A stretch of DNA of 64,000 nucleotides, taken from a virus. The notes beneath the pieces are model-generated. The model saw only the letters and a list, made by a program, of their open reading frames with translations. It did not search any database and was not told the DNA's origin. Positions 1 to 64,000 of the stretch are shown one piece after another. The stretch covers positions 2,886-66,885 of IMG/VR virus record IMGVR_UViG_3300042731_006431. One strand, written 5' to 3'. The position numbers and the translations under genes are program-made. Every line of letters begins with the position of its first letter. Position 1 is the first letter of the stretch.

Positions 1-2
1 TT

Positions 3-185
3 ATAAAAACATGCACAGATCAAGTATCACAATTGCCTGATAATCATTACTATAAACAAATCATCCTTGATGCATGTAACCGATGGTATGGTGATAATCA
101 AGATGGCAGTATAAATACACCACCTAAGAGTGAAAAAGATAGAGCAAATTTGTTTAAATGTTTTATTAGTAAGTTGGAGGAGTAA
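3..185 (+). CDS. 3' end of a hypothetical gene, truncated by the window edge
   Basis: Open frame from the window start (IKTCTDQVSQLP...SKLEE) to TAA at 183-185; its end carries GGAGG, the RBS of the next gene. Confidence 0.6.
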   Translation: MKTCTDQVSQLPDNHYYKQIILDACNRWYGDNQDGSINTPPKSEKDRANLFKCFISKLEE

Positions 186-189
186 GTAA

Positions 190-1137
190 ATGAAAACATT
201 AGAGTTATCTGAACATTTAGAAAGATCGAAACTAATCATTGAACCTGATAAAAGAATAGAGGAAAAAGCAACCATTGAAGAGCCAAAAATTTATGGTTAT
301 AAATCGGATGAGATAATTGAGTATGAAAACAAAATTAAAACAGAAAATAAAAAAATAAAAATAGAAAACGCTTTATTAACCCGAAAAGAACCGTATTTAT
401 TTAAACCTCATCTATTAAATAAATCTTATTGTGCTTTATATAAAGAAATAATAGATATTTTAGAATTAAACCACATACGATATACAGTCATAACAAGAGA
501 AGAATATCAAAATATTTTTAATAAATGTGTTGTGTATCCAAAAAGTGAGATTGAAGGAATTTTTAAAGTTAAACTGCCCGACGAGATAACTGGCTTAAAG
601 TTGCCACTATGGATGACTTACTCTATTTATAGTAATTTCTGGAGTGACAAAAAGCCCTATGTATTAGATATAATTCCTAAAACAAATTATTTAAAAACAG
701 TAATATATAATTATTATACCAGTGAAACAACTTCATTTAAGAACTTTACCTCAGACCGTTACACCGTGTGGGATTATCCAGAAGAGTTATATACAGACGA
801 ATTACAATATAATGATTTAGGTTGCAAACCAGGTAATAACAATAAAAAATTATCTTTTTATATCAACCCAGAAACAATACCAATAGTGCCTAAACGGCTA
901 AATCATATAATAGAATTAATACCAGACTACAGAAAAAGAGGAATTCACATAGGGTTTATGCCTGGTTATAAAACAGAACTGAATTCTTTTAGAGAGCCAC
1001 AGACACTCGAATTTATTGATGACCCATTTATTTATTTTGAAAGTGTTGAGAAGTTTAGTGCAAGCGACGACCCTATTATAGTTTTTGGATGGTGGAATAA
1101 GAGCGGGTCAAGTTTAGATATATACAATAATGAATAG
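190..1137 (+). CDS. hypothetical protein, paralog of 51786..52694
   Basis: Shared motifs TLELS, IYG.KS, GxKLPxWMT, PxVPKR, FMPxY, DDPFIY, PIIVFGxWNKS. Confidence 0.8.
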   Translation: MKTLELSEHLERSKLIIEPDKRIEEKATIEEPKIYGYKSDEIIEYENKIKTENKKIKIENALLTRKEPYLFKPHLLNKSYCALYKEIIDILELNHIRYTVITREEYQNIFNKCVVYPKSEIEGIFKVKLPDEITGLKLPLWMTYSIYSNFWSDKKPYVLDIIPKTNYLKTVIYNYYTSETTSFKNFTSDRYTVWDYPEELYTDELQYNDLGCKPGNNNKKLSFYINPETIPIVPKRLNHIIELIPDYRKRGIHIGFMPGYKTELNSFREPQTLEFIDDPFIYFESVEKFSASDDPIIVFGWWNKSGSSLDIYNNE

Positions 1138-1151
1138 TTTCAATTGGAGGA

Positions 1152-4100
1152 ATGATGGAAAATGCAAACGAATCAGTTATGGATGTTGTTATAAAAACAT
1201 TAGAAATCAATAACGACGCTATTGAAAGGTTAAGGAAAATAATGACAGTATTAGTATTTTTACTTGGTATACTATTATATATATTAGGCATTGAAGTCGG
1301 CATAAAATACCAAAAAAGTAAGTGTAAACTTGGAAAGTGTAAGTATTACACTCCTACTTGGTTTAATGATTGAGGATAAATTATGGAATTATCAAATGTA
1401 GTAAAGCGATACTTAAATTCTAAGAAGAGCATAAAACGATTTTGTGTAAAAAGATATAAGACTACATGTACAAAGGAAAAACTATCAAAATATAAAAATT
1501 TTAGTTGTTTCAAATTTACATTCTATGAGGAGATGTTGTATTATGATATATCATATGTGGATAAAAAAACAGGTGAATATCTTTATGGTAAGGGTGTGAT
1601 TGATTTTACAAAGGAGTAAGTTGTGAAAGAAAATAAAAAAGAATTGACGGAAGAACAAAAGAAAATACTTATTGACTTCCATAACAAAATCGTTGATTCA
1701 CAAATAGATATGGAGCCAGAAATGATCAAGATATTAGATGATAATTTCTGGGAGTCATTAGCATGAGTAAAGCGAGTAAAATACTAAGAAATTTAGCTAA
1801 TAAAATAGATGATATGTCACCAGATGAATTTGAGAAAAATTTTGGAAAAAATGTTGATATATCAAATTATATAGGAGTGGTGATGGATGATCAAATTAAA
1901 CAAGCTGATGAAATATTAAATAGACTAAATTATTGGTTTGTGCCTGGAAAAGGTTATATGCATATTTCTTATATGCATGATATAGATTATGAAAAAGCTG
2001 GTTTAAACAAAAATAACCTTAAGACATGTATTAATTGTGGTTTAAGATTTATGCCAGATGAAATATTAGATGATGATAGCCCGTATTGTTGTGGAGAATG
2101 TGATCAATATCGAATATAGGAGTAAGTGATGATTAATGACCGTACTTTTAATAAGTTGATAGATCTTGTATCTTTTATACTCGTTAAAGAACATGAAGGT
2201 TTAACTTATGATGAACTATGCGAAAAAATAAGATTTTTAAACGATTGCTTTTATGAAGAATATCATGATTTTATAATTTGTTATGATATTTGGTGGGATG
2301 AAATAGGAATTTCACCAAGCGATGAAGAAGTTTTATTATATTTAAAAAAGTTAGTTGAAAGAAGTTCTGAAATTTCTAAACATCGTAAACGAATTTTTGA
2401 GGAAAGATTTAGTATGTATGATGGTAAAATTCATGACTGGAATACATATGGTGAATTTAACAGCGCTGAGATTGAATTGATAGATAGACGATTATATTTA
2501 ATTAAAGGGGATGAGAATGGAAAAAACAATTGATGACAACGATATAAAATACAAGTACTGGTATTGTCCATGTAAGATATTTACAAAAGACAAGGGGGTG
2601 GGAATGACAGAGATATGGAGGAAAGAACCAGAAGATTTAAATGAATATGAAAAAGTAAAAAATATTAAGGATTTTATCAAAAATAATGATAGCAATATAA
2701 AAAGTGTATATGTTCTTAATTGGATTGAAGTATCAAAAGATGCTTATGAAGCTGCAGCAAAAAGGTATCACAATGAAAGTAGTAATTAACGGATATTTTG
2801 GCTGGTTTAACTTGCCTTATGAAATAAAAGAGATATTAGAAAATAAATATCCTGAATTATATAATCAATTTATTGGAGATGGTGATAGCCCTTCATTTAG
2901 ATCTAATCCAATACTTATAGATCTTGTAGAAAAATATTTAGAATCTGATATTTGTGATACATGTTATAAAGAAAATTTATATATAATAGAAATACCAGAC
3001 GGCATAAATTTTGTTATATTTAATTATGATGGAGTTGAAACCATTGTTGAAGTTGGTTATTATTGGCCTAAAGATTAATTTGTGAGGTTCGTATGAATGA
3101 ATACACTAAAATAAAATCAACTAATTCATATTTAGAGTGCGAATGTCCTATTTGTGGGAAAAGTGAATTTTCATTTGATGTGAATTTTCATTTTTCTAAA
3201 ACTGAGGTAAAAGATTATATATGGTCTTGTGATCGTTGTTTACACAGAATAGAATTTGTATGTAATCCAAATAAAGATATATTATGGAAAGATCTGGGCA
3301 AACAAAATGAATTAAAACTTGTTGTCCTAAAAATAGATTTGGAAAAACCGTTGTATGTATTAGTAGAAGATAGATATTGCTCTGGAGAGGTCAAAGATAC
3401 TAAATATTACTACGAAGAACACACATGTCCTACTAATGTGACTCATGATATAATTAAATACGTGTATGATAATGATGATGATCCACATGGAATATTTGAA
3501 TTTGTAGCTTGCATACCAACAACTCATGATGAAATGGGAAATATTAAGGATGATTGGAATTCAAAAGAAATATCACAGTTTTTTACTTCAAAATTCAATA
3601 ATCAAAAATATTTGTTTGGTTAAATCTAATTATATAGTGAGGTTTATATGAGATTAACAGATGAGCAATTTATCCGAATTAAGGATATTTTAAAAAATCC
3701 TTATAGTTTGATTACATATAATGAAGAGACTGATAAAATGTATTGGAAAGAAAAATTGAGGTCAAGTCTTGATAAAGAAATCAGTAGTGTTTATACTAAA
3801 AAAATAGTAATAGAAAATGGTAACATGCTTTTAACATTTGAATACAACATATCTAATGATATAGTAAATACAGAAATAGATTATATACACGGAAAATTAT
3901 TAATAGGTGATGACCCTATTTATGTCACTGATGAACAAATTAATGAATTGTTTGAAGCTTTTAATCGGAGTTTGCCGGTACGTAAAAAACACTTTGAAAC
4001 ACTTAAGGAAATGAATATAAATTACCAATAGGGGGAGTTATGAAAGTATTAAAAGAAATACCCAAATTTATTTTGCAATCTATAATAATATTGATTGGGT

Positions 4101-4291
4101 TGTGGGGTGCGTTTTGTTCAGTAGTATTTTTTGTGATAATATTCTGGTATTTATTGAGTTTTACAAGTATAATAGATGTATATAATGGACCTTCAGGTCA
4201 AGAATTTGCAAGTTATTTTTTTATGGGTGCATTTTCTTTTTTGTTATTTTTTGTTTTTAGTTTTATATATAATGAGATATACAAAAAATAG
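1152..4291 (+). other. run of about 10 small tightly packed hypothetical phage genes, some with Zn-binding CxxC motifs or TM helices
   Basis: ORFs 1152, 1383, 1763, 2126, 2511, 2704/2773, 3093, 3648, 4040 with GGAG/GAGG RBSs and overlapping stop/start codons. Confidence 0.7.
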
Positions 4292-4299
4292 GGGTTTAT

Positions 4300-4962
4300 A
4301 TGAATGAATTGGTAGAAATTAAAGATGGTAAGGTGTTTGCTGCGTCGATTGCAATAGCTAAGGCTTACAATAAAAGACATGTAGAGGTTATGAGAGATAT
4401 TCAAAATCTTGGTTGTAGTAAAAAATTTAAGAAAAAAAATTTTATTGTTTCAAATTATCGTGATATCCGTAATAAAAAAAGACGAATGTATATACTTTCT
4501 GAGGCTGGACAAGCTTTTTTATATATGAGTTATAATTGTGAAACATCTGACATATTTAAAGAGAGTTATATTGAATCGTCTGATAAAACAGAAGCTTTAT
4601 TGTATAAAATTCAAAAAGATTATTCAAACTTAATAGAAGAAATGCAAAAAGTATTTGATGCGGATTTATTAAATTTGGTAGCAAATAATATTAAAGAAAA
4701 TAAAAAATCTTATATTTATATTTTACAGGACAAAACTAATAATTGTTTTAAAATTGGCAGGACAACAAAAATCGATGAAAGAATAAAAATTATCCAAGCT
4801 GGATATCCTAACAAGCTGTATTTGTTATATGTATTTGAAGGTGGTAGTTCAATTGAATCTCATTTACACAGGAAATATTCTAACAAAAGATTAAATGGTG
4901 AATGGTTTAATTTGTCAAAAAATGATATTAATGAAATTAAAAACACTTATGAAAGATGTTAA
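4300..4962 (+). CDS. rha: Rha-family regulator fused to a GIY-YIG-like (T5orf172/MUG113) domain
   Basis: N-term SIAIAKAYNKRHVEVMRDIQNL..FKKKNF..SNY; C-term YIYIL..FKIGRT..RIK..Q.G.P..E.HLH..R.NGEWF. Confidence 0.8.
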   Translation: MNELVEIKDGKVFAASIAIAKAYNKRHVEVMRDIQNLGCSKKFKKKNFIVSNYRDIRNKKRRMYILSEAGQAFLYMSYNCETSDIFKESYIESSDKTEALLYKIQKDYSNLIEEMQKVFDADLLNLVANNIKENKKSYIYILQDKTNNCFKIGRTTKIDERIKIIQAGYPNKLYLLYVFEGGSSIESHLHRKYSNKRLNGEWFNLSKNDINEIKNTYERC

Positions 4963-5397
4963 TAGATTTAGATTGGTGGTCTGATGCAAAAAATAACTTA
5001 TGAGGAATTAGAACAATTAGAACAATTAGAACAGATCTTAGAAAAAATTAAATGCGTTGCTATCAATATTGTTAAACAAACAAATGGTATTTTAATCGAT
5101 AGTGAAAAGGCCATAATTACTATATCAGACTGTAATAACATTACTTTATTTTATCGAGATAAGGACGAGCATAAACAACTTGACATGTCTTTAATTGATC
5201 TATATATTATATCAGATGATGATAAAGAGGTGAAAAATGAAAAAACAAGGTGAGATATTAGATTATATTGATGAGTTATTGGGAAAAAATGAAGAATACG
5301 CAAGTTCGGCTATATTTATAATGAATTCTGATAGAAATATTGGAATAAGACAAGCATTATGGAAGGTTAAAGCTTTTATTTTGGAAGAGACTACATA

Positions 5398-6819
5398 GTG
5401 GACATATTTCAACAAATACAAAAACATATTAACGATAAAATTAACTCCAGAATTGCGAAAAAAAAACAAGCCAAACCAAAGGTAATAACGCTTTCACCAA
5501 ACATATCATTCTATAAATTTGTGACTGAAATATTAGGTTATACATTACTATTACCACATAAAGAGTGGTGCGAATCGATTGATAAACCTTTCACAAAAAA
5601 ACTATTATTAAAACCACGTGGTACATACAAGAGTACAATATACACAAAGGCTTATTCATTATATAGATTAATGAAAAACCCTAATATGAGGATATTAATA
5701 ATTTCAAGTACGTTTGAAAATGCAAGCGACTTTATGACCAATATACAAAATATTATACTTTCTCATTCATGGTTTCAAAAATATAATATAGGTTTTAAAA
5801 ATAAAAATCAAAGGTCATTAAATCTAACTATTAGAAACGAATATCATTCGCGTGAACCAAATTTAATGGCTATAGGAACGTTTTCACGGTCATTAGTTGG
5901 TAGACACTTTGATTTAATTATATGTGACGACATAGTGAATAATGACGATCGAGAATCTCAAAATGCACGAGACAAAAAGAAACGCTGGTTTCAAGATGTT
6001 TTCAGTTTGCTTGATCCAGGAGGTCAAGTGTTAGTTGTAGGAACACGATGGCATTTTAATGACTTATACGATACGCTTATTAATGAAAAGAAGTGGCCTC
6101 ATGAAATCGAAACGCCTATGAATAAAGATGGCACATGCAGATTTGAGCCAATACTAACAGAAGAGATATTACAAGAGAAGGAATTTGAACTCGGCACAAT
6201 TCATTATAGTTCACAGTATTGGAACAACCCACTTCCCGAGGGCAGTGCTGTATTCTATAAAAAGTATTTCGAAAAGGGTTATGATATTAATGTCAACAAA
6301 AAGAATCTAACTTTTTACGGATACTGTGATCTTGCTTTAGGTCAATCTAAAACATCAGATTATACTGCAATAATAACACTTGCTACTGATGGAGAATTTT
6401 ATTATGTATATGATGTTATGCTTGAAAGGTTAACACCTGATCATACTATACAAAGAATAATAACTTTATTTGATATATATAATTATAAGAATTTTGGAGT
6501 TGAAGATAATTTATTTCAGACGCTTTTTAAAGAATCATTGAAAAATGAGATGCAGCGACAAGGTAAAAGACACCATATCTATATACATGGTGTTAAAAAT
6601 ACGAAAAAGAAAGAGGTAAGAATTGAAACTATACAGCCATATTTAGCAAGAGGTTTATTATTATTTCCTTCTGATTGGAAAGATAGAGTAGAGTTTACTT
6701 TGCTTATTGATCAGATGTTACACTTTCCAGTAGCTGACCATGATGATGGTCCAGACGCTTTGGAAGGTGTTTTGAGTGTTGCAAGGACTGCAAATAAAAT
6801 GAGTTTAAAAATAGGGTGA
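5398..6819 (+). CDS. terL: terminase large subunit
   Basis: Walker A-like PRGTYKST, Walker B LIICDD, VGTRWH, RNase H-like DLA..DYTA and C-terminal HDDGPDAL. Confidence 0.92.
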   Translation: MDIFQQIQKHINDKINSRIAKKKQAKPKVITLSPNISFYKFVTEILGYTLLLPHKEWCESIDKPFTKKLLLKPRGTYKSTIYTKAYSLYRLMKNPNMRILIISSTFENASDFMTNIQNIILSHSWFQKYNIGFKNKNQRSLNLTIRNEYHSREPNLMAIGTFSRSLVGRHFDLIICDDIVNNDDRESQNARDKKKRWFQDVFSLLDPGGQVLVVGTRWHFNDLYDTLINEKKWPHEIETPMNKDGTCRFEPILTEEILQEKEFELGTIHYSSQYWNNPLPEGSAVFYKKYFEKGYDINVNKKNLTFYGYCDLALGQSKTSDYTAIITLATDGEFYYVYDVMLERLTPDHTIQRIITLFDIYNYKNFGVEDNLFQTLFKESLKNEMQRQGKRHHIYIHGVKNTKKKEVRIETIQPYLARGLLLFPSDWKDRVEFTLLIDQMLHFPVADHDDGPDALEGVLSVARTANKMSLKIG

Positions 6820-6844
6820 CATTTTTTATTTATTTTGTTATATT
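6816..6844 (+). promoter_or_regulatory. sigma70-like promoter for accessory genes between terL and portal
   Basis: GTGACA-N17-TATATT with TG upstream of the -10. Confidence 0.45.
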
Positions 6845-6877
6845 ATATATGTGGTTTAAATTTGTGGAGGATTAAAA

Positions 6878-7426
6878 ATGTACATTTATATAATTATAGT
6901 GGCAATAAGTTTGGTTTTACTTATTGGTTATAATATCAAAGAGTATAGATCAAGTAAAATTAGATGGTATAGTTATACTAAAGATGATTTTATTTTATCC
7001 TTTTTTAGTTGGTTATTTATAATGATTCTAATTCTATCTTTTACCATACTAATTCATTATGGGATAGTTTCCAGTTCAAATATAATGATAGAAGCAACTG
7101 TCAAAATAACAGACCATGAAATAGTATCAATAAAACAAGATGGTGAAACACAAGGGCAAATGACTATGTTTATAATTGGAAGTGGCTTTATAAATGAAAC
7201 TCAATACTATTTCTTTTATGAACAGCAAGGTAAAAATAGATATAAACTAAACAAAGTACCTACTGATAATTCAATTATTATCGAAAGTGATGCTACACCA
7301 AGCTATAAATATTTTAATTATGAACCACATCAAAGCTGTTATGATTGGATATTATTTTGTTCTGTTCAAGATAAATATGAAATTTATGTGCCGTTTGGTA
7401 CTATAATTAAAGATTTTAAACTATAG
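6878..7426 (+). CDS. hypothetical membrane protein
   Basis: Two N-terminal hydrophobic helices followed by a soluble domain. Confidence 0.65.
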   Translation: MYIYIIIVAISLVLLIGYNIKEYRSSKIRWYSYTKDDFILSFFSWLFIMILILSFTILIHYGIVSSSNIMIEATVKITDHEIVSIKQDGETQGQMTMFIIGSGFINETQYYFFYEQQGKNRYKLNKVPTDNSIIIESDATPSYKYFNYEPHQSCYDWILFCSVQDKYEIYVPFGTIIKDFKL

Positions 7427-7435
7427 GAGTATTTT

Positions 7436-7765
7436 ATGTCAGCTACTTTATTTTTTGTTGGGTTAATGGTGTTAATATTTATAGCGTGTACAATCATAGG
7501 ATTGGCATTTGGTGATATTTTTGTTAACTTTATACTTTTGATTGCATCAATATTAATTTTATTGGTTAGTGTTGTATTAGTGATATCATTTGGAGCTATT
7601 GATTATAATAAATACTGTACTATTGTAGATAAAAAAGTTGATAATGACAAATATATAGTATATTATAAACATAATACTTTTTTAATATATGAAAAAGAAG
7701 TGTCACCTAAAGTTTATTCGAATTCAAAAATTGGTGTACGTACATTTTATCCTTATTTGTATTAG
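7436..7765 (+). CDS. membrane protein, paralog of 8174..8512
   Basis: 2 TM helices then TIVDK..KY.VYY..NTF...EV....Y....IG. Confidence 0.7.
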   Translation: MSATLFFVGLMVLIFIACTIIGLAFGDIFVNFILLIASILILLVSVVLVISFGAIDYNKYCTIVDKKVDNDKYIVYYKHNTFLIYEKEVSPKVYSNSKIGVRTFYPYLY

Positions 7766-7776
7766 GGTTGTAAATT

Positions 7777-8184
7777 ATGAAAGAAAATTTAAGGTGTTTG
7801 CAAGGTATTTATACTACATATTCATGGTCATCAACTTTTTTAAAAATAGACAAAAAGAACATTGAAAAAGATGGATATTATAGATTTGTTTGCGATATCA
7901 ACGATATTACTTTTACTGATGATGAAGAGTATATATTAGTGTTATATACAGATGATGGTAAAGATGAAATAATAAGAAAAAAAATAAAAGCATCTGATCT
8001 ATTTGAATATATTGAGTATTGTTATCGTGGTACTCAATCGATTATAACGTGGCTAAATAGGGAATCGATAATAGATAATATATCATTTGGGATAATTATA
8101 GATGAGGAATCACTTGGTTCAATTGAATGCTCTGTTAAGATAGATAGGGTTGATGTACAAACTATATTAGATTATGAGGTGTAA
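7777..8184 (+). CDS. diverged paralog of the capsid-adjacent protein 14182..14586
   Basis: DGYYRFVCDI vs DGFYRFVVDI; ASDLF vs AADLF; YRGTQSIITWLN vs YRGQATITRWIN; SIECSV vs SITCEV. Confidence 0.8.
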   Translation: MKENLRCLQGIYTTYSWSSTFLKIDKKNIEKDGYYRFVCDINDITFTDDEEYILVLYTDDGKDEIIRKKIKASDLFEYIEYCYRGTQSIITWLNRESIIDNISFGIIIDEESLGSIECSVKIDRVDVQTILDYEV

Positions 8185-8512
8185 GATGTTAATATCAATT
8201 TTTTTAATAATATTTAGTTTAATATTAATTATTTGTTTAATTGTGGCGGTAACATCGTTTGAGATGGACAATTTTTTATTCCCGGGCAGTCTTATAATAA
8301 TGTTTGCAACTATAATTTTTGCTATCAGTTTGCATTTTACTGATGTAAATTCATTTCATACTATTATAGATAAAACGCAAGTAGGCAACCGTTATCTAAT
8401 ATATTATCAGCGCAATACGTTTATAATAAGTGAAATAGAAGTTGATGAAAAGAATTATAATTGTGCTAATATTGGGCAACGGTATAATTATGATTGGAAT
8501 TATTGTAGATAA
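8174..8512 (+). CDS. membrane protein, paralog of 7436..7765
   Basis: 2 TM helices then TIIDK..RYLIYY..NTF...EV. Confidence 0.7.
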   Translation: MRCKMLISIFLIIFSLILIICLIVAVTSFEMDNFLFPGSLIIMFATIIFAISLHFTDVNSFHTIIDKTQVGNRYLIYYQRNTFIISEIEVDEKNYNCANIGQRYNYDWNYCR

Positions 8513-8806
8513 TTGAGGTTTAAAATGAAAGAAAATGAAGAGAAAACACATGGTATCTTTGATATCATATTTTTGTTTGGGATGTTTTTTTATGAAAATT
8601 GGATGGTGCAACTGAGCTTAAATATAATATTTGAAAAGATATTTGCTATTGATTTTAATCTTTCTTATTGGCAAACACTTGCCCTTTCTGTTTGCTTTGC
8701 TTTGATGAGATTAGATCCTTTAAAAAGGGGATATAGGGAAGTTCAGTATTCGATTGTAATATTTCCATTTCTTCTTTATATTATTATATGGGCTTGTTTA
8801 AGGTAA
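8513..8806 (+). CDS. membrane protein, paralog of 37960..38277
   Basis: VQLSLNIIFEKIFAIDFNL vs VMLSFNMIADKILVIDFRL. Confidence 0.6.
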   Translation: MRFKMKENEEKTHGIFDIIFLFGMFFYENWMVQLSLNIIFEKIFAIDFNLSYWQTLALSVCFALMRLDPLKRGYREVQYSIVIFPFLLYIIIWACLR

Positions 8807-9170
8807 GGTGTGAAATGAAAGAAAGAAGTGAAAAATTACTTAAATTAATTGAGTCAGTTCCAGCTGATCAGTGGGAAATAACGGATGTTGATAGTTATAA
8901 TTATATACTTTATAAGAAAATAAAAGCATATATAAAAGATATAAAAATAGTTATCTTTTATAAAAAGTGGTTGCATGTTGAAAGAAAATGGTATGGGAAA
9001 GTAAAAGAAAAAAGGATAGTTAAATTTTATAAATTTTATATTAATGGAGTTAGACAATCTATTTTTAGATTTAATGACGATTTTTTTGATAATTTAATGC
9101 AAAAACGTTCTATGCTAACAGAATCACAAATAAATAAAGTATTGGATGAATTGGAGGGTTAGATGCTTAA

Positions 9171-9892
9171 ATGAAAAAAAATAGAAAGCAAAGAATAAAA
9201 TATTTAATCTACAATCTCGAAGATAAACAAGAAGACATATTTTATGATATAAAATTACATCCTAAGCAGTGGTTTAAATATTTAAACAAAAGAAACAGAT
9301 GGTTGAGCTTGTCATGTAATTTTATTGAAGGTGTGAACTGTCTCCACATTATTATTTTGGGTTGCAAATTACATATTATCGGTTATTATGCAGATATTCA
9401 ACCAAATAATAATTATTATATTTATAATACTGGTTATTTTTATCATCTTTATAATAAGTATGACAAAGTATTTGATGATATTTTGTTTGATGGAGTAGTA
9501 AAATGAAAGACGAGATCAAAGAATTAATAGAAAATCGTGATACAAAACAACAAGAAATTTATAATCACGCAAAACAAAATCCTAAAGAATGGTTTGAATT
9601 TCTTAATGATCAAAATATTTGGCTCAGTTTATATTGTGATTTTATTAAAGATGTAAACCGTATTCATATTATCATTATAGAAAATGATTTATATTTGATT
9701 TGTTATGATGAACAATATTACAATGTCCATCGCTATCACTGCTATAATTTTAATTATACTTACACTCATAAATTTGATAATTATAAACAGTATGTTGATT
9801 ATCATAACGGGTTTTATAAAACAAGAACAGAAGAAATTTTATATTTTAAAAAAGATTATCCTCCGTTTCATTTTACTTGTATGCGGCCTTAA
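9171..9892 (+). CDS. two tandem paralogous hypothetical proteins (9171..9506 and 9503..9892), third copy at the N-terminus of 62455..63249
   Basis: Shared motif KQ..I....K..PK.W...L......LSL.C.F...VN. Confidence 0.75.
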
Positions 9893-9947
9893 ATAATTTA
9901 TATAATAAAAATAAATGATATGATTTAAGAGGAGCTAAATGAATTAA

Positions 9948-10421
9948 ATGACAAATGATGAGCTTGCCAAAAAAAATATAAAACTTCCTGAAATAATTGT
10001 GAACAAATGCTTTAGCACTTACCACGACAAGGACGAACTCCTTTCTCTTGGTTATGATGAACTTTATCAAGCCATTTTAAAACATGACAGAAACCGCCAA
10101 AATACTTTTACCTCATATGCTTACCGGTATATTTGGGGTAAAATGATTAACTACATTAAAAAATCGACTAAACAATACGAATATCAATATATAATTTCGT
10201 ATATAGAGTTTTTAGAAATTTCAAAGCCTGAACACTTAGATATTTTATATGAAATTAAAGAATACCAAAAAAATAACCCATCTATATATCAACAGCGAGT
10301 CATCGATTTATATCTACAAGGATATAGAGCGGTTGAAATTGCTGATAAATTAGGTTTAAAAAGAAGAGTAATATACAACCACCTAAGTAACTTCATAGCT
10401 GCTATCGAAGCAACACTCTAA
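9948..10421 (+). CDS. small sigma-70-family factor (regions 2 and 4)
   Basis: DELLSLG..L.QAI.K.D....FTSYAY.YI.G.M.NYI (region 2) and C-terminal HTH GY...EIADKLG. Confidence 0.75.
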   Translation: MTNDELAKKNIKLPEIIVNKCFSTYHDKDELLSLGYDELYQAILKHDRNRQNTFTSYAYRYIWGKMINYIKKSTKQYEYQYIISYIEFLEISKPEHLDILYEIKEYQKNNPSIYQQRVIDLYLQGYRAVEIADKLGLKRRVIYNHLSNFIAAIEATL

Positions 10422-10463
10422 ATTACATATTTAATACACTTCTGTTAATTTATTTTCCCAAAA

Positions 10464-10497
10464 ATCGCACAAAGTTAAAAGAAATTAGTTATATATT
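10464..10497 (+). promoter_or_regulatory. putative phage late promoter upstream of the portal/head operon
   Basis: ATCGCACAAA-N14-GTTATATATT; same motif and spacing at 28946, 36657, 63650. Confidence 0.75.
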
Positions 10498-10590
10498 ATA
10501 TAGTATGTGCATTTAAAACGGGATCTTTCCAAGTTGATGAAAGTGAGCGTGCTTTTATCACTCGATGTACATGCTAACTGATAAGGAAGT

Positions 10591-12036
10591 ATGAATTTGA
10601 GTGTATTCGAAAAAGAACGTCCAAATTTAAAATCATTAATTGCTGAATGGAATTTCCAACTTGATAGTTATGTTGGCGGTCGTAAATATTTAGCAAATAC
10701 AAATTATCTTCACCGACACCCTCTTGAATACGATGAGGAATACGCTAATCGTTTGTCAAGAACAACATACAGTAACAAAAACAAAAAGTACATTGATAAA
10801 ACAGTCAATAGTGTATACTCAAAAAAAATAACAAGAACCCTTCTTGAATCATCGCTGCCTTTTTTTAGATTCCAGGATTTCAATGGGAATGAATTAGAAA
10901 TAAATTCTTTTTTTAATTTTATATCTAAACTTAGATTAGCATTGGGTGAAGTGTATATATATTACAATCCACCTCAAACAGAAGGCAAAACCAATGCAGA
11001 AACTAAATATTCAAAAATTGATGTCTCTCCAATCTTGCCACAAGTGATAAAATATGTCGAAACTTATCAAGGTGAAATTATAGAGTTAACTATGACAGTT
11101 GACCAAACTATTTTACTTGATGAAAAAGAAATTGCTATTGATCAAATATATTACAATAAAAATGTTATCACTTACCATTTTAAAGAAAAGAAATTTAACG
11201 GCAAAAACGAACTATCTACACCTAATAACTTGGGTCAAGTTCCTTTTATTCAGTATACATTAGATGATAACTTTGATGGAGTAAGTGATTCGTACACAAT
11301 TGATGTATCAAGATTATCCAATGAAGCTCACAATATACGTTCCTGGATTAATCAAATCCTTTTCGATAATATGTATCCAACAATGAATATGCCAATGAAT
11401 GAAAGTATGATTGGCATTCTTGAAACACAATATGGAACAACAAAGAAAAACGGGATTGATATTGTTGATTTCCGTAAACGTAGAGTACAGCCCCATGATT
11501 CAGGTAATTCAATAAGTTATTTAGTTAATGATTTAAATAATATTGATAAACTTTTAGCCTATGAAGACAAACTTGAAACAGAAATAACAGAAGCTGTTTC
11601 CATGAGGCTTAAACAAATCGTGCAGCAAAGCGGCGTATCAAAGCAATATGACGTACAAGATGAAATTCAAGTATTGACATTTTTTAGCCAGGAAAAATTC
11701 AAAACAGCTGAAGAGAAGTTTTGGAACACAGTTTTAAGCTTAATTGGTAAAGAAAAATTAGACTATACGATTAATTATCCAGATCAAACAGCATTTGATT
11801 TAATAGATAGGACACAACGGCTTGATAATTTAGTACTCATAAGGGATACAATAGAGTCACCGAAGGCAAAAAAAGCAATAGATAAAATTATTGTGAAAGA
11901 TTATTTAAGTAATGATATTTCAGAAGATGAAATAAACATTATAAATAAAGAAATTGATGATGGAGACGTTGTTTCCAACACAAATGATTCTATATATAAT
12001 GAATCATTAAATATTAACGACGAGGAAGTTATTTAA
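10591..12036 (+). CDS. portal protein
   Basis: 481 aa, first gene of the head operon; Y.GG..YL..HP.E..E.Y..RL.R..Y.N, H/NxLG.VPF, SGVSK motifs. Confidence 0.85.
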   Translation: MNLSVFEKERPNLKSLIAEWNFQLDSYVGGRKYLANTNYLHRHPLEYDEEYANRLSRTTYSNKNKKYIDKTVNSVYSKKITRTLLESSLPFFRFQDFNGNELEINSFFNFISKLRLALGEVYIYYNPPQTEGKTNAETKYSKIDVSPILPQVIKYVETYQGEIIELTMTVDQTILLDEKEIAIDQIYYNKNVITYHFKEKKFNGKNELSTPNNLGQVPFIQYTLDDNFDGVSDSYTIDVSRLSNEAHNIRSWINQILFDNMYPTMNMPMNESMIGILETQYGTTKKNGIDIVDFRKRRVQPHDSGNSISYLVNDLNNIDKLLAYEDKLETEITEAVSMRLKQIVQQSGVSKQYDVQDEIQVLTFFSQEKFKTAEEKFWNTVLSLIGKEKLDYTINYPDQTAFDLIDRTQRLDNLVLIRDTIESPKAKKAIDKIIVKDYLSNDISEDEINIINKEIDDGDVVSNTNDSIYNESLNINDEEVI

Positions 12037-12543
12037 ATGGCTAATGCATACAATAATGTATATATAATATTATACAAAGACACATCTGGAGCATGGTCTG
12101 TTTATGCAAACAGTGGAACACCATATACTTATACGGTTGCACAAGATGCAGTAGATGCTGCAAAAGCATTATATGCAAATAACAACTATAAAATTTATCA
12201 AGAAATTCAAGTTACAGTAACAGATACAGCGGTGGTGGCATAAATGAGAATTCCAAAAGGGTCTATTGATCCTAAAAAACATAAGGTTCAAATTAGGCAT
12301 GGTGAAGGATTTGAGACTATTGATAATGACGATAAGCGATTTGTTTTAATTGTTAATCAAGGCGAATATGATGAAATTATTTTCGCAAAGCTTAATGAAA
12401 CTGAAACTATGGATGGTAAATTTATTCATCAAGTCTCTGTTATGCCTAAAACAGTGGCTGAGATGGCTAAAAATAAAAGTGAAACTAAGAATTCAGCTAA
12501 AGATTCGGCCAAATCTGAAGTTGAAGTAAAAACAAACAAATAG
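12037..12543 (+). CDS. two small head-region proteins (12037..12243, 12244..12543)
   Basis: Translationally coupled between portal and scaffold; first is A/T/V/Y rich like virion proteins. Confidence 0.6.
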
Positions 12544-12550
12544 GTGAATT

Positions 12551-13252
12551 ATGAATGAAGAAACTTCGGGTGATTCCGGCATCGATCAAACAAAACAAGC
12601 GGGTGATTCCGTTATAGATCAAACAAAACAGTCGTCTAAGGACGTTAAAACAACAGATCAAGAAGGCGTTGACCTTCAAAAATTGCTGGATGATCCAGCA
12701 AATAAACAAATATTTGATTTAGCCAGACAGAATCTAAAAGCTGAATTTGATCGTAAATTAGATAAAGAAAATAAAAAGCTACAAGATACGTTTGAATTGC
12801 AACTAGCTAAAGCGGTTGAGGGTAAATTAGACGAGTTAAAGACTGAATCTAAAACAGAAATAGACTTAAAAACTGATCATATTAGGACATTAGAAGGTAC
12901 TATTTCAGATTTAGAAACTAAGCTTAACGCTCAAATAAAAATAAACCACGCTGCTATTATAAGACAAGCAATCTTAGAGCATTATACAACTGGGTTAGTA
13001 GAAGATAATCAATCTATTCGTGAGGATCTTGTGAATGTATTATCTCCTCTTTTTGAAGTAGATGATGATGACAAACCGAGGTTAATTTTAGACAAAGCAA
13101 TAGAAAAGCATGCTGACGAATTTAGAAAACAACGGAGCTATTTCTATAATTCCGATATTAAAAATGGTAACCCAGTAAATCCACAACAGAAACAATTTAC
13201 ACCAAAACCAAGTTTAGAGGAAGCAGCTAAATCAATCATTAAAGGATTCTAA
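12551..13252 (+). CDS. capsid scaffolding protein
   Basis: Acidic low-complexity N-term, coiled-coil core, directly upstream of the capsid gene. Confidence 0.75.
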   Translation: MNEETSGDSGIDQTKQAGDSVIDQTKQSSKDVKTTDQEGVDLQKLLDDPANKQIFDLARQNLKAEFDRKLDKENKKLQDTFELQLAKAVEGKLDELKTESKTEIDLKTDHIRTLEGTISDLETKLNAQIKINHAAIIRQAILEHYTTGLVEDNQSIREDLVNVLSPLFEVDDDDKPRLILDKAIEKHADEFRKQRSYFYNSDIKNGNPVNPQQKQFTPKPSLEEAAKSIIKGF

Positions 13253-13254
13253 TT

Positions 13255-14169
13255 ATGGCAGAAAGCATATTAGATTATCATAATACAAATTACGCTGAAT
13301 CGGTTCCGCTTGTAGAGGAATTTATAACAGGGCAACCGATTTTAAATATTGTTCCAGCGGAAACAAACATAATTGATCACGTAGCTGTGTTTAGTCGTGA
13401 TGAAGGCCTTCAAGGTGATTCCGGGCGTGTCGTTAACAACACAACAATCACAGCAGCTGAAGACGACGATTTTTCTATCATCAAAAAAGAATTAATCATA
13501 CGTGACAGAAAATTTTTCTTAGATAACAAAATTTTAAATTCTACCAATGGAAACAACGTTAAGAATTTAAAATTGAAAAAAGCATTGCAGGCTTTGGGAG
13601 CGAGTGCAAATTATCGTTTTATTAATGGGACAGAGGCTGCTGATGATTTTAGAGGCTTGAATGTTATTGCTCAAGATAATAGCATGACAAGTTCATATGG
13701 CACAGCAGTATCAACAGCTGCAACCGCTCAAACATGTTTAGATTATTTAGAAGACGCTATGAGCTCTATTTTATATAGGGCAACTCATTTACTTATCGGT
13801 TCTGATGGATTTAAAGTACTTCGAAAAATAGCAACCTATAGTCAACAAGTCACTGTTAGTGTACAAGATAGAGTTGTTGGGAAAGCTATTGGTGAGATAA
13901 TTCTAGGTGCAAAGACATTGCCAATCGTTTGGGCTGGTAAAGTTGGTTATGGAAGTACTACTATTAACAATGAGGTAATCCCATTGTCTACAACCACAAC
14001 AGATTTTTACCTAGTAGATTTCAGCGAAAACGGCGTTACTTTTGCTTTAGAATTAGCACCAACAAAAGCAATTGAAGGTGAAACAGGTATTTCTTATGTA
14101 TTGGAACAATATCAAATGTTGTGTGATAAATCCGCTTATTGCGTATATAAACACACACAAACAGTATAA
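13255..14169 (+). CDS. major capsid protein (HK97 fold)
   Basis: 304 aa after scaffold; PIL..P, E-loop-like F.R...L....R..N, FING....F.GL signature. Confidence 0.85.
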   Translation: MAESILDYHNTNYAESVPLVEEFITGQPILNIVPAETNIIDHVAVFSRDEGLQGDSGRVVNNTTITAAEDDDFSIIKKELIIRDRKFFLDNKILNSTNGNNVKNLKLKKALQALGASANYRFINGTEAADDFRGLNVIAQDNSMTSSYGTAVSTAATAQTCLDYLEDAMSSILYRATHLLIGSDGFKVLRKIATYSQQVTVSVQDRVVGKAIGEIILGAKTLPIVWAGKVGYGSTTINNEVIPLSTTTTDFYLVDFSENGVTFALELAPTKAIEGETGISYVLEQYQMLCDKSAYCVYKHTQTV

Positions 14170-14181
14170 GGAGTTATAAAA

Positions 14182-14586
14182 ATGGCTAAAGAACAAAACA
14201 AGTACGCATTTGATTATAGCTTTTATACTGCAAGTGCGACATATGTAGCAACAAACAACGCAGCTTTAACAGTGTTAAAAGCAAAATTCTTACATGATGG
14301 CTTTTACAGGTTTGTTGTCGACATAACCGATTTAGATTATACAGGAAGTGAGACGTATACTCTAACAGTGTATACAAATTCTGGTAGTACTACATTATGT
14401 ACTCTACCAATATTAGCAGCTGATCTTTTCAACCCATCAACTGGAAATTACAGAGGTCAAGCAACTATTACACGGTGGATAAACGTTGCCAACATCACAA
14501 CTGATATTCGTATGGGTTTAACATTGGCGAATGGTTCAGGAACAGCTTCTATTACATGTGAAGTTGGGATTGTGGACGGTAACTAA
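14182..14586 (+). CDS. putative capsid decoration/cement protein
   Basis: Immediately after the capsid gene, strong RBS, T/A/G-rich beta-type composition. Confidence 0.55.
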   Translation: MAKEQNKYAFDYSFYTASATYVATNNAALTVLKAKFLHDGFYRFVVDITDLDYTGSETYTLTVYTNSGSTTLCTLPILAADLFNPSTGNYRGQATITRWINVANITTDIRMGLTLANGSGTASITCEVGIVDGN

Positions 14587-14588
14587 GA

Positions 14589-15110
14589 ATGTATTATGTA
14601 ACTCTTGACGAGGTTGATACTCATATAGCAAATGATCCATATACATATACTCAATGGTCGGCTTTTAGTGACACTGTAAAAGCTCAGTATATTGAGAGAG
14701 CAGAATGGATCATTGATAGAGATTTTAAATTTGTTGGTTACCCTATGAATCGAACACAAGTTCATGCTTTTCCTAGAGATTTCACTAAATGGATACCAGT
14801 TGAATTAGATAACTTTTATTTAGTGGGAGAGAATTATGTTATAGATGATAAGACATATTATGACCCACTTGTTATCTATAATCAACAAAAAGATATTCCT
14901 ATGGTAAAAGACTCAGTAATGGAAATAGTGATTGAACTTGTTAAAAATTCAAGTTTAAGTCAATTAAAAGACTTACAAAACTCTGTCGGTGCTGTTAGTG
15001 TGTCGATTGCAAGTATTAAAATTGATATGACATTAGGTTCAAGAATCGGTCAAGCAGTCAGGAGTTACTTAAGAGATTTTTTGATGATTAATTTTTCTTT
15101 GAGGAATTAA
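14589..15110 (+). CDS. head-tail adaptor protein
   Basis: YVTLDEVD.H..W......K...I.RA...ID..F.G......Q..AFPR pattern; position. Confidence 0.7.
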   Translation: MYYVTLDEVDTHIANDPYTYTQWSAFSDTVKAQYIERAEWIIDRDFKFVGYPMNRTQVHAFPRDFTKWIPVELDNFYLVGENYVIDDKTYYDPLVIYNQQKDIPMVKDSVMEIVIELVKNSSLSQLKDLQNSVGAVSVSIASIKIDMTLGSRIGQAVRSYLRDFLMINFSLRN

Positions 15111-15114
15111 AAGT

Positions 15115-15808
15115 ATGTTGACCAATGCGACTATTACAATAGTAGAAACATCAGTTGGGTCTTATCATGATTATACAAAAATTAGCGAAACTCAGTATCC
15201 AGCATATTTTTCACAGTTAACAATACAGGATACAATTAAATTAAAATCGAGTGAAACTTTAAATAAAACTGGTAATTATGATAAAATAACAGCTTTGGTG
15301 TTACTTATGAATAACGTTGCTAATACATTAAATCCTCAAATACATTTAATTAAAAAGGATTCAACCTACTATAAAATAAATAAGATTGATGTTGTGCCAA
15401 TGTTTTTAACAGGGGCACAAATTTATTTAGAGGAGTTTAAAGGCGTTGTTTCTGAGTGATTTAGTAACTTATTGTCAAACTCAAAGCGGTCTTGATACCT
15501 ACTTTCAAGCAGATAGTCCAACAAGTGGGAACTGTCTAATTATAAAAATCGAAGGTGAAGAACAAGACGAGCTTGAGATGAAAGAGGACTATATAATCAC
15601 TTTGATATACGTCAAAAGTGATATTTTTTTGACCTATTATTCTGCTATGAAAAGTTTCTTTTTGGGAATATCTCAATTAAACGGATATACAATGGGGACT
15701 ACCAGAGTTTCAGCTAGTGACATAAGCCCAATTGAAACAGCAGAACAAGATGGTCGATGGGTTGGATTTCAGACATTTAGATTTATAGTGAGTTTGTCAA
15801 ACTCATAA
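15115..15808 (+). CDS. two head-closure/tail-terminator candidates (15115..15459, 15446..15808)
   Basis: Size and position between adaptor and major tail protein. Confidence 0.55.
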
Positions 15809-15836
15809 AATATATTATATAATTTAGGATATTATT

Positions 15837-16892
15837 ATGGCAATTATACCTAGTTCTGGAAAGCTTCAGAACATTAAAAATTTAAAAGCTGGTACAGCGA
15901 GAGCATGGATATCAGATGCTCCAACAGCTTACACCCCAAGTGGGACAACTGCTGACACTTTAGGCGCTGCAATTTCATCTACATCAGCCACTACTGTGAC
16001 AGTAGCAACAGGAGCAACATTTTCAGTAAATGACATTGTTGAAATACCTTCTACAGGCGAAAAAATGCTTGTTACAGGAATTGCAACAAATGATTTAACC
16101 GTTATACGTGGTTATGATGGTACAATTGCGGCTACAGCTTCAGACGGTGTAGTCATTAACCGTGTTGGATTAGGTTTTGTAACCGCTGCAACAACTGGTA
16201 TTGATGCTACTTCGATCACAATTGAAGACGATACCAATTTGGCAGCAGATATGATTGCTCGACCACAATATAATGTAGATTCAGATGAACGTATTTTAAT
16301 TACGGCTGTAACAACAGCATCAGGTGATGATACATTAACTGTTTGGAGAGATTTTAATCTCAATAGGGCTAAAAGCGAATATACTTATTCATACGCAGAT
16401 CAAGACGGTTGGGTAGTTGAATTTGTATCATTTAAAAACGCTTTTTCTGATACAACCAACTGGTTAGAAATTGAAACTGAGGGTGGAATTACAATTTCTG
16501 AAGACCGAGCAACTATTGAAACACACTCTGATCAACGTGGAACAGACAAAACATTTATTGATACAGTTAAATGGACTGTAAGTTTTTCAAGTCCTTTGAC
16601 AGATCCTGTTATAATGGGATATTATGATCAAATTCAATATCTTAATTCAAACAATGGTCAACGAAAAGGTTCTAGTTTAGTATCTCGTGATGGGAAACAA
16701 TTAACTGGTATCATGCTCTACATTGAGGGTCAAGAATCAGCCGATAAAGAATGCTGGTTCTTATATGACGTAGCGATGAGCGACAAAGGCGATACACCTT
16801 ACACAAAAGATCAACGAATGACAGATCTTACATTTAATTGTCAGTATAAAAGAGAAATGGCAGCTTGTGGGTCTAACACAATAGCAGCATAA
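15837..16892 (+). CDS. major tail (tube) protein with inserted beta-rich domains
   Basis: T/A-rich, repeated E...VT.....LTV.RG units; position before chaperone and tape measure. Confidence 0.7.
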   Translation: MAIIPSSGKLQNIKNLKAGTARAWISDAPTAYTPSGTTADTLGAAISSTSATTVTVATGATFSVNDIVEIPSTGEKMLVTGIATNDLTVIRGYDGTIAATASDGVVINRVGLGFVTAATTGIDATSITIEDDTNLAADMIARPQYNVDSDERILITAVTTASGDDTLTVWRDFNLNRAKSEYTYSYADQDGWVVEFVSFKNAFSDTTNWLEIETEGGITISEDRATIETHSDQRGTDKTFIDTVKWTVSFSSPLTDPVIMGYYDQIQYLNSNNGQRKGSSLVSRDGKQLTGIMLYIEGQESADKECWFLYDVAMSDKGDTPYTKDQRMTDLTFNCQYKREMAACGSNTIAA

Positions 16893-17704
16893 TGAAAATA
16901 GAAACGCAGAACCTTATTATAGATAATATGTTTCTGAAGCCGTTCGTGGTGACTTTTGACGCTGCGAACGGCGTTTATGTTGAATTTAAAAGATTGCCAT
17001 TGCAAAAAGAAATTGAAATCTATCAAGAAATAATTAATTTAAAACCTGATAATAAAGATACTTATTACGATATATTTAACCATATTACATTGAGTTATTC
17101 AAAAGAATTTAAAAGATATACTAAAAAACGCTTTAGGAAAATAGTTGATAATGATAATTTTGATACTATAGCTAGTTTAATAGCTCTTTGGTATAATAAA
17201 ACGCAAGAAATAGCAAGCAGTGAAGATTTACAGTCGTTATATAAATATGATTCAAGTGGTGAAAAAGAGAAAAAAAAGGATGATACTCGAAATCTTTTAT
17301 TAGAACTGGATATTTATAGAACTTATACAGATGCAATTCGTTATTTTGGTTATGAATCGGTTGATAAATTCAATCTAAATTACTTATCATTGATGCTTAA
17401 AGTAATTGAGATTAAAACCTACCAGCAAACACTTAGCGAATTCCGTCTTCAAACAACAGTACAAGCGATGGCCTATGGAGGCGATTACAAAGAATATGTT
17501 GATGACCTAATACATTATTCAATGGGTAATTTTAATTATAAAGAATTGAAAAAAGAGATTCAAAAAGATATAAAAGAACAACGTGATTTAATGCAAACTA
17601 TTGTAACACAATATGAAGAGAAATTAAAAGAGATGCAACCTATTGAAAGATTAGCATTTATTAAGAAAAAAATGAATGAGGTTAGTAATGAAAGAGTTAA
17701 TTAA
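16892..17704 (+). CDS. tail assembly chaperone (G-T-like in a single frame)
   Basis: Follows the tail tube gene; internal A8 run/A_AAA_AAG at 17270-17278. Confidence 0.55.
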   Translation: MKIETQNLIIDNMFLKPFVVTFDAANGVYVEFKRLPLQKEIEIYQEIINLKPDNKDTYYDIFNHITLSYSKEFKRYTKKRFRKIVDNDNFDTIASLIALWYNKTQEIASSEDLQSLYKYDSSGEKEKKKDDTRNLLLELDIYRTYTDAIRYFGYESVDKFNLNYLSLMLKVIEIKTYQQTLSEFRLQTTVQAMAYGGDYKEYVDDLIHYSMGNFNYKELKKEIQKDIKEQRDLMQTIVTQYEEKLKEMQPIERLAFIKKKMNEVSNERVN

Positions 17705-18001
17705 AAATTCAGAATATATATTTGAAACTGATTATAATTTAGGAATATTTCGTAATGATAATAATGAACTTGATAAATATATAATTAATAAAGGCGAAAT
17801 AATAAGATTTGAAAAGTTTATTTTTGATGAAATAGATAAAATATACAATATTATTTTTCTAATCAACAAAAAACAATCATTAACTATATCTTTTGACCGA
17901 TTTTTAAATTTGCTTAAAGATGGAATAATTGTTGAATCTAATAAATTATCAATTGCAGTATAATATTTTGTTTTGAAAAAATAATGAAAGAGGTTGAATA
18001 A

Positions 18002-18154
18002 ATGGCAACGCCTATTTCACCAACACCAATATTAAAAGGTAAGGATGCTATACGTTTCATAAATATGATGAATCATAATAATGAGCATGTGAGGACAATT
18101 ACCCCGCCAAATTTAACTAAATTAAATGAGGCTCTTAGAATAGATAAGGTTTAA
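18002..18154 (+). CDS. 50-aa small protein MATPISPTPILKGKDAIRF..., not in the ORF track
   Basis: GAGG RBS, ATG 18002, TAA 18152-18154. Confidence 0.6.
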   Translation: MATPISPTPILKGKDAIRFINMMNHNNEHVRTITPPNLTKLNEALRIDKV

Positions 18155-18414
18155 TTAATGATAGATTTAAATCAATATGAGACTGATGAATTTGAAACTG
18201 GAAAGTATATTATAGATCCACATTACAATAAAATAAAAAGGTTTCAATATTTAAGAAAATATAAAAAAATGCGTTTATGTAATTATTGTTATAATCGGCA
18301 CTGTCATGATAGTAGACGTTCTTATTTTAGATCATGGAAATTATACAGAAAAACTCAATATAGGAAATACATCCAAATAAGAAAAATAAATTTAGCCGCT
18401 TAGGAGTAAGCAAT

Positions 18415-19353
18415 GTGTCTATCTTACAAGACAAATATAAAAATCTTATCAAAATAGCTTCTCAATGGAATAAAATCAATCCCTCCGACAAACAAAAATT
18501 AAGATCATACTATATAAAATTAAGAGCAGCGTTAAACGATATAGCCAGAGAAACTATCAAACAAGCTGATCCACAAGGACGATATGAAAAGTATTATAAT
18601 ACTCTTGTTAAAAAATATAAAAGTAAAGTACCATTCGATTTAAAGCCCTATAGTGGTAATAGTAGAGATACTGATAAGCTTAAAAAACAAATTGAAAAAG
18701 ATTTATTTTCAGCTACCAAACACGGTTTAAACATGACTAAACTCAAAGTTGAGTTTTTAGAGCAAGCCGAAAAAGCTTATACACAAGAGTCATTAGATGC
18801 AATTAAACCAAGAGTTACGTTATTAGATATAGGTTCAGATCGAGCAAAAAAGGTACAAAGATATATAATTAAGCGTGTTGAGCGTGGTTTAAATAGACAA
18901 CAAAGTTTTGATGATGTTCAAAAAGACGTATTAAAGGCTTTAGAAAGTGAATATCCTAATGGATATATCGAAATTCCGCTTGATGACAAAGGAAAAAAAT
19001 CAAGAAAGTTGTCATTGATTAGATACTCTGAAGGATGGATTCAGGATATGCAATCAAAGGTTGCATCACAGGCAACTATATCATGGATGTCAGCTGCTGA
19101 TGTTAATATAGTAGAGGTTGCTGGTGGTACTACTAATAACCCAATTTGTGACCCATATTCAACGCCTGGGTCTAATGTATATTGGGTTGATAAGCCAGTT
19201 CCTGGTTTAGAAAGATTGGAAGCCGCTCCACCATATCACCCGTTCTGCTCAAAGGTTTTACTACCTTATTTTGGAGATGTTCCTAAACAAGACTATGAAG
19301 ATAAGCCACCAGAGACAAGCTTTCAAAAAGATACGATGGATGAGATAGAATGA
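18415..19353 (+). CDS. minor capsid/head morphogenesis protein (SPP1 gp7/MuF-like)
   Basis: C-terminal C.PY...PPYHPFC motif; basic helical N-term. Confidence 0.7.
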   Translation: MSILQDKYKNLIKIASQWNKINPSDKQKLRSYYIKLRAALNDIARETIKQADPQGRYEKYYNTLVKKYKSKVPFDLKPYSGNSRDTDKLKKQIEKDLFSATKHGLNMTKLKVEFLEQAEKAYTQESLDAIKPRVTLLDIGSDRAKKVQRYIIKRVERGLNRQQSFDDVQKDVLKALESEYPNGYIEIPLDDKGKKSRKLSLIRYSEGWIQDMQSKVASQATISWMSAADVNIVEVAGGTTNNPICDPYSTPGSNVYWVDKPVPGLERLEAAPPYHPFCSKVLLPYFGDVPKQDYEDKPPETSFQKDTMDEIE

Positions 19354-19838
19354 CATATAACGTAAAAGCAGACTCAAAAAAAGAATTGCTAAAGTGGGTG
19401 TTAGAATTGAGGACTTTGGCCGCTAAATATGCACCAAAAGAAACAGGTACATTGATGAATGTAATTCTAAAAAGTGGTTTTAAAATTAAAGAAAGTGATG
19501 GTGGCTTTGTTATAGAGATTAACATTGATTTACCATACGCTAAAATCCAACATGATGCAATTCTTAGACATCTACCTAACTTTCAAGATATTTCACCACG
19601 AAATAAAATGGCAAGTTTAATTAAACTCCCAACAAAATACAAACAAGGATCTACAAGAGAACAACAGACTCATGCAAGGCGTTATAGTCGTGGGTATTAT
19701 AGAGCAAGACAATATAATATGTTAACTGGACCGGTTAAAAACCCTTACTTTGATAGAGCAATTGAGGAGATGGAACCAGCTTTAGATCAATTGTTTGATG
19801 GTTTAATTACTAAGATGATAAAAAAATATTTAGATTAG
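19350..19838 (+). CDS. HK97 gp10-like tail completion protein
   Basis: A..YAP.ETG.L, PYA..QH, PYFDRA motifs. Confidence 0.7.
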   Translation: MTYNVKADSKKELLKWVLELRTLAAKYAPKETGTLMNVILKSGFKIKESDGGFVIEINIDLPYAKIQHDAILRHLPNFQDISPRNKMASLIKLPTKYKQGSTREQQTHARRYSRGYYRARQYNMLTGPVKNPYFDRAIEEMEPALDQLFDGLITKMIKKYLD

Positions 19839-19847
19839 AGGATTATT

Positions 19848-22800
19848 ATGGCTAATTTTCAAAAGAAAATAAACGTACAATACGATAGTGTATTAAAAGC
19901 TAGTAAAGCATTAGCAGAATTGCGTGCTAAATTAGAAAAAGGCGAAATAACTCAAAAAGAATTTGATAAAGCTACTATAAAAGTTGAAAAAGATTTAAAT
20001 AAGGCAGCTAAATCTATTAAACAGGTTGGAACAGCATTAGAAACAACAACAAAAAAAACCAAGGGTATGGTTAATGGTTTTGCAGATTTAAAAGCTGGGT
20101 TCGATACTGTAATGATGGGTTTTCGAAAACTTAAAAATGCAATGGGCGGTGTTGTAGATGCTTACGTTCAATTTGAAAAGAAATCAAAAGAAGTGCAAAC
20201 ACTTGGAGTTGACGATAAAACCATTAAAAGTATTGAAAGTGGACTAAAAAAAGTAGCACAAGACACAGGTAAAACATACGAAGATTTATGGAAATCAACC
20301 TATGACACAATATCAAGTGGCGCCGTAACCGCTGCCGACAGTGTAATGTTGGTAGAAAAAGCAAGTAAATTTGCAACAGGTGCGGTAACAGACACTAGTA
20401 GTTCTGTTACATTAGCAACAAAAGCCATCAATGCTTTTGGTTTGGAAGCAAAAGACACAGATCAGATTTTTAATGTTTTCCAAGAAACGATCAGAAATGG
20501 TGTAACAACTGGAAATGAATTAGCAGCTGCATTACCTGAAGTTTTTGCCATGTCTAAATCAGTTGGATTAAACATCAAGGATGTGGGTATAGCTATTACA
20601 GGTCTAACAAAAGGCGGTTTTAAGACTGATCTTGCACGGACTGGTTTAAAAGCTATTGAAAATGCTGTAATGGCATATAGTGCAAAAATGAAAAAAGCTG
20701 GTATTGAGGGTGTTGATTTTGCAAAGGGGCAGATAACTAATTTCCAAGACATGATTATGAGTTTGAATAAAATAGAAATGCCCAAATTAAAGAAAATGGT
20801 TCGCTCGTCTGAAGCTGTTGCTTCGATAAAGGCATTAGGCACACAACTACAAGGAGCATGGGTCGAGTCTTTTAATGATGAAAATTTGTCAGGCTCATTT
20901 GAAAAAGCGTTTAACAAAATGAACGAAACCGCTGCTGAAAAAATGGCAAGTTTGAAAGCTCAATTTGACACGGCTATGATAGAAGTTGGTGAATCTTTAA
21001 TGCCATTAGTTGAACAAGTCATGAAAGCGTTAACTGATCTTATGCCAACAATAAAACAGTTTGGGCAAATAGCAGCTAGTGTTATGAATGAGGTTGGTCG
21101 TTTTTTCTCAAAAGGTGGATGGTTATTTGCAGCTATACTTTTATTTAAAAAATTAGGCATTGGTTTTGGCACATTTAAAGATATTTTTCTTAAAGGAATG
21201 ACTGCTATAAAAACAGCCGCTTTGAGTAACCCATTAGGTTTAATTTTAACTGCTGCAAGCGCTTTAATTCCACTTATTATGTCACTTACAAAAAGCAATG
21301 CTGAATTGGCACAAAGTGCAAGTGATGCGGCAAAATCAAGTTTAAAGCAACGTGACTCAATGAATGAAGAAATTAAACAGCTTAAAGTACAAAAAGAGAA
21401 TATTGATGGTGTTATTGGAAAACTAAAAGAATATAAAAATGAAGTATCGACTCAATCAAAATTGGAATTTTTCGGAGATACCGAAAGTTTAAAAGCAAAC
21501 ACTCAAGAAGCTTTAAATTTTATGCGTCAAAGTGCTGGTGAGCTTGGCGGTTCGTCTAAATTAGCAATTGAAAATCTATATAGAGCAGCAACTGACGGAA
21601 CAATGAAAGTTGAAGATGCGCTTACTAAGGCTATGGAAGTATATAAAAAAGCTAAAGGGATTATTGATGAAACTATTGGTAAAGATGCAGAAATGGAGAG
21701 TAAATTTACGGTAGCAAGTGGGGCCGCATCTGTTGATGCAATTGGTAATTCTTTAATGGCTTTGAAAAAGTTGGAAATTGAATTAGATACTGCAATGAGA
21801 GAAGGAAACGCAAATAGAATTGCAGAAATTAATTCTGAAGGCGCTAAATTAAAACAAACATTAACCGAAAATCAAGGCAATCTTAACAATCTACTTGGTG
21901 AAGGTGGTGAAAATGCAAAGAAAATAATGGATTATCTAAATAGCTCATTAGAAAAATCACATGAAAACGCACAAAAATTTGATGCTTTCGCTATGTCTAA
22001 TATGGGAATAATAACAAGCGAAAATCAAAAAGTGATTGAAGCTTATGAATATACAAATGATATACTAGAAGGTATAGTAGATAATGGAAAAGTTATAGTA
22101 GACCAAAAAGATGAAGAACTTTCTAAAGATCAAGAAATATATGATTTATATGGCAATGAAGCAGATATAAAAGAATTAATACTTGGAAAAGATTTAGAAG
22201 ATTTAGAAATTTCCGATAGCATAACAGAAGCTCAATACAATCAAATAAAAGCACAAAAAGATTTATTGACGGTTAAATTAAAGACTTTAGAAACTGATAT
22301 TAAAAATTCTCAAGTTATGGCAGATATGTTACAAAATACGTTTATGGCATCAGCTGCTCAAAAAATGGTAGGTGACCAAAAATCTAATTTAGACGACGTT
22401 AAAAAAGAAATTGAATCAATAGATAAGATATTAAGTAAAAAAGTTGTTAGAACTTCGGCCGGAGGTGGTCCCGGTGGAGCAGGTGGTACTGCCACAACAA
22501 AAACCGATAAAGAATCCAAAAAGAAAGATGAAGAGGAAGAGAAAAAGCGAGAAAAAGAAGCTGAAGAAAAGAAAAAAAGAGAAGAAGAACTCGCAAAAAA
22601 AATAGAAAAATTCCATGATGATATGATAAAACAGCAAGAAGAGGCAAAAGAACTTGCACAAAAACAGCTTGATGAACAAATCAAAGCACGAGACGCTTAT
22701 AGAGAAGCATTTAAAGGTATAAAAGCTGGCGGATTTGAAACGTTAAACGATTATAGGGATGAGTTAGAGTTAGAGTATGCTAAGCAATATGATAAAATTC

Positions 22801-25800
22801 AAAAAGATACAAATCTAAGCGCTGTTGAACAACAAAAACGATTTGATGCGCTTGCAAAAGAATACGAATACTTTATGTGGAAAAGCGACTACCAATTTAA
22901 AACTGATGCTTGGGAGCTGTTGGTAGGTAAATTAAAAGAAACAAATAATGAACTTAAAAATATTAATAAGCAATATAAAGAAACGTTACATCCTATAGAC
23001 GCATCTATAGAGAAATTTAGAGAAGCGTCGGCACTATCAAAAAAAATAGCATTACAATCTAACTGGATTATAGGCAAAGAAATATTCTTTTTCCAAGATT
23101 TGTTAAATAATCAAAACGAAGTATATACAGCTATGGATCGTAATCTAAGTAATTTATATTCAATAAAACCTGATGATTATGGAATGGGAATAGGTGAAGA
23201 GGTATTAAAAGGAGGAATTACAGAAGGGTTAAGAGAGGGTCGAATTGATATTAGTGATATTGTTAAATATTTGCGACTTCTTAATGAGCATAGCGAAAGA
23301 ATAGAATCTGCTTCAGAAGCAGCAGTAAATGAAAACATACAACTTAGAGCTGATATGTTTGGAGCAACAAGTACAAGGCGTACAACAGTAACGCATAATC
23401 CTTTTAAAATGGTTCGTCCTGACACAATAGCTGAATTTATTTCTAATATTACACTATCTGGGCAAGGAAGCCAATCGGAATTTCAGGATAAATTACTTAA
23501 AGCCTTTGGAATATCACCAGATAATTTTAATTTAGGTGCTACAACAGTAAAAAGAAAAACTACCCCTATAAAAGAAGAGGACATTGTTAGTAAAGGTGAG
23601 TACTTTGAAGTTAAATTTGATCCAACGCAATATAATTTAATAGAGCAAATTATTGCTAAAATTACGGGTTTTGACCCACATGATTTACAAGCGGCCTTAA
23701 GTAGTAAGGACTTTGAAAAGCAAATGAATTTAATGTGGGACACAATAGAAAATTTCTTAATTGAAAATGTAGATCTCTTGGAAGGAAAAGATTGGGAAGA
23801 TTTTACCGCAGCCGTGGGCCAATTTATGTCCCAATTTGCACGTGCGGGGATAGTACTTGCTGAAGACGTAAAGAAAGATATAACAAATTCGGAAAGAACA
23901 AATTTAAAAGATCAAAAAGACGCTTTTCAAAAATTAAAACAGCATGTTATGGGAATTGATTTTGCTGGGATACAGGATGAGTTGACAAAATTTGTTAACC
24001 TCAATGTTGAAGAGTTGCAATCAACTTATGATAATATAATTGAAGCTCAACAAAAAGGTATTGATCCTAATCAACTTAAAGAAATGAAATTATCAAGCGC
24101 TGTTTTTGCTGATCGCACTCTTGGTATAATTCAAAGTGTTGCCAATATGTCCCTTGATGTTCAAATGGCTGGTCATGCTTTAGCAGATGCGCAAACACAA
24201 TTAGAAGCAGCATTTCAAAATAATGCTGTAATGATGCATGGGTGGAGCCGTGTAGGTAATAAACTTATCCGATTAAGTGATCGTAAAGAATTTTTAGACG
24301 CTAAATTTAACGAATTAACTGGTGCGGCTTATACTTCAACTGGTGATTTTATTGCTGATCAAGTTGTTAACGTAGCTGAAACAAATAGAAGAATTGAAAG
24401 ATCTAAATTAGATGAAGTAATTGATGAACTTGAAAAAAAATACAATGAAGCAAACTTATCGTTTGAAAAGTTACAAGAACTTAATGATAAAATAGTAAAA
24501 ATGGTTCAATTACAAACTATCTTAGTTGTTAACGATGTAAATCAGCTTGTTAAAGAATATAAAAATACTTTTAAAAATTCAATTTTGCCTGATTTAGAAA
24601 CTGATCCTGTTTTTCAAAAAATGAAAGATCAAGTAACGAAATTAGAGGTTACACGGAAAGCTCATCAAGAAGCTTTAAGTAAGATAAATGAAACTCTTAA
24701 ATATGAAGAGATACTTAATAAAAAAATCAAAGATGAAAATAATAAAAGACTACAATATTTTCAAGAACAAAATGAATTAAAAATAAAAATCCGTGAGCTT
24801 GAAGATAGTCTTACAGAAGAAGAAAAAAAAGCTTATCAAGATAAAATAAACTTTCTTGATGCCAAAATGGCTCAAAGCGATAAGCAAATTGAAGATTATA
24901 AAAATCAAATTCAAGAGGGCTTTTTAACGCCGGAAGAGATAGCAGAATTAGAAAAAGGTGCAAAAGCTGAAAAAGATGCCATTGATACTATTAATACAGC
25001 TATAGGTAGTATTAAAATTAACGCTGAAAATCTTGGCCCTCTAAAAGAACTTAATGAATACCTTGCTAAATTTGGTTTGTCTTTAGAAGGTATATCTGAT
25101 CAAGCAGACACTTTCATTGATATTTCGCGTCGATCTACTGCTATACAGAAAGCGCAAAATATAGTAGAACAAGAAAAATTAGATCTACAGAAAAAAATAT
25201 CACAATCAGGAAATGAATTAAAAGATATTCAAGACAAAATAACATCTGAGACAGACCCTGGCAAATTAGAAGAGTTGAATAATCAGTATAAAGTTGAATC
25301 TAATAATTTAGACGAGTTAACAAATTCTTTAGAGGAAGCCGATAAAGCTACAAAAGCATTAAATACTTCAGCTAATCTTTTAGCAATTAAAAGTTTAAAC
25401 AAATTCTTATCATTTGCTGACAATTTGCAAAGTGGAGTAAGAGCTATTATTGATGTAGTATCTGAAGGTGGAGAAGGTGGCCTTCAAGATGTCGGAGAAG
25501 CTTTAAATCAATTAGGATCATTATTAAACACTATCCTTTCATCTGTTGGTGGAGCTTATGGTGCTGCAATAGGCACAATACTTGAAACTGCTCTTGGTTT
25601 TATTGGAACTGTTATTACTGCATTGGGTGAATCAGATGCAGAAGATCAAAAAGAGCAATTAATTAAGTCTCAACATTTTTATGAAAACAATTTAAAAAAA
25701 TTAGATGCCATAAACAAAACGCTCAAAGATAATTTTGAAGATGAGGCCGCTTTTAATAAGGAAGCTCATAATACAGCACAAGAACAATTTGACGAGGCAA

Positions 25801-26855
25801 AAGTAGTTTGGGATGAAACTATGCCTACATATTATACAGCTGTAGACAGAGAAGAGGCAGTTGCTGCAAGAAATAAATATATTACAGGAAATGCGTATAC
25901 TGGTTTTACAAATACAAAAACTGGTGAAAAATTTCCTACTATGGAAGAAGCGCTTGCATCACTTGGGTATACATATCAATCAGGTGTCCAAGCAAAAGAA
26001 TCATCTTTTGAAGGTATGTCCTTTGAAGAAATACAAGCTATGAAAGACTATTGGGCAGAACAAAAAAATATTGCAGAAGAAAAAGGGTGGGAAAATTGGG
26101 CTAAATTTTATGAATCAAATATGGCAGCCGCCGATAAATACATAGATGCCCTTCTCGAACTCCAACAAATGCAAAAAGACGTTAATGAAGAGCAGATGGC
26201 TGATATACAGTTAACTGGCGATATGGAAGTTAATAGAGCAAAAATTGCCGGAAAATCTGAAGAAGAAATAAAAAAAATACAAGCTGAAAACATTCAAAAC
26301 CAAATTGACGAATTGAATTCACGGTTGACTGAAGTTGATGAAACTGGCCAATTATTATATACAGAAGAAGAACGTAAAAAGATACAAGCTGAAATGTTAG
26401 CCTTGCAAGTTCAACAAATGGAATTAAAAGAAAAAAGCTTGGAACTCGACAAAGAATCCAACGATGAACTTAAAAAACTACTCCGCTCACAAGGATATTT
26501 AGTAGGCCTACAACAAAAAGGGGCTAATGTTGTAAATCCACTTGCTAACGTCAATAGACAATTAGCAGGATATCAATTACCAAGTTATGATGAAGGTAGC
26601 GACTATATAGCGTTTGATCAAATTGCAAAAATACACGCAGGTGAGGCAATTTTAACCGCAAAGGAAAACGCACAACGTATCAACGGAGCTGTCAGTACTT
26701 ATCAAACAAACAATATCGTCAATAACAATCAGAGCGCTAAGGTTGTGTTTAATGGTGTTACAGATTCAGGCATGAGTAAGCTTGACAATCTTTTAAAAAC
26801 CTATGGAATCAATGGAGTGAAAGAATTAGCGACGATAGCTAAAAATAACAGATAA
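19848..26855 (+). CDS. tape measure protein
   Basis: 2335 aa helical/coiled-coil; TP901-like core (YD.ISSG, FATG..TD, G.TT..ELA), TM segments, C-terminal YD.G..Y...DQIA.IH.GEAIL. Confidence 0.92.
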   Translation: MANFQKKINVQYDSVLKASKALAELRAKLEKGEITQKEFDKATIKVEKDLNKAAKSIKQVGTALETTTKKTKGMVNGFADLKAGFDTVMMGFRKLKNAMGGVVDAYVQFEKKSKEVQTLGVDDKTIKSIESGLKKVAQDTGKTYEDLWKSTYDTISSGAVTAADSVMLVEKASKFATGAVTDTSSSVTLATKAINAFGLEAKDTDQIFNVFQETIRNGVTTGNELAAALPEVFAMSKSVGLNIKDVGIAITGLTKGGFKTDLARTGLKAIENAVMAYSAKMKKAGIEGVDFAKGQITNFQDMIMSLNKIEMPKLKKMVRSSEAVASIKALGTQLQGAWVESFNDENLSGSFEKAFNKMNETAAEKMASLKAQFDTAMIEVGESLMPLVEQVMKALTDLMPTIKQFGQIAASVMNEVGRFFSKGGWLFAAILLFKKLGIGFGTFKDIFLKGMTAIKTAALSNPLGLILTAASALIPLIMSLTKSNAELAQSASDAAKSSLKQRDSMNEEIKQLKVQKENIDGVIGKLKEYKNEVSTQSKLEFFGDTESLKANTQEALNFMRQSAGELGGSSKLAIENLYRAATDGTMKVEDALTKAMEVYKKAKGIIDETIGKDAEMESKFTVASGAASVDAIGNSLMALKKLEIELDTAMREGNANRIAEINSEGAKLKQTLTENQGNLNNLLGEGGENAKKIMDYLNSSLEKSHENAQKFDAFAMSNMGIITSENQKVIEAYEYTNDILEGIVDNGKVIVDQKDEELSKDQEIYDLYGNEADIKELILGKDLEDLEISDSITEAQYNQIKAQKDLLTVKLKTLETDIKNSQVMADMLQNTFMASAAQKMVGDQKSNLDDVKKEIESIDKILSKKVVRTSAGGGPGGAGGTATTKTDKESKKKDEEEEKKREKEAEEKKKREEELAKKIEKFHDDMIKQQEEAKELAQKQLDEQIKARDAYREAFKGIKAGGFETLNDYRDELELEYAKQYDKIQKDTNLSAVEQQKRFDALAKEYEYFMWKSDYQFKTDAWELLVGKLKETNNELKNINKQYKETLHPIDASIEKFREASALSKKIALQSNWIIGKEIFFFQDLLNNQNEVYTAMDRNLSNLYSIKPDDYGMGIGEEVLKGGITEGLREGRIDISDIVKYLRLLNEHSERIESASEAAVNENIQLRADMFGATSTRRTTVTHNPFKMVRPDTIAEFISNITLSGQGSQSEFQDKLLKAFGISPDNFNLGATTVKRKTTPIKEEDIVSKGEYFEVKFDPTQYNLIEQIIAKITGFDPHDLQAALSSKDFEKQMNLMWDTIENFLIENVDLLEGKDWEDFTAAVGQFMSQFARAGIVLAEDVKKDITNSERTNLKDQKDAFQKLKQHVMGIDFAGIQDELTKFVNLNVEELQSTYDNIIEAQQKGIDPNQLKEMKLSSAVFADRTLGIIQSVANMSLDVQMAGHALADAQTQLEAAFQNNAVMMHGWSRVGNKLIRLSDRKEFLDAKFNELTGAAYTSTGDFIADQVVNVAETNRRIERSKLDEVIDELEKKYNEANLSFEKLQELNDKIVKMVQLQTILVVNDVNQLVKEYKNTFKNSILPDLETDPVFQKMKDQVTKLEVTRKAHQEALSKINETLKYEEILNKKIKDENNKRLQYFQEQNELKIKIRELEDSLTEEEKKAYQDKINFLDAKMAQSDKQIEDYKNQIQEGFLTPEEIAELEKGAKAEKDAIDTINTAIGSIKINAENLGPLKELNEYLAKFGLSLEGISDQADTFIDISRRSTAIQKAQNIVEQEKLDLQKKISQSGNELKDIQDKITSETDPGKLEELNNQYKVESNNLDELTNSLEEADKATKALNTSANLLAIKSLNKFLSFADNLQSGVRAIIDVVSEGGEGGLQDVGEALNQLGSLLNTILSSVGGAYGAAIGTILETALGFIGTVITALGESDAEDQKEQLIKSQHFYENNLKKLDAINKTLKDNFEDEAAFNKEAHNTAQEQFDEAKVVWDETMPTYYTAVDREEAVAARNKYITGNAYTGFTNTKTGEKFPTMEEALASLGYTYQSGVQAKESSFEGMSFEEIQAMKDYWAEQKNIAEEKGWENWAKFYESNMAAADKYIDALLELQQMQKDVNEEQMADIQLTGDMEVNRAKIAGKSEEEIKKIQAENIQNQIDELNSRLTEVDETGQLLYTEEERKKIQAEMLALQVQQMELKEKSLELDKESNDELKKLLRSQGYLVGLQQKGANVVNPLANVNRQLAGYQLPSYDEGSDYIAFDQIAKIHAGEAILTAKENAQRINGAVSTYQTNNIVNNNQSAKVVFNGVTDSGMSKLDNLLKTYGINGVKELATIAKNNR

Positions 26856-26870
26856 AGTTAAACATAAAAA

Positions 26871-26893
26871 AAACCGAGGCTTTACCTCGGTTT
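26871..26893. terminator. bidirectional intrinsic terminator between tape measure and convergent gene
   Basis: AAACCGAGG-CTTTA-CCTCGGTTT hairpin with A-run upstream and T-rich tail. Confidence 0.75.
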
Positions 26894-26909
26894 ATATTTG
26901 TTAATTATC

Positions 26910-27593
26910 TTAATATTCTTTTACTATTTTTACCCCACCCATTTCTAAAAGCAATTTATCATCACAATTTATCTCACAAAGAACTTTATCATCCTTGCAA
27001 AATAAATAATTGATTCCTTCGCTGAATATTTCAGCACTTTCATCAATTAGCATTTTCAAGGATAGCTGATAACCCTCAGGTAAACTTGGAATTGTAAAGT
27101 GTTCATAACCATCGTCTTTAATAGGAGTTGGCAAATCATATGCTTTACAAAGCAATAAGATAATTTTTTGGTCGTTATTTGGATCGTGATAAAATTTGTC
27201 CAAATCTTCATTTTGCGTAAAAATGCAACTTGATAACGGTTTTCCGTTCAAAGTTGTGTTTTCTAAGTAGTTTTCTAATTCCTGTAATTTTTTTTCATGC
27301 GCCTCCGTCGATTTTTTCTTTTGCTCAACGTTTTTCAAATACTCTGTATAAGAAACTTTGGCTTTTTCTATACATTTCATGAACCATTCATTTGTTGTGT
27401 CGTCAGAAAATTCGATTGTTTTTTCTGATATAATAGTACCTGCTATATCACCAGTTACTTTTGGTATCGATTCTTGAATTTCAGGTTTGGCATATTTAAA
27501 TTCCTTTCCTTCAATTTCTATTACAACTTCTTCAATAATTTGAATGCTTTTCCCTGATCGGGAATATTTTTTCCTTATAATATGCTTATGCAT
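26910..27593 (-). CDS. hypothetical early protein (likely start MHKHIIRKKYSRSGKS at 27593)
   Basis: AGGAG RBS before ATG 27593; own sigma70 promoter; deleted copy at 43422-43647. Confidence 0.75.
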   Translation of the reverse strand: MHKHIIRKKYSRSGKSIQIIEEVVIEIEGKEFKYAKPEIQESIPKVTGDIAGTIISEKTIEFSDDTTNEWFMKCIEKAKVSYTEYLKNVEQKKKSTEAHEKKLQELENYLENTTLNGKPLSSCIFTQNEDLDKFYHDPNNDQKIILLLCKAYDLPTPIKDDGYEHFTIPSLPEGYQLSLKMLIDESAEIFSEGINYLFCKDDKVLCEINCDDKLLLEMGGVKIVKEY

Positions 27594-27644
27594 CTTATTT
27601 CTCCTAATTTTTATTTGAGCAATTCTCAATCACTCATACTACAA

Positions 27645-27693
27645 AATATAACACCTCAAAATTAAATAGTCAAATTTATTTTTAACTTTTTTA
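27645..27693 (-). promoter_or_regulatory. sigma70 promoter with A-rich UP element
   Basis: TTGACT-N17-TATATT; upstream 20 nt shared with the promoter at 36565-36613. Confidence 0.75.
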
Positions 27694-27740
27694 TTAAAAT
27701 TTTTCTTGCTTTTTAAAATTTACGTGTTATATTTCTTTAC

Positions 27741-28034
27741 ATGGAGACTGAAATTATGAATTACTTAAAGAAACTATCAACTAAATTAAAAGGTGCTATT
27801 TATGCTGATGATTTAGGCCATGAGTGCCCAATGTGTGGTGCTTTTCATAAAGTGCCATTAAAGAATACTGTTGATATAGTTTACAATCCACCTTACAGAC
27901 AAGAAGGGTTCAAAGATTATGCTGTGATTTTTGAATGTCCATATTGCAAAGAAAGGACTTGGAGTCATGCAACTTATATGACTTTAAATATTCTTTCACG
28001 AATGAAACCCGAGTTGATGAGTGATAAAATTTGA
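27741..28034 (+). CDS. Zn-ribbon hypothetical protein
   Basis: CPMC...CPYC motifs. Confidence 0.65.
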   Translation: METEIMNYLKKLSTKLKGAIYADDLGHECPMCGAFHKVPLKNTVDIVYNPPYRQEGFKDYAVIFECPYCKERTWSHATYMTLNILSRMKPELMSDKI

Positions 28035-28055
28035 GGCGTGAATTTAAAGGCGAGT

Positions 28056-28082
28056 GAACTGTCAAGAAATACTTGACAGTTC
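28056..28082. repeat. perfect 11-bp inverted repeat between convergent genes
   Basis: GAACTGTCAAG-AAATA-CTTGACAGTTC. Confidence 0.7.
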
Positions 28083-28086
28083 GTAT

Positions 28087-28883
28087 TTAATTACCAATTA
28101 AGTTTTTAAGTTTTTCAACACAATAATCATAATCTGTTTGTTGGATAGCTCCAGTTTTGAGTAGGCGTTCGCCAATTTTGTATAAACCTAAAGTTGTAAA
28201 TTTGGCATAACTATTAGTTTTTGTTTCATTTTTAGAGTTTTTATAATTTGCACTTGCAGTTAAAAACCATTTCTTACCTTGCTTTCCATAAGTAGATTCA
28301 GGCATTCTGTTATGAGTAATATAATTGTGATCAATTAAGAAATCAATAAGTTCAGTTTGCCTAATACCTAAATAGTGAGATGCATCACGAATAGTTATTA
28401 GTGTCGTACTATTAATAAACTCATCAACAAATTCAACTTTCGGTTGTTGTTCTTGGATGGTTATTTGTAATCTTTCCTTTTCCTCTTCCGCTTCAATAAC
28501 CATCAAAGCAAGTTCTTTTCGTGAAAGTTGCTTTATTGAATAAGTACCGGTTTTTTCTAATTGTGGTAATACTTCATGAGTTAGCCATCGTTTAAACTGT
28601 TTAGCTTCTGGTTTATAGCTTCTGGTTTATAGCTTCTGAAAATTAATTGATATATGCCTGGTTTGTTAACTAACCACATATCTCTGGTTTGACCTGATGC
28701 GTAAACTTTCCGCATCAGCTTTTCATCGTTATCGAGTTTTTCTAAAGCATCGTTTGTGCGTGTTAAATCCAAGATATCACAAACATCCTTAGCAACAAAC
28801 CAAGGTTCATTGTCAATACTGATAGTCCTAACAGGGCTACTTTCATATTGAAATACTGTTAAATCTTTCATGTTAAACTCCAA
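28087..28883 (-). pseudogene. BRO-N/KilA-C phage antirepressor split by a 14-bp tandem duplication
   Basis: BRO-N motif VR......EPWFVAKDVC.IL; removing one AGCTTCTGGTTTAT unit (28603-28630) restores FRSYKPEAKQFKRWLTHEVLP in frame with the KilA-C part (PKVEFVD, FT..G). Confidence 0.85.
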
Positions 28884-28945
28884 TTACGTATTATTTTAAA
28901 TATAACAAACAAAACCAAAACCGTGCAAACTTTTTTTAAATTTTT

Positions 28946-28977
28946 ATCGCACAAATTCAATGTATTTTAGTTATATT
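28946..28977 (+). promoter_or_regulatory. putative late promoter of the lysis/tail operon
   Basis: ATCGCACAAA-N14-GTTATATT. Confidence 0.75.
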
Positions 28978-29071
28978 TAATATACAGATTCTTTGAATTT
29001 GTGTTAATAATTGAAGTCTCCAAGCAGTATGATGGTTTGAAATATAACCGTCATACTTATTTTAAGGAAGT

Positions 29072-29353
29072 ATGATGGACGAAAAAGCAAAACAAGTCAT
29101 CACAGATGAAAACCGCAAACCCTGGATTCAACGTCAACAAAATATTTTAATGTTATTTGCGTTTGGATTTGCCACCTTAGGCGCTTTGCATGGCATTATT
29201 TCAGAGCAGTTTATTGAAATCATTGCATCTGTTTTAGTTGTAGGCGTTACAATGGTGTCAGGTGTAAAAGCTGAAAGTGTACGTGATAAAAGTAAATTTG
29301 AAGCCGCTTCTTATCTACTTGAACAAGCCAGTGAAGTTAAAGAAATCGAATAA
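29072..29353 (+). CDS. putative holin (2 TM)
   Basis: Two hydrophobic helices, charged termini, upstream of the endolysin. Confidence 0.55.
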   Translation: MMDEKAKQVITDENRKPWIQRQQNILMLFAFGFATLGALHGIISEQFIEIIASVLVVGVTMVSGVKAESVRDKSKFEAASYLLEQASEVKEIE

Positions 29354-29504
29354 CTGAGTATAGTTGTTAAAATAAATTTCGAGTCAGTTATCATACAAAA
29401 GTATGGTTAGGGTGGAGGGTCGGAAATAGCGGTTATATTAATCGCTATAATTAGCGCTGCTATTTTGGTAGCGCTAATTATTATTAATAAGAATAGGTTT
29501 TGAA

Positions 29505-29816
29505 ATGGGTGAGAGCTTATGGACAGGAGCAGGATTAGGCGCTGCTTATATAATATGGCAAGTGGTGAAGTTATTTATGTCTAAAATACCAAATAGCGCT
29601 GATAACAAAGGCACAAATGATGTCTCAGATGGAATAAAAGATATTAAAAGCACTCTGAACGACGTACAACACAAGGTTGACCAATCAAATTTCGTCAACG
29701 AAGAGGTTATCAGGACACAAGAAAATATTACCAAAGTACTTACCGATCTTACCATTCAAATATCTATAATCGCTAACACAATGAGTAAAGTTAAATCTGT
29801 GAATATGGATAGTTAA
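29505..29816 (+). CDS. single-TM coiled-coil lysis-cassette protein (holin-like)
   Basis: N-terminal TM then coiled coil, directly before the endolysin. Confidence 0.5.
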   Translation: MGESLWTGAGLGAAYIIWQVVKLFMSKIPNSADNKGTNDVSDGIKDIKSTLNDVQHKVDQSNFVNEEVIRTQENITKVLTDLTIQISIIANTMSKVKSVNMDS

Positions 29817-29826
29817 CGGAGGAATA

Positions 29827-30246
29827 ATGATACAATTAAGTAAAAATTTTAGACTGCATGAGTTCGAAGATAGCGAAACTGCAAAACTACATAAAATTAA
29901 TAACAAAGTACCAAACAAAGCAATATTATATAATTTAATCGCTCTTTGTGAAGCTGTTTTGCAACCAGTTAGAGATAAATTTGGACCGATAGAAATAACT
30001 TCAGGATATCGTTGTGAAGCTCTTAATCTTGCTGTCAAAGGTTCGCAAACTTCAGATCATATGTTAGGTCGAGCAGCTGACATTAGACCAATCAAAGGTG
30101 ATATTAAAGACGTTTATGAATGGATAATTAAAGAGCTTGAATTTGATCAATGCCTTTTAGAAACAAGGAAATCAAATGGTAGTACTTGGATTCATGTTTC
30201 TTATAAGCGTCCAAATAGAAATGAAGCAATTAGAAAAGAAGTTTAA
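29827..30246 (+). CDS. endolysin, peptidase M15 family
   Basis: LSKNF.L.EF, ITSGYRC..LN..V.G...S.H..G.AAD, WIHVS. Confidence 0.88.
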   Translation: MIQLSKNFRLHEFEDSETAKLHKINNKVPNKAILYNLIALCEAVLQPVRDKFGPIEITSGYRCEALNLAVKGSQTSDHMLGRAADIRPIKGDIKDVYEWIIKELEFDQCLLETRKSNGSTWIHVSYKRPNRNEAIRKEV

Positions 30247-30291
30247 CGGACTAATTTTTAGTTATTTATTTTAGATAGTTAGGTAGATAGT

Positions 30292-30708
30292 ATGATTTTA
30301 AAGTTGTATCATAATTGCGGATGGTTTTTTATTGATAGGATAGAGGAATTCCAAAAATCTCACTTTAGAGAAATCAAGATTGATCGCTTTCCACAAGAAA
30401 TATTATCACAAATATTTGATTTATTTAAAGATACAGGCTATTTCAATGCTGAATGGCCATCAAATTTTAAAATTTTTTGGGATCAATATCAAGAATTTAA
30501 ATATTCTGAAACCGAATTAGAAGAGTTAAAAGAGATTTTAAAGAAAAAAGATTTATCAAAAGTTGAAATTTGGCTTGAAAAAAATGATGCCACAACATCA
30601 GTTTGTCAATATTGGAAAGACGGGATATGTACAACTGTTTATTATGATTACAAATCCAAAGGCACTTATCTAATGAACGATTCAGGGCAAACGATAGAAG
30701 TTTTATAA
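30292..30708 (+). CDS. hypothetical protein
   Basis: 138-aa ORF ending YLMND.G.TIE. Confidence 0.6.
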   Translation: MILKLYHNCGWFFIDRIEEFQKSHFREIKIDRFPQEILSQIFDLFKDTGYFNAEWPSNFKIFWDQYQEFKYSETELEELKEILKKKDLSKVEIWLEKNDATTSVCQYWKDGICTTVYYDYKSKGTYLMNDSGQTIEVL

Positions 30709-30728
30709 TATATATTAAGGAATTATAA

Positions 30729-33700
30729 ATGCAACTCCCAGACGGAAAAATAAGATTTTTAAAATGGCCACAAAAAAATTACACAGAAACCAGCCAACAA
30801 GTCGGCACAGACGACATGATACTTGATGGTCAAACAGTACAACGAACAGAAGTAACTAACTCAGATTCAACAACTATATATGTCTCAAAAGATGGTGACG
30901 ATTCAGACGCTGGCACTAGTTCAGCCCCAAAGTTAACTCTTGACGGGGCAATCGATGCCATTACATCAGCTAAATATCAAATAATGATTACTGATTCAGG
31001 AATTTACGAACCTCCGAAAGCCATCAACATTGAGTTCCTTAGTGGTATTTATGCAGCGGAAGATTGCTATCCTACTATACAAGATTCGACCTATCATGTA
31101 GATGTTAGAAATAATTATCCAACAGTTCCTGTAACTTTAGACGGCTTAAAAGGCTTTGCTTATAAGGGTGCTTACTATCACGTATATGCTACTAATGCTA
31201 CTACTGTAGAAATTAGACGTTTAAAATATTATAATTATGTAGATTCGTCAACACCAACAATAGAAACACTTGAAACGGTTACCGGTTTGACAAATGCTGA
31301 TACACATATGGGAAGACCAATCTTAAAAGATGGTTACCTTATTTGTGCTATGGGTGACGAGGATGTTGTACAATATGATATTGATAATGACTCTCTTGAT
31401 GTCACTGATAACATCGCTGGAGTAACATACACATATTTAGCAGAGCAGCAAACAAGCGATGATGCTGTTTATCTATTAGCTTATGATACTGATCATTTTG
31501 AAATATATAATATTAATGATGTTACTGATAATTTTGCAATACTTGCAACTTGTGATAGTAGTGTTGTTGCAGAAATAGCAGCCGCTGATGTAACTGATTT
31601 CGCTTATCACAACGGTTATTTCTATGTTCATTCAATGACAAAAATTGCTTATTTTGCTTTAAAGCCTAATGGTCTCGGTAGCTATGAGAATAGTACTGTG
31701 ACTGCTATAGATATTGCACATATGGGTGATGGTCAATTTCTAACACTTGGTAATAATCAATTAGGTTATAGTTCAGACGATGGAACTTATTTAATTAGCG
31801 TTGGCACATCAACAAAGATATCGTCTAATATTTATCTTGATATAAAATATACTGAATTGGCAACATATACAACTAAATATAATTTAAATAATTATACAAC
31901 TTATCCTGTCATCAGAATTAAAAGTAAGAATTTAGAACTTTTAGATAATGGTGAACAAATATCAAATGAATCTTTTATCCCTTATCTATCTGTATATTAT
32001 AATGATATAGTATACAATGTAGGTGCTTATTTCCTAAAACAAATCCAAAATTCGTTGATCAATGTTGGTGAATATACGGGGCAAACAAACACTAAATTAT
32101 TACTACATTCTAATACTACCAATGGAAGTACAACATTTAATGATAGTTCGAATTATGGTAGAACATTGACACCGGTAGGTAACACACAACATTCTACAAC
32201 TCAAAAGAAATTTGGGGCCACATCGATTTATTTTGATGGTTCTGATTATATGAATGTTGGGACAGTCGCTGATTTTAACGCAGGTACTGAACAATGGTGG
32301 TTTGAATGTTGGGTATATATGCCAGCTATAGGAACACAAACACTTTTTACTGCAAATGATGGTAGTTCAACTCATGAATTAACAATAAGAACAATAGCAG
32401 GGCCTAAATTCCAAATTCTGACAAATGGGACTCAAGCACAATTTAATGCGACTGGATGGGTAGCTGATACATGGACACATTTTTATATATGTAGAAATTA
32501 TGATAGTCTTGAATGTTGGGTTAATGGTGTTAATCAAACTGCTACTTTTGGCAGTGTTGATCTGTCCGCATATAATTTAAATAGCATTACTACTGTAAAT
32601 ATTGGGCGAACAAATTTCGGGACGGCATATTACTACACTGGATATATGGATGAAGTTAGATTTGGTATAGGGACTTTACCATATGTTACTTATCCATCAA
32701 ACTTTACATTACCTACAGCTGCATATACAAATCCTGGTGAAGCTTCCGCGTCTTTTCCTGACTATGGATTTAGAACACAAGGTATAAAATATGATCCTAT
32801 TTATTGTGAGTCTGCAATACAAGTAAATAATGATAAGCAATTAATATATCCAAAATATTGCTATATAGAGGGTACTTACTGGGCGTTTATTGCTAAAAAT
32901 TTAGCTTTATATAATAATTGGATTGAAAATAGTGAGTGGGATATATACGGGAATAATGAATGTTTCTTGCCAACAGCAACTTTTTCAGGTCTAATACTCA
33001 ATAGAAATTTATTTAAAAATATATATAGTGGCATGTATTATGTGGAGGCAACAGGTGTTAATGATGCTGATTTTCAATATAATACATTTTTCGGTTATGG
33101 AACTTTTGACAACTTTGATTTTCCTCTTGATCTAACTATGATAGCTAATATAATGTCTTTACCATTTGATACAGATTTTGGAGATGCAACTGTTGATGGA
33201 ACTACAACAGAACAACATACTTATGGAGAAGCTCAGTTATATATTAATTCGACAGCGGTTACAAGTATATCAAAAATATTATTTAAAGATATTCTTAACG
33301 ATGATTTAAGAATGAGGCATCCTACTGAAGGTTATAAAATTACAACTTTAGGTATTGTCTTATATTTTGCAGGTGCTTACAATTGCTACTACACACTTGA
33401 TACCACTGATGCATTAGCCTACTATGATTTACCTGTTCCTGATGAAATAAATATATCATTTAGTCAAGAACAATTAGTCGGTAATAAAACTATAGCCAGT
33501 ACTTATGTTCTTGATAATGACATTCCTTTCAATTGTATTGAATTAGTTTGGGGAGACAATCAAGAATTAACGCTTGAGGATTATGAATCATTAAAAGCTA
33601 TAGTACAATATAACAACTTTTTTGAGGTATTACTGGATAAAACAGAACCAATTACTGATGTTATTTATACTTATCCAAACACAACAGCTACTGCAATTTA

Positions 33701-34037
33701 TTCCGGTACTGTAACACCATTAATTGATGATAAAGTTGTTCGATTTTCTAAATCAGGAAATAATTATACAGGCACAGCTAAATATGATCCAACATCAACA
33801 GTCTTTCAAATTCAAAATGTGGTTATTTCAAATGATTACTATCCAATTAATTTTACAAATCCTGTTCAAAATGTTGATTTGCTATGTGGACATATCGCAA
33901 AAGTTGAACCAACAGATATAGAATATAATTCAATAATTAATGAACTATATGAAAAATCTATAACTGTTTTATCTGGTTTTTCATTAAAATTGTATATTGA
34001 TAGAGATGTAGATTTCACTAATATAGGAATTTATTAA
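30729..34037 (+). CDS. large tail/receptor-binding protein with beta-helix-type N-cap and LamG/ConA-like domain
   Basis: YVSKDGDD..AGT..P..T...AI motif; LLLH..G.T.F.DSS..FG.TSIYFDG..ECWVY..GYMDEVR. Confidence 0.75.
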   Translation: MQLPDGKIRFLKWPQKNYTETSQQVGTDDMILDGQTVQRTEVTNSDSTTIYVSKDGDDSDAGTSSAPKLTLDGAIDAITSAKYQIMITDSGIYEPPKAINIEFLSGIYAAEDCYPTIQDSTYHVDVRNNYPTVPVTLDGLKGFAYKGAYYHVYATNATTVEIRRLKYYNYVDSSTPTIETLETVTGLTNADTHMGRPILKDGYLICAMGDEDVVQYDIDNDSLDVTDNIAGVTYTYLAEQQTSDDAVYLLAYDTDHFEIYNINDVTDNFAILATCDSSVVAEIAAADVTDFAYHNGYFYVHSMTKIAYFALKPNGLGSYENSTVTAIDIAHMGDGQFLTLGNNQLGYSSDDGTYLISVGTSTKISSNIYLDIKYTELATYTTKYNLNNYTTYPVIRIKSKNLELLDNGEQISNESFIPYLSVYYNDIVYNVGAYFLKQIQNSLINVGEYTGQTNTKLLLHSNTTNGSTTFNDSSNYGRTLTPVGNTQHSTTQKKFGATSIYFDGSDYMNVGTVADFNAGTEQWWFECWVYMPAIGTQTLFTANDGSSTHELTIRTIAGPKFQILTNGTQAQFNATGWVADTWTHFYICRNYDSLECWVNGVNQTATFGSVDLSAYNLNSITTVNIGRTNFGTAYYYTGYMDEVRFGIGTLPYVTYPSNFTLPTAAYTNPGEASASFPDYGFRTQGIKYDPIYCESAIQVNNDKQLIYPKYCYIEGTYWAFIAKNLALYNNWIENSEWDIYGNNECFLPTATFSGLILNRNLFKNIYSGMYYVEATGVNDADFQYNTFFGYGTFDNFDFPLDLTMIANIMSLPFDTDFGDATVDGTTTEQHTYGEAQLYINSTAVTSISKILFKDILNDDLRMRHPTEGYKITTLGIVLYFAGAYNCYYTLDTTDALAYYDLPVPDEINISFSQEQLVGNKTIASTYVLDNDIPFNCIELVWGDNQELTLEDYESLKAIVQYNNFFEVLLDKTEPITDVIYTYPNTTATAIYSGTVTPLIDDKVVRFSKSGNNYTGTAKYDPTSTVFQIQNVVISNDYYPINFTNPVQNVDLLCGHIAKVEPTDIEYNSIINELYEKSITVLSGFSLKLYIDRDVDFTNIGIY

Positions 34038-35056
34038 TGCAATTATATATTGACAACCTATCTTTAACCAATTACCAACTCAACAAGCGATTCACCTATC
34101 AATTTGAGCTAAAAGATGCTATTACAGTTGATCGAATTGACTTTGATATGGTTGGGGTAGATGAATTTAAACCTTCTAACGAAAAATCAATCCTAAATTC
34201 AAGTCCAGTAATAGAAGCATCAATTTATAAAGATGATGGTGGGCTTTTAACCGCTGGTGAATTAACCATTCTCAATTATGATCAAATGTCAGGAATCAGC
34301 AAAATCCAAGTTATACCAAAATTAGATTCAATCCTATCTCAATATATCACTTTTTCTTACGGTATAGAATCAATTTCAACACCATGCGAAGTATTATGGA
34401 ATCTATTTCAACAGATAGATGCAACTGATTATATTGATCTAAGCAGTTATAATAGGCTTAATGCATTATTCAAAAGCTATTCTGTATATGCTGGGGTAGA
34501 TTTTAACCTTACAGCATATGAAAATACTATATATGATGTAATTAATAATTTTGCAAAGTCTTTTGTGGTTGATATATGGGTACAAAACAATAAATTAAGA
34601 TTTTGGAGTCCTTTATTTACTACACTTCCAGCCTATGCGTTGCCTGAAAATATGATAATATCATACAAAGAGGATTATAGCGATAACGAAATTTATAATG
34701 ACTGGAAAATTTCAAGTCCAAATTTTGAACTTGCTTTGAAAGATTATAATCCTATGACAGCGGTTAGCAGTAGGAAAAAATATGGATTCAAAACTTTTGA
34801 TATATCTCCAACTCTCTGGATAGTTGAAAGTAATTCAAAACCATTAAGCGGATGGCTTCAGCATGCACTTGCAGCGGCCTACTCTTATATAACTGCTAAG
34901 CAGAATCCTTATACACTTATTGATATTGAAGTTGTTAACAAGTGGATAGAAGAGATAGATTTAGGTGATCGATTTACCTTTCTATCCAATACCTGGGTGG
35001 TAAAAAAGTTGCAAAGAAGCGATGAAACCGGACGAATCACCGCTTATAAGGTTTGA
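34037..35056 (+). CDS. distal tail/hub-like structural protein
   Basis: Coupled to 30729 gene; SRKKYG and IDLGD motifs typical of tail hub proteins. Confidence 0.55.
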   Translation: MQLYIDNLSLTNYQLNKRFTYQFELKDAITVDRIDFDMVGVDEFKPSNEKSILNSSPVIEASIYKDDGGLLTAGELTILNYDQMSGISKIQVIPKLDSILSQYITFSYGIESISTPCEVLWNLFQQIDATDYIDLSSYNRLNALFKSYSVYAGVDFNLTAYENTIYDVINNFAKSFVVDIWVQNNKLRFWSPLFTTLPAYALPENMIISYKEDYSDNEIYNDWKISSPNFELALKDYNPMTAVSSRKKYGFKTFDISPTLWIVESNSKPLSGWLQHALAAAYSYITAKQNPYTLIDIEVVNKWIEEIDLGDRFTFLSNTWVVKKLQRSDETGRITAYKV

Positions 35057-35058
35057 AA

Positions 35059-35439
35059 TTAATTTTCTATTTTTCCACATCCACCATATACACGGTGATG
35101 GATATCTCTTAGTTGATCTTCTGTATAGTATATTTTCGTGGGTTTTTCTTTTTGCTTTTCATTTTGTTCTTTTTCTTTTTGCTTTTCATTTTGTTCTTTT
35201 TCTTTTCTAATTTTCTTGCAAAGTCGTTCGCCTTCCCATTCGTTTCTAATGTGTTCAGCCGCATTAGGGTCATCTGTGAAGAAATCAAACCCAAAAAATA
35301 CTAACATTCTGGTAAAAATGTTGTCAGGGATCCCGCAGATTGCATTATTTGCAGGATTATGATAGATTTTTTTGTAATTAATGCTTAATAGACCTAAAAC
35401 TAAAGCTAATACAACAATTAAAATAATTATTAAACTCAT
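35059..35439 (-). CDS. membrane-anchored hypothetical protein with tandem KEKEQNEKQ repeat
   Basis: N-terminal TM; 27-bp unit duplicated near 35143-35205; AAGGAG RBS. Confidence 0.65.
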   Translation of the reverse strand: MSLIIILIVVLALVLGLLSINYKKIYHNPANNAICGIPDNIFTRMLVFFGFDFFTDDPNAAEHIRNEWEGERLCKKIRKEKEQNEKQKEKEQNEKQKEKPTKIYYTEDQLRDIHHRVYGGCGKIEN

Positions 35440-35460
35440 GATTATTCTCCTTATATTTAA

Positions 35461-35488
35461 TTTATCGCCCCGACTAAGCGGGGCTTTG
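35461..35488 (-). repeat. 28-bp GC hairpin element, copy 1
   Basis: TTTATCGCCCCGACTAAGCGGGGCTTTG, 27/28 identical to 43346-43373. Confidence 0.85.
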
Positions 35489-35797
35489 AGTTACGAAACC
35501 ATACCAGAAAGTAATATCAGAACCTTCAGGCAGCTTTATTGTTCCTTCAGGTAATCGTGGTCCTGTGTATTGTGCCACCATAAACTTATCCCCAACAGAT
35601 AGAGATACGTTTGTCCTGTTACAAGGAACATCCACTTGTAATAGTCCTTCTAAAATCATACACAAATCTTTATGGCCTATGTACGATTTCGAATGTCTCG
35701 CATAGAAGCGCGCTTTATCGAGGTTTATAACCTCAAAATTAATATTATACGCTCCTTTGGGGAACATGTTCAATGAGAAAGCGTTTAAGAGTATCAT
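35474..35797 (-). CDS. acrIII-1: AcrIII-1 / DUF1874 cyclic tetra-adenylate ring nuclease (anti-CRISPR type III)
   Basis: LLNAFSLNM, IGH (catalytic His), NR..V.L..GD, AQ..G.RLPEG motifs of SIRV1 gp29/STIV B116 family. Confidence 0.88.
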   Translation of the reverse strand: MILLNAFSLNMFPKGAYNINFEVINLDKARFYARHSKSYIGHKDLCMILEGLLQVDVPCNRTNVSLSVGDKFMVAQYTGPRLPEGTIKLPEGSDITFWYGFVTQSPA

Positions 35798-36516
35798 TTT
35801 CCCACCTCCTTAACTTCATAAAAAATAGTTCCTAAACCGTCTGTCAAAGGGAAATCCCACAATTTCCCCTCTAAATCGACGATGATTCCCCATGTATAGC
35901 CATCGTCAGCTTTTTCTTTTCTAAAAGTACCTGTTATGTGTTGATAACGAGCTACTTGTGGAAGACAAGCACTGTGATCATCGTCCTCCCACTTTTCAAC
36001 AGTAATATACCATTTACGTATATCACTGCTTTCTTTTTTAGATACCTGTGTAAGAACAGGCTCTTCAAATGTGCGGGTTCCTCTTTTCCCGTTCTTATAA
36101 GCTTTTACTATCTCGCAAAGCTTATAATCGCCCCAAAGGGCAAAAAAGTCATTTGCCCAAAGAGCTTCAAAGTCGTCTTCACAAGACGGTCTATCATCTT
36201 GTGAAACATAATGGTTATAGATAGAGGTTTTTGGAGCTCTATCTATGATTTTTTTGTTTATCTGATCAATTAGCTTGTCAATTAATTGGTCAGCAATGAT
36301 CTTTTCATCACTGATCGAAGTCAAAATATCGCTATATACGGTCGATTCCCCGTATACAGCAACTAATTTATGTCCAAGAAATTTATCTTGGACTCCAATC
36401 CGCTCGTCTTTTCCGATCGACCATCCAGTGGCTGAATACACTGGGTGTTTTTCTATTTTAATCTCTACCTCAGCAAGGTAGTTATACTTATTTATTTTGC
36501 AAATTGTTGTTTTCAT
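35794..36516 (-). CDS. hypothetical early protein, first gene of the acrIII-1 operon
   Basis: AGGAG RBS; stop overlaps the acrIII-1 start. Confidence 0.75.
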   Translation of the reverse strand: MKTTICKINKYNYLAEVEIKIEKHPVYSATGWSIGKDERIGVQDKFLGHKLVAVYGESTVYSDILTSISDEKIIADQLIDKLIDQINKKIIDRAPKTSIYNHYVSQDDRPSCEDDFEALWANDFFALWGDYKLCEIVKAYKNGKRGTRTFEEPVLTQVSKKESSDIRKWYITVEKWEDDDHSACLPQVARYQHITGTFRKEKADDGYTWGIIVDLEGKLWDFPLTDGLGTIFYEVKEVGK

Positions 36517-36564
36517 TTTGTTTCTCCTAACTTTTTTTCGATTTTCTCAATCGCTGATATCCCA

Positions 36565-36613
36565 AATATAACATATAAAATTTAAAAAGTCAAATTTATT
36601 TTTAACTTTTTTA
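36565..36613 (-). promoter_or_regulatory. sigma70 promoter of the acrIII-1 operon
   Basis: TTGACT-N17-TATATT plus shared A-rich UP element. Confidence 0.75.
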
Positions 36614-36656
36614 TAATTATTTTATATTCCATTTACTCGTAACAAATTATAATAAA

Positions 36657-36690
36657 ATCGCACAAATAGCATATAAATACGTTATATATT
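36657..36690 (+). promoter_or_regulatory. putative late promoter
   Basis: ATCGCACAAA-N14-GTTATATATT. Confidence 0.75.
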
Positions 36691-36720
36691 GCATATATGT
36701 AATAAAGTTTGTGAGTTAAG

Positions 36721-37614
36721 ATGATTTCACAAGATCGACAAAAAATAATATTGGATTATGCAGCTAAATATGGAGATAATCGAGCGCTTAAACGATTCAA
36801 AATTAATGGTGAGACTCTCAACAGATATCGCCGTGTTTCATTCGATCAAATACCAAATTCAGCAACTTCTATAATAATTCCTGACCTTCACTGCCCCTAT
36901 CATGACATGCCAGCAATACGATTAATGATGAAAATAGTCAACGACCAGCAATTTAATTATGATAAGACTATTCTATTGGGTGATGTTGTAGACTTCTACG
37001 GAGTTTCACGATTTGATAAGGATCCAAATCGAAAGGACGACATACAGTTCGAGGCCGACGAAGCCTTTGATTTATTAAGTACTATGAAAAGAGGATTACC
37101 AGAAACTGAATGGCATTATTTGAAAGGCAACCACGAGGCAAGGCTTAAGAAATTCTTGATGAGCAACGCCAGAGCACTTTCAAATTTGCGAGCGCTTAAA
37201 GTTGATAACCTACTAAGATTAAATGAATTAGATATAAAATATATTGAGAAATCTTGGAATTATTACGACACCGTAATGATAAAACACGGTAATAAAGTTG
37301 GTAAATATAGCGGTTATAGCGCTCATGCTGAAATGCTTAGACATATGTCACTTGGTATAAGTGCACACACTCATAGATTAGCAATAGTAAATTATACAGC
37401 TGATGGCATAGATATACAATGGGTGGAGTGTGGACATTTGTGTGATGTTATGAAGGCTGATTACATGGAGGATTACCCAAATTGGCAGCAAGGTTTTTGT
37501 TTTATGCATCGTGACGGAAAAGCTTTTAGTTTTGATTTGGTTAGATATTACAGAGACGAAAAAGCTGTGAAGGCATTTTATTGTGGAAAAAAATATAGTG
37601 AGAGGTTAAAATGA
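36721..37614 (+). CDS. calcineurin-like metallophosphoesterase with N-terminal HTH-like segment
   Basis: DLH, GDVVD, GNHE, HG, HTH(R) motifs. Confidence 0.85.
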   Translation: MISQDRQKIILDYAAKYGDNRALKRFKINGETLNRYRRVSFDQIPNSATSIIIPDLHCPYHDMPAIRLMMKIVNDQQFNYDKTILLGDVVDFYGVSRFDKDPNRKDDIQFEADEAFDLLSTMKRGLPETEWHYLKGNHEARLKKFLMSNARALSNLRALKVDNLLRLNELDIKYIEKSWNYYDTVMIKHGNKVGKYSGYSAHAEMLRHMSLGISAHTHRLAIVNYTADGIDIQWVECGHLCDVMKADYMEDYPNWQQGFCFMHRDGKAFSFDLVRYYRDEKAVKAFYCGKKYSERLK

Positions 37615-37959
37615 TAGTATCTGAAAAGGTTTTACATAAAATGGAAGACTGTAAATATAGTTTAAATATTCAAACTGATGATAGTACTTTGTGTTATGTC
37701 GTTGATGTTGGTAATCCACGAACTATATTAAGCCGCTTGTCTGATGTAAATGGTTATTTTAATATTGACCTGGTAGAATATAGTTTACAGGAAGTTGATG
37801 AAGAAACACAAGTTGATGAAATGTATACTAGAACTATAGATGGGAATTCGATTAGTTGTGTTGATATAAAAGAATTAAAATAAGCACTAACATCATTAAA
37901 TAGTAGTGCTGTAAAGTTTGATATTTTTCAGTAAATTTTCACGCTTAAAACTAAGCCGG

Positions 37960-38277
37960 TTAAATTAAACAGTAACATATATAAATTATTAAAGTACATA
38001 ATGATATTGCTAATAAACCATCAATTGGTAATTCAACTTCTTCTTTGTTTGTGTTTTCATTATCTGAAATATTACCCAATAGTATTTTTGTTAGCATTAA
38101 AACAGCAATCGAAGAATAAATGTTTAATCTAAAATCGATAACCAAAATCTTATCAGCTATCATATTAAATGACAACATAACAAAAAAACCTCGATATAAT
38201 AAAACTAAAACCAACATAATTAGTTTTTTTACAAGTGAACCAATTCTTTCATTAATACTAATTTCTTTATTTTTCAT
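37960..38277 (-). CDS. membrane protein, paralog of 8513..8806
   Basis: Three hydrophobic segments with shared LS.N.I..KI..IDF.L. Confidence 0.6.
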   Translation of the reverse strand: MKNKEISINERIGSLVKKLIMLVLVLLYRGFFVMLSFNMIADKILVIDFRLNIYSSIAVLMLTKILLGNISDNENTNKEEVELPIDGLLAISLCTLIIYICYCLI

Positions 38278-38292
38278 ATATCCTCCAAATAA

Positions 38293-38652
38293 TTATTTCT
38301 TATCCTTACGTTCAGACGCACTTTTTTCATTAAAACCATCTGGGTAGCGTTTTGACAGCTTTTCAATATTATAATTTAAAACTTCTTGAACATTAAAACC
38401 CATTGAATCAATTGCCAGTGACCAATACCGCATGATATCGCCCAAGCCTTCTTTGATATTTTCTCTGTCTAATGGCTGTCCATAATATTCAAATTTCTTA
38501 ATAGCATCTGCAAGTTCACCTATCTCTGTTACCATTCCAATCAAAGCATGATCAATCTTAATCATAGTCTCACTATCTTTGCGATATGAAATAGATTCTA
38601 TATCATGGTTAGCTGTCCTCATTGCTTTTTCTTGATATTCTTCTATTGTCAT
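38293..38652 (-). CDS. MazG-like nucleoside triphosphate pyrophosphohydrolase
   Basis: EYQ.KA.RT, G...E.GE.AD..KK, E.LGD...Y, N..KL..RYP.GF. Confidence 0.85.
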   Translation of the reverse strand: MTIEEYQEKAMRTANHDIESISYRKDSETMIKIDHALIGMVTEIGELADAIKKFEYYGQPLDRENIKEGLGDIMRYWSLAIDSMGFNVQEVLNYNIEKLSKRYPDGFNEKSASERKDKK

Positions 38653-38662
38653 AATATTTCAC

Positions 38663-41067
38663 CTACAAAATTCTATATAGCTTTTTGACAAATTTATAAA
38701 TATTATTATATTTATATGATATTTCATAAACTTTATCTTTAAAATATATACGCATTACCATGTCGGGATGAAAAAATATATCATACCTGTTGTCTAATAG
38801 AGAACTTGCTGATAGTTTAAATCCACCTCCGATATTTTCACATAAATACCATTCCTCTAATGGTATTAATTTTAACCTTATTAATAATAATAAATATTTC
38901 ATTCTTTAACCTCAATCCAAAGATTGTCTATATCTTTTCGCTCAACTACAAAAATATCATCACGCCCGTTTACTAATACATCACCCTTTTGTTTAATAAC
39001 AAATTCTAAATAATCTTTTCTGTCTTTCCTATAAAAAATTCTGTTTTCATCGACAAATAATATTTTTAAAACTTCATAAAATGTATATTCTTTCTCAGGT
39101 TCATCGAGTTCTAAAACATCAATGCTTGGTAGATATGTCCTATTAATTCTATCATCACCAACAATATGAATCGCTTCAGATGGATTTTTATTCCACCATT
39201 GACTAATCGTTTTTCCTGAAGTAGCTTCAATTCTATCGCCATTGTATACTTGATAGTATTGGCCTGCTTTTAATGTTAGTTTCATTGTAAACTCCTATAT
39301 TCAAGTAATATTTTTATCTGTTTTTCAAGTTGATCTTTTAATTTATCTAAGTCTGAGTATTTAATAGTTACATCAGATTTATTAGTCTCTAACAAATTTA
39401 TTTTAAATTCAAGTATGTGTATATTTTTTAATATCTCATTTTTAGCCGATTCTAAATTCATCCTATCCTCTTCTGATTTTGATCATATTCAACTATATTT
39501 AACCCGTCTATGATTGCCGTAACACACTTAGAGCAAAAAGGCCGTATAATGCCATGCTGATTAGTGTAAAAAATCTCGCTTGATTCAGCACCACAAAAAT
39601 GGCAAACTTTTTGCTCTTTAAATTTTGCTGTTATCGAATTACCATTGTGTAGATAGCTTATTAATTCATTGTTTAAGTTTATTTTTACAGCTCCATGACT
39701 GAGCCACCCGAACCAAGCAGAAACCGGTAATGATACAACAAATATAACAAAAAGTAATTGAAAAGGCAAATTTTGATTTAGCATTATAGCAAAAAAAGTT
39801 GTTAGTAACAATAACGCTATGCCTTGTTTCATGATTCGTCTTCCTTCTTCTCTATTAATTCATATTGACCATCTAAAACCGCTTCATTAAAATCAACTGT
39901 ATGAATTTCGCCATTTAACCGGTAAGACAAATACCGATAATCTATATGGTGAATTTTACGCATGAAAAAAGAATTTAAAATATTGCCTTTTTCATCTAAT
40001 AAATTCATTGACCGTATTTCTGGTTTTTCCCGAATCCACTTAATAGCTTCATAGAAATCAGTTATCCGCTTTTTTATGGTCCAAGCCATTATTTTTTTAC
40101 CAGAAAAAATTTCTGTCTGAAAAAATGTAATATCTTTAGAGTTAATTATTCTACTTCCTTTAATAAGGTAAGCATCTAAAGAATTTTCGTAGCTTATGTA
40201 ATCGCTGAGTGGCTCTCTTTCCCATGAGATTTTATTGTTTAGGCCGTCAAATATTTTTGCTTCAAAAGAAGCAATCGATGGGTTAAACCCTATTTGACAG
40301 AGCCTCATATCAATAAAAGTCGCATCCAAAATAAAAAAATCACCATCTTTAAATTCTTTACCATTTGAATCATAAATTTGCAAGTTCACCATTACCTCCA
40401 ATCATCAGCCATGCCAATTTGATATTCTTTAACTATAGTCTTTATCCTATCAATACTTTGTTGCATTGTTAAAGCAATAGATCGTATTGAATCAGATACG
40501 TCTTTCGTATAACTATCATTTGTTTTGCCGTTCACTTCAAGACTTTTATATCGAATTTGTTTTATTAATTCATTCATGTATTCTATTTCTTGATCAATTG
40601 TCATGATTAACCTCCTCCTCAATATCTTTAAACTCATTAAAATTTGGTAAATAAACGCCTAAATCAGTTTGAAATTTCTTTGTTTCAATCATTTTTTCAA
40701 TTTTTTCTTTTTCTGTCATATTGGTCTCCAAAAATTTATTCAAATAATACATCCGATGAAATGGTTTTAGCAACGCTATTTTCTAATTCACCGGTAGGAA
40801 AAAATGAATTTAACATAATCCATCATGTTCAATATAGCCATATACAAGAGCATTATTGCATCTTGGTAAATTTATCAGAATATAGCCATAACCATCTTTA
40901 CATCTTATATTGCCTTTAAAAAAAGACATACAATAATTTCCTTTGCATGGTCTTTGTATAAGAGGGCAATATTTTGATGATAATTTATTTGATAACTCTA
41001 TCAATGCTTCATTAGCGTCTTTTTCATTGTTAAATTTAGTGTTGCCATCAATTTTTTTTATATCCAT
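38663..41067 (-). other. run of small hypothetical early genes
   Basis: ORFs 38663, 38899, 39458, 39829, 40392, 40810 co-oriented and closely packed. Confidence 0.65.
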
Positions 41068-41077
41068 ATAATTTCTC

Positions 41078-41569
41078 CTATTTATACCTTAATGTTGAGT
41101 CTTGCACTAAAATAGCGCCTTTAACCTCAATACCATTATTGATATCAAGCTTGATTTGATTTTTGTCGGTTTTTGTTTCTGTTTTTTCAAGCTTATATTT
41201 TTTAGGAATTTCAGACTCATTAATAATATCGACTTTTGGTGGGGAGGCTTGAATATATATTTTCATCGTATTGGTTTCGATATTCTTTTTACCTACAATA
41301 TCCATTTCATGGTGTAGATAGCTACTCAAATAATCAATTTTCTTTTCTGATTTTGATTTTAAATCATTAAGTCGTGTAACCTCATCTTTGATAACCGAAA
41401 TTCTATTCTTATACATCTTAATAATTTTTACGATATTTTCAGCTTTCTTATCAAAATCTATAGATAAAGCCTCTAACTGTTTACCAAGGCTTTCATCAAT
41501 TTCATCGCTTTCAATACTATTGAGTAGCTGCGTGAATTCATCAGCTATATTATATAATGTTTTACTCAT
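41078..41569 (-). CDS. siphovirus Gp157 family protein
   Basis: LY.I...F, K.ENI, E..RL, SPP.V.I..E..IP..Y, DK..IK.....G..V.GA.L. Confidence 0.85.
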   Translation of the reverse strand: MSKTLYNIADEFTQLLNSIESDEIDESLGKQLEALSIDFDKKAENIVKIIKMYKNRISVIKDEVTRLNDLKSKSEKKIDYLSSYLHHEMDIVGKKNIETNTMKIYIQASPPKVDIINESEIPKKYKLEKTETKTDKNQIKLDINNGIEVKGAILVQDSTLRYK

Positions 41570-42495
41570 AGTTTATTTCCTAACAAATCAGTAGTTTCTG
41601 TTTTCTCCTCGGTTGTAGGGTTAGCACTAACAGCACTAACCTCACAACTTTGGAAATAGGAGAAAAGAGATTCGTAAGATTGCTTGTAATTGTTGTGATT
41701 AACCATTATTTGATAGGTTGATTTAATATAATCTATAAATTCACTTTTCGATTTAAATCTTTGATCTGTTTTTTCTTTGTGTAAAGTATATAATTTTGCG
41801 TACCAATCATCATTATCAATAGGCACACCTACATTTAACCAATCCGCTAACTTTTTACCAAACTTTTCGTCAATCAAATTTATTGTTTTGTCTTGAAATT
41901 TACCTGTACGATCTTTTTCGATAGTGCAAATATGGTCAGTTGAAATATTCAACAGTAAATCAAATTCATATTCTATCCCCTTTCCTTGCTCAGGCTTTAA
42001 ACCAATTCGTGAAATAGTTTTTTTACCATTTGAATCTTGAGTAGCCCACTCAGTACTAGATCTCATTGTTACAATTATATGAGAATTAGATCTAAGAATA
42101 GAATTTACAAATTTCTTTTGTTTGGGCGTACCTTCAGACCATGCTCTCCAATCGTTACCTTTATATTTTGAAGAATTTGATAAAATTGATATTTCTTCTA
42201 GTAACTCTTGCCATGCGTGGGAAAGACTGTCAATTATAAGTATATCATAATCTTTCGCTTCTTCTATTGCGTTGATATACGCTTGAATATTACAAATTTC
42301 CAGCTCACAAACATCAAAATCAAATTGGTCACTATATTTCGAAGCACTTCCACGCTCAGTATCTATAACAGCAATAGAACCCCCCATGCCTTTCGCTATT
42401 CTTAAAGCAGAATAAGTTTTTCCACTCCCTGATGGTCCGTAAATTGCAGCTCTTAAACGAGCTTGTTTTTTAGTTGCTTTTTTAAATGTTGCCAT
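41566..42495 (-). CDS. Sak4-like AAA ATPase (single-strand annealing recombinase)
   Basis: FKKA...ARLR.AI.GPSGSGKT, IDTE.GSA, IIDSLSHAW, EYEFD, KDRT. Confidence 0.85.
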   Translation of the reverse strand: MATFKKATKKQARLRAAIYGPSGSGKTYSALRIAKGMGGSIAVIDTERGSASKYSDQFDFDVCELEICNIQAYINAIEEAKDYDILIIDSLSHAWQELLEEISILSNSSKYKGNDWRAWSEGTPKQKKFVNSILRSNSHIIVTMRSSTEWATQDSNGKKTISRIGLKPEQGKGIEYEFDLLLNISTDHICTIEKDRTGKFQDKTINLIDEKFGKKLADWLNVGVPIDNDDWYAKLYTLHKEKTDQRFKSKSEFIDYIKSTYQIMVNHNNYKQSYESLFSYFQSCEVSAVSANPTTEEKTETTDLLGNKL

Positions 42496-42907
42496 ATCTT
42501 TCTCCTAATCTAATAATTTAAAATATTCAGTTGCCTTTATAGGCTTTAAAATTCCATCATAAACAAAAAATGCTTCTCTTTTTTCTTCTATATATGCTCG
42601 GTTGTAAGTATATTCAACAAATTTATCATAACAAAATTCTTCTAACGTTTTTTCATCGCCCAACACCGGTACTTTCCCAATATTTTTATCAATAATTTCA
42701 TACCACTTGCAATAAATTTTAATAAAAAAATAATTAGTGCTATGTATATCTACAAAATATTGTAATATGTGTGGTCGCCCCTTATGAGTAATAAATATAT
42801 TCCCATCAATGTCAGAGCATGAATTTAGATCTGAGCATCTGTTGAAAATATTGTCAATTAGTCTTATTTCTAAATAACCGAGAATTGTTTTTTTAAAGAT
42901 AGTATCT

Positions 42908-43060
42908 TTATTCTTTACCGTCAAATTTTTCCTCCAATAACTCTTTCAGTAAGTTACTAACATAACGGTGAAATCGTTGATTCTTTTCTTCTGCTATTTT
43001 TTTTAATTGCTCATGTACTTTGCTATCAATATAGATAGCGCTTTTATTAGTTAGATTCAT
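42908..43060 (-). CDS. 50-aa ribbon-helix-helix (Arc/CopG-like) regulator, not in the ORF track
   Basis: MNLTNKSAIYIDSKVHEQLKKIAEEKNQRFHRYVSNLLKELLEE; GGAGG RBS. Confidence 0.6.
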   Translation of the reverse strand: MNLTNKSAIYIDSKVHEQLKKIAEEKNQRFHRYVSNLLKELLEEKFDGKE

Positions 43061-43071
43061 TTAGCCTCCAT

Positions 43072-43330
43072 TTAATTAGTTTTATCCCAAAAATGCAAAT
43101 CAGTCTCTAAATTTCTAACCACCATACTTAAAAAACTATGGTCAAATTCTCGAAGGTTATATATACCTGGTTTCCCAGGTGATGTAATCTTTAAATCTTT
43201 ACCAATTAAATAAATGGTATTAATATGTATTATTTTAAATACTATTTCATCGGTTAAATATTTATCAGCATATATTTGTATTGTAGAAAGCAGGTTTAAT
43301 CTTTCTGTTTCATGTTCTTTAATATCATGC
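43072..43330 (-). CDS. hypothetical protein (probable start MHDIKE near 43330)
   Basis: AAGGAG RBS right after the repeated hairpin. Confidence 0.55.
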
Positions 43331-43345
43331 ATAGTTAACTCCTTA

Positions 43346-43373
43346 TTTATCGCCCCGACTATGCGGGGCTTTG
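43346..43373 (-). repeat. 28-bp GC hairpin element, copy 2
   Basis: TTTATCGCCCCGACTATGCGGGGCTTTG. Confidence 0.85.
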
Positions 43374-43421
43374 TTTGTTTAAGCTTCCAGTCACATGATG
43401 ATGTTGAGTAGAATGCATCTT

Positions 43422-43647
43422 TCATCTAACACCGTATTCTTTTACTATTTTCACTCCGCCCATCTCTAAAAGCAATTTGTCATCGCAATTTATCTCGCAA
43501 AGAACCTTATCATCCTTGCAAAATAGATAATTAATTCCATCATTGAAATTGGTATTCCTTATCCTCAACTTCAATGATTACAAATTCTACAGTTATTAAG
43601 CTTTTTCCCGATCGAGAATACTTTTTTTGAATTACATGCTTGTACAT
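43422..43647 (-). pseudogene. internally deleted, frameshifted copy of gene 26910..27593
   Basis: MYKHVIQKKYSRSGKS.. then, in another frame, GINYLFCKDDKVLCEINCDDKLLLEMGGVKIVKEY identical to the intact copy's C-terminus. Confidence 0.85.
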
Positions 43648-43682
43648 AATTTCCTCCTAACTTTTTTTTAACTTATGCTCAA

Positions 43683-43711
43683 AATATAAAACATCTATTT
43701 CAAATCGTCAA
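43683..43711 (-). promoter_or_regulatory. sigma70 promoter of the leftward early/recombination operon
   Basis: TTGACG-N17-TATATT. Confidence 0.7.
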
Positions 43712-43825
43712 GCATTTTTTATAAAAAAGTTAAAATATTTTTTAACTATTAATTTATAATAATTTATACACGCATACTTAAATTTTTATTATCTTTATTA
43801 GAATATTATTATATGAGGTGATAAA

Positions 43826-44458
43826 TTGTTCACAATTAAAGGTAAAGATTCAGAAGGCAATATAAAAAGAACTTCCAGGGGTGCAACTGCTACAGATATA
43901 GAATATAACATATTTACTCCAATTGAATTGGCTAAATCATGCTTTAAAAAATCAATACCATTTGTTGGTGAAAAACATATTGATATTTTAGATGCTTTTT
44001 CTGGCACTGGAAATTTAAGCTTTGCAGCAAGTTCTATTTTCAAATTTGATAGATGTTTAATGATAGAAAATAACTGCAAATTTGCAGAAAACTGCATGGA
44101 TAAATTTAGCGATAATCCTTTATTTAGAAATATTTATTGTGAATTAATTGATATTGAATATTTTATAGATAACAATAAATCTAAATTTGATTTGATTCTG
44201 TGTAACCCACCATTTAGAGCTCAATATATGGAAGATGTATTATGGAAGTTACATAATATATTAACTGATAATGGTCATATTCTTTTATTTGCCCCAATGT
44301 ACTTTTTGAACAATTCTGATAAACGGTTAAAACGCATATCTAAACATTTAAAACATGTAATTATGTTGTCAAAAATGGCATTTAATAGGCCGTTGCATAC
44401 GGTTTTTATGATAATATCTAAATCTGAAGTAGAAGAATTTAAAAGTTTTTGTTTATAG
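43826..44458 (+). CDS. amino (N6-adenine-type) methyltransferase, probably DNA
   Basis: FTP, ILDAFSGTGNL (motif I), FDLILCNPPF (motif IV). Confidence 0.8.
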   Translation: MFTIKGKDSEGNIKRTSRGATATDIEYNIFTPIELAKSCFKKSIPFVGEKHIDILDAFSGTGNLSFAASSIFKFDRCLMIENNCKFAENCMDKFSDNPLFRNIYCELIDIEYFIDNNKSKFDLILCNPPFRAQYMEDVLWKLHNILTDNGHILLFAPMYFLNNSDKRLKRISKHLKHVIMLSKMAFNRPLHTVFMIISKSEVEEFKSFCL

Positions 44459-44682
44459 AGGTTATATGGAAGAGCTAATAAAAGAATTGAACGGCAAAGT
44501 TGATGAGCTAATAAAAGAAATAATAAAATTAGATATGAAAAATTTAAATGAATCTGATTTAAAAGAAATGAATCACATTTTATTTCATTGTGATACATTA
44601 ATTGATAAAATTACTATCATGACAGCGCTACACAACAGGAAAGAATATAATTTTAAGAATTTAGGTTATGGGTTAAATTGAA

Positions 44683-45174
44683 ATGAACTATTATGATATT
44701 GCTAAAATAGTGGTTGATAAACACTTTAATACTTATAAAGATAAGCAAGAATTGTATTTAGTGGCCAACGAAGCTGTTTTTGTTGCATTAAAAAAATATG
44801 ATAATAGAAAAAGCTGTAAATTAACATCTTATATAAATATATATGTGAGATGGATGATTTTAAATTATTTAAAAAAAGAACAAAAACAGGTTGTAGCTTT
44901 CAAAAGAGCAAAAAAAATATTAAATGTGTGCCATTATGATAAGTATGAATTTATTGATAAAAGTATTTTAGATTATGAAATTCCTAAATTACTCCCTAAA
45001 CTACCACCTCGAAAACGTGAAATATTAGAAATGTTATATAATGGTTTATCAATTGATGAGATAAAACAAATATTAGGTGTTAAAAGGCATGCTGTAACGC
45101 AACATATATTACAAATAAAAAATAATTTAGAAAAATACAAGAAAAATGATAAAAAAAGTGTACAAATTGATTAA
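44683..45174 (+). CDS. second small sigma-70-family factor
   Basis: QEL...A......AL.KYD.....L.SY...YVR..ILNYL; LPPR.REIL.M...G.S..EI...LG. Confidence 0.75.
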   Translation: MNYYDIAKIVVDKHFNTYKDKQELYLVANEAVFVALKKYDNRKSCKLTSYINIYVRWMILNYLKKEQKQVVAFKRAKKILNVCHYDKYEFIDKSILDYEIPKLLPKLPPRKREILEMLYNGLSIDEIKQILGVKRHAVTQHILQIKNNLEKYKKNDKKSVQID

Positions 45175-45188
45175 AAATATGTTATATA
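45157..45188 (+). promoter_or_regulatory. variant of the late promoter motif upstream of the resolvase/modification cluster
   Basis: AGTGTACAAA-N14-GTTATATA, same 14-nt spacer. Confidence 0.55.
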
Positions 45189-45201
45189 TAAGAGGTGATG
45201 A

Positions 45202-45654
45202 ATGATTAATCACGGCAAAAAATTCGAAGAAGTTATAATAGATAGAAATAAGCACCTTAAATATAGATATAAAGCCTTTGATATTCTTAAAACTTCACCT
45301 AACCGTACACATTCTGGTACATATATAGGGAAAGGACTTCCTGATTTTATAGGCTATACAATATCCAAAGATGATCAATTGGCGCTTTATATGTTTGAAC
45401 TTAAAACTATAGAAAACGGTAGCACGCTTAAAAAAACATACATTAAAGAGCATCAATTGAGATGGTTGTACAATATAAGAAAAAAAATGAATGCGTTCTT
45501 TTTAGTATGGTTTGTTAACGAATTTGAATATTGGAAATTACCAGTTACTGATGATGTTTACAATCGATATTATCAAAAAGGAAAAACTTATAACCGCGAA
45601 TTCTTTGAAGAGCACGGTTATAAAATTGATATTGCAAATTATTTGGAGGGGTAG
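45202..45654 (+). CDS. recU: RecU-like Holliday junction resolvase (PD-(D/E)xK)
   Basis: N.GK.FE, PDF.G, FELK, IKEHQ..L. Confidence 0.75.
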   Translation: MINHGKKFEEVIIDRNKHLKYRYKAFDILKTSPNRTHSGTYIGKGLPDFIGYTISKDDQLALYMFELKTIENGSTLKKTYIKEHQLRWLYNIRKKMNAFFLVWFVNEFEYWKLPVTDDVYNRYYQKGKTYNREFFEEHGYKIDIANYLEG

Positions 45655-45656
45655 TA

Positions 45657-46241
45657 ATGCCATTTAGTATATTTGACACGCATAAGTACATGACTGATGC
45701 GATGAAAATTGGTTTTAAAACTATTTGTAATGATAGGAAATTAGAAATACTTGATTGTGGCGTTGGCGTTGGGATTGTAGGAAATTCAATAAAAAATGTA
45801 TTTGGAGATGATGTTGATATTTATGGAGTAGAAATTCACGCGGCTTATATCAACGATGAGAATTTAAAAGCTATATTAAAAGATAAGTATGGTCTATTCC
45901 ATGAATGCTATAAAGATATAGAAATTGATGATATGAGATTCATGCTTAGAAAGTTGCCATCAAAAAGCGTTGACTATGTTGTTTTTGGAGACAGTCTGGA
46001 ACATATACCAGAGCCTGATATTATACCTACCTTATCCGATGCAATGCGGGTAAGCAGGTTCGGAGTGTTTGTTAATGCTCCAATTGTAGTAATGCCACAA
46101 GGTGCCGTATATGACAATGAATATGAAACTCATCATGTACATTATGATAGGAAAAAGTGGGAGTCGCTTGGTAGTAAATGTTTAGGCGAGAGTGAAAATC
46201 ATCGGGTTGCGATGTTTTACTTTGGAAATATGGTGGTATAG
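45657..46241 (+). CDS. class I SAM-dependent methyltransferase
   Basis: LDCGVGVG, YGVE, GDSLEH, PQGA..N.YE.H. Confidence 0.8.
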   Translation: MPFSIFDTHKYMTDAMKIGFKTICNDRKLEILDCGVGVGIVGNSIKNVFGDDVDIYGVEIHAAYINDENLKAILKDKYGLFHECYKDIEIDDMRFMLRKLPSKSVDYVVFGDSLEHIPEPDIIPTLSDAMRVSRFGVFVNAPIVVMPQGAVYDNEYETHHVHYDRKKWESLGSKCLGESENHRVAMFYFGNMVV

Positions 46242-47234
46242 ATGATGGAGATAACGATTAAAATTACAAAAGAACACCTGCTTAAAGCAGGCGCAAAATG
46301 GTATAGTAGAGGATATAGACTGTTCAATAAATTATATCCTAACGGATTTGATTTTAATTCACCTCAAGATGCTTTTTTAGAGATTTATAATGGTCCACTT
46401 CGGCGATGGGTCGGCTGGATGTATCGAATAGTTAGTTATCCAATAATTACAAACTCCCATCATTTTATATTCTCACATTTTGATTTCAAAGGTTTTAATT
46501 TATCAGGACTTGACTTCTCAGATTGGAGTTTAGATAATTCTGATTTTTCAGGTTGTAACTTAGTTGGAACTAACTTTTCAAAGGCTGCTTTGTTTCATTC
46601 CAATTTTGAAGGTGTTAATGCAAAGCACGCTAATTTTTCTGACACAATGATGCAATGCTGTAAACTTTGTAATTCAAACTTGCGCTTTACAAATTTTGAA
46701 CATGCTAATATGCAATCTTGTGATTTGTCTGCAACTGATTTAAAAGGAGCAAATTTTAAAAACGCTAATTTATATGATGCAATAGGATATAAAGATAGCA
46801 GAAAAGCAAGTAGTAAAGACAAAAGTGATGATTTATGCATATATCAGATACATAATTACATAAAAAGAATATCGTTTAAAAAGTACAGAGAAACAAAGAA
46901 AAATTGGTTTTATAATTGGTCTTGTTTTGTGCGGAAAAATAATCCGCAGATTGAGAAGGGTGATTTTATTTTAACCGGTAAAGAAAAAGACGGAACTTAT
47001 AATTTTTTAAGAGTCTTATCAGTTGAATATGTTGGTTGGGAAGGTTCAAATCTTTGGAAACAGGAAGAGGCGTGGTGGGCACAACCTCACCCAGAATATA
47101 GAGGGACTGCGAGATCTTTAAATGATTCAGAAATCGAATATTTAAGAGAGATTGGAAGGCAAATGATGGAAAGATTTAAAAAAGGATATAGACAGTTAAA
47201 TCCATATAGAAAAAATGAAATGGAGGATAATTAA
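46242..47234 (+). CDS. pentapeptide repeat protein with extra C-terminal domain
   Basis: About 20 (S/A)(D/N)(F/L)xx repeats in the middle. Confidence 0.85.
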   Translation: MMEITIKITKEHLLKAGAKWYSRGYRLFNKLYPNGFDFNSPQDAFLEIYNGPLRRWVGWMYRIVSYPIITNSHHFIFSHFDFKGFNLSGLDFSDWSLDNSDFSGCNLVGTNFSKAALFHSNFEGVNAKHANFSDTMMQCCKLCNSNLRFTNFEHANMQSCDLSATDLKGANFKNANLYDAIGYKDSRKASSKDKSDDLCIYQIHNYIKRISFKKYRETKKNWFYNWSCFVRKNNPQIEKGDFILTGKEKDGTYNFLRVLSVEYVGWEGSNLWKQEEAWWAQPHPEYRGTARSLNDSEIEYLREIGRQMMERFKKGYRQLNPYRKNEMEDN

Positions 47235-48105
47235 TGTGATAATAGCACACTATAAAAAAACAAAATTAGCTATGGCACCGGATGCAATAAGTGAAGCTAT
47301 TAACCGGCATACAAAACATGAAAGTTTTGTGACTGATGTTATTGAAGAACTTAAAAGTGCTGATTTTGTTCATTATCACAATCAATTTTTTGATGCTGGT
47401 AAACCTTGTCTAATTCAATATCATAGCGAACCGATCAACCCGTTTTTGAATATTGATGCTCCCGTAAAAAAAAGATTAACTCTTTTGCAGTATCACTGCA
47501 CATTACCAGAATATGCTGATTGTATACCTATGCGTAATGTGATTAACTTTGACACAGAAGTTTTTGAAAACGCAGATCAAGCAAGTGACACAAAAATAAG
47601 AATAGGTTATTACCCTTCTACATATAGAAAGAATAATGAATACTTTGATAAAGGCTATGAAGAGACTATGCCAATTTTAGAGCGGTTATCGAAAGAGTTA
47701 GACATCGAAATAGATGTTCCTGGCAAAATGATTGATCATAGTGAATGTTTGGAACGAAAAAAGAAGTGTCATATCATTATTGATGAAGTTAAAACTGGTA
47801 GTTATCATCGAAGTACGCTTGAGGGAATGGCATTGGGAAAGTTGGTGGTTGTTAATATATCTGAAACTCTTGGAAATAAACTATATCAATATGATCATAT
47901 ATTACCAATATGGAATTGCACGCTTGATAACTTGGAGGAATCGCTTAGTTTTTGGATTGAGCTACTTGGATCACAGGAAACAAATATACAGCAATGGAAA
48001 ATAGAAGGAAAATCAGCTAAATTGTATATGGAAAAATTTTGGAATCCAAAAGATGTAGTGCAAGACTACATCAAACAATATGAGGAAGTATTAAAAGGAT
48101 GGTAG
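47215..48105 (+). CDS. glycosyltransferase, GT-B-like
   Basis: KG, IIIDE...G.Y....LEGMALGK.VV (GT4-like C-terminal signature). Confidence 0.7.
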   Translation: MKWRIINVIIAHYKKTKLAMAPDAISEAINRHTKHESFVTDVIEELKSADFVHYHNQFFDAGKPCLIQYHSEPINPFLNIDAPVKKRLTLLQYHCTLPEYADCIPMRNVINFDTEVFENADQASDTKIRIGYYPSTYRKNNEYFDKGYEETMPILERLSKELDIEIDVPGKMIDHSECLERKKKCHIIIDEVKTGSYHRSTLEGMALGKLVVVNISETLGNKLYQYDHILPIWNCTLDNLEESLSFWIELLGSQETNIQQWKIEGKSAKLYMEKFWNPKDVVQDYIKQYEEVLKGW

Positions 48106-48702
48106 ATGAAATTTAAAAAGAGCGATAGAATTATATTAGTAGGGAACGGACCAAGTACTTTAAAAAGAAAAAAAGGCCCTGTTATAAATAATCATGAGAT
48201 AATAATTAGATTAAATGATTGGGTTACTGATGGATTTGAACAACATGTCGGTAGTAAAACTACCCATTGGTTTGTTGGACCTTCTAAATGGTCGAGAATC
48301 AAGGGTAGAGATATAAGCAAACTAAAAGGATTTTGTATGCTACCATATAAACATTATAAGAGCGAATCTTTTATTAGGGAACATCTTAGGAAGTGTTTAG
48401 AACTTGATCCTGATGATTTTGATTTTTTAGACAAAGAAGATTCTCGAAAAATGACCGAAATTGCTACAAATTTTGGATGTGATTTAATTCCTTCAAGTGG
48501 ATTAAACGCTATTCTGTATTTAACATGCATATTAAGATTGCCTATAACTATTATTGGGTTTGACTGTTATCAAGATAAAGATGATTTTACCCATTATTAC
48601 GGTGATAATAATCGAGATCTAACTTTTAACTTGCACAACTGGAAAATAGAAAAGGATATAATAACAGCTCTAAACAAGTTAAATTTTATAAGAATTTTAT
48701 AA
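48106..48702 (+). CDS. GT29 sialyltransferase-like protein
   Basis: Sialylmotif L-like LVGNGPS..I..H..IIRLN..GFE.HVGSKTT; S-like PSSG..IIGFD; HYY; VS-like H....E. Confidence 0.78.
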   Translation: MKFKKSDRIILVGNGPSTLKRKKGPVINNHEIIIRLNDWVTDGFEQHVGSKTTHWFVGPSKWSRIKGRDISKLKGFCMLPYKHYKSESFIREHLRKCLELDPDDFDFLDKEDSRKMTEIATNFGCDLIPSSGLNAILYLTCILRLPITIIGFDCYQDKDDFTHYYGDNNRDLTFNLHNWKIEKDIITALNKLNFIRIL

Positions 48703-48712
48703 GGATAAATTT

Positions 48713-49318
48713 ATGTCACAAAAAGACGAAGCCATAAAACAAGTTTTCGGATTTAAAAATAAGGGGCTTGAATCAATGAGTGGTCCAGGATCATCAATAG
48801 ATGCAACACCTGAAATACGTGTATTTTTACCATACATATTTGAAAAATATGAAATTAGTACAGTTGTTGATGCTCCATGTGGAGACATGAATTGGATGAG
48901 ATTTATTAATTTAAATAAGGTTAATTATTTAGGAATTGATATTGTAGATGAAATTGTTTCTCAAAATGTAATCAATTATCCAGGTTTGAAATTTATGCAG
49001 CTTGATATAATTTCCAACCCAATACCATACGCAGAATGTTATATTATACGTGACTTTTTTATACACTTGCTAAATGAGGATGTTTTAATTATTTTAAATA
49101 AATTAAAAAAAAGTAAAGTTAAATATTTAATCTCAACTTCATTTCCATACTTAAAAACAAATATTGACCAGATAGAAGAGAATCATGAAGGTCGTTATGG
49201 GTTTAGAAAACTAAATTTAAGCATTCAACCATATAATTTAGGTGCTCCAATTGAAAGTATAGTTGAAAAAAATACAGTTTGTGAGGGTCGTATTGTTGGA
49301 TTATGGGAACTAATTTAA
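48713..49318 (+). CDS. class I SAM-dependent methyltransferase
   Basis: SGPGSS, VVDAPCGD.NW, YLGIDIV, RD...HL. Confidence 0.8.
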   Translation: MSQKDEAIKQVFGFKNKGLESMSGPGSSIDATPEIRVFLPYIFEKYEISTVVDAPCGDMNWMRFINLNKVNYLGIDIVDEIVSQNVINYPGLKFMQLDIISNPIPYAECYIIRDFFIHLLNEDVLIILNKLKKSKVKYLISTSFPYLKTNIDQIEENHEGRYGFRKLNLSIQPYNLGAPIESIVEKNTVCEGRIVGLWELI

Positions 49319-49330
49319 AGGAGTATAATT

Positions 49331-50047
49331 ATGAACAAAACTAAAATTGAATGGGCAAAATCAACTTGGAATCCAATTACTGGTTGTACTAAGATCAGTT
49401 CAGGTTGTAAAAATTGTTATGCTGAACGAATGGCTTTTCGATTAAAAGCTATGGGACAGGCTAATTATGTTAATGGATTTGATGTTACTACTCATGAGAA
49501 TATGCTTGAACGCCCACTCCATTGGAGAAAACCTCTGATGATTTTTGTCAATTCGATGAGTGATATTTTTCATGAAGCTATTCCATTTGGTTTTATAGAA
49601 AAGGTTTTTAATGTAATGAATAGAGCCTATTGGCATCAGTTCCAAGTTTTAACAAAACGGGCTGATAATATATCAAAATATAATGGTAGTTTAAATTGGT
49701 CTGATAATATATGGATGGGCGTGACAGTTGAAGAAAATAAATTTAAATTTCGAATCGATCATTTACGAAATTCAAATGCAAAAGTTAAGTTTTTATCTTT
49801 AGAACCATTAATTGGTCCTATTACAGATCTTGACTTAACAGGAATAGATTGGGTAATTGTTGGGGGTGAATCTGGACCTGATGCACGACCGATGAATGAA
49901 GACTGGGTTCGAAAGATTCGTGACTTTGCAATTAAGCACGAAATCCCCTTTTTCTACAAGCAACGACTTGAAGGTAAGAAAAAAGTTTCAATGCCGGAGC
50001 TTGATGGGGTTGTATGGGATCAATATCCTAAAGGATTGGAGGAATAA
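49331..50047 (+). CDS. phage Gp37/Gp68 (DUF5131) radical-SAM-like protein
   Basis: TKIEW..TWNP.TGCTK.S.GC.NCYA, FVNSMSD.FH, LTKR, SLEPL, WVIVGGESG. Confidence 0.92.
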   Translation: MNKTKIEWAKSTWNPITGCTKISSGCKNCYAERMAFRLKAMGQANYVNGFDVTTHENMLERPLHWRKPLMIFVNSMSDIFHEAIPFGFIEKVFNVMNRAYWHQFQVLTKRADNISKYNGSLNWSDNIWMGVTVEENKFKFRIDHLRNSNAKVKFLSLEPLIGPITDLDLTGIDWVIVGGESGPDARPMNEDWVRKIRDFAIKHEIPFFYKQRLEGKKKVSMPELDGVVWDQYPKGLEE

Positions 50048-50232
50048 AAATGGAAGCATGTTGTAAGAATTGTTGTAAAATTGATTACTATAAATATGTG
50101 AGGTATCAAGAACATGATGAATATTATTGTTGGGATAATAGAAATTATTTTAAAATTGATTATGTTTGTGAAAGATATCAAATGAATTTAGAAACATCAA
50201 ACAAATTATTAGCTTTATTGGAGGATTAGATA

Positions 50233-50631
50233 ATGGAAGACAGATTTATAATACGATTTTGGTTGGTTAAAGAAGAAAGAATGATTGAACCTGATCAATA
50301 TGAGTTTGATTGGGAAAATGAATATATCACTATTAATGATGATTTTTGCATTGATGGACAAAATAAATTTGAGTGGGATACAGAGATAATACCTATGCAA
50401 TGCACAGGAAAAGAAGATAAAAATGGAAAATTTATTTATGAAGGGGATATATTATTAATTACTGAATTAAGTAATGGTTATAAAAGACCACCTATAAAAA
50501 GGGTGGTAATTTATGATAATGGTGAATATTATGTAAAAGATAGCGGTTTGATGTGCAATCATGGTATAAAAGATGAGATAATAGGTAACATCTACGAAAA
50601 TCCTGAGTTATTGGAGTTAAGCAATGGCTAA
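50233..50631 (+). CDS. YopX family protein
   Basis: RFW, MQCTG..DKNGK.IYEGDI, EIIGNIYENPELL. Confidence 0.9.
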   Translation: MEDRFIIRFWLVKEERMIEPDQYEFDWENEYITINDDFCIDGQNKFEWDTEIIPMQCTGKEDKNGKFIYEGDILLITELSNGYKRPPIKRVVIYDNGEYYVKDSGLMCNHGIKDEIIGNIYENPELLELSNG

Positions 50632-51785
50632 ATTAGAAAATCAGAAAGTTAGACTCTTTTCTAATTGTAGTGAGGCTGATCGTTTTGAACAGCGAAATTG
50701 TGAACGTTGTCAGAAAGTAGATTTGTATGATGCAAAAAGTAATTGTGTTTTATATGATGCAATGTTATTTGCATACTGGAATGATGGGGATGTCAATCGG
50801 GAAATTGCTGATCGATTAGGATATTCCCAAAATAATCAATGGGATTGTAAAGAAAGGATATTGAGATGATAGACGAAACCAAGTTAAAAAAGATTGTCCA
50901 TTTCGCTTTTATGAAAAACACGACGAAGCAGACGGTATATAATGGGATTCATACTAATAAGCTAACCCGGATATATATCGATCAGGAACCTTTCATCTAC
51001 TTAGATGAGAAAACGATAGGCTGGGAGCCAAGAAGAGTAGGGAAGGGGAGACGGAAGAGGGGGAGAAGGTGACCAAGGAAGACATTTTGAAACGCATTGA
51101 AAGATTGTGCCAAAAAAAGATATCTGACTTTCAGTATAAAGAAAAGTGGAAAAAGTTGCAGTTAATTTGTCGGTATAGGTACAAAAATGTATTAGTCATT
51201 AAAAAGCTTATTTATCAACCAAATAGACACTCTATTATAGATAGTGAGTATTCTATTTATTACATAGATTTAGATAAGCAATATAGATTCGCTGTCGGAA
51301 ACAATATCGAGGCGTTATACAAGTTAATTGATTCTAAATATAAAGATGTAAATCAGTTGAGAGATATAAAAGAACAGGCTGATGTCATGGAAAAGTTAAA
51401 CCGATTTCTTGACTTAGAAGAGGTATAGTATGTCATGTATAGATTTAAAATCTGCAATTCTCAGAGGTTCACTTTATTGTGAAATAATTGATGGAGATAA
51501 CACAAAAGATTTACAAAGAGCAGTTAATCGTTTTTTATGTCATTATAATCATTTACTAACAATAGAGCATGTATCCTATTATAAAAATAGTTGTATTTTA
51601 TTTTTAAGAAAACTATAAAGGATGCTTTAACTATGAAAGCATATTTCATACATTTAAGAAAGAATTGGTTTGTCGCTATATTTTCATTATGGAATATGGT
51701 TACTCATTTTATTCATGGTTTAATCCCTTGTAAATGGACAGAGCATGAGTTTTATGAAAATTTATTTAAAAATAAGGAGTAAACT

Positions 51786-52694
51786 ATGGAAACATTAGAA
51801 TTATCAAAATATATTATAGAGTCAAAATTGCCTATAGATGAATCTACAACAAAAGACGAATCTATAACAAAAATAGAATTGCCAGTGATATATGGTAGAA
51901 AATCACCAGAATTAAGAGAATACGAGAAAGAAAATATTTCTAAATATATTTCAGAACATAAAGATTTACATAAATCTAATTTATTTAATTTTAGTGATTT
52001 ATGTCACCCAAAAGATTTAGATATTAAGAATTTTAACGAAATAAAATTAATTTTTGATGAAAAAAATATAAAATATACATGTATAAGTAGAATTGAATAT
52101 AGAAATATATTTAATAAATATATTCTTTTTCCAAAGAAACTAATTGAGGATGAATTTAGAGTAAAAATTCCTGATTATTTATATGGTATAAAATTGCCTA
52201 TGTGGATGACGTTCAGTTTAAATCATTATATATGGGAATCAGATAAAAATATTAATGTTGTTTATTTAACATCGCATTGTAGCGGTATTACATCAAAAAA
52301 TACACCATTATTTTTTAGTTGTATTAAAGGGGTAAATCTTAAACCAATAAATAGTTTATGGGATTATGAATATCTTAAAAAAAATGATTTGTTTTACAAT
52401 CAACTCAATTGCCGACATAGAAGTAAATTACATCACACATTAGATATTGATATAAAAATTGACTCTGTACCAGTGGTGCCCAAAAGATTCAATCCTATTA
52501 TAGATTTAATACCTGATAAGAGCAGAATCAATATAGCTTTTATGCCAAGTTATGATGTTAAAACGCATGATGACCCTTTTATTTATTATGATCCAATTGG
52601 GAAAACAAAATTTGATGATATTGATATACCTATAATAGTTTTTGGCATGTGGAACAAAAGCGATGCAACTTTAAATACTTATTTAAACGAATAA
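51786..52694 (+). CDS. hypothetical protein, paralog of 190..1137
   Basis: Collinear shared motifs from TLELS to PIIVFG.WNKS. Confidence 0.8.
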   Translation: METLELSKYIIESKLPIDESTTKDESITKIELPVIYGRKSPELREYEKENISKYISEHKDLHKSNLFNFSDLCHPKDLDIKNFNEIKLIFDEKNIKYTCISRIEYRNIFNKYILFPKKLIEDEFRVKIPDYLYGIKLPMWMTFSLNHYIWESDKNINVVYLTSHCSGITSKNTPLFFSCIKGVNLKPINSLWDYEYLKKNDLFYNQLNCRHRSKLHHTLDIDIKIDSVPVVPKRFNPIIDLIPDKSRINIAFMPSYDVKTHDDPFIYYDPIGKTKFDDIDIPIIVFGMWNKSDATLNTYLNE

Positions 52695-52708
52695 AATAAA
52701 GGTTATAT

Positions 52709-53554
52709 ATGAACTTAAAACAAAAACCAATTGTAAATTTAGAGCGTAAATTTGATAAAAACACACTCAAATTTAAAGTGCTAAATGAATATTCAAACAA
52801 AATTTCAGGTGATGCGTTTAAGCTATATTACATACTGATAGATTATTATAATGATGCTTATGGTTATGCTTATCCATCATATAGTATCCTACTTGATAAG
52901 ACTGGTATTAAATCAGTTAACACGTTAAAAAAGAAGCTAAATGAATTAGTTGAAATTGGGCTTATAAATATCAGTACTGGTACTAAGAATAATCAATATA
53001 CGTTCAACAACGTATTTGAGTTAAAAGAAGTAAAAATTGAAAAATCTGAAAAAAATGTATTAAATTCTGATGATGAGAAATCAAAATTTGATAGTAATCA
53101 ATCAAAAAATGATAGGCCTATATCAAAATTTGATAGTCCTTATAATATAGAACTTACTAGTAAATTTACTAGTAATATAACTAATACTAAGAGCAATAAT
53201 AATACCAAGGTGATATCTATGTACGATAAATTTTTAGTTTGGTCAGCTACTAAAGGATGTAATCAACGTAGTATTAATACTTTACTACTTAAATTCCCTA
53301 AGACTAAAGAGTGGTTAGATGCTTATATGACTTATATAGACTCATTAACTGATATAGATGATTTAAGAACATATATTGGCGTTGGGATTAAAAAAAATTG
53401 GAATATGAATAAACGTATTGAAAAGCCAAAAGAAGAACCTAAAACTCCTCAATGGCAGTTAGACCGTATTAAAAACAGACGATTAAATACTTATTCGAAG
53501 AGATTAGGCATTACAGTAGCTGAATACATTGAAAGGTATGGAGATGAAGTCTAA
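52709..53554 (+). CDS. replication initiator (N-terminal winged HTH)
   Basis: LY..L......G.AYPS...L...TG......K.L.EL...GLI; internal iterons; directly upstream of dnaB. Confidence 0.8.
   Translation: MNLKQKPIVNLERKFDKNTLKFKVLNEYSNKISGDAFKLYYILIDYYNDAYGYAYPSYSILLDKTGIKSVNTLKKKLNELVEIGLINISTGTKNNQYTFNNVFELKEVKIEKSEKNVLNSDDEKSKFDSNQSKNDRPISKFDSPYNIELTSKFTSNITNTKSNNNTKVISMYDKFLVWSATKGCNQRSINTLLLKFPKTKEWLDAYMTYIDSLTDIDDLRTYIGVGIKKNWNMNKRIEKPKEEPKTPQWQLDRIKNRRLNTYSKRLGITVAEYIERYGDEV
53080..53190. repeat. putative replication origin: three iterons at 21-bp spacing plus AT-rich tract
   Basis: ATCAAAAWWTGATAG at 53080, 53101, 53122, then TTACTAGTAA twice and AT-rich DNA. Confidence 0.75.
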
Positions 53555-54896
53555 AATACCGCATAATTACGAAGCTGAAGAGGCTGTTTTATCAGCTATA
53601 CTTATACACCCGGATTCAATTTTGAATTGTATATCTAAGATTGATTCAAGCGATTTTTACAGCTCAAAGAATAAAATTATTTATGATGCTTTGTTTGAGC
53701 TATATAAGCAAGACGTACAGGCAGATTATATACTATTGACAGATTACCTAACACGAAAGGGTAAGCTTGAAACTGTTGGTGAAGAATATATACTTGATGT
53801 AGTGCGTAATATCCCTACTGTTCATAACATCGATAGCTATATAATGGCTGTAAAAGATAGTTCTAATCGTAGAAAATTGCAGAACATATCTAATAAGCTA
53901 ACTGAAAGACTAACAACAGAGGAAGCAACACGGAATATTATCAATGATATGCAAAAAGTTATCTTTGATCTTACAGAATCAGATTCTGATGATGACCCGG
54001 TTTCAATTGCTGACAGTATTGTTGAAACGTTTGAAAAGATTAAAAAGTCTCATGGTTACAACAAAGAATACGACGGCATTTTAACAGGTATTTCTAATAT
54101 CGATGACTTTACAGGCGGGTTTAAAAATGGTGAAGTTACCATATTGGCCGCTCGTCCGAGTATGGGTAAAACTTCGCTGGCTTCTAATATTGCATGTAAT
54201 GCAGCTAAGGAAGGAAAGAACGTTTTATTTTGCTCTAAAGAAATGTCAACTCATGTAATTGGACAAAGATTACTTGCTGAAATGTCAGATATAGAAAGCT
54301 ACAAGATTAGAACTGCTCATCTGACTACTCAAGAATTAAAAGTGCTTGAAACAACATTGCCAGAATTTGAGAGTATTAGGCTATTGAAATTCTATGATAG
54401 TTCATCTATGAGTGCTGTGAATATTAGGTCTAAAGCTCGCAAAATGAAAATGAGGGGTGGTTTGGATTTGATTATAATTGATTATTTACAGCTTTTAGAA
54501 CCAATTAGCACAAAGCACGATTCAAAAAACATCGAAGTTTCTGAAAGCTCAAAATACATAAAAAATATAGCCCGTGAACTTGATATACCTGTTATACTAT
54601 TATCTCAATTATCAAGAAGTATTGAAGCTCGTCAAAACAAGGAACCACTATTATCAGATTTACGTGATTCAGGTTCTATTGAGCAAGATGCTGATATTGT
54701 TGCTTTCTTACATCGTCCTAAATACCAAACGGTGGATGATGAAAAAGACTTATACCAAGAAACTCATTTCATTGTACGAAAAAATCGTAATGGTAGCATA
54801 GGGACAGTTAAATTGAGATTTGATAAGAACATAACAAAATTTGTGAATTGGACTGATGGCGATGATTATTTAAGTGGTGGTGATTATTATAAATAA
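53529..54896 (+). CDS. dnaB: replicative DNA helicase DnaB
   Basis: P...EAE.AVL, AARPSMGKT, IIDYLQL, LSQLSR, SDLRDSGSIEQDAD, KNRNG. Confidence 0.96.
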   Translation: MKGMEMKSKIPHNYEAEEAVLSAILIHPDSILNCISKIDSSDFYSSKNKIIYDALFELYKQDVQADYILLTDYLTRKGKLETVGEEYILDVVRNIPTVHNIDSYIMAVKDSSNRRKLQNISNKLTERLTTEEATRNIINDMQKVIFDLTESDSDDDPVSIADSIVETFEKIKKSHGYNKEYDGILTGISNIDDFTGGFKNGEVTILAARPSMGKTSLASNIACNAAKEGKNVLFCSKEMSTHVIGQRLLAEMSDIESYKIRTAHLTTQELKVLETTLPEFESIRLLKFYDSSSMSAVNIRSKARKMKMRGGLDLIIIDYLQLLEPISTKHDSKNIEVSESSKYIKNIARELDIPVILLSQLSRSIEARQNKEPLLSDLRDSGSIEQDADIVAFLHRPKYQTVDDEKDLYQETHFIVRKNRNGSIGTVKLRFDKNITKFVNWTDGDDYLSGGDYYK

Positions 54897-54911
54897 TAAG
54901 GAGTTAAAACT

Positions 54912-55850
54912 ATGAGACCAAATCAAAGAGTACACATAATTTATCACAAAGCAGATTTTGATGGTATCGCATCAGCGGCCTTAGTTCATTATGAATGTAG
55001 AGCTATGGATGATGTCGAGTTTATATTGCATCCATATGATTATGGAGACAAAGATTTCGACTTAAGGCAGCTAAACCAAGTAGCAGATTATGTCTATATT
55101 GTTGATTTTTCATTTCCAATGGAAAAGATGAAGGCTATACAGGATATAGTTGGATATAATAATTTTATTTGGATTGATCATCATAAAACAGCAATAGAAA
55201 CTTATGAGAAAAGCGGATATAGGTTTCAAGGTATAACAGACACCAATTATGCAGCTTGTGAATTGGCATATTTTTTTAATTTTGATGAGTTACCAAAACT
55301 AAACTCTCCAATATATCTTTTAGGTCGTTATGATATTTGGCAACACTACGATACAGATTATCATGATGATGCTATTAATTTACAGTATGGATTAAGAACC
55401 GAGAAAGAAGCTTTTAACCCTTGTTCAGATTTTTGGGATGATTTAATCAAATCTGATGTTATTCAATATGAATTAATGAAAACAGGCTTATTAATACGGA
55501 AATATGAGCAAGTTCAAAATATGCAATATTGTGAAAAATACGCTTTTGAATGTCTTTTCCATGATCTTAGATTTATCTGTGTCAACAAAGGCCAATCAAA
55601 TTCGATGATTTTTGATGATATATTTGACCCTGAAAAACACGATGCTATGATGGTATTTTGTGCGTTTGAGGAGGGCGGTAAACTATTTGATAGGGTATCC
55701 ATGTACACTTCAAAAGATATTGATTTGTCTGAAATAGCTAAGAAATACAATGGTGGTGGACATAAGAAAGCGTGTGGGTTTGTTTGTGATGATATTAAAC
55801 AATTAGTAGAAAATAAAAATAAAAAACTTGACGATTTCAATTTAATTTGA
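54912..55850 (+). CDS. DHH/DHHA1 phosphoesterase
   Basis: YH.AD.DG..SA, VDFS, WIDHH, GGGH..ACG. Confidence 0.88.
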   Translation: MRPNQRVHIIYHKADFDGIASAALVHYECRAMDDVEFILHPYDYGDKDFDLRQLNQVADYVYIVDFSFPMEKMKAIQDIVGYNNFIWIDHHKTAIETYEKSGYRFQGITDTNYAACELAYFFNFDELPKLNSPIYLLGRYDIWQHYDTDYHDDAINLQYGLRTEKEAFNPCSDFWDDLIKSDVIQYELMKTGLLIRKYEQVQNMQYCEKYAFECLFHDLRFICVNKGQSNSMIFDDIFDPEKHDAMMVFCAFEEGGKLFDRVSMYTSKDIDLSEIAKKYNGGGHKKACGFVCDDIKQLVENKNKKLDDFNLI

Positions 55851-55856
55851 TATATT
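55828..55856 (+). promoter_or_regulatory. sigma70 promoter for the tRNA locus
   Basis: TTGACG-N17-TATATT 20 nt upstream of the tRNA. Confidence 0.7.
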
Positions 55857-55876
55857 TTGAATATATAAACTGGTTA

Positions 55877-55951
55877 CCAACCGTAGCTCAATTGGATAAG
55901 AGCGACACCCTTTTAAGGCGTGGGTTGCTGGTTCGATTCCAGCCGGTTGGA
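55877..55951 (+). tRNA. tRNA-Lys(UUU), CCA not encoded
   Basis: Acceptor CCAACCG/CGGTTGG, D arm GCTC/GAGC, anticodon stem ACACC/GGCGT (one mismatch) with loop CTTTTAA, T arm GCTGG-TTCGATT-CCAGC. Confidence 0.8.
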
Positions 55952-55958
55952 ATAAAAA

Positions 55959-56032
55959 CCACAGGTGGCGGAATTGGTAGACGCGGGGACCAGAAATCAC
56001 CCTATATGAAGGTTCGAATCCTTCCCTGTGGA
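55959..56032 (+). ncRNA. tRNA-like element with degenerate anticodon arm
   Basis: Perfect acceptor CCACAGG/CCTGTGG, Leu-type D arm GGCGGAATTGGTAGACGC, perfect T arm GAAGG-TTCGAAT-CCTTC; no canonical U33 anticodon loop. Confidence 0.65.
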
Positions 56033-56215
56033 ATGGGTAACAAAGCTACCATACACATATTGGTAGATGGAAACAACATAGATGAGACTGAAGAGGCTAA
56101 GAACCTTCACATTCAGCGAGTCCGAAACAGAATCCTTTGAGCTGATGACAGGCCCGGAAAGACGGGCGCTGGATTAATAATTAATTGATTTAATTGTTAG
56201 GAACCCTTGTCCTGT

Positions 56216-56251
56216 AGTGCCGTGGTTATAGCGGATCACGGTACTTTTTTT
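56216..56251 (+). terminator. intrinsic terminator closing the tRNA transcript
   Basis: AGTGCCGTGGTT/GATCACGGTACT stem (with G-U pairs) then T7. Confidence 0.7.
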
Positions 56252-56595
56252 AGAAATGTTTATATTAAAGGAATTAATATGTTATTAGATATATTCCACA
56301 CTGTTGAAATAATTTTATTATTGACCTATATTAGTGTCTCTTGTGCAACTATAATATTTGACTATATACATTACAGAGTAGTAATTATAGGGGTTGTTTC
56401 TTTAGTAGGGTGTATCATATGTATCATTATAAACCTAATTTTAGGTGAGATTAATTTTACGAGTCAATATTAAATTTGTCTAAATTAACAATGAATGTAT
56501 TTCATGACAACACCATTTATAAGGAAAATTGCCTTGACTATATTCGAAATATCTATTATGTTATTAGATATTAGTTGAACGAATATAGTTTGTTT

Positions 56596-56635
56596 GTGAG
56601 TGTGGTTTACTGAGAGAACTGCACTCACCTTTTTT
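56596..56635 (+). terminator. intrinsic terminator-like hairpin
   Basis: GTGAGTGTGGTT/AACTGCACTCAC stem then T-run. Confidence 0.55.
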
Positions 56636-56651
56636 AAATTAAGGAGTAATT

Positions 56652-56824
56652 ATGGAAAAGTGTAGTAAATGTTTATGGGAAAACGCTAAAAATGAGAATC
56701 CAGCTATAATTTCTGGGTTCATGAATTAGAAGTAAAAATTGTTGAAAATGGGAAAATTGCAACTTTCACATTATGCGATTCATGTTTTAGTGAATTTAAG
56801 GCAGATTGTGAATTGGATATCTAA
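56652..56824 (+). pseudogene. small Zn-finger gene split by a frameshift
   Basis: AAGGAG-ATG MEKCSKC.. stops early; LCDSC.. continues in another frame to TAA abutting 56825. Confidence 0.4.
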
Positions 56825-57295
56825 ATGCAGATCTATTTTACAGACAACAACCCTAAAAAATGCGCTCAAGTTATAGACAATTTACGCGTATCAAAACTAA
56901 TTTGTGAGACAGCTCAATGCTTAAACTATGCAGCTATGAGACATGGTTATATAGGTACAGTTGGCTTAAGTCAAAATCAAAAATCAGCTTATCTTAATAA
57001 TCCTATAGTTAAGTGGTTGTCAGAATCAAAGCAGAATTATAAATGGGGATTGGTTCATTTAAAAGCACTATTGCAGGTTAAAAGCAAACGTTTCGGTACT
57101 GCTCATTTGTTTGTTAAGCATGTTAACAGTTTATCAAAGCTTATAAAATACATTCCTAATGGTGAATTAACAGAGTTTCCAAATGTTACTAAGAATTATA
57201 AGCATATTAAACCCACTACTGAAGCTTATCAATTGCATTTGCTTGAAAAGTGGGAAGAGTCTAAAAGAAAGGTAAGTTGGAACGAAAGAGGTTAA
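56825..57295 (+). CDS. pyrimidine-dimer DNA glycosylase / DenV-like protein
   Basis: MQI.F.D..P...AQ.....V.K...E.AQ.L, N.P...W...S..NY.W. Confidence 0.7.
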   Translation: MQIYFTDNNPKKCAQVIDNLRVSKLICETAQCLNYAAMRHGYIGTVGLSQNQKSAYLNNPIVKWLSESKQNYKWGLVHLKALLQVKSKRFGTAHLFVKHVNSLSKLIKYIPNGELTEFPNVTKNYKHIKPTTEAYQLHLLEKWEESKRKVSWNERG

Positions 57296-57296
57296 T

Positions 57297-58133
57297 ATGA
57301 CAATAACTGAATATTTAAACAGTTTACCCCTTTTAAAGGGTTTCAATACACTGCAAACTCCTATTTTAGATATTATGCATCATGAAACTAAAGTAAAAAA
57401 TCACTGTTTTATAGGTAATGATAACCAAAAACTTATAATTAGAGATCGATCTTTTTTTGTTGATCAATTAGCATTTAAAGATCATGATGATTTTTTAAAC
57501 CATTTAGAGTTAAGAAGTAAAGTTAATAATGAAATTTATGATAAGATGCTTGAAAAAGCATTATCAGTAATAAAAAGCTCTGCAAATAATCGTATTATTA
57601 ACGGCAGACAGGCACCTATTAATTTTAACGGCTTAAATACCATCACTGAATATAATTATATGTTTTTACCTCATCACCATAAATTAAAAAGTAAATATAA
57701 TTTTAGAAAATTAATTGACTATTTTGAAATTGCAATAAGGGCAATGAAATATTCTACTACACATTTAATAGTTGGCATTGAAGGTTATAAACTTTTAGAA
57801 TCAATATCTCCCTATTTCAAGGATATGAGGTTAAAAAACTTACAGCTTTCAAATAATGCAAATGATTTAGGAGATATTGAAATTTTAAATTCCAGAATTA
57901 ATATTATTTTTGCCGGTTTTGATTATACGCATAATCAAGTTATAACAGTTAAAGATGATATGATAGATATGTATTTAGTTGATTTCTCAGAAAACGGGTT
58001 AACTTTTGCATTGGAAATATTCCCTATAATGAAAAAAAATGAGGGCACTGGAATAACTTATTTTCTCAAAACAGCTCAATGGCTATGTCAAAATTCTGAA
58101 AATTGCTGTTATAAAATATCTCAGAGGGTATAA
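57297..58133 (+). CDS. second, diverged major-capsid paralog lacking the presumed E-loop
   Basis: LIIRDR.FF.D, SAN.R.ING, F.GLN, THL..G..G.K.L, YLVDFSENG.TFALE, TGI.Y.L...Q.LC shared with 13255..14169. Confidence 0.88.
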   Translation: MTITEYLNSLPLLKGFNTLQTPILDIMHHETKVKNHCFIGNDNQKLIIRDRSFFVDQLAFKDHDDFLNHLELRSKVNNEIYDKMLEKALSVIKSSANNRIINGRQAPINFNGLNTITEYNYMFLPHHHKLKSKYNFRKLIDYFEIAIRAMKYSTTHLIVGIEGYKLLESISPYFKDMRLKNLQLSNNANDLGDIEILNSRINIIFAGFDYTHNQVITVKDDMIDMYLVDFSENGLTFALEIFPIMKKNEGTGITYFLKTAQWLCQNSENCCYKISQRV

Positions 58134-58134
58134 A

Positions 58135-58473
58135 ATGAAAAAAATGTATGTAAGCGGCCCATATAGTGGCACACTAGATGAAATAAATCATAATATATCA
58201 TTTGCCGAAATAGCATCTGTTAAGTTGCTTAAATGTGGATGGTGTGTACTTACACCTCATAAAAACTACTCTAATTATGAAAAGTATGAGGAATATTTGG
58301 GGTTTGGTTATGAATATTGGCTTTATCTTGATCTTGAATTATTATCTTGTTGTGATGCTATTTTTATGCTTAAATCATATAAAGAAAGCAAAGGCGCTAT
58401 GATAGAACTTGAAAAAGCTATAGAATTAGGTCTTGAAATTTACTATGAAAGCGAAGGATATCCATGTCCTTAA
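58135..58473 (+). CDS. DUF4406/DUF1937-like nucleoside deoxyribosyltransferase-fold protein
   Basis: YVSGPY, PH, DLELL..CDAI.ML.....S.GA..E...A. Confidence 0.75.
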   Translation: MKKMYVSGPYSGTLDEINHNISFAEIASVKLLKCGWCVLTPHKNYSNYEKYEEYLGFGYEYWLYLDLELLSCCDAIFMLKSYKESKGAMIELEKAIELGLEIYYESEGYPCP

Positions 58474-58850
58474 AACCAAGATCTAAATCAAGAATGGCTG
58501 TTGCTCAAGATAAATATTATAAAATAGCTACTATACTCGTATATAAAAAACATGGTAAAAAGTGTTTTTATTGTGGTGCTAAACCTGAGGGCTTGGATCA
58601 TATCGTTAATCGATCGTTAAGTAATTATTTATATTCGTGTCCACAAAACCTTGTACCATGTTGTGGTAGGTGTAATTTAGATATGAAAATAAATCCTAAA
58701 AAGAAATTATCTATAATAGAATCTAAAGGAATAGATTATAATTCACTGTTAGAACTTGATAAACAAGGATTACCTTTTGTTAAAAGTCATTCATGGGATG
58801 AGTGGTTTAATTTGAATTGTGAGAAGTATAGAAAAGAGAATAGAATTTAA
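58464..58850 (+). CDS. HNH endonuclease (NinG-like)
   Basis: CFYCG..DHI..RS...NLVPCC..CN. Confidence 0.78.
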   Translation: MSLKPRSKSRMAVAQDKYYKIATILVYKKHGKKCFYCGAKPEGLDHIVNRSLSNYLYSCPQNLVPCCGRCNLDMKINPKKKLSIIESKGIDYNSLLELDKQGLPFVKSHSWDEWFNLNCEKYRKENRI

Positions 58851-59016
58851 ATATTTGAGGGTAATATGAAGGAAATAAATAAAAAACTTCTTAGTCTCGA
58901 CGAAATTGCAGATAAGATCTGGGACGAATTCGGAGCTGATTCATTACCATATGATGAAATTGATACAAGTAAGATTGAATATAGTGATGAAGTGACAGTC
59001 TTTACTTACAACAAAT

Positions 59017-59664
59017 TTGAAAATAAAATCATGCCGAAAAATATATAGAAATGATAGAGGTGAAAGAATGAGAACATTAAATATTACTGTAGGTGGAGCT
59101 TACGGTTCTGATAGGAAAAATAGTCGACCTTTTTACGATGCATTGATGGCAGCCTTCCCATATGATGATTTTATATACATAGAAAAATCTATGGATAGCC
59201 TTTTCGGTGATGGTGAAGATGAGCGAATTTCTGATATAAAGTTTAGTCTATTAGAAAACAAAGATACATATGATATAATAAATATTATAGGTAAGTCATA
59301 CGGCGGGCCTCTAATCTGTGAATTACTATCAGACGATGACTTTTTTAATAAGCTTAATAAAAAGATTAATCTAATTCTCATTGATCCAACCAACGCAAAA
59401 TACCCCTGGTTCAAACAGAAATATCATGGGCGAAGTACAATCACAGTTGACAATGAAAAAATAGAAAGCTCGATTTTATTCTATGAGGACGAGTCTGAAA
59501 ATAAACACTTATTTAGAGCTTTTCTTGATTATCGTCATAGAAATGTAATCGTTAATGGTTATCAAGTTAGACAGGTGTTGATTCTTGGTGCAGATCATTT
59601 TTCTATTACACGAAAAAAAGAGTATATAGATCAGATTATTAATTATATTAAGGGGTTGAGATGA
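59017..59664 (+). CDS. alpha/beta hydrolase-fold protein
   Basis: Nucleophile elbow IIGKSYGG, LILIDP, C-terminal DHF. Confidence 0.65.
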   Translation: MKIKSCRKIYRNDRGERMRTLNITVGGAYGSDRKNSRPFYDALMAAFPYDDFIYIEKSMDSLFGDGEDERISDIKFSLLENKDTYDIINIIGKSYGGPLICELLSDDDFFNKLNKKINLILIDPTNAKYPWFKQKYHGRSTITVDNEKIESSILFYEDESENKHLFRAFLDYRHRNVIVNGYQVRQVLILGADHFSITRKKEYIDQIINYIKGLR

Positions 59665-60629
59665 GGGTTATAAAAAATATTGAGGTTCCTACTGGAAATA
59701 TAATTATTGCAGAGGGACAAAAAGGAAAATTAGAATTCTTATCTATAGGCGACTACGGTAAAGATGTTAATATTAAAGCTAATTTTTTAGATTTAAACCG
59801 AGAACCACAACCAGTAAAACACACTAATTTATTATCTTTAGAAGAAAAATGGGTGATTACAATATCAACTCAGTATAGCTGCAAAATGGGTTGTACTTTT
59901 TGTGATGTGCCTAAAATTAAAAAGCGTGGTGATATTAATGCAAGTCTAAATGATTTAAAAAATCAAATTAAATTGGGATTATTATTACATCCAGAAATAA
60001 AAAAGACCAAAAGGTTAAATGTTCATTTTGCGCGTATGGGAGAGCCATCTTTTAATGGAGAAAATGTTTTAGCGTGTTCACGTTGGTTGAAAAGTTGTAT
60101 TGATCCTACTCATAAAGTACATCCAGTAGTTTCAACAATGCTTCCAAGACACAACAAAAATTTAAAATCGTTTTTGTGGAGTTGGGTAACTATTAAAAAT
60201 AACTTGTATGATGGAAACGCAGGGTTGCAGCTAAGTATAAATACAACAGACGAACAGATTAGAAAACAAATTTTTAGAAATAACTCATTGAATTTAGAAG
60301 AGATTTCTAATGCTATGAGAGGGTTAAAACCAGAAGGTCGTAAATTTACCTTAAATTTTCCTGTTTGTGATTGGCCAATAGATGGTAAGATATTATTGAA
60401 ATACTTTGATCCTGATGATTATATAATTAAATTAACACCAATGCATAAAACAAGTGCGGCGTTAAAAAATAATATAAAAACTGATGGTGATTATACTACA
60501 TACTACCCATATCAAGAAATTGAGAAACATTTAATAGGTTGTGGTTATGATGTTTTGGTTTTTATTGCCTCTAAAGAAGAGGATGAGAGTAAAATAACAT
60601 GCGGAAATGCTATATTAAGTGAAATATAA
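59661..60629 (+). CDS. RlmN/Cfr-like radical SAM protein
   Basis: ISTQYSCKMGCTFC, RMGEP, C-terminal ITCGN. Confidence 0.8.
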   Translation: MRVIKNIEVPTGNIIIAEGQKGKLEFLSIGDYGKDVNIKANFLDLNREPQPVKHTNLLSLEEKWVITISTQYSCKMGCTFCDVPKIKKRGDINASLNDLKNQIKLGLLLHPEIKKTKRLNVHFARMGEPSFNGENVLACSRWLKSCIDPTHKVHPVVSTMLPRHNKNLKSFLWSWVTIKNNLYDGNAGLQLSINTTDEQIRKQIFRNNSLNLEEISNAMRGLKPEGRKFTLNFPVCDWPIDGKILLKYFDPDDYIIKLTPMHKTSAALKNNIKTDGDYTTYYPYQEIEKHLIGCGYDVLVFIASKEEDESKITCGNAILSEI

Positions 60630-60656
60630 TAATTAAAATTTTACGGAGGTCATATA

Positions 60657-61508
60657 ATGACAGATTACAAAGAATTTTGGGAAACGTGTCCTGAGATATT
60701 CGCTCATTTAACTATTGATCAATGGTTGGGTAATGAAGAAAAATTGTTTACACAGTGGAAAACAAGATTTCTAAATAATGAAAACATTAATCTAACCAAT
60801 GCCAAGATCGTTGATTATGGTTGTGGTGGTGGTTATCTCGGCAAACTGCTATTATCTGAATATGTGATTGATTCATATACAGGAATAGACATTGCAGAGC
60901 GTTCAATTAAAACAGCGAAAGAGAATTTGAAAGATTTTGTCAGTGCAAATTTCAGCTCTGATATAACTAAAATTCCAGACTGTGACATTATCGTTTGTCA
61001 AGCTGTTATTCAACATTTACAGAATCTACAAGAGGCAAACAAGGTATTTAATCTATTCAACAAAAGCAAAGCAAAAAAGTTGGTTTTGCAGCTTAAACAT
61101 GCTGATTCACCACAACTCTATTTGAAGAATGAATCAGAGATTGGATTTTACACTGAAAAAAATATAGTTAATCGAATTAAATTACCAGTTGAAGAAGTAG
61201 ACAGATTACTTACCAACTATAACCGTGTTTGGCTTGGTAATCAATATGGAAGTAATAGGTTATACTATGTAATTTATGAGCTAAAAAAAGCACCACTTGA
61301 AGACCCTATTTGTGATGAGGTTGAAGAGTCTGTTGAAGTTAAAAATAAAAATACTGATACCCCAAAAACATACAAGAAACGTAATCGATCAAATTATAAA
61401 AGTAATACTTGGACCGAAACAGCAAAAGGAAAAGAAAAATATACAGATAAAAGCGATGAATTGGTTCAAACTGATAAAATAAATGATATTGAGACTACCA
61501 TTAAATAA
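60657..61508 (+). CDS. class I SAM methyltransferase with charged C-terminal tail
   Basis: IVDYGCGGG, YTGIDI, CQAVIQHL. Confidence 0.8.
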   Translation: MTDYKEFWETCPEIFAHLTIDQWLGNEEKLFTQWKTRFLNNENINLTNAKIVDYGCGGGYLGKLLLSEYVIDSYTGIDIAERSIKTAKENLKDFVSANFSSDITKIPDCDIIVCQAVIQHLQNLQEANKVFNLFNKSKAKKLVLQLKHADSPQLYLKNESEIGFYTEKNIVNRIKLPVEEVDRLLTNYNRVWLGNQYGSNRLYYVIYELKKAPLEDPICDEVEESVEVKNKNTDTPKTYKKRNRSNYKSNTWTETAKGKEKYTDKSDELVQTDKINDIETTIK

Positions 61509-61531
61509 GTAATTGATCGGAGTATTTTTTT

Positions 61532-62287
61532 ATGGATTATCTTTGCAAAGAACTTTTCAAAGGCAAAAATGTTATTTTAATAGGGCCTGCACCGTATCTT
61601 ATTGGAAAAGGCCGACAAATGGAATTAGATAAGGGATATGATACTGTTTTAAGATTCAATAACATGCTCTCAAATAAAAATAAGGATGATTACGGAGGCA
61701 AAACAGATGTTATGTTTGTTAATCGAGCATTCTACAAAAATGAATTTGGGCCAAAGATTGATTATTACAACGATTTGTATGAAAAGAATAATGTTAAACT
61801 TGTTATTACCTTTCAGGATGATTTAAACGTTTTTGATAAGTGTGGCATCCCTATATTTTCACTTGATAGTGAGTTTATACATACTATTGTTGAAGAGGTA
61901 GGAGCTAGTCCATATGGTGGAATAACAATGTCGAAATTCATTTCACAATTTAACCCAATGGGGATATATTTAACAGGTATGAATTTCTACATGGGAGATG
62001 CTTATTATGATGGATATCACACAAAAAAAGAATCACAAGTAATTCATGACCCACTTAAAAATATAAAGTGGATTAAAAAAAATGTAGACTCATATAAAAT
62101 TAAAGTGGACCAATACATGTATGATATACTATACAATAGTGGGGAGGGTATTTATTATTGTGATGCTTGCGCTGATTCAAATGGGTGGAGGAAAACAGCT
62201 CATAAGGTTGATGTTGCATGCCCTTTATGTGGGAAAAAGATTAATGGTAAATTTGTTAATGCAAATTTAGGAGGGTTTTTGAAATGA
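61532..62287 (+). CDS. second GT29 sialyltransferase-like protein with C-terminal Zn ribbon
   Basis: ILIGPAP.L..D..YD.VLRFN..DYG.KTD, P.GG, LTGMNFY, YY, H; CDAC..CPLC. Confidence 0.7.
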   Translation: MDYLCKELFKGKNVILIGPAPYLIGKGRQMELDKGYDTVLRFNNMLSNKNKDDYGGKTDVMFVNRAFYKNEFGPKIDYYNDLYEKNNVKLVITFQDDLNVFDKCGIPIFSLDSEFIHTIVEEVGASPYGGITMSKFISQFNPMGIYLTGMNFYMGDAYYDGYHTKKESQVIHDPLKNIKWIKKNVDSYKIKVDQYMYDILYNSGEGIYYCDACADSNGWRKTAHKVDVACPLCGKKINGKFVNANLGGFLK

Positions 62288-62454
62288 TAAAAGTGGGTGA
62301 CACTGTTCGCTACTTGGGTCAAACTAAAACCGAGATAGGCCCTTTTCATGATACTATTGGGACTGCAATGATAAAACAGGACAGTGATAATTTCTATGTG
62401 CATTTTGATTATGCTTATCTTTTAGTAAATAAAAAAGATTTAGTGAGGTGTTAG

Positions 62455-63249
62455 ATGGATGATATAATTAATGGTTTAATTGAAAATATGGATACCAAAC
62501 AGCAAGAGATTTATGAACATGTTAAAAATCATCCTAAATATTGGTATGAATTTCTAAAAAGTGAAAACAAATTATTGAGTTTATATTGTGATTTTTTAGA
62601 AGAAGTTAATAGGTTTAAAATAATTACTTTGGATGATAAAATTTATTTGTTCGAATATTTTCTTAGTTCGATAACTCACTATAACTACAACGAATATTAT
62701 CTTAATGAATACAATAATTATAAAAAATATTCTGATTTTCATGATTTTAACTACGGAACTTATGACAAAAAATCAGAGGAAATATTATATGAATCTCAAC
62801 CATCTGAGGGCGATAATTCAAAACAGGATAAAATTCAAAATGCTAAATCAATCAGTGAAAAATATAAAGTGCCAGTGTATGAAAGTACAGCGAGTAATGA
62901 AATAGGTAAGGATACTGATTATTTACCACCTGCTAATGAAAAGACAACCATAGGGTTATCAGAAGAGAAATCTAAGGAATTTCATTCAAAATTAGAAGCT
63001 TTAAAGGCGAAACATCAATTTAAAAGAGACGAGGAAAGCTCAGTAAATCATCCAGCTCACTATACGCACGGAAAATATGAAACTATAGATGTAATAAAAG
63101 ATTGGAAATTATCTTATTGCCTTGGTAATGCTGTAAAATATATTTCACGCTGTGATTATAAAGATAATAATATTTTAGATCTTAAAAAAGCAAGGTTTTA
63201 TCTCGACTATGAAATTAAACGACTGGAGGATGAGCAAAATGGCAACTGA
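62455..63249 (+). CDS. fusion of the 9503-family domain and a DUF3310 (SaV-like) domain
   Basis: N-term DTKQQEIY.H.K..PK.W.EFL; C-term VNHPAHY..ETIDVI..GNAVKYI.R..DLKKA.FYL. Confidence 0.8.
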   Translation: MDDIINGLIENMDTKQQEIYEHVKNHPKYWYEFLKSENKLLSLYCDFLEEVNRFKIITLDDKIYLFEYFLSSITHYNYNEYYLNEYNNYKKYSDFHDFNYGTYDKKSEEILYESQPSEGDNSKQDKIQNAKSISEKYKVPVYESTASNEIGKDTDYLPPANEKTTIGLSEEKSKEFHSKLEALKAKHQFKRDEESSVNHPAHYTHGKYETIDVIKDWKLSYCLGNAVKYISRCDYKDNNILDLKKARFYLDYEIKRLEDEQNGN

Positions 63250-63646
63250 TTTAAATCAAGTGTTTTTAATAGGACGATTAACCCGTGACCCAGAAATTAA
63301 ATACACATCATCAACACAAATTTGTAGATTTAATATAGCAAATAACGTCTATAGTAAACAAGGTGATCGAACCAGTTTTATTGATTGTGTAGCCTTTGGA
63401 AAAACAGCCGAAATCATTGAAAAATATACAGCAAAAGGCAAACAAATAGCTATAACTGGCAAACTTCAGCAAAATACCTGGGAAACTCAAGACGGCCAAA
63501 AAAGAAGTAAAATTGAGGTCATTGTTGAGAATGTTCAGTTACTTAGTAGTAGAGACGAACAAAAACAAACGACTAAAATTTATGATGCAGAAATTGATAA
63601 TGACAAATATGAAATTCTACCAGATGATGAAGATGTGCCATATTAA
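63209..63646 (+). CDS. ssb: single-stranded DNA-binding protein (likely start MATDLN near 63239)
   Basis: N.V.LIGRLTRDPE, F..CVAFGKTAE, KG..I...G.L, acidic DEDVPY tail. Confidence 0.95.
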   Translation: MKLNDWRMSKMATDLNQVFLIGRLTRDPEIKYTSSTQICRFNIANNVYSKQGDRTSFIDCVAFGKTAEIIEKYTAKGKQIAITGKLQQNTWETQDGQKRSKIEVIVENVQLLSSRDEQKQTTKIYDAEIDNDKYEILPDDEDVPY

Positions 63647-63649
63647 AAA

Positions 63650-63684
63650 ATCGCACAAACTAACCTTATTGTAGTTATATATTA
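63650..63684 (+). promoter_or_regulatory. putative late promoter
   Basis: ATCGCACAAA-N14-GTTATATATT. Confidence 0.75.
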
Positions 63685-63685
63685 T

Positions 63686-64000
63686 ATGAGCGATCGGAAC
63701 AAAATAAGATACACGAAAGAATTTAAATATTTGATCTATAGGGCACTACTGGACGGTGTTTCGAAATATCAGATACATAAAGATCATGGCATTAGTCTCG
63801 GAACACTTTCAGTTTGGGTCAAAAGTGATGAATATAAATCATTTGAAATTGCCTATCACGCTCAAAAACCACGTTGCGAACAAGTGGCTGAAATAGTTGA
63901 AGGTAACTATAATAAAGTAAATAGCAAATCAAAAATAACCTCGGAATACGACTATTACAGTAAATTGCTAAAACGTAATAGTGATGTCACTACCTCAATA
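63686..64000 (+). CDS. HTH protein running off the window end, candidate terminase small subunit
   Basis: MSDRNKIRYTKEFKYLIYRALLDGVSKYQIHKDHGISLGTLSVWVK.. open to the end; late-promoter motif upstream. Confidence 0.5.
   Translation, partial: MSDRNKIRYTKEFKYLIYRALLDGVSKYQIHKDHGISLGTLSVWVKSDEYKSFEIAYHAQKPRCEQVAEIVEGNYNKVNSKSKITSEYDYYSKLLKRNSDVTTSI

Follow-up and report, generated by a model that had tools for sequence, protein, structure and literature searches.

Capsid-protein paralogs acting as vertex subunits or as a satellite weapon, and truncated HK97 folds in cells, are already known. The vertex protein gp24 of phage T4 is a paralog of the major capsid protein gp23 and forms the pentons; it has a complete HK97 fold and its gene adjoins that of gp23 in the late head cluster. 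The satellite SaPIbov5 encodes Ccm, a homolog of the capsid protein of phage phi12 which is reported to fill the pentamers and change the shape of the head (PMC8569155). Family 4 'A-domain' encapsulins are described as cellular proteins of ~100 aa reduced to the A-domain (PF08967, DUF1884), whose genes form two-gene operons with that of an enzyme, in some cases the nucleoside-linked DeoC; what the fold does there is still called speculative (PMC8346489). The cited accounts of point mutants in the E-loop of the P22 coat protein (10.1101/626804) and of the K169-N356 cross-link of HK97, K169 being an E-loop residue (PMC5701804), describe a loop that pegs a subunit to its neighbour within the capsomer and bridges to the next capsomer (10.1101/626804; PMC5701804). 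Given this role, a protein without an E-loop would not be expected to hold a lattice.

We analysed a window of 64,000 nucleotides (positions 2,886 to 66,885 of the IMG/VR record IMGVR_UViG_3300042731_006431) from an uncultured wetland phage known from one metagenomic genome only. Two genes of this window are compared here, the major capsid protein (MCP) gene of the head operon and a second, remote gene related to it. They are listed with their immediate surroundings, in coordinates of the window:

57297..58133, + strand: paralog of the MCP gene, with a predicted HK97 fold lacking the E-loop; ATG start, 278 aa (P0001); from BLASTP, MAFFT and an AlphaFold2 model
57285..57291, + strand: ribosome binding site AAAGAGG, 5 nt 5' of the paralog ATG, read from the sequence
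13255..14169, + strand: MCP gene, 304 aa (P0002), in the head operon 3' of the scaffold-like gene; phrog_212 major head protein, E 3.3e-9
12551..13252: scaffold-like gene of the head operon, before the MCP gene

P0001 is a true paralog of the phage's own MCP. The first-pass annotation had described an intact ORF with a ribosome binding site, aligning end to end with the capsid protein, and both points held. BLASTP aligned the two proteins with 98 identical residues out of 296 (33%, E 5e-47) and MAFFT aligned them from end to end with 38% identity. The motifs that had been quoted are invariant in the pair, namely L46-I47-I48-R49-D50-R51 with F53-F54 and D56, then S95-A96-N97, R99 and I101-N102-G103, F110 with G112-L113-N114, and finally the block from Y226 to E240. 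Within the phage's own 66,885-bp record, the only two matches to the paralog were the paralog itself and the MCP. P0001 shares with the vertex or penton capsid paralogs the property of being related in sequence to a working MCP. The MCP matches phrog_212, as above, but the paralog drew no PHROG hit at E <= 0.01 and, among Pfam capsid families, none at E <= 0.1. A search of PDB sequences with the two-row profile returned chance matches only (E >= 0.17).

The two proteins differ by a deletion and an insertion on either side of the P-domain strand:

13381..13491 (codons 43-79), + strand: predicted E-loop hairpin of the MCP, absent from the paralog; strands 43-49 and 73-79; from alignment, AlphaFold2 and VIA
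57402..57431 (codons 36-45), + strand: residual linker HCFIGNDNQK of the paralog, standing where the MCP has its predicted 37-residue E-loop hairpin; from the MAFFT alignment, with no strands in the AlphaFold2 model
57474..57509 (codons 60-71), + strand: 12-residue insertion FKDHDDFLNHLE of the paralog, after FFVDQLA, between the P-domain strand and the spine helix; from MAFFT and the AlphaFold2 models

The MAFFT alignment opens a 28-column gap in the paralog opposite MCP residues about 52-79, and the 33 aa of the MCP running from SRDEGL to IIKKE (SRDEGL...IIKKE) are reduced to NDNQK, in agreement with the replacement by about 5 residues originally reported. The insertion of about 12 aa noticed after FFVD was likewise recovered, behind FFVDQLA. 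Prediction of both structures, the check proposed along with these claims, gave an HK97 fold in both AlphaFold2 models and the hairpin in that of the MCP only. In the MCP model the hairpin 43-49/73-79 leads directly into strand 81-90 of the P-domain and the spine helix (99-124). In the paralog model no strand was predicted from residue 29 to the P-strand 47-56, and the spine helix was predicted to be longer (70-102). Since paralog residues 34-43 have a pLDDT below 50, a very short turn or contact may still form in the linker. VIA-align placed MCP model residues 25..304 onto HK97 gp5 residues 130..383, with HK97 K169 falling at roughly MCP model residue 64, within the hairpin. This E-loop residue maps inside the hairpin, which occupies the position of the E-loop in the HK97 fold, and the view of the first-pass annotation that the deleted stretch is the E-loop is supported. 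The models thus support a gap that takes out the beta-hairpin at the HK97 E-loop position and leaves about 10 residues. The paralog lacks the E-loop hairpin found in the HK97 fold between N-arm and P-domain strand, and with it the complete fold, E-loop included, of the vertex and penton paralogs.

Both proteins are otherwise predicted to have the HK97 fold. The AlphaFold2 models, each built on a 9-row alignment, reached a mean pLDDT of 80.9 and a pTM of 0.80 for the MCP, and 76.7 and 0.75 for the paralog, whose block means were 75-95 over residues 111-278. The paralog model comprises the strand 47-56 and the helix 70-102, followed by an A-domain in which helices and strands alternate; the A-domain sheet with its helices and the P-domain spine helix with its sheet, which characterise the fold class, are all present in it. 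Residues 1-46 were poorly modelled (block pLDDT 41-75); the N-arm that they contain is identical to that of the MCP at 15 of 35 positions. For the paralog model, Foldseek returned 274 matches in the PDB at E <= 0.001, the leading ones being chains of encapsulins and phage capsids (best E among HK97-fold capsids and encapsulins, 2.3e-8). VIA aligned 231 of its residues to an encapsulin shell with a Z of 16.5 and an rmsd of 4.3, and gave a Z of 13.6 against the HK97 mature capsid (1ohg_A); the MCP model reached a Z of 19.3 to encapsulin shells and 17.1 to HK97 prohead II. A predicted complex of the MCP and paralog pair scored 0.13 against a mark of 0.32, in a run made without controls, and speaks neither for nor against an interaction.

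The surroundings of the paralog gene were then compared with those of the head genes:

56216-56245: terminator-like hairpin before the paralog operon
56534-56562, + strand: sigma-70-like promoter candidate TTGACT-17-TATGTT, from a consensus scan
56596-56628, + strand: a further terminator-like hairpin, 13 bp with a T-run (fold -24.7 kcal/mol, z -3.4), just 5' of the first small ORF of the operon (56653)
56825..57295, + strand: upstream partner, phrog_624 'DNA binding protein' (E 4.6e-25), glycosylase-like; pyrimidine dimer DNA glycosylase Pyr_excise PF03013 at E 0.0022, below the gathering score
58135..58473, + strand: downstream partner, DUF4406 / nucleoside 2-deoxyribosyltransferase-like; PF14359 E 2.3e-14, phrog_355 E 8.5e-25
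58464..58850, + strand: HNH endonuclease-like gene; phrog_2118 E 1.3e-6 and 14 further HNH/endonuclease VII PHROGs, Pfam HNH below cut-off
10463..10502, + strand: bipartite motif resembling a promoter, AATCGCACAAA-N15-TTATATATTATATA, 5' of the portal/head operon
28945-28984, 36656-36695 and 63649-63688, + strand: further copies of the bipartite motif

The paralog sits in a tightly packed DNA-repair/nucleotide-metabolism operon, outside the transcription units of structural genes that carry the motif. The stop codon of the upstream gene (57293-57295) ends 1 nt from the paralog ATG, so that the two genes look translationally coupled; the ATG of the DUF4406 gene stands 1 nt past the paralog stop, and the HNH gene overlaps the DUF4406 gene by 10 nt. 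The wider neighbours are a replication initiator (52709), DnaB (53529), a DHH phosphoesterase (54912) and a nucleotide kinase (62455). The placement among nucleotide-metabolism and repair genes that had first been noted was therefore found again around the paralog, which lies ~15 kb upstream of the terminase gene, counted round the record. The bipartite motif (AATCGCACAAA-N15-TTATATATTATAT on the + strand at 10463, 28945, 36656 and 63649) stands before the head and other structural units. It has no + strand copy between 36695 and 63649, and thus none before the paralog operon, which bears out the reported lack of a late-promoter motif, the label 'late' being itself our putative reading of the motif. 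The sigma-70-like scan relied on the consensus only and found sites no more often than in shuffled sequence (92 vs 88.5). Rfam identified two tRNAs only over the whole window, the hairpin before the operon matching no family.

This arrangement, together with the fold matches, could suggest an exaptation of the capsid protein as a platform or small compartment for the co-translated enzymes (glycosylase-like and DUF4406/deoxyribosyltransferase-like), comparable to Family 4 encapsulins. The spacing of 1 nt to the enzyme-like gene on either side suggests that the products are made in stoichiometric amounts, encapsulin shells rank first among the structural matches of both models (Z of 16.5 for the paralog and 19.3 for the MCP, as above), and truncated HK97-fold proteins in enzyme operons are known from the literature (PMC8346489). 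We nevertheless regard this exaptation as quite improbable. Phage capsids come within a few Z units of the encapsulins, which amounts to a tie, and the nearest relative of the paralog is by far the phage's own MCP. Family 4 proteins have ~100 aa and the A-domain only, while the paralog keeps N-arm and P-domain and did not match PF08967 at E <= 0.1. That the genes are adjacent says little, by itself, for a complex of their products.

Sequence comparison of the two copies shows that the paralog gene is kept under protein-level purifying selection and is not decaying. Among the 100 residues identical between paralog and MCP, 47 use the identical codon against a chance expectation of 49.2, and synonymous sites between the copies are thus randomised (saturated). 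Conserved blocks are encoded by different codons in the two copies (e.g. AGA/CGT, TCA/AGC), and whole blocks were retained despite this randomisation (9/11, 15/17; e.g. LIIRDR.FF.D and YLVDFSENG.TFALE). Identity to the MCP is uneven among regions (chi-square 34.6, df 12, p 5e-4), and the codon usage of the paralog is typical of the genome. An open frame of 278 codons has a chance probability of 1.5e-11 at the composition of the gene. Neutral evolution, named in the first-pass annotation as an outcome that would count against it, is disfavoured by the blocks kept with different codons, by the uneven identity and by the open frame.

Divergence was nevertheless extensive. The branch of the paralog measures 1.55 substitutions per site, that of the MCP 0.25. 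Out of 69 columns invariant among the full-length proteins P0002, P0003 and P0004, 36 are kept by the paralog and 33 lost. The A-domain changed most: in segment 199-226 the paralog is identical to the MCP at 4 of 28 positions (orthologs, 11-13 of 28), and in segment 227-247 at 5 of 16 (orthologs, 14-15 of 20-21). Kept regions are the P-strand (9/11), the hairpin 248-267 (15/20) and the N-arm (15/35). The composition shifted as well, with GC falling from 35.9% in the MCP gene to 26.4%, K+N+I+Y+F rising from 28% to 39%, K from 16 to 22, H from 4 to 10 and the pI from 4.86 to 7.70. The more K/H-rich surface reported earlier stands as far as the residue counts are concerned, but the gain in K follows from a general shift toward AT-rich codons, and the change is largely AT-driven and also seen in a second duplicated head-region gene (below). 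The A+G+S+T fraction of the paralog (0.18) lies near the average for 36 non-structural genes (0.174) and under that for 17 structural-module genes (0.253; Mann-Whitney p 5e-5), membership of the structural module being assigned by position only and the ranges overlapping, with 2 of the 17 structural-module genes at or below the paralog's value.

The long branch, the 33 of 69 invariant residues lost and the drop in GC from 35.9% to 26.4% are what would be expected of a functionless leftover of duplication, or of recombination with a related phage, drifting toward AT and being lost. None of the collections searched yielded an ortholog, and duplications are frequent in this genome, which has at least nine further pairs of paralogous ORFs. 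Such a leftover is hardly likely, however: against full randomisation of the synonymous sites, 38% of the residues and entire blocks (9/11, 15/17) survive with different codons, the frame is open over 278 codons (chance 1.5e-11), the core is confidently folded by AlphaFold2, and ribosome binding site and translational coupling are intact.

A second gene of the head region is duplicated in a similar manner:

14182..14586, + strand: gene directly 3' of the MCP gene, 134 aa, no Pfam or PHROG match
7777..8184, + strand: second copy of this gene, 135 aa, located between the terminase and portal genes amid genes for small membrane proteins

The two products are 35% identical (E 3e-22), and 7777..8184 has shifted in composition in the same way as the capsid paralog. 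In the Atlas, 14182..14586 falls in a look-alike cluster in which 15% of members have PF21190 (Bbp16), which we take as a lead only.

This second duplication bears on a structural role, in which the paralog would be a minor virion subunit located at eleven pentons or at the portal ring and receiving its E-loop contact from MCP neighbours or from an accessory protein, possibly the 7777..8184 product. The divergence of the two duplicates is similar (35% vs 33-38%). The MCP paralogs with a solved role form pentamers, Ccm being 24% identical to its capsid protein in the cited account (PMC8569155). The kept N-arm (15/35), P-strand (9/11) and hairpin 248-267 (15/20) form the capsomer periphery in the HK97 fold, and change was greatest in the A-domain, the part packed about the axis of the capsomer, as may be compared with Ccm in the same source (PMC8569155). 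Against this, Ccm is described there as retaining its E-loop (PMC8569155) and no E-loop-less lattice subunit was found in our literature searches; the paralog gene lies in a DNA-metabolism operon behind terminators, lacking the structural-gene promoter motif and ~15 kb upstream of the terminase; its composition now resembles that of the non-structural genes; and 33 of the 69 family-invariant residues are lost. On balance we consider a minor virion subunit rather unlikely.

Relatives of the short form were searched for widely. A HMMER profile search of 1.84 billion representative proteins gave 10 hits only, among which there was no convincing ortholog of the short form. One of them, P0005 (279 aa, on a 1,759-bp contig), has an E-loop region of 21 residues against 37 and was rejected as an ortholog: it keeps most of the family-invariant residues lost by the paralog, and the tree gives it no definite position (AU p 0.47 for P0001+P0005, 0.19 for P0001+P0002). 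Also encountered were P0009, a protein of 1,997 aa with 21 short repeated matches in the profile search, and P0007 (223 aa), which is probably a fragment as its contig measures 1,074 bp. In 50,697 phage records, tblastn and megablast, with the MCP as query too, detected nothing beyond the paralog and its own MCP, and a word-indexed search of 5.8 billion proteins returned 2 proteins, both from this genome. No further relatives of the paralog were found in IMG/VR by pattern scans with the paralog, the MCP, P0005 and a 5-row alignment (A3), in JGI metagenome contigs with A3 and P0005, or in GTDB genome contigs with A3. Among sequencing runs, the paralog occurred in one DNA run (contigs of a wetland metagenome, possibly the one from which the phage DNA came), as one identical contig and with no variants; no RNA run was listed for it. 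In full-text literature searches we found no E-loop-less capsid paralog and no capsid-protein decoy, the matches to 'decoy' all being unrelated (target-decoy proteomics or decoy nucleotides).

Our favoured reading, to which we give a probability of roughly 0.4, is that the paralog is a derivative of the capsid protein that builds no shell but binds to one of the MCP's partners. It is an old duplicate of the lineage's own MCP gene, retained under protein-level selection, that has kept the core of the predicted HK97 fold (N-arm, P-domain sheet, spine helix and A-domain), shed the E-loop hairpin, added 12 residues where the spine helix begins and altered about half of the residues invariant in the full-length capsid proteins of the family. 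A subunit of this kind could accept the E-loop of a neighbour but not donate one, and therefore could not propagate a capsomer or shell lattice by itself, which is why we read the product as a non-polymerising derivative. Made together with the DNA-metabolism genes, it would occupy a site meant for the real capsid protein. This site may lie on the phage's own capsomers or scaffold, with control of assembly timing or capping as the effect, or on a host factor recognising capsid protein. Expression time, inability to assemble and partner are all points that we infer. The capsid paralogs of known role, T4 gp24 and SaPIbov5 Ccm, are virion pentamer subunits, so that priors favour a structural role over a derivative that forms no shell; divergence of the A-domain is also expected of a pentamer specialist, and the argument from composition is weakened by the 2 of 17 structural-module genes that are equally low.

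The first-pass annotation went further and proposed an assembly-defective capsid mimic, which might serve as a decoy, a poison or a modifier of capsid size or vertices. In a more far-reaching form of the idea, the paralog would be purpose-built, shedding E-loop and A-domain contacts and being made ahead of the true MCP in order to blind host capsid sensors or to cap the capsomers of competitors or satellites. The sensors may fire on capsid protein or on its oligomerisation, and the mimic may soak them up or blind them; the 7777..8184 product, alike in divergence and in composition shift, could in the same way mimic a second abundant head protein. We hold a purpose-built mimic to be improbable. 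A non-assembling mimic would be a naturally occurring dominant-negative form, or a decoy, of the phage protein that is sensed most widely, and a ready-made probe of what capsid-sensing defences recognise. If the paralog is instead a lattice subunit, it would mean that a position in the HK97 fold can be filled without an E-loop.

The combination observed here, a copy of the phage's own capsid protein that is under selection, from which exactly the predicted E-loop has been removed and which is housed with replication and repair genes, was not found in our full-text literature searches. Like T4 gp24, the paralog is phage-encoded and derives from the phage's own major capsid protein; unlike gp24, it is remote from the head operon and lacks both the predicted E-loop and the structural-gene promoter motif. 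Ccm and the paralog are both second HK97-fold proteins diverged from a working capsid protein (24% identity for Ccm, 33-38% here) and both are encoded away from the head operon, that of the helper in the case of Ccm. Ccm is reported to build no capsids alone, a likeness that rests on the putative assembly defect of the paralog; unlike the paralog, Ccm belongs to a satellite, keeps E-loop and delta domain and is a true lattice subunit. Like the Family 4 encapsulins, the paralog is a truncated HK97-fold derivative in a small enzyme operon partly devoted to nucleoside metabolism, and it is tightly coupled to enzyme-like genes, in one genome. It differs from them in being a phage protein of 278 aa that lacks the E-loop only and has no DUF1884 match, against ~100 aa, the A-domain only and PF08967 in Family 4. 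Finally, the P22 and HK97 cases are, in the accounts cited, laboratory mutants of a sole capsid gene, whereas here an intact MCP gene is accompanied by a loop-less copy that selection has retained.

The second capsid gene (57297..58133, +; hereafter the paralog) encodes 278 aa and the major capsid protein (MCP) gene of the head operon (13255..14169, +) encodes 304 aa. Their products align over the full length (33% identity, E 5e-47 with BLASTP; 38% identity with MAFFT), and every motif quoted for the pair in the first-pass annotation is invariant between them. The MCP matches PHROG 212 'major head protein' (E 3.3e-9); no match to the PHROG and Pfam capsid families was found for the paralog. 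The segment described as deleted appears in the MAFFT alignment as a 28-column gap facing MCP residues ~52-79, and the insertion of about 12 aa corresponds to paralog residues 60-71 (12 residues), directly after FFVDQLA. The expected ribosome-binding site is present (AAAGAGG, 5 nt upstream of the ATG), and spacers of 1 nt separate the paralog from each flanking gene. The pI rises from 4.86 in the MCP to 7.70 in the paralog. The head proteins are A/G/S/T-rich, while the paralog is shifted to the K/N/I/Y/F-rich norm of the genome's other genes; this shift explains much of the K-rich impression noticed earlier.

AlphaFold2 models were built from 9-row alignments (pLDDT 80.9 and pTM 0.80 for the MCP; 76.7 and 0.75 for the paralog), and according to these models both proteins are HK97-fold. 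Using the paralog model, Foldseek returned 274 PDB matches with E <= 0.001, encapsulin shells and phage capsids on top, and VIA gave a Z of 16.5. The VIA Z values of the MCP model were 19.3 against encapsulins and 17.1 against HK97 prohead II. ESM Atlas look-alikes were phage capsid clusters. In the MCP model, a hairpin formed by strands 43-49 and 73-79, with a poorly ordered tip, runs on into strand 81-90 and then the spine helix 99-124. Since VIA aligns MCP residues 25..304 with HK97 gp5 residues 130..383, HK97 K169, described as an E-loop residue (PMC5701804), falls at about MCP residue 64, within the hairpin, this offset mapping being approximate. In the paralog, residues 36-45 replace the 37 hairpin residues with no predicted strand (pLDDT below 50 for residues 34-43), and the spine helix is predicted to be longer (70-102), including part of the insertion. 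The hairpin position and the approximate K169 mapping thus support the proposal that the deleted stretch is the E-loop.

At 100 of the 264 codon positions in the alignment, paralog and MCP have the same residue. The same codon is used at only 47 of these 100, where 49.2 are expected under independent synonymous choice, and the codons of LIIRDR.FF.D and YLVDFSENG.TFALE differ between the copies, six-fold switches included. This independent choice and the recoding of conserved blocks mean that the duplication is old, with no recent gene conversion; because codons differ while residues stay, the retained residues are kept by protein-level selection. Identity varies along the chain (p 5e-4), being higher in the N-arm (15/35), P-strand (9/11) and hairpin 248-267 (15/20) and low in the A-domain (4/28 at 199-226; 5/16 at 227-247). 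The paralog branch is about 6 times that of the MCP (1.55 vs 0.25), and 33 of the 69 residues common to the MCP and two full-length relatives, P0003 and P0004, are replaced. A dying duplicate is very improbable: a random open frame of 278 codons with the paralog's composition has a probability of 1.5e-11, and codon usage is typical for the genome. By these sequence comparisons, the paralog is under selection, and this selection differs from that on the MCP.

In a maximum-likelihood tree, the paralog groups with the MCP and two further relatives, P0005 and P0006 (support 81/94), with P0003 and P0004 apart. Within that group the branching order is not resolved (AU p 0.19 for paralog with MCP, 0.47 for paralog with P0005). 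P0005, known from a 1.76-kb contig only, has 279 aa and a shortened E-loop region. It was rejected as the paralog's ortholog because it retains most invariant residues lost in the paralog; its sequence looks rather like that of a functional capsid protein whose E-loop is short.

The IMG/VR virus record (66,885 bp, GC ~30%) has direct terminal repeats at its ends, and the window covers its bases 2886-66885. The region is present in one public run only, a wetland metagenome, and no near relative of the genome was found among 50,697 phage records. The large terminase (5398..6819) is closest to that of ANMV-1 (34% identity, E 1e-70) among the matches listed from the phage collection, the others being at or below ~26% identity. 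The record of ANMV-1 names an uncultured archaeon as the host of this virus. The phage's sigma factors and DnaB point to a bacterial host. The + strand carries the main ORFs from 44683, across the record ends, up to 26855:

44683, +, sigma-like gene, first in the rightward run
after the sigma-like gene, +, methyltransferases, replication initiator, DnaB and DHH phosphoesterase
55877-55951, tRNA-Lys(UUU), between the DHH phosphoesterase and the paralog operon
55959-56032, tRNA-Ser(AGA), in the same interval
after the paralog operon, +, nucleotide kinase
5398, +, terminase
10591, +, portal
12551, +, scaffold-like gene
13255, +, MCP
14589, +, head-tail adaptor

We take the ORFs 3' of the head-tail adaptor, by position, as tail genes. 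A 97-aa ORF from the mechanical listing (55847..56140) overlaps both tRNAs and is probably no real gene.

The paralog shares its operon with glycosylase-like (56825), DUF4406 (58135) and HNH (58464) genes; an enzyme-associated exaptation resembling the Family 4 encapsulins (PMC8346489) is an unlikely explanation. Two terminator-like hairpins lie 5' of the operon, at 56216-56245 and 56596-56628 (the latter with a fold of -24.7 kcal/mol, z -3.4), as does a sigma-70-like box pair at 56534-56562, a consensus match only. Between the second hairpin and gene 56825, two short reading frames, not in the same frame as each other (56653-56824), each carry a CxxC pair and may be two mini-ORFs or one split zinc-ribbon gene. 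A bipartite promoter-like motif, whose second half is also written TTATAT(A/T)T(T/A)... after AATCGCACAAA-N15, has four + strand copies in the window:

10463-10502, +, AATCGCACAAA-N15-TTATATATTATAT, precedes the portal/head operon
28945-28984, +, same motif, precedes a gene or gene run
36656-36695, +, same motif, precedes a gene or gene run
63649-63688, +, same motif, starts the stretch leading to the terminase gene

We infer that this motif would be the late promoter. It is absent before the paralog operon, in agreement with the earlier remark that the paralog has no late-promoter motif. The motif may be recognised by one of two sigma paralogs that the phage encodes, which match Sigma70 regions 2 and 4 and share 28% identity:

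9948..10421, ECF-like sigma gene, just before the portal promoter
44683..45174, ECF-like sigma gene, head of the rightward replication block

The post-MCP gene (14182..14586) encodes 134 aa and matched no family. BLAST comparison of 199 ORFs with one another identified a second copy of it at 7777..8184 (35% identity, E 3e-22), amid small membrane-protein genes between terminase and portal. Its GC falls from 37% to 27%, with the same composition shift as the capsid paralog. The ESM Atlas look-alike cluster of this family carries Bbp16 on 15% of members, only a lead towards a resemblance to phage head accessory proteins. The MCP gene and its neighbour in the head region are thus both duplicated elsewhere in the genome, and the copies are about equally old; they may have arisen in a single event and might act jointly. 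Further paralogs (27-49% identity) are 190..1137 and 51786..52694; 7436..7765 and 8174..8512; and 9171..9506, 9503..9892 and the N-terminus of 62455..63249. Judging from these ORF comparisons, gene duplication is unusually frequent in this genome. A 38-residue stretch, 95% identical between the C-terminus of the 239-aa ORF 26910..27629 (-) and the short ORF 43422..43574 (-), 16 kb apart, is a recent short duplication.

We regard the capsid paralog as genuine, under selection and of unusual structure; it is surprising for capsid specialists and readily testable in vitro, but is known from a single uncultured genome. The E-loop is described as pegging a subunit to its neighbour and bridging to the next capsomer (10.1101/626804; PMC5701804); a subunit without it would at most accept a neighbour's E-loop contact. 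The missing E-loop, diverged A-domain, operon and composition lead us to favour, with a probability of roughly 40%, a derivative of the capsid protein that would not polymerise and would bind one of the MCP's natural partners; part of the remaining probability is assigned to none of the readings considered. The capsid decoy suggested by the first-pass annotation would be a speculative sub-case of this reading, and our literature search found no precedent for a capsid-protein decoy; the models uphold the E-loop deletion in that suggestion. In the strongest rival reading, which we hold to be distinctly less probable, the paralog would occupy the lattice as a minor subunit, like gp24, the T4 vertex protein, or Ccm, the SaPIbov5 satellite homolog of phage capsid protein. 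Ccm, as described in PMC8569155, forms pentamers yet retains its E-loop, whereas the paralog lacks it.
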